A DNA stretch of 5,138 nt from a virus. Its lineage: Duplodnaviria; Heunggongvirae; Uroviricota; Caudoviricetes. The notes under the pieces were generated by a model, which did not search any database, had not been told where the DNA came from, and saw nothing but the letters and a program-made list of their open reading frames with translations. How positions within the stretch are numbered: the stretch's first letter is position 1; every line of letters starts with the position of its first letter. The DNA is taken from the IMG/VR virus record IMGVR_UViG_2675903600_000008. One strand, 5' to 3'. The translations under genes were made by a program, and so were the position numbers. This document shows positions 1-5,138 of the stretch, piece by piece.

Positions 1-39
1 CGCAGACGATGACGTCACTGCCCGGCTGTATGCGCGAGG

Positions 40-315
40 TTACCGACTGCGGCCTGAGTTTTTTAAGTGACGTAAAATCGTGTTGAGGCCAACGCCCATA
101 ATGCGTGCAGTGGCCCGGCATCCAACGCCATTCATGGCCATATCAATGATTTTCTGGTGCGTACCGGGTTGAGAAGCGGTGTAAGTGAACTGCAGTTGCC
201 ATGTTTTACGGCAGTGAGAGCAGAGATAGCGCTGATGTCCGGCAGTGCTTTTGCCGTTACGCACCACCCCGTCAGTAGCTGAACAGGAGGGACAGCTGAT
301 AGAAACAGAAGCCAC
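40..315 (-). CDS. insA: IS1 InsA (transposition inhibitor; N-terminal part of the InsAB' transposase)
   Basis: The 91-aa translation [37 protein letters not shown]...LKNSGRSR matches IS1 InsA from memory, including the Cys-rich zinc-finger-like N-terminus. The stop lies just past the A6C slippery site. Confidence 0.95.
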
Positions 316-347
316 TGGAGCACCTCAAAAACACCATCATACACTAA

Positions 348-370
348 ATCAGTAAGTTGGCAGCATCACC
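348..370. repeat. IS1 terminal inverted repeat (insA-side end)
   Basis: Sequence ...agtaagttggcagcatcacc ending at 370 is the reverse complement of GGTGATGCTGCCAACTTACT. The base composition changes abruptly to AT-rich non-IS DNA at 371. Confidence 0.9.
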
Positions 371-449
371 GAAGTGGTAAAGAAGATAATAAAGAATAAT
401 ATTTAGGGTTATAGGTCTTAGCCCATTTTAAATGGAAGGCAGACATGCA

Positions 450-470
450 GCCATGCATACTTCGCATGGC
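450..470 (-). terminator. Hairpin immediately 3' of the membrane-protein ORF (possible terminator or protein-binding palindrome)
   Basis: GCCATGC (450-456), 7-nt loop, GCATGGC (464-470) form a perfect 7-bp stem. It lies 8 nt downstream of the TAA stop at 478-480 on the minus strand. No clean U-tract follows, so terminator function is uncertain. Confidence 0.3.
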
Positions 471-477
471 AACATAA

Positions 478-819
478 TTATTTAGACAAACTATCTAATT
501 TTTGCGTCGCTTTTTGTGTTAGGTCGCTGTAACTGATAAACCCTACGTTAGCACCTACAATTAACACTAAGAACACTAAGCTGCATATGGATAGAGTGGC
601 AGATTTATGCTTATGGAAAACAAAATATGCTACTATTGCACTTAATATGAAGGAAATGAATAGAAATATAGATGTTGATGTTTTTAGATATTTTTCAGGA
701 AATAATGGGTGAGCAATAATGTATACAAGATTAAGTAGTATATAAATTGCTACCGGAATGAAAATCATGCTCCAGTGTGTATCTTTTTTGGGAGGGATTG
801 GCTGCAAATAATCAGACAC
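478..819 (-). CDS. Hypothetical small integral membrane protein (about 3 predicted TM helices), unknown function
   Basis: ORF of 113 aa if started at GTG 817-819, or 96 aa if started at the internal ATG 766-768 (MIFIPV...). Three hydrophobic stretches: IFIPVAIYILLNLVYIIAHPLF, IFLFISFILSAIVAYFVF, LSICSLVFLVLIVGANVGFISY, with a hydrophilic C-terminal tail. Low GC, on the same strand as and 82 bp downstream of the 125-aa ORF. I do not recognise the family. Confidence 0.6.
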   Translation of the reverse strand: MSDYLQPIPPKKDTHWSMIFIPVAIYILLNLVYIIAHPLFPEKYLKTSTSIFLFISFILSAIVAYFVFHKHKSATLSICSLVFLVLIVGANVGFISYSDLTQKATQKLDSLSK

Positions 820-901
820 CGTTTTTCCATCAGTTTCAAGAAGAATTACTAGATCTCTTACTTCACCACTGACTTGAGTGCATCCTTAGTAGTAATGTTA
901 A

Positions 902-1279
902 TCATTTTTTCCCTCCAAATACGATGCCCTCTACGTCTTTGGAAGCTTTTTGTGATGACCACTCCTCTGAATCAGGTGATTTAATTAAAAATATTGTATC
1001 TCCATCAAAAATCGTATTTGTTCCGTAAAAATTCACATTTGATAGATCACCACCAAAAACCCTCTGCCCACTCGAGGTAATTGCCTCACCTAATTTAGTA
1101 AAATTACCAGCAATAGATGATTTTCTTTTTCCACTTCTATTCAAAGTGGCTTTAATTACACCACCACCATCCTTAGAGTTAAATAATTGAATGTCCACTC
1201 CAGCAGTTGGTTGTATATATTTTGAAAGCTCTTTCTTGAACTTGTTAATATATTTATCTTTGTTTTCTTTGTTGGTCAT
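902..1279 (-). CDS. Hypothetical soluble protein (125 aa, Lys-rich N-terminus, Gly-rich C-terminal half), unknown function
   Basis: ATG at 1277-1279, TGA at 902-904. No signal peptide or TM segment visible. AT-rich codon usage unlike the flanking phage genes. A candidate promoter -10 (TATACT on the minus strand, plus coordinates 1316-1321) lies about 35 nt upstream. I do not recognise the family. Confidence 0.6.
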   Translation of the reverse strand: MTNKENKDKYINKFKKELSKYIQPTAGVDIQLFNSKDGGGVIKATLNRSGKRKSSIAGNFTKLGEAITSSGQRVFGGDLSNVNFYGTNTIFDGDTIFLIKSPDSEEWSSQKASKDVEGIVFGGKK

Positions 1280-1451
1280 TGGTTAGATCCATAGTTCTGG
1301 CTGTGATTAGGTGAAAGTATACAAGGTTTTTAAAGCGAAGATCACTGTTTTGGCTTCAAGATAGTTTTGATTTATCGTAATCAATCCGCCATAATCCTCT
1401 CATCGGAGCCTGAACAACTCCGGTGACTTCTGCGCATTTAAGGGGACTTAA

Positions 1452-1547
1452 ATGCGACCACAATCTGAACTCATCACCTTGTCACAGATGCAGAAATGCA
1501 CCTGCGATTTTCTGCATTCTGCGGTTTCCGTTAGGGAGGCCGTATGA
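1452..1547 (+). CDS. Small ORF (31 aa) coupled to ybcN; possibly the YlcH-like micro-protein found upstream of ybcN in DLP12-type prophages
   Basis: ATG 1452-1454 is preceded by AAGGGGA at 1440-1446. Translation is MRPQSELITLSQMQKCTCDFLHSAVSVREAV. Its TGA (1545-1547) overlaps the ybcN ATG (1544-1546) as ATGA. Too short for the ORF track; coding status not proven. Confidence 0.35.
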   Translation: MRPQSELITLSQMQKCTCDFLHSAVSVREAV

Positions 1548-1999
1548 CTCTGCCAGTAGACGGCATCAAACTCCATCGCGGTAACTTCGCGGCCATCGGC
1601 CAGCAGATTCAGCCATTGCTGGATGCCGGGCAATGCTTACGCCTGCAGGTTAAGCCGTGGCGCGAGAAGCGCAGCCTGTCGCAGAACGCGCTCAGCCACA
1701 TGTGGTACACGGAGATCAGCGAATATCTCATCGCCCGCGGCAAGACCTTCGCTACGCCTGAGTGGGTCAAAGACGCGATGAAGCACACCTATCTCGGCTA
1801 CGAAAGCAAAGACCGTGTAGATGTCGTGTCCGGCGAGGTCACCACCGTCCAATCCCTCCGCCATACGTCAGAGCTGGAAACCGGCGAGATGTACATCTTC
1901 CTGTGCAAAGTCGAAGCCTGGGCGATGAATATCGGCTGCCACCTGACAATTCCGCAGAGCTGTGAATACCAGCAGCTGCGCGATAAGCAGGAGGCGTAA
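1544..1999 (+). CDS. ybcN: YbcN / NinB-position protein of lambdoid prophages (151 aa)
   Basis: The 151-aa translation (MTLPVDGIKLHRGNFAAIGQQ...CEYQQLRDKQEA) matches my recollection of E. coli DLP12 YbcN in length and sequence, and it occupies the ninB slot directly upstream of ninE. Strong RBS GGGAGG at 1533-1538. Confidence 0.8.
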   Translation: MTLPVDGIKLHRGNFAAIGQQIQPLLDAGQCLRLQVKPWREKRSLSQNALSHMWYTEISEYLIARGKTFATPEWVKDAMKHTYLGYESKDRVDVVSGEVTTVQSLRHTSELETGEMYIFLCKVEAWAMNIGCHLTIPQSCEYQQLRDKQEA

Positions 2000-2169
2000 T
2001 GGCTACACCGCTTATTCGTGTCATGAACGGGCACATCTACAGAGTATCAAATCGTCGTAAGCGTAAGCCTGAGCTGAAGCCATCCGAAATACCAACACTG
2101 CTCGGATATACCGCTAGCCTGGTTGATAAAAAATGGTTGCGACTGGCAGCAAGGAGGAATCATGGCTGA
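1999..2169 (+). CDS. ninE: NinE family protein (56 aa)
   Basis: ATG at 1999-2001 overlaps the ybcN stop (TAATG). Translation [56 protein letters not shown] matches recalled lambdoid NinE. Below the ORF-track length cut-off, so I translated it by hand. Confidence 0.85.
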   Translation: MATPLIRVMNGHIYRVSNRRKRKPELKPSEIPTLLGYTASLVDKKWLRLAARRNHG

Positions 2170-2452
2170 TTTGAGAAAAGCAGCGCGTGGTCGGGAATGC
2201 CAGGTAAGAATCCCTGGCGTATGTAATGGCAATCCTGAAACGTCAGTACTGGCACATATCCGGCTGGCTGGATTGTGCGGTACCGGTATCAAACCGCCAG
2301 ACCTGATTGCCACCATTGCATGTTCTGCCTGTCACGACGAAATCGACCGCCGCACATATTTTGTCGATGCTGAGTATGCAAAAGAATGCGCGCTGGAAGG
2401 TATGGCGAGAACGCAGGTTATCTGGCTGAAAGAGGGGGTTATTAAGGCGTGA
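2162..2452 (+). CDS. ybcO: YbcO (DUF1364, putative metal-binding nuclease of lambdoid nin regions), 96 aa
   Basis: The ORF track gives 2123-2452, but the recognisable protein starts at the internal ATG 2162 ([23 protein letters not shown]...), preceded by a consensus RBS AAGGAGG at 2151-2157. Conserved Cys/His pattern (C13, C21, C40, CSACH) is present. It overlaps the ninE stop by 8 nt. Confidence 0.9.
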
Positions 2453-2811
2453 ATACCTACAGCATCACATTACCCTGGCCTCCGAGCAATAACCGCTATT
2501 ACCGCCATAATCGCGGGCGCACACACATCAGCGCAGAAGGGCAGGCATACCGCGATAACGTCACCCGAATCATTAAAAACGCAATGCTGGATATCGGCCT
2601 GGCTATGCCAGTGAAAATCCGTATTGAGTGCCACATGCCGGATCGCCGTCGCCGTGACCTGGATAATCTGCAAAAAGCCGCTTTTGACGCACTCACCAAA
2701 GCAGGTTTCTGGCTGGATGATGCTCAGGTCGTTGATTACCGCGTTGTGAAGATGCCTGTTACCAAAGGTGGGAGGCTGGAACTGACCATCACCGAAATGG
2801 GGAATGAATGA
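2449..2811 (+). CDS. rusA: RusA Holliday-junction resolvase (120 aa)
   Basis: Translation [37 protein letters not shown]...[11 protein letters not shown] matches E. coli RusA from memory. GTG start at 2449-2451 overlaps the ybcO TGA (GTGA). Confidence 0.95.
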
Positions 2812-2948
2812 TGTTTGAGTTTTATATGGCAGAATTTCTTCGCCACCGCTGGGGGCATCTGCGCTTATATCGTTTCCCCGGTTCTGTTTTGACCGATTAC
2901 CGAATACTGAAGAATTACGCCAAAACCCTGACAGGAGCAGGAGTATGA
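2811..2948 (+). CDS. ylcG: YlcG small protein (45 aa)
   Basis: ATG at 2811-2813 overlaps the rusA TGA by 1 nt (TGATG). Hand translation [45 protein letters not shown] matches the small DLP12 ylcG product as I recall it. Confidence 0.8.
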   Translation: MFEFYMAEFLRHRWGHLRLYRFPGSVLTDYRILKNYAKTLTGAGV

Positions 2949-3033
2949 AGTCAGAGATAACAATCAACTAATACTGTTTTGTTGATTTTTGCTTGTAATT
3001 GGCGTTCTGGTCTGATTTTTGTGGAGTAAGTTG

Positions 3034-3417
3034 ATGCGTGATATTCAGATGGTTCTTGAGCGTTGGGGAGCGTGGGCGGCTAATAATCATGAAGATGTGA
3101 CCTGGTCGTCCATTGCCGCCGGTTTTAAGGGATTAATTACTTCAAAAGTAAAATCTCGCCCGCAATGTTGTGACGATGACGCGATGATTATTTGCGGGTG
3201 CATGGCCCGTCTGAAAAAGAACAACAGCGATTTGCACGATTTATTAGTAGATTATTATGTAGTCGGTATGACATTCATGTCACTGGCAGGTAAGCATTGC
3301 TGCTCTGATGGTTATATCGGGAAAAGGTTACAGAAGGCTGAGGGCATAATTGAAGGGATGTTAATGGCATTAGATATCCGGTTAGAGATGGATATCGTTG
3401 TTAATAACTCTAATTAA
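3034..3417 (+). CDS. quuD: Q-family late-gene antiterminator (DLP12 QuuD-like), 127 aa
   Basis: Translation from ATG 3034 ([24 protein letters not shown]...[18 protein letters not shown]...) matches recalled QuuD, with Cys-rich zinc-binding motifs. RBS GGAG at 3023-3026. The ORF-track start at 3019 (TTG) is an upstream extension. Confidence 0.9.
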
Positions 3418-3450
3418 TATGCCAATTGTTTACTAAAAATTATTAAAAAT

Positions 3451-3468
3451 GGGGCGTTGCAACGCCCC
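3451..3468 (-). terminator. Intrinsic terminator hairpin in the convergent quuD/nmpC intergenic region (probable nmpC terminator)
   Basis: GGGGCGTTGCAACGCCCC is a perfect GC-rich palindrome (7-bp stem, 4-nt loop). On the minus strand it is followed by ATTTTTAATAATTTTTAG, a T-tract; on the plus strand it is followed by CAAAAATAAA, which is A-rich and not a U-tract. Confidence 0.6.
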
Positions 3469-3534
3469 CAAAAATAAAGGGTAATATATAACAGAAGGTT
3501 TATATAGTTAGAAGCAAGGTTGTGCTCCTAAAGG

Positions 3535-3590
3535 AAGTGGCTTGAGGGAGCCACTTATATGTTGGGGAGGCAAAGCCTCCCGCAACATAT
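3535..3590. other. Two adjacent stem-loops in the nmpC 3' region
   Basis: Hairpin 1: AAGTGGCT / AGCCACTT (3535-3542 and 3549-3556), 8-bp perfect stem with a 6-nt loop. Hairpin 2: ATATGTTGGGGAGGC / GCCTCCCGCAACATAT (3557-3590), about 15 bp with one bulged C and an AAA loop, followed on the plus strand by CTTTTAG. Function unassigned. Confidence 0.4.
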
Positions 3591-3605
3591 CTTTTAGTAA
3601 TCAAA

Positions 3606-4688
3606 TTAGAACTGGTAAACCATACCTACAGCAACGATATCATCGGTAGCAACGCCAGATGCTTTCGTGAAATCGCTCTTATCAATCAGGTTGATTTTGT
3701 AATCAACAAAAGTGGACATATTTTTGTTGAAGTAATAGGTTGCACCTACATCAATATATTCAACCAGGTCCTGATCACCCCACGCACCCAAGTCTTTTCC
3801 TTTAGATTGCAGGTAAGCAACGGACGGACGCAGACCGAAGTCGAACTGATATTGTGCAACTACTTCGAAGTTTTGTGCTTTGTTGGCAATATGGTTATTA
3901 CCAAAAACAGTCATGTTCTGGGTTTCAGAATAGGTGGTAGCCAGATAGATGTTGTTCGCATCATATTTCAGACCAGCTGCCCATACTTCAGCATTTTGAC
4001 CAGATGCATTCAGGCTGTTGTTACCGTAGATAACCTGATTATTAGTGCGGTCAGATTTAGCATAGGTTGCACCTACACCGAATCCTTCATACTCATAAGT
4101 AGTGGAGAAACCGAAACCATCACCATTAGCTTCAGTTACGTCAGTGCGGTCATTTTTACCCTGATACTGAGCAGCAAAGTTCAGACCATCAACCAGACCA
4201 AAGAAGTCGTTGTTACGATAAGTTGCAACACCAGTGGTGCGACCAGTCATGAACACATCTGTTTGAGTCCAAGTGTCACCACCGAATTCTGGCAGGACGT
4301 CAGTCCACGCACCGATGTCGTATGCTACACCGTAGTTACGGCCGTAATCGATGGAGCCGTAGTCACCGAATTTCAGGCCAGCGAAGGCAAGACGGGTTTT
4401 ATCTTTGGAGGAACCTTGAGATTCAGCGCGGTTGCCTTTGAATTCATATTCCCACTGACCGAAACCAGTCAGTTGATCGTTGATTTGGGTTTCACCTTTG
4501 AAGCCAAGACGGGCATAAGTAGTATCACCATCATCTGCATCATTAGAGGAGAAGTAGTGCTTAGCATTAACTTTCCCGTACAGATCCAGCTTGTTACTGT
4601 CTTTATTATAAATTTCAGCTGCCTGAGCAGACATCGCCATCAGTACTGATGCAGCTACAGCAGAAATTGCCACTGTTAATTTTTTCAT
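3606..4688 (-). CDS. nmpC: Outer-membrane general porin, NmpC/OmpD family (prophage-borne), 360 aa precursor
   Basis: Translation from the internal ATG 4686-4688 gives [23 protein letters not shown]|[16 protein letters not shown]..., a classic signal peptide with an AXA cleavage site and porin N-terminus. It has alternating beta-strand character and the porin C-terminal ...VAVGMVYQF. Sequence matches recalled NmpC/OmpD. The 20-codon N-terminal extension in the ORF track (to 4748) is rejected. Appears uninterrupted within this window. Confidence 0.93.
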
Positions 4689-4967
4689 CGTGAGCCCTTT
4701 TTTTGAACTATTATTAAAAAATGATGTCATTGCGCGATAAATATTCATCTAATCAATGTGATTATTTCAAGATGTAAGTTTTGGTTTCTCGTTTGATTTG
4801 TGAAGTAGATCTCTATTTTTATCTGAACTTTTTTCTATCGAATCCTATTCATGGCTCTTGACTGAATAAAAATAAATCTATTAGCCAATTTATATTAACG
4901 GCTGTTATTTATAAGTGCTCTATAATTTGAAGGTTCAATTTAAACCGGCTAAAAATAACACTGGAAA

Positions 4968-4989
4968 TTATTTGTTGGTTATTTGTTGG
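4968..4989. repeat. Perfect tandem direct repeat, 2 x 11 bp (TTATTTGTTGG), with a degenerate third copy nearby
   Basis: TTATTTGTTGG at 4968-4978 is immediately repeated at 4979-4989. A related GTATTTGTAGTGG occurs at 5001-5013. Located about 280 bp upstream of the nmpC start and about 90 bp from the IS1 junction. Confidence 0.5.
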
Positions 4990-5078
4990 GATTTGCTTAT
5001 GTATTTGTAGTGGTGTTTTCAATACTCGGTAGCATTCTCGCAAATATCATTTAGTGGTTTACGTACGTAAAAAATTGG

Positions 5079-5138
5079 GGTAATGACTCCAACTTATTGA
5101 TAGTGTTTTATGTTCAGATAATGCCCGATGACTTTGTC
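5079..5138 (-). mobile_element. IS1 insertion sequence, partial (insB-distal terminal 60 bp; element continues right of the window)
   Basis: GGTAATGACTCCAACTTATTGATAGTGTTTTATGTTCAGATAATGCCCGATGACTTTGTC is the other IS1 terminus (inverted repeat plus the 3' end of the insB frame on the minus strand), from memory. Same orientation as the IS1 at 1-370. Confidence 0.9.

Follow-up and report, generated by a model that had tools for sequence, protein, structure and literature searches.

Tn9 and other IS1 composite transposons consist of two direct IS1 copies around a few kilobases of unrelated DNA. Lambdoid prophages can also carry insertion sequences; the nmpC gene of Escherichia coli K-12, for instance, carries an IS5. 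This gene belongs to the DLP12 prophage, which has the order ybcN-ninE-ybcO-rusA-ylcG-quuD-nmpC-essD-rrrD. A third related case is the expansion of insertion sequences in Shigella, where S. sonnei has a median of about 286 IS per genome (243 to 299 per chromosome, depending on the lineage) and IS1 accounts for 42 to 59% of the insertions in the three Shigella species investigated (PMC7373316).

The window analysed here, a stretch of 5,138 nucleotides from a caudoviricete record of IMG/VR (IMGVR_UViG_2675903600_000008), resembles all three. It has two direct IS1 copies flanking a cargo, as in Tn9, but there is no common outer duplication, one of the IS1 copies is a junction formed by recombination, and the cargo lies in its ancestral position with no second copy elsewhere, leaving transposition as a unit without support. 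With DLP12 it shares the gene order and the gene families, both being defective lambdoid remnants disrupted by insertion sequences. The porin gene is intact here, however, the insertion sequence is an IS1 in the spacer between the porin gene and essD, the locus is csc/dsdA (torI) rather than the DLP12 site, and a two-gene cassette lies between gene P and ybcN. Compared with the Shigella IS1 expansion and the associated IS rearrangements (Hawkey et al. 2020, PMC7373316; Seferbekova et al. 2021, PMC8072062), nothing is different in kind: high-copy IS1, simple insertions with 8- to 9-bp duplications, gene disruption (here of cscK), inversions and deletions between IS copies, and prophage decay are common to both. 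A description of this individual csc/torI prophage-remnant locus was not found in the literature.

The window is very probably a piece of a defective, DLP12-like lambdoid prophage in the csc/dsdA locus of an S. sonnei-type chromosome, lying between two separately derived IS1 copies. It is a case of ordinary genome decay, not a transposon moved as a unit, and its biology is already known. The locus documents how IS1 insertion, inversion, and deletion dismantle a prophage and sucrose-utilisation genes in such a genome, a process that is well described genome-wide.

IS1 ends and the prophage genes between them

Both window edges lie within IS1. With the annotated 768-bp IS1 of E. coli CV839-06 (IS1A family; locus L002, 6776-7543) as reference, window positions 1-370 correspond to IS1 positions 1-370 with 98.7% identity, and positions 5079-5138 to IS1 positions 709-768 of the same element with 100% identity. 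Across annotated IS1 copies, the identity is 98.7 to 99.7% for the left piece and 100% for the right. Matches of 370 and 60 nt at 99 to 100% identity cannot be chance. The left piece contains the left inverted repeat (348-370), insA (40-315), and the start of the insB' region; the open reading frame at 40-315 on the minus strand matches both InsA Pfam domains (PF03811, 1.3e-21; PF12759, 4.7e-31), and the insB' part lies beyond the window. IS1 encodes InsA, which combines a zinc ribbon with a helix-turn-helix, and then InsB' by way of a frameshift; in relatives, the corresponding call is a 232-aa fusion protein with a DDE_Tnp_IS1 domain. The terminal repeats at 348-370 (GGTGATGCTGCCAACTTACTGAT, minus strand) and 5079-5101 (GGTAATGACTCCAACTTATTGAT) form an inverted pair with 78% complementarity, matching the imperfect repeats of about 23 bp of IS1. 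Since the minus strand is the coding strand of both pieces, they are direct repeats, and the bracketing by two IS1 ends in direct orientation, as put forward in the original prediction, is borne out. Any two independent IS1 copies share their orientation with a prior of 50%.

The bracketed segment comprises 4,708 bp of lambdoid prophage DNA (window 371-5078, block D below). Its boundaries at 370/371 and 5078/5079 are exact, with IS1-free relatives such as ETEC1731 (99.4% identity) having 370-5078 unbroken. At the left boundary, the last 29 nt of the lambdoid replication gene P (8 codons and the stop; 371-399, plus strand) remain, the rest of P being missing together with the whole early region. 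They correspond to the P gene end in ETEC1731 (L001 6030, equal to window 399), where the upstream continuation reads ...GGGATGGTGC|GAAGTGGTA.

Two phage genes of unknown function follow on the minus strand. The first encodes a 142-aa membrane protein (478-906, phrog_16940), but a 1-bp deletion at position 881 shifts its reading frame and leaves a 113-aa open reading frame at 478-819. The second encodes a 125-aa protein (902-1279, phrog_18061) and is intact. PADLOC, Pfam, NCBIfam, and PDB sequence searches gave no match for the 125-aa protein, which is assigned to its PHROG family only, and were uninformative for the 113-aa frame, with sub-threshold Pfam hits alone beside its PHROG family match.

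The plus-strand genes downstream are ybcN (NinB-like, 1544-1999), ninE (1999-2169), ybcO (DUF1364, 2162-2452), and the Holliday-junction resolvase gene rusA (2449-2811), identified from the annotation of relatives and Pfam, then ylcG (2808-2948), from the annotation of relatives, and quuD (3034-3417), a Q-type late antiterminator gene (PF06530, 3.5e-53). An intact prophage porin gene of the nmpC/ompD type, annotated as "porin OmpC" (360 aa), lies at 3606-4688 on the minus strand. From Pfam and the annotation of relatives, the arrangement is the lambdoid order P, variable slot, ybcN/ninB, ninE, ybcO, rusA, ylcG, Q, porin, holin. Functional lambdoid phages carry the part from ybcN to the porin gene contiguously, with 90 to 95% identity over window 1365-5078.

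It had also been suggested that the window could be a small circle, excised or plasmid-like, carrying one IS1 and the 4.7-kb segment and opened inside the IS1. The window does begin and end in opposite IS1 ends that share one orientation, as would be seen in a linearised circle, but IS1 positions 371-708 (338 bp) are missing, so that joining the ends would not give a complete IS1. Moreover, near-identical chromosomes (L003, L005, and L012) give different outer neighbours, cscK and essD, there is no plasmid match, and a short-read contig ending in a collapsed repeat would look identical. We consider such a circle to be almost certainly wrong.

The right IS1 and its target-site duplication

Three chromosomes, L003 (CP104423.1), L005 (CP049179.1), and L012, match window 140-5138 with 99.9 to 100% identity, and that of Shigella sonnei 4303 (L008, CP029794.1) matches window 153-5138 with 99.9%; all four include both junctions, which are also present in the IMG/VR contig L029. 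The window itself ends inside both IS1 copies, and its outer flanks are inferred from these near-identical chromosomes. The anticipated full-length copies are found there: the right IS1 measures 768 bp in the complete chromosomes (769 bp in L003), and the left IS1 also measures 768 bp but is split by an IS21-family element in L003, L005, and L012.

The inner flank of the right IS1 reads ...AAAAAATTGG|GGTAATGAC and ends with AAAATTGG (5071-5078), the inner copy of an 8-bp target-site duplication. In L003, L005, and L012 the outer copy adjoins the far end of the same IS1 (CATCACC|AAAATTGG|TTATGCTG), and in ETEC1731 the target is uninterrupted (GTAAAAAATTGGTTATGC). The insertion lies 183 bp upstream of the holin gene essD, and the outer flank toward essD anticipated for the genome of the window is AAAATTGGTTATGC. 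The right IS1 is a simple insertion that created the 8-bp duplication, its target being the AT-rich spacer that separates the porin gene from essD. The length of the duplication agrees with the 8 to 9 bp of IS1 duplications, as does the 9-bp duplication CTGCAAGCG of an insertion in cscK described below. Scanning 3400-5138 for promoters and terminators yielded no useful information on where the late promoter lies with respect to this IS1.

These flanks bear on the possibility that a Tn9-like composite moved the cassette, rusA, quuD, and the porin gene into the site together. The architecture is that of Tn9, with 4.7 kb flanked by IS1 copies in the same orientation and with intact outer ends, but the segment remains beside essD, its ancestral neighbour on the right, and all that separates the two is an IS1 that has an 8-bp duplication of its own. 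The matching outer duplications that had been named as the check are absent, with CTGCAAGCG on one side and AAAATTGGT on the other in L003, L005, and L012, the flanks being those of relatives and not the window's own. In addition, the duplication of the left copy is common to a third IS1, no plasmid carries the unit (none holds at least 80% of window 371-5078), and every genome inspected has the prophage context. Joint transposition is therefore highly improbable, and the composite-transposon part of the original prediction fails.

It is likewise very doubtful that the unit of block D and its two IS1 copies is, or could become, an active composite that transposes whole or loops out as a circle. 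Both outer IS1 ends are apparently intact in the relatives, making such activity mechanistically possible, and an active unit would carry rusA, a Q antiterminator gene, and the intact porin gene of the prophage from one replicon to another in Shigella. Loss of block D by recombination between the IS1 copies, possible for any direct repeats, has left no sign in the genomes examined.

The exact right junction is found in 0 of 5,426 complete E. coli genomes. The sole full-length match, in MS20675 (89%, gapped), was rejected as an independent IS1 located 19 bp away.

The left IS1 and the rearranged csc locus

The left IS1 has no target-site duplication of its own. Its inner flank, GAAGTGGTA, is the 3' end of gene P, and its outer flank, CTGCAAGCG, lies inside the sucrose gene cscK, where ...CCGTTACTGCAAGCG abuts the right inverted repeat of the IS1 in L003, L005, L008, and L012. 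A third IS1 lies in inverted orientation 3.6 kb beyond the left one and has the same 9 bp of cscK, CTGCAAGCG, after its left inverted repeat. The intact cscK reads CCGTTACTGCAAGCGCTCCGC at the insertion site, and the 9-bp duplication is now divided between the left and the third IS1.

The same csc locus in E. coli CEA224S has the layout csc, torI, early region, O, P, nin, Q, porin, essD. Relative to it, L003 has the 5' part of cscK in forward orientation, a 768-bp IS1, positions 10782 to 7214 of L026 inverted (3,569 bp), and the left IS1, followed by block D, the right IS1, and essD. The early phage region has no match in L003 in the alignment with CEA224S. The cscK-cscB-torI block has thus been inverted, and a deletion has removed about 9 kb of early phage genes. 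An initial idea from ETEC1731, with the prophage at icd and the left IS1 joining distant loci through a megabase-scale inversion, was rejected because a related lambdoid prophage adjoins cscB-torI in CEA224S; the rearrangement is local.

The proposal of an IS1-mediated rearrangement consequently holds for the left copy, an inversion-plus-deletion junction, and not for the right copy, a simple insertion. The suggestion that IS1 explains the genes missing upstream of ybcN is right in a modified form: the loss comprises the whole early region and all but the last 29 nt of P, and the two-gene cassette directly before ybcN is normal for the lineage and present in IS1-free relatives.

An IS21-family element interrupts the left IS1 at window 140-143 in L003, L005, L012, and L029, where the contig L029 breaks at window position 140. 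The left IS1 of the window is uninterrupted, indicating that its exact source is a related strain and none of these four. In S. sonnei 4303, the only IS21-free relative retrieved, the IS1 copies measure 822 and 464 bp and are malformed, probably through assembly errors. The uninterrupted copy leaves room, in principle, for a source in an earlier state, with two independent simple IS1 insertions, the left one having an intact GAAGTGGTA duplication and the rest of P beyond it. However, window 140-5138 agrees with L003 at every base, the frameshift at 881 included, so that the source belongs to the lineage in which the rearrangement is already present, and the IS21-free S. sonnei 4303 already has cscK on the far side. 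Neither the left junction nor any IS1 at this P site occurs among the 5,426 complete E. coli genomes. We regard two simple insertions as unlikely. An exact-pattern scan of species-representative genomes gave no match to the left junction either, as expected if Shigella is not separated from E. coli there.

Proposed history and the window edges

The preferred reading, of two separately derived IS1 copies in a decaying prophage, can be phrased in terms of five ancestral blocks: A, cscA and the 5' part of cscK; B, the 3' part of cscK, cscB, torI, and two hypothetical genes; C, the phage early region through gene P; D, window 371-5078; and E, essD and the lysis genes. IS1 would first have inserted into cscK, making the 9-bp duplication CTGCAAGCG. 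The two ends of this IS1 now lie in the two inverted IS1 copies bordering the inverted 3.6-kb block B, and block C of about 9 kb has been deleted, giving the present order A, IS1, B inverted, IS1, D, IS1, E. The order of events, which we infer from the observed junction sequences, duplications, inversion, and deletion, may have followed either of two routes: duplicative inversion of IS1 into P, or homologous recombination between inverted IS1 copies, each with a subsequent adjacent deletion. Neither route leaves a distinguishing duplication. Block D stands in its original place and orientation beside block E, so the IS1 pair does not come from composite transposition and block D has been carried nowhere.

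The IS1 pieces at the window edges are most likely short-read assembly breaks in a high-copy repeat, and the window appears to be a whole short-read contig, judging from the sizes of contigs that carry the 125-aa protein. The longest such contig measures 2 to 5 kb in 6,298 of 12,488 collection blocks and 5 to 10 kb in a further 1,062, which fits a unique segment of 4.7 kb with repeat overhangs. A contig or window bounded by opposite ends of a high-copy insertion sequence mimics a composite transposon or a circle, an appearance that assembly breaks and independent insertions close to one another are expected to produce in IS-rich genomes. IS-bounded contigs therefore need testing by target-site duplications and IS-free relatives.

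The 20-kb L003 locus by itself contains three IS1 copies, one IS21-family element, and one IS3-family element; in L005, an IS4-family transposase fragment is called at the same position. Position 112 is the only difference between the left IS1 piece of the window and the neighbouring IS1 copies of L005.

IS1 ends and the relatives that share them

Both edges of the window are partial IS1 copies. Window 1-370 corresponds to IS1 positions 1-370, the left end, on the minus strand, with 98.7% identity to a 768-bp IS1A-family element annotated in E. coli CV839-06 (L002, 6776-7543), and window 5079-5138 matches positions 709-768 of the same element at 100%, also on the minus strand. Terminal inverted repeats were located at 348-370 and 5079-5101 (inverted pair I1), an InsA ORF at 40-315 on the minus strand carries PF03811 and PF12759, and between them the two pieces show every IS1 feature tested. 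Since both lie on the minus strand, they are direct repeats, and the alignment to the annotated element bears out the original prediction that directly repeated IS1 ends bracket window 371-5078. The boundaries are exact, as IS1-free relatives have window 370-5078 unbroken, for example ETEC1731 at 99.4% identity. Window 112 is G versus T in the neighbouring IS1 copies of two relatives (L003 and L005), the sole difference over 370 bp.

Near-identical loci were found by a look-up with the 125-aa protein of the segment, and the chromosomes returned are IS-rich. L003 (CP104423.1), L005 (CP049179.1), and L012 match window 140-5138 at 99.9-100%, and L008 (CP029794.1), whose assembly GCA_002073875.2 is Shigella sonnei 4303 (PMC6201595), matches window 153-5138 at 99.9%. 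All four have both junctions and a 1-bp frameshift at window 881, and the IMG/VR contig L029 likewise has both junctions. Neither the left junction nor the exact right junction occurs in any of the 5,426 complete E. coli genomes searched.

A 2,135-bp insert (L003 11141-13270) interrupts the left IS1 of L003, L005, and L012 at window position 140-143. It has a 4-bp duplication, ATAT, and we assign it to the IS21 family because it encodes 390-aa IstA-like and 265-aa IstB-like proteins; L029 shows the same alignment break at 140-143, taken as the same insert. The left IS1 of the window is unsplit and free of this nested element, so its source is a related strain and none of L003, L005, L012, and L029. 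The nested insertion could serve as a lineage marker.

Two IS1 copies with different histories

The inner junction of the right IS1 reads ...GTAAAAAATTGG/GGTAATGAC and the outer junction ...GCAGCATCACC/AAAATTGG/TTATGCTG in L003, L005, and L012, where ETEC1731 has the unbroken target GTAAAAAATTGGTTATGCTG. These junctions mark the right IS1 as a simple insertion that has an 8-bp duplication of its own. It sits 183 bp upstream of essD and 390 bp upstream of the porin start codon. The porin-essD spacer looks like a recurrent IS1 target, because E. coli MS20675 (L015, 7140-7220) has its own IS1, a different sequence variant that inserted independently 19 bp rightward of this site. That copy has the same orientation and lies at the true DLP12 locus near cusS, with non-prophage DNA beyond.

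The left IS1 has no duplication, as its inner flank is GAAGTGGTA, the 3' end of the replication gene P, versus ...CCGTTACTGCAAGCG on its outer side. The outer sequence belongs to cscK and is 133 bp upstream of cscB; cscK encodes the fructokinase in the sucrose operon and is labelled "aminoimidazole riboside kinase" in these records. Another 3.6 kb outward is a third IS1, inverted relative to the other two, and the sequence after it is CTGCAAGCG/CTCCGCAACG, the rest of cscK, which reads CCGTTACTGCAAGCGCTCCGC when intact. The 9-bp duplication is thus split across the left and third copies, indicating one original cscK insertion whose ends are now on two inverted copies. In these S. sonnei-type loci the csc genes are broken up: the cscK 5' part is followed by the inverted cscK 3' part with cscB, which fits a loss of sucrose use. 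An IS3-family element breaks cscK further in L003 and L005 (18150-19700).

The ancestral order is provided by E. coli CEA224S (L026), where a related lambdoid prophage occupies this same site, arranged dsdA-cscR-cscA-cscK-cscB-torI-two hypothetical genes-early region (exo, bet, gam, N, cI, O, P)-nin region-rusA-quuD-porin-essD. We aligned L003, in window orientation, to this locus and defined block A as cscA and the cscK 5' part, B as the cscK 3' part through a 200-aa hypothetical gene, C as the early region through P, D as window 371-5078, and E as essD onward. L003 has the cscK 5' part forward, a 768-bp IS1, B inverted (L026 10782 to 7214, 3,569 bp), the left IS1, D, the right IS1, and E, with no trace of block C in this alignment, so that the present layout, as read from the alignment, is A - IS1 - B inverted - IS1 - D - IS1 - E. 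Relative to E, block D has stayed in its ancestral place and orientation. At the level of aligned sequence, this shows an inversion of B and an approximately 9-kb deletion of C. As to order and mechanism, we infer one of two routes: an IS1 duplicative inversion into P may have been followed by an adjacent deletion, or the same deletion may have followed recombination between inverted IS1 copies.

An IS1-mediated rearrangement, one of the readings in the original prediction, therefore holds for the left IS1 with its csc/P junction and not for the right one, a simple insertion with its own duplication. Similarly, the suggestion that IS1 removed upstream genes is correct for the lost early region, but nothing is lost between the P-proximal cassette and ybcN. 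The pair shares the architecture of Tn9, but the tests applied for composite transposition contradict a composite transposon: the right copy carries a duplication of its own, the sequences outside the two copies do not match (CTGCAAGCG versus AAAATTGGT), and the cargo is unmoved. The plasmid search found no plasmid carrying at least 80% of the unit. A small circle with one IS1 is contradicted as well, as IS1 positions 371-708 (338 bp) are missing from the window, so its ends do not close into one element, and complete chromosomes have two copies with different outer neighbours. Mechanistically, the two copies might still behave as a composite element or let the segment loop out, an improbable reading for which no support was found.

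The segment between the IS1 copies

Gene order was taken from the annotation of relatives and Pfam matches. The segment starts with the last 29 nt of P (371-399), followed by two leftward genes with no assigned function, then by ybcN, ninE, ybcO, rusA, ylcG, and quuD, and ends with an intact nmpC/ompD-type porin gene, also leftward, an arrangement like the nin-Q-porin module of DLP12. In IS1-free prophages the same stretch extends from P to the holin gene essD, and window 1365-5078 is contiguous in functional lambdoid phages at 90-95% identity.

Sixteen substitutions relative to ETEC1731 cluster in the porin gene at window 4266-4413 and 4563-4581; elsewhere the 4.7-kb segment differs at a handful of sites only. 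In each stretch the intervals between them are multiples of 3 nt, as would be expected of third codon positions, and the pattern suggests a tract acquired by recombination from a diverged porin allele that was under purifying selection. Immediately upstream of the porin start codon, the T-run at 4698-4704 (plus-strand reading) has one base fewer than in ETEC1731, a difference falling in the 5' leader or ribosome-binding region.

The two-gene cassette lies in AT-rich DNA at 478-1279 on the minus strand, opposite to P and ybcN, and encodes a predicted 142-aa membrane protein (phrog_16940) and a 125-aa protein (phrog_18061), neither with an informative match in Pfam, NCBIfam, PADLOC, or PDB sequence searches. 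It is a normal though variable occupant of the P-ybcN slot, which holds ren or an AraC/PEBP/recombinase/EmrE set in other related prophages, and could be a moron with, for example, an exclusion or defence function. The 1-bp deletion at 881 (CC versus CCC in ETEC1731) frameshifts the 142-aa gene, leaving an ORF of 113 aa (478-819). Because L003 has the same state, being 100% identical around this position, we regard it as a lineage pseudogene and not a read error. In CV839-06 (L002 6776-7543), whose prophage is otherwise 99.4% identical, the 125-aa gene is interrupted at window 1134-1143 by an independent IS1 that points the opposite way and has a duplication of about 9 bp.

IS load and assembly

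The median S. sonnei genome contains about 286 IS copies, with 243-299 per chromosome depending on lineage, and in the three Shigella species studied IS1 accounts for 42-59% of insertions (PMC7373316). Within 20 kb, L003 contains IS1 three times, along with elements of the IS21 and IS3 families. In Shigella genomes, expansion of IS elements, pseudogenisation, inversions, and deletions are established, according to two studies (PMC7373316; PMC8072062), and IS1 insertion, inversion, and deletion at this locus belong to that established genome biology.

Among 12,488 collection blocks with the 125-aa protein, the longest contig carrying it was only 2-5 kb in 6,298 and 5-10 kb in 1,062, as expected when short-read assembly collapses the repeats on both sides of a 4.7-kb unique segment. 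We infer that the 5,138-bp window is a short-read contig broken in IS1, or an equivalent. At 464 bp and 822 bp, the IS1 copies of S. sonnei 4303 (L008 5738-6201 and 10911-11732) depart from the usual length of 768 bp, and part of insA is duplicated; they are probably assembly errors in repeats, not real variants.

Follow-up and report, generated by a model that had tools for sequence, protein, structure and literature searches.

An AT-rich two-gene cassette in a decayed Shigella sonnei prophage: a possible sensor and membrane-effector module with relatives across bacterial phyla

The window (the whole stretch of DNA that was analysed, 5,138 nucleotides) is best explained as part of a decayed DLP12-type lambdoid prophage of Shigella sonnei, which carries between its replication genes and the ninB/ybcN operon a cassette of two genes, here named A and B. 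Relatives of this pair are found in very diverse bacteria, and our preferred reading, held tentatively and with a little less than even confidence, is that A-B may be a mobile and undescribed conflict module composed of a sensor or regulator and a membrane effector, which acts either by abortive infection or as toxin and antitoxin. The cassette is best explained as a 'moron', i.e., a self-contained, AT-rich, horizontally acquired and predicted transcription unit, and the copy in the window is probably inactive. The features to which the text refers are the following (positions in the window).

1..370, minus strand: end of IS1, with insA at 40-315 and the terminal inverted repeat at 348-370; left boundary, outside the cassette
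371..399, plus strand: 3' remnant (last 29 nt) of the lambdoid replication gene P, from the alignment to the E. coli strain A7 copy
450..470, minus strand: hairpin GCCATGC-N7-GCATGGC, 8 nt past the stop codon of B
478..905, minus strand: gene B, a pseudogene here; the intact product has 142 aa (WP_000608370.1 in intact copies)
880..882, minus strand: 1-nt deletion, GAT GGC to GAT G-C (GG to G), the gap lying opposite position 9511 of the A7 copy
902..1279, minus strand: gene A, intact open reading frame (ORF); phrog_18061, E 9e-85
1280..1345, minus strand: upstream region of A, with a conserved -10-like TATACT (complement of 1316-1321) and a weak Shine-Dalgarno sequence
1544..1999, plus strand: ybcN/ninB-family gene (ORF; annotated 'YbcN family protein' in the A7 copy); right boundary, context only

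An earlier note on this DNA had described the region as markedly AT-rich, and the figures agree: the GC content is 34.4% at 371-1400, against 50.1% in the genes at 1544-3417, and 52.7% in the IS1 part of the window. The Klebsiella copies of the cassette have 33% GC in surroundings of 51-53%. On the left side, the translation of the ORF at 40-315 is InsA, whose relatives are annotated 'IS1-like element IS1A family transposase', and this IS1 end has matches in 4986 of 5426 E. coli genomes, at a median of 10 places per genome. The IS1 end was correctly placed at 370 from the start, but the cassette does not begin at 371, as had been proposed. Position 371 corresponds to position 9001 of the E. 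coli strain A7 copy (L001, the reference for alignment, with an intact pair at NZ_CP028767.1 1326158-1326960), in which gene P is annotated at 8316-9029. Read on this alignment, 371-399 is the tail of gene P, outside the cassette, and the remainder of P is removed by IS1. On the right side, the ybcN/ninB gene is the first of the phage nin-type operon.

The cassette is found at 99% identity or more in 46 of the 5426 complete E. coli genomes. The best-listed full-length matches measure 1071 nt for a query of 1070 nt, and each has two annotated hypothetical proteins; the best-ranked one, CV839-06, has a longer span, with an IS1 inside gene A and an intact B. The site, antisense to the phage early operon, is the same in enteric prophages that differ in their flanking modules, which bears out the view that a variable accessory locus lies between the replication genes and ninB. 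Both deviant composition and a patchy, antisense insertion between conserved phage genes, the marks of a prophage 'moron', are thus found in the sequence.

The two ORFs of the cassette as they stand in the window, 902-1279 (125 aa) and 478-819 (113 aa), are co-oriented on the minus strand, as first reported; the length of the second and the gap of 82 bp between them are a different matter. In the A7 copy, B has 142 aa and its ATG overlaps the stop codon of the 125-aa A by 4 nt. In the window, one nucleotide is deleted in codon 9 of B (around position 881), which shifts the frame, and the residual ORF of 113 aa begins with a GTG and lacks the N-terminal domain. By this comparison, both the length of 113 aa and the gap of 82 bp are artefacts of the 1-nt deletion; the earlier note had overlooked the frameshift in the membrane gene. 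The protein encoded in the window aligns to positions 30-142 of the 142 positions of phrog_16940. A read error cannot account for the deletion, because the exact 113-aa product occurs on at least 100 S. sonnei contigs; the truncated allele is fixed in S. sonnei. Since B is here without its N-terminal domain and no longer coupled to A, this copy is probably non-functional.

The cassette has candidate expression signals at both ends. The TATACT stands 36 nt before the ATG of A, in a block conserved in five enteric versions of the alignment, and a scan for the sigma-70 consensus upstream of A called no promoter and found no good -35 element. Positions 1280..1345 may nevertheless hold a promoter of the cassette's own, which would read in the direction opposite to the phage early operon. 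The hairpin at 450..470 is conserved in E. coli, Klebsiella, and Enterobacter alike; a T-run follows it on neither strand, and the transcript of the cassette probably has its 3' end here.

A is best explained as a soluble cytoplasmic protein of 125 aa. In the alignment of its family, K100 is invariant and Y10, G39, F84, G86, T87, W107, and D115 are nearly so; a dN/dS of about 0.07 indicates purifying selection. AF2, given only nine close homologues, modelled A poorly (pLDDT 58.5). Three candidate functions were considered for A and rejected: nucleic-acid binding, suggested by the pI of 9.5 of the enteric protein, because the pI ranges from 4.7 to 9.9 in the family; a PD-(D/E)xK nuclease, suggested by 'E...IK', because the motif does not fit; and an mCpol/Palm protein, suggested by equal size and by the strings 'FGGD' and 'DGGG', because conservation is lacking at the acidic residues and neither profiles nor fold lend support. 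B is composed of a conserved N-terminal domain (residues 1-36), three transmembrane (TM) helices in the AF2 model, in agreement with the number of about three first predicted, and a short C-terminal helix. It is best explained as an inner-membrane protein, N-in and C-out, with a cytoplasmic N-terminal domain. These 36 N-terminal residues are the most conserved stretch of the protein in the alignment, and the pN/pS of B, about 0.25, again indicates purifying selection.

Neither protein had seemed to belong to a named family, and searches of Pfam, NCBIfam, PADLOC, and PDB left it so. Pfam, NCBIfam, and PADLOC returned only noise for A and B; PADLOC v2, which covers Kiwa, Zorya, and other membrane-linked systems, gave no family for A, and for B its sole match was a 4TM effector at 9 bits (E 0.17). 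When 86 members of the A family were searched against Pfam, nothing was found beyond an HNH fusion (see below), and no Palm, GGDEF, or cyclase domain among them; 12 distant B proteins gave no Pfam match. The PDB sequence search, with the single proteins and with the profiles of A and B, provided no credible match and pointed to no specific fold. Neither A nor B matches a known toxin or antitoxin family. The sole family matches are phrog_18061 for A and phrog_16940 for B (E 2e-74), both clusters without assigned function, in which A and B count as full-length members. The accessions and PHROG identifiers were not found mentioned in the literature (Brenes & Laub 2025 being outside scope), and A and B are absent from the DefensePredictor supplements.

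An exhaustive profile search gave 111 representatives of the A family, which is diverse and unnamed; nearly all have 120-135 aa. In Nitrospira, Nitrosomonas, Synechococcus, Acidobacteria, Syntrophaceae, phages, and metagenomes, the gene after A is nearly always of the B type; the pair is also present in Planctomycetota-type genomes, cyanobacteria, and non-phage islands. Among GTDB genomes of different phyla, a B-type gene follows A in 10 of the 11 evaluable cases, with the 4-nt overlap in nine, and among 54 evaluable metagenome loci it does so in 47-48, with the 4-nt overlap in 38. The distant B-type proteins share the N-terminal signature 'G..EGTpEEv..F..nGL...Y', within a conserved domain of about 30 aa, and three TM segments, and an hhalign comparison shows their homology with the enteric B family (95.7%, E 9e-9). 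In enterics, the pair is kept as a unit in lambdoid prophages of Klebsiella, Enterobacter, and E. coli despite their different replication and Q modules. The 4-nt overlap of A and B is read in strain A7 and in five Klebsiella-type prophage contexts differing in replication, Q, and nin genes; in one further locus (L026) the overlap is of 1 nt. When neighbouring genes are compared, A and B alone recur. Conservation of the pair as a unit, which the earlier note had proposed to check, is therefore found both within enterics and across phyla. A tblastn search of A against GenBank phages gave no match, the search of the cassette against a plasmid collection matched only its flanks, and a profile search of genome contigs with the enteric alignment gave no match.

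A few A genes have another partner: a TIR-like protein, a protein with two TM segments or one, or a fused HNH nuclease, the last being a single protein present on two short contigs. The A proteins with these other partners retain the family signature, and among close A relatives the partner is either TIR-like or a 3-TM protein. The TIR-like partner is also deoxyribosyltransferase-like; it scores 20.9 bits with the Pfam TIR model, below the cut-off of 24.7, and its best matches, also sub-threshold, are CAP12/Pycsar TIR effectors. Defence-related genes are found in the vicinity of some loci of the family. In a Nitrospira island, a Lon/AAA protein, a PDC-M14A match, and a DrmD-like helicase are nearby; another locus adjoins an Mrr_N protein and PDC-M49A; a locus carried as cargo by a conjugative element has a caspase-like peptidase and DUF4238 beside it; and one further locus has a Schlafen/AlbA_2 ATPase as neighbour. 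Of these neighbours, those at the first two loci (L034 and L038) are clear defence genes, and those at the other two (L060 and L117) are suggestive. Many non-enteric loci adjoin housekeeping genes. In one relative, a colicin-like pair is adjacent to the cassette.

The mechanism that we propose for the preferred reading would be as follows. A and B would be translationally coupled, with A the constant sensor or regulator and B the usual effector. In the uninfected cell, B would be held inactive by A and by its own N-terminal domain, presumably through contact between the two proteins. Once a cue came from a phage, or once A was lost, B would be free to oligomerise and to permeabilise or depolarise the inner membrane, and such damage would either abort the infection or kill the cells that lose the element.

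The same data allow a more ambitious reading, which we regard as doubtful, namely that A-B is the founder of a widespread new anti-phage family in which A, a novel sensor or small signalling enzyme, steers swappable effectors. These would be a 3-TM pore-former, a TIR-like domain targeting NAD or nucleotides, and an HNH nuclease, while A, with its invariant Lys and its conserved Tyr, Thr, Asn, and Asp, would follow a logic like that of Panoptes or CBASS with unrelated parts. Panoptes associates mCpol/OptS with 2TM-beta/OptE, the soluble partner restraining the membrane toxin as long as no phage interferes (PMC12657230, PMC12657218), and in some variants the effector is a different one, CARF-TM (PMC13577387). 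Like A-B, Panoptes is a two-gene operon: its first product is soluble and has about 125 aa, its second is a small membrane effector, and by analogy the logic of Panoptes would be the one proposed here for A-B. The components differ, as A lacks the conserved di-acidic GGDD-type motif of mCpol, and B has an N-terminal mini-domain and three TM segments instead of two TM segments and a C-terminal nucleotide-binding beta-barrel (Cap15-like). CBASS and Pycsar resemble the A family in combining a constant component with interchangeable effectors (TM, TIR-like, HNH nuclease), but A-B has no cyclase, no SAVED, STING, or CARF sensor domain, and no PADLOC component match. RexA/RexB of lambda is, like A-B, a prophage pair of a soluble protein and a small multi-pass inner-membrane protein; it is expressed in the lysogen and acts by abortive infection, RexA being the cytoplasmic sensor and RexB (144 aa) being thought to depolarise the cell. 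However, RexA is over twice as large as A, RexB has four TM helices, and Rex lies in the immunity region whereas A-B lies at the replication-nin junction; no PADLOC or Pfam match to RexA/RexB was found at E<=1, besides noise from TM families.

A plain toxin-antitoxin or addiction module, in which B would be a membrane toxin and A its coupled antitoxin, stabilising mobile elements with no dedicated anti-phage role, is unlikely as the whole explanation, even if such a role fits nearly as well as defence. Two small, adjacent, overlapping genes on mobile DNA (prophage, conjugative element, island) are the layout of toxin-antitoxin systems, and antitoxin-toxin operons typically have this gene order and a 4-nt overlap. 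The S. sonnei allele, with B lost and A intact, shows the tolerated order of decay, and the association of A with different toxic-looking partners recalls shuffled toxin-antitoxin pairs. CV839-06 shows the reverse order, with A disrupted by IS1 and B intact, a weak objection since the insertion is probably polar. Further objections are the lack of a match to toxin or antitoxin families, and the TIR-like and HNH partners and defence-island neighbours, which are more typical of immune systems, although the two roles overlap in nature. Known pairs offer partial parallels: in GhoS/GhoT the gene of the soluble protein precedes that of the membrane toxin, and in SpoIISA/SpoIISB a 3-TM toxin has a cytoplasmic domain that is bound by the antitoxin. 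No homology of A-B with either was found, sizes and domain order differ, and the A family, unlike these systems, also pairs with TIR-like and HNH proteins.

It is improbable that the pair has a function unrelated to conflict (lysogenic conversion, envelope stress, ion homeostasis, transport) or one that benefits the phage, such as counter-defence. One would favour such a function from the absence of homology to defence families, the housekeeping neighbours at many non-enteric loci, and the PHROGs without assigned function; it accords poorly with the patchy and horizontally scattered distribution (as in the 46 E. coli genomes), the location on mobile elements, the interchangeable effector-like partners, and the ease with which the genes are lost by frameshift or IS insertion. 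Classical superinfection exclusion has a smaller chance still. P22 SieA, T4 Imm, and HK97 gp15 are inner-membrane blocks to phage DNA entry, and B in the lysogen's inner membrane, with A as helper, would likewise stop the entry of incoming phage DNA. The idea was already put forward in the earlier note, as part of a proposal of an exclusion or defence module, and a small inner-membrane protein encoded antisense at a prophage accessory locus is in keeping with it. Yet the pair is not restricted to phage lineages, being present in Nitrospira, cyanobacteria, Acidobacteria, Planctomycetota-type genomes, and non-phage islands; a phage-specific entry block leaves the soluble TIR-like or HNH partners unexplained; and conservation in B is strongest in a cytoplasmic, not a periplasmic, part. 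Of that proposal, the comparative data thus appear to strengthen the defence side and to make the entry block less likely. Lastly, chance ORFs in AT-rich junk DNA, for which nothing speaks but the absence of annotation names, can practically be dismissed, because conservation across phyla, purifying selection, and PHROG families for both proteins place the ORFs far beyond chance.

If A-B is an immune or addiction module, as in the preferred reading, it would be a compact system of less than 0.9 kb, with a sensor and an effector unrelated to described families and with a range that takes in enterobacterial prophages, Nitrospira, and cyanobacteria, and the natural swapping of effectors would give a handle on its mechanism. 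The replication-nin junction of lambdoid prophages would then be a cargo site for modules of this type, to which the adjacent colicin-like pair also points. The message of the window itself is modest, that of a decaying cassette remnant in a crippled prophage; the S. sonnei allele, in which B is naturally truncated at its N-terminus, may serve as a built-in control.

As far as the tests go, A (a soluble protein of 125 aa) and B (a membrane protein of 142 aa when intact) form an undescribed two-gene family. Searches of Pfam, NCBIfam, and PADLOC with both proteins gave nothing above noise, and among PDB sequences there was no relative of A (single sequence or profile) or of the B profile, which agrees with the earlier note that neither resembles a family one could name. 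A is a full-length member of phrog_18061 and B of phrog_16940, both clusters without assigned function. No mention of either was found in the literature and supplements searched, a set that does not include Brenes & Laub 2025 on the defence systems of E. coli prophages.

When 1.84 billion representatives were searched exhaustively with a profile, 111 A-family proteins were recovered (E <= 1e-3), nearly all 120–135 aa long and matching over their full length. Residue K100 is invariant, and Y10, G39, F84, G86, T87, W107, and D115 are nearly so. Twelve A loci occur in species-representative genomes, including Nitrospira, Neptuniibacter, Nitrosomonas, Salinisphaerales, and Syntrophaceae, as well as Acidobacteria, Synechococcus, Thermodesulfobacteriota, Planctomycetota, and further taxa. 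At 10 of these, A is followed by a B-like gene of 123–154 aa, with a 4-nt overlap in nine; one of the other two has a different 2-TM partner, and one is ended by the contig edge. In their build the proteins at these 10 loci match B: the N-terminal domain reads 'MK(I/L)GP.EGTpEE(V/I)..F..nGL...Y..P', and there are three TM segments and an 'IRFK' loop, which is basic. Enteric (Enterobacteriaceae) and distant B are homologous by profile–profile comparison (probability 95.7%, E = 9e-9, 110 columns). The pairing is also found on viral contigs and short metagenome contigs, and it is kept by A variants with N-terminal extensions. Among 54 metagenome loci that could be evaluated, 47–48 show it, and in 38 the overlap is exactly 4 nt. 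The gene pair is thus conserved as a unit across genomes, in enteric prophages as in species representatives and metagenomes. Because all-against-all comparison of 146 neighbouring proteins revealed no other recurrent gene, this unit consists of A and B alone.

In a minority of cases, A still bears the family signature but has a partner other than B:

L114 4384-5004, L115, and L116 2500-3108: soluble TIR-like/nucleoside deoxyribosyltransferase-like partner, 202–206 aa
L044 and L107: 2-TM partner
L111 and L112: 1-TM coiled-coil partner
L052/L053 246-1589 (two short metagenome contigs): P0104, an A–HNH endonuclease fusion in a single ORF

The best matches of the TIR-like partner, the CAP12/Pycsar TIR effector domain and nucleoside deoxyribosyltransferase, are sub-threshold (Pfam, E = 3.7e-4, with 20.9 bits where 24.7 are required; PADLOC 'Effector TIR', E = 2–4e-4), yet reproducible across sequences and two libraries. 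In P0104, residues 1–120 are the A domain, followed by the HNH domain and a C-terminal part of ~200 aa without assigned identity. Among A proteins 38–47% identical to one another, the partner is either TIR-like or 3-TM. A constant small A with swappable membrane, TIR-like, and nuclease partners suggests, from the architecture, that A would be a sensor or regulator and B an effector. CBASS, Pycsar, Thoeris, retrons, and Panoptes likewise combine a constant component with swappable partners. Any function of A-B would resemble that of known sensor-plus-effector systems.

In Nitrospira (L034), A-B lies among a Lon/AAA protein, a PDC-M14A-matching protein, and a DrmD-like SNF2 helicase (neighbours at 2509-4830, 7846-8847, and 9968-12859). 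In a Syntrophaceae genome (L038 1236-4107), the genes after the pair encode an Mrr_N protein and a full-length PDC-M49A homologue. Both pairs are apparently inside defence islands. In one further genome a conjugative element carries A-B as cargo, with a caspase-like peptidase and a DUF4238 protein as neighbours, and another A locus adjoins a Schlafen/AlbA_2 ATPase. Further A loci accompany Rep_trans/integrase or phage RepO genes, and many adjoin ordinary housekeeping genes. The defence-gene neighbourhood, taken from individual loci without background correction, is suggestive only.

We tentatively favour, at slightly short of an even chance, a mobile conflict module in which A is the sensor or regulator and B the membrane effector, acting by abortive infection or as a toxin–antitoxin pair. 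Basic residues precede TM1 of B and occupy its TM2–TM3 loop, as read from the sequences, which predicts that its N-terminal domain and this loop are cytoplasmic; A has no signal sequence, so the two could meet. A would keep B inactive, directly or via a product, and infection or loss of A would free B, which would then oligomerise and damage the inner membrane. Small residues abound in TM3 of B (G/A motifs). A pure addiction or toxin–antitoxin role is unlikely, perhaps half as probable, and defence and toxin–antitoxin roles overlap biologically. Bearing on it is E. coli CV839-06 (L002 6830-7687), where a separate IS1 insertion, probably polar on B, interrupts A and leaves B intact. Classical superinfection exclusion is improbable, since a family that spans phyla, occurs at non-phage loci, and includes A with soluble partners argues against a lineage-specific entry block.

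The logic of this sensor–effector model is that of Panoptes (PMC12657230), and it is shared by RexAB and membrane-toxin toxin–antitoxin pairs; none of these is akin to A-B by sequence or architecture. In Panoptes, mCpol (~125 aa; in the crystal structure its C-terminus, residues 121–125, is disordered; PMC12657230) lies upstream of a small membrane effector, as A does of B, and for this likeness in size and position the idea was tested on A. It was rejected: the conserved di-acidic motif is absent, the enteric 'DGGG'/'FGGD' not being conserved as acids in the family. None of 86 A-family members matches a cyclase/Palm family, no PDB chain matches A, and B, in contrast to Panoptes, has no beta-barrel. 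The resemblance is at most functional.

Close relatives of A and B are found only in Enterobacteriaceae, where the pair is prophage cargo in every case. The two genes always occur together in Klebsiella, Enterobacter, and E. coli prophages, with a 4-nt overlap (1 nt in L026), antisense to the early-right operon and between replication/accessory genes and ninB/DUF1367/ninE. The flanks differ, with replication modules of DnaB, O/P, or DnaC type and variable Q genes. Purifying selection acts strongly on A (dN/dS ~0.07) and is also seen on B (pN/pS ~0.25). Both boundaries of the cassette are conserved: a -10-like block, TATA(C/A)T, stands ~75 nt upstream of A, and 8 nt past the B stop lies a hairpin (GCCATGC-N7-GCATGGC, window 450-470) whose conservation is perfect. 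The hairpin recurs at L021 ~6810-6835 and L026 ~6800-6830, being longer in Klebsiella; lacking a T-run on either strand, it is no canonical intrinsic terminator and may act in RNA stability or processing. The cassette has textbook prophage moron anatomy. At window 406-434 (plus strand), just past the P stop codon, a terminator-like hairpin is followed by ATTTTAAATG; possibly this is the early-right operon's tR2-equivalent, set back to back with the cassette 3' end. In one enterobacterial relative (L026 3665-5348), a 377-aa colicin-like pore-former and a colicin-immunity-like gene adjoin A-B at the same prophage junction, a second cargo module there.

The 5138-nt window lies within a lambdoid prophage of DLP12 type:

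40-315: insA of the IS1 end left of the cassette, with its inverted repeat ending at 370
478-819, minus strand: remaining B ORF, 113 aa
902-1279, minus strand: A ORF, 125 aa
1544-1999: ybcN/ninB, right of the cassette
rightward of ybcN/ninB, in order: ninE, ybcO, rusA, ylcG, quuD
3606-4688, minus strand: intact nmpC/ompC-like porin gene, annotated 'porin OmpC' in relatives

The AT-rich stretch seen beside the IS1 end is real, with 34.4% GC at 371-1400 against 50.1% in the phage genes (1544-3417) and 52.7% in the IS1 part. The cassette occurs at >=99% identity in 46 of 5426 complete E. coli genomes, with two hypothetical proteins annotated beneath each match listed. The strain A7 copy (L001), inspected in full and used as alignment reference, encodes WP_000182282.1 (125 aa) and WP_000608370.1 (142 aa), overlapping by 4 nt. 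Relative to it, the window lacks one G in B codon 9 (~881, GAT GGC to GAT GC). The 113-aa size and 82-bp gap are therefore leftovers of a frameshifted B; the two minus-strand ORFs of the earlier note stand. The exact 113-aa product is recorded on at least 100 contigs named Shigella sonnei, so the deletion is no read error; since, in addition, no copy of the IS1/cassette junction turned up among the 5426 genomes, the prophage almost certainly belongs to S. sonnei, a lineage noted for IS1 expansion and gene decay. The frameshift deletes exactly the most conserved part of enteric B, its predicted cytoplasmic N-terminal 36 residues. Positions 371-399, abutting IS1, are the final 29 nt of the lambdoid replication gene P, which was thus also destroyed by IS1, and the prophage is without replication function. 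Both losses are continuing decay typical of S. sonnei; this copy is a pseudogenised remnant, and the interest lies in the A-B family, not in this locus. The region upstream of the porin gene (4700-5100) is also very AT-rich (27–33% GC).

Follow-up and report, generated by a model that had tools for sequence, protein, structure and literature searches.

The window analysed here, a stretch of DNA of 5,138 nt, contains two minus-strand ORFs between the remnant of a replication protein P gene and ybcN, at 478–819 and at 902–1279 (125 aa). The earlier note took the former for the gene of a small multi-pass membrane protein, a candidate effector, whose start was ambiguous, GTG819 or ATG768. The locus therefore raises the questions of where this gene begins, whether the copy in the window can work, and what it does together with its neighbor.

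The window holds a 4.7-kb remnant of a DLP12-like lambdoid prophage of Shigella sonnei, with IS1 at both ends, and is composed of the following elements around the two ORFs:

1–370, minus strand: IS1 end, with insA at 40–315 (InsA Pfam domains) and a 23-nt terminal inverted repeat at 348–370
371–399, plus strand: 3′ remnant of the replication protein P gene, cut by IS1
1544–1999, plus strand: ybcN/NinB-like gene of the nin region
downstream genes, plus strand: ninE, ybcO, rusA and ylcG, nin region of a DLP12-like lambdoid prophage
ending at 3417, plus strand: quuD, nin region
3606–4688, minus strand: porin gene, annotated as ompC in relatives
5079–5138, minus strand: second IS1 end, whose inverted repeat at 5079–5101 pairs with that at 348–370

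Position 370 of the window corresponds to position 8001 of L001, a locus with an intact allele, in which the P gene stops at 8030. Both IS1 copies read in the same orientation from their repeat sequences, and the remnant thus resembles the inside of a composite IS1 structure. The prophage porin gene (3606–4748, minus strand), nmpC-like as in DLP12, appears intact in the remnant; the ORF list gives it 380 aa from an upstream ATG, as compared to the 360 aa annotated in relatives. Between the convergent quuD and porin genes lie two perfect GC-rich hairpins, one at 3451–3468 (GGGGCGTTGCAACGCCCC) with A/T runs on either side and the other at 3566–3582 (GGGAGGCAAAGCCTCCC), both of which are probably terminators.

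The gene limits 478–819 did not survive alignment to the intact alleles of L001 and L002, which identified a longer gene (hereafter gene B) behind the 125-aa gene (gene A). The elements of the pair are as follows:

902–1279, minus strand: gene A, intact, encoding a 125-aa soluble basic protein (pI 9.5; WP_000182282 family, PHROG 18061), its TGA overlapping the gene B ATG
911–916, minus strand: Shine-Dalgarno sequence GGAGGG of gene B, 5 nt before ATG905, within the C-terminal Gly-Gly-Lys-Lys codons of gene A
478–905, minus strand: gene B, here a pseudogene, frameshifted relative to the intact gene for a conserved membrane protein of 142 aa (WP_000608370 family, PHROG 16940)
881, minus strand: site of a one-base deletion in codon 9, where one G of a GG doublet is missing (GATGGC to GAT-GC; GGC to G-C)
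858–905, minus strand: peptide now encoded from the native start, MINITTKDALKSVVK, followed by the stop TAA 860–858 (frame-0 translation)
478–819, minus strand: residual open frame, 113 aa from GTG819, carrying TM1–TM3 and the C-terminal tail

The native start of gene B is ATG 905–903, which overlaps the TGA stop of gene A in an ATGA. GTG819 and ATG768 correspond to V30 and M47 of the native 142-aa protein and are both internal codons. The ambiguous start of 478–819 is an artefact of the frameshift, and the initiation signals are weak because neither candidate codon is the native one. In the window, translation from the native start ends after 15 codons, and the region encoding MINITTKDALKSVVK forms the end of a minus-strand ORF at 858–962. 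When the deleted G was put back at 881, translation yielded a 142-aa protein identical to the product of E. coli A7. In the PGAP annotation of E. coli A7, BH100N and 536, gene B is 429 nt long, encodes 142 aa (WP_000608370.1) and overlaps gene A (WP_000182282.1) by 4 nt. Homologues of gene B form 17 clusters from E. coli/Shigella, Enterobacter and Klebsiella, and all full-length members have 142 aa, bar two over-extended gene calls. By sequence profile, the window copy belongs to the WP_000608370/PHROG 16940 family, and it lies directly downstream of, and overlaps, the ~125-aa gene A. However, the intact 142-aa frame that joins the N-domain (1–36) to the three transmembrane (TM) helices is broken: only positions 30–142 of the 142 profile positions of PHROG 16940 are matched (E = 2.2e-74), in an open frame detached from the native start.

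The same break recurs in S. sonnei. An identical 113-aa product is annotated as a hypothetical protein in about 100 S. sonnei contigs, and six S. sonnei loci share the gene spacing and IS1 neighbors of the window. Several of the S. sonnei short-read contigs with the allele are ~5.1 kb long, breaking at IS1 copies. Of 46 complete E. coli genomes that have the cassette, not one carries the deletion: all align 97 bases to the 96-base query and thus have the extra base. The proteins of the window are 99–100% identical to their E. coli counterparts, and over 1,144 bp the cassette differs from that of E. coli A7 by two synonymous changes in gene A and the deletion, with nothing else, so that the inactivation of gene B is recent. 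The frameshift allele is real, and it is widespread in and specific to S. sonnei; a sequencing error in the window was ruled out by the same shortened product in many independent S. sonnei assemblies. A separate proviral contig (IMGVR_UViG_2627853732_000001) matched gene B over residues 10–142 only, at 98% identity, as expected from the S. sonnei frameshift allele.

As a minus-strand ORF, 478–819 does exist, with 113 aa when read from GTG819 and 96 aa when read from ATG768, and its initiation signals are as weak as had been reported, without a strong Shine-Dalgarno at either codon and with a GGAG ending 1 nt before ATG768. On the other hand, the proposal that this weakness reflects tuned low expression of a toxic product is contradicted by the strong Shine-Dalgarno of the native start, which the frameshift has cut off from the rest of the gene. 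A functional three-TM effector of 96–113 aa, made from GTG819 or ATG768 at a deliberately low level, would be in keeping with the open frame from GTG819 to 478, identical to the intact protein, with the annotation of the 113-aa ORF as a protein in S. sonnei records, and with the physical possibility of reinitiation 39 nt after the premature stop. However, neither codon has a usable Shine-Dalgarno, both are internal in every intact homologue, with no full-length member starting there, and residues 1–29 of the most constrained domain would be missing. The allele moreover sits in a decaying IS1-bounded remnant of a pseudogene-rich lineage, and the sequence between 905 and 858 reads without a slippery run that could restore the frame, which also rules out a programmed frameshift. 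We consider such an effector very unlikely, although some low-level reinitiation at GTG819 may occur in S. sonnei. Rather than a working effector, the copy in the window is a pseudogene, the widespread S. sonnei allele. With high confidence, we regard 478–905 as the inactivated second gene of a conserved two-gene cassette, whose intact gene B is translated from ATG905 in coupling with gene A, with GTG819 and ATG768 as internal codons.

The intact gene B product is predicted to be an inner-membrane protein. Its acidic soluble N-domain of ~44 aa precedes three TM helices, of which TM2 and TM3 are joined by a basic K-x-K loop, and the protein ends in an amphipathic C-terminal tail. The three strongly hydrophobic segments of ~20 residues (47–68, 78–97 and 104–125 of the repaired protein) reach peaks of 2.4–2.5 in 19-residue Kyte-Doolittle windows and are modelled by AlphaFold2 as long helices with pLDDT 85–92, in agreement with the three helices described in the earlier note. 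Its description of a charged C-terminal tail also holds, SDLTQKATQKLDSLSK being both charged and amphipathic. The net charge of the TM2–TM3 loop is positive throughout the gene B family, from which an N-in, C-out topology is predicted.

The best-conserved part of gene B is the stretch of residues 1–36 (MIxITTKDGTQxSGEVxDLxILLExxGKxVSDYLQP). Comparison of the E. coli with the Klebsiella alleles gave dN/dS values of 0.077 (gene A) and 0.09 (gene B), and the value falls to 0.03–0.07 in gene B codons 1–36, where synonymous sites are saturated; the N-terminal stretch of gene B is therefore translated. A chance ORF was ruled out by the conservation across genera and the dN/dS of about 0.09. In the wide gene B family, only G14 and W45 are invariant, and no polar pore-lining residue is conserved throughout. 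A specific channel function is thus uncertain, and B could be a mere membrane anchor.

Gene A matches PHROG 18061 with E = 9e-85, and G122, G123 and K124 are invariant in its family. At E ≤ 1e-3, an exhaustive profile search for gene A found 111 representatives, most of which are standalone proteins with 120–135 aa. In a single metagenomic protein of 447 aa (P0118; L024 246–1589), the gene A domain (7–119) is fused to an HNH endonuclease (191–231, E = 1e-12), while the C-terminal region of about 200 aa is unannotated; the 77 nt of contig left downstream contain no start of a B-like ORF. This fusion may count towards A being a regulatory or sensor domain. Four other relatives of gene A (P0097, P0130, P0146 and P0150) bear N-terminal extensions of 85–110 aa with no Pfam match, that of P0097 resembling a signal or membrane segment.

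Neither protein could be assigned to a described family. Every member of the wide alignments was scanned against Pfam and NCBIfam, with no match for A or B. The window proteins were unmatched at E ≤ 1 among the 5,027 models of PADLOC-DB v2.0.0, and the wide A and B families gave only matches at E ≥ 0.002, from one member each and scattered over unrelated models. PDB sequence searches with the family profiles gave nothing significant, fold comparison gave no informative match, and literature searches under the accessions, PHROG numbers, locus tags and UniProt entries found no paper on either protein. The only family matches are PHROG 16940 for B and PHROG 18061 for A, both annotated as “unknown function”. 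Two labels were rejected. The match to 7TMR-DISM_7TM (E = 1.4e-4) scored 22.3 bits against a cut-off of 29 bits and reflects hydrophobic composition. The JGI source label of the 142-aa B, a predicted Fe2+/Mn2+ transporter of the VIT1/CCC1 family, was not accompanied by a match to the VIT1 domain (Pfam PF01988) even at E ≤ 1; it looks like an annotation error and could propagate.

The pairing of A and B is preserved over a wide range of contexts, from prophages of E. coli, Klebsiella and Enterobacter to Photobacterium and metagenomes. In eight prophage loci, comprising E. coli alleles and Klebsiella/Enterobacteriaceae alleles of 66–68% identity, the order is always A then B, while the loci differ in their replication modules (O/P, DnaB-type or DnaC-type), nin genes and Q genes. 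Among remote members of the gene A family, all five examined are directly followed by a gene of 128–137 aa or by a gene truncated by the contig end. Identity to these remote relatives is about 20–35%, and their B-like genes retain the layout of gene B: a soluble N-domain of ~35 residues, one Gly and one Trp that are invariant (the Trp opening TM1), three TM helices, a basic TM2–TM3 loop and an amphipathic tail. The overlap between A and B is 4 nt (ATGA) in E. coli and Klebsiella, and 1 nt in L008, a diverged prophage locus, and in more distant members. Judging from the ATGA overlap and the GGAGGG Shine-Dalgarno, A and B are translationally coupled in the intact alleles, which upholds the coupling to the upstream 125-aa gene that had been considered for 478–819.

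Lambdoid prophages carry the cassette between their replication and nin genes, in antisense orientation to both, and it is flanked by two candidate elements of its own:

1316–1321, minus strand: candidate −10 element TATACT of the cassette promoter, 37–42 nt upstream of the gene A ATG, with a weak −35
450–470, minus strand: GC-rich hairpin GCCATGC-N7-GCATGGC, beginning 8 nt after the gene B stop

Diverged cassettes have a −10-like hexamer at the corresponding position (TATGAT in Klebsiella and TATAAT in L008); in the window, the element at 1316–1321 is below the threshold of the promoter scanner and was not called. The hairpin is kept in the E. coli, Klebsiella and L008 cassettes and is one base pair longer in the last two. 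It has no clear T-tract after it, and is a candidate for a cassette terminator or an RNA-stabilizing hairpin. From its orientation, the conserved −10-like element and the downstream hairpin, the cassette looks like an independent antisense accessory module. In some E. coli relatives, a 32-aa ORF (WP_224922665.1; L002 5084–5182 and L043 3119–3217) is annotated just upstream of ybcN, overlapping the ybcN start, in the intergenic region whose other strand holds the candidate promoter of the cassette.

In L008, an Enterobacteriaceae prophage, the slot between the replication and nin genes carries further cargo besides the cassette, at 5297–6980 and 8750–10603: a colicin-like gene (377 aa) with a Colicin_im-like one (174 aa), and a DndB-like gene (373 aa) accompanied by a small HNH gene. 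The slot may thus collect competition or defence cargo. Remote copies of the cassette adjoin PIN and DUF4160/DUF2442 genes or lie between transposases. Outside prophages, the few contexts seen are variable regions and not classic defence islands; in one of them, in Photobacterium phosphoreum, the genes for A (125 aa) and B (130 aa) share 1 nt. The prophages carrying the cassette include those of UPEC 536, ETEC and Klebsiella pneumoniae. The cassette was seen in proviral contigs only, as compared to none among isolated-phage records (tblastn of gene B against 50,697 records).

What might the intact pair do? Tentatively, and at less than an even chance, we propose by analogy that the intact cassette is a Rex-like phage-exclusion module, in which a cytoplasmic A would act on the N-domain of a membrane effector B, the effector half having been lost in S. 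sonnei. The cassette would be a “moron”, an accessory module of the prophage with a transcript of its own, antisense to the phage early operon. Protein A would bind or control the conserved cytoplasmic N-domain of B, and upon a phage cue, B would compromise the inner membrane (abortive infection) or block entry. In S. sonnei, the frameshift would have removed this effector half. The acidic character of the B N-domain (pI 4.9) and the basic character of A (pI 9.5) may count towards a contact between the two. An intact A is tolerated in S. sonnei next to a broken B, and B is therefore no antidote that A would require. Since the cassette looks like an autonomous accessory module, defence or exclusion, as the earlier note had raised for the window gene, may be a reasonable hypothesis for the intact cassette, again by analogy. 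Taken as one account, a frameshifted gene B from an otherwise Rex-like cassette comes just short of an even chance in our judgement.

Functionally Rex-like prophage pairs have been described in two mycobacteriophages, as gp30/gp31 of Sbash (PMC6426596) and gp30/gp31 of Butters (PMC7542560), and a RexAB-type system in P. putida (PMC12894663). RexAB of lambda and these pairs resemble the cassette in that the gene of a cytoplasmic protein precedes that of a small multi-pass inner-membrane protein of about 140 aa in temperate phages, and in that the module lies among lytic genes, oriented for independent expression. The resemblance of the cassette to RexAB, an adjacent pair of one soluble and one small multi-pass membrane protein in a prophage, is architectural only. 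Neither A nor B (E ≤ 1 in PADLOC for the window proteins), nor their wider families, shows sequence homology to RexA or RexB in Pfam or in PADLOC, which presumably includes RexAB models. RexA has 279 aa as compared to the 125 aa of A; RexB has four TM helices, whereas B has three and a conserved soluble N-domain; and RexAB adjoins the repressor, whereas the cassette is placed between replication and nin genes. The cassette thus departs from the Rex-type families in sequence, TM number and genomic position, and shares their design alone. The superinfection-exclusion proteins HK97 gp15, P22 SieA and T4 Imm, expressed from a prophage or phage, are also small inner-membrane proteins, which block DNA entry by other phages. 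However, they act alone, whereas B has a strictly conserved and translationally coupled soluble partner; B also differs from them in that its cytoplasmic domain is the most constrained part, and no homology was detected.

The same observations were weighed for other functions. The intact pair could be an unrecognized, widespread two-gene anti-phage system, in which a small cytoplasmic sensor A of a new fold would control the three-TM B through the N-domain of B, and in which the sensor domain would occasionally be rewired to an HNH nuclease effector; we find this broader version rather doubtful. A toxin-antitoxin or addiction module, with B as a small membrane toxin and A as its co-translated antidote, would stabilize the prophage or mobile element instead of sensing phages, and could still give abortive infection as a side effect. 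The cassette indeed resembles type II toxin-antitoxin operons in its two short genes overlapping by 1–4 nt, as in many such pairs, and in its residence on prophages, by transposases and near PIN and DUF4160/DUF2442 genes. The loss of the downstream partner in S. sonnei, with A kept, is likewise the direction of decay expected if B were toxic. However, A has no recognizable DNA-binding antitoxin domain and no Pfam match at all, no related model matches either protein, and the putative toxin would be a three-TM membrane protein. With 142 aa and three TM helices, B is much larger than the classic membrane toxins Hok and TisB, and its conservation peaks in the soluble N-domain rather than in the TM helices. 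An addiction module is unlikely, in our view.

Lambdoid morons also include non-defence cargo, such as the porin, bor and iss genes of the same prophage type, and the pair might serve a lysogenic-conversion function at the membrane that has nothing to do with phages, for example in transport, in envelope stress or in interaction with the host, A being its cytoplasmic accessory. The VIT1/CCC1 label from one source points in this direction, but lacks Pfam support, and three TM helices without conserved polar residues are unlikely to form a transporter. The strict pairing and the mobile-element contexts better suit conflict systems, and we judge cargo of this kind distinctly unlikely. As for a holin or lysis-timing protein, the small size, the three TM helices and the charged C-terminal tail of B recall class I holins, and a few weak BFVD matches (E > 0.6) are holins. 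However, gene B lies in the early region, antisense to its neighbors and several kb from the lysis cassette, and the prophage has its own holin (essD) and endolysin (rrrD) elsewhere. B matches no holin in Pfam or PHROG, and it is always paired with a soluble protein and not with an endolysin, the pair occurring also outside prophages. A lysis role is highly improbable; from the earlier description, the small multi-pass prophage membrane protein paired with the 125-aa gene stands, whereas its holin-like role is unlikely.

For S. sonnei, gene B of the window is itself an unremarkable gene in decay, within a Shigella prophage remnant riddled with IS elements, and the hypothetical protein of 113 aa found in annotations is a fragment. 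What is newly defined is a compact, strictly paired and strongly constrained two-gene module, without domain annotation and absent from PADLOC (2023), that forms an independently oriented insert in medically relevant prophages. If it proved to be an addiction module or ordinary cargo instead, the finding would be routine. Nevertheless, the cassette family is a fair candidate for a new exclusion system, and since intact alleles exist in standard strains, exclusion would be easy to test. If exclusion were borne out, the Rex-like class would gain a small design in which a sensor is combined with a membrane effector.
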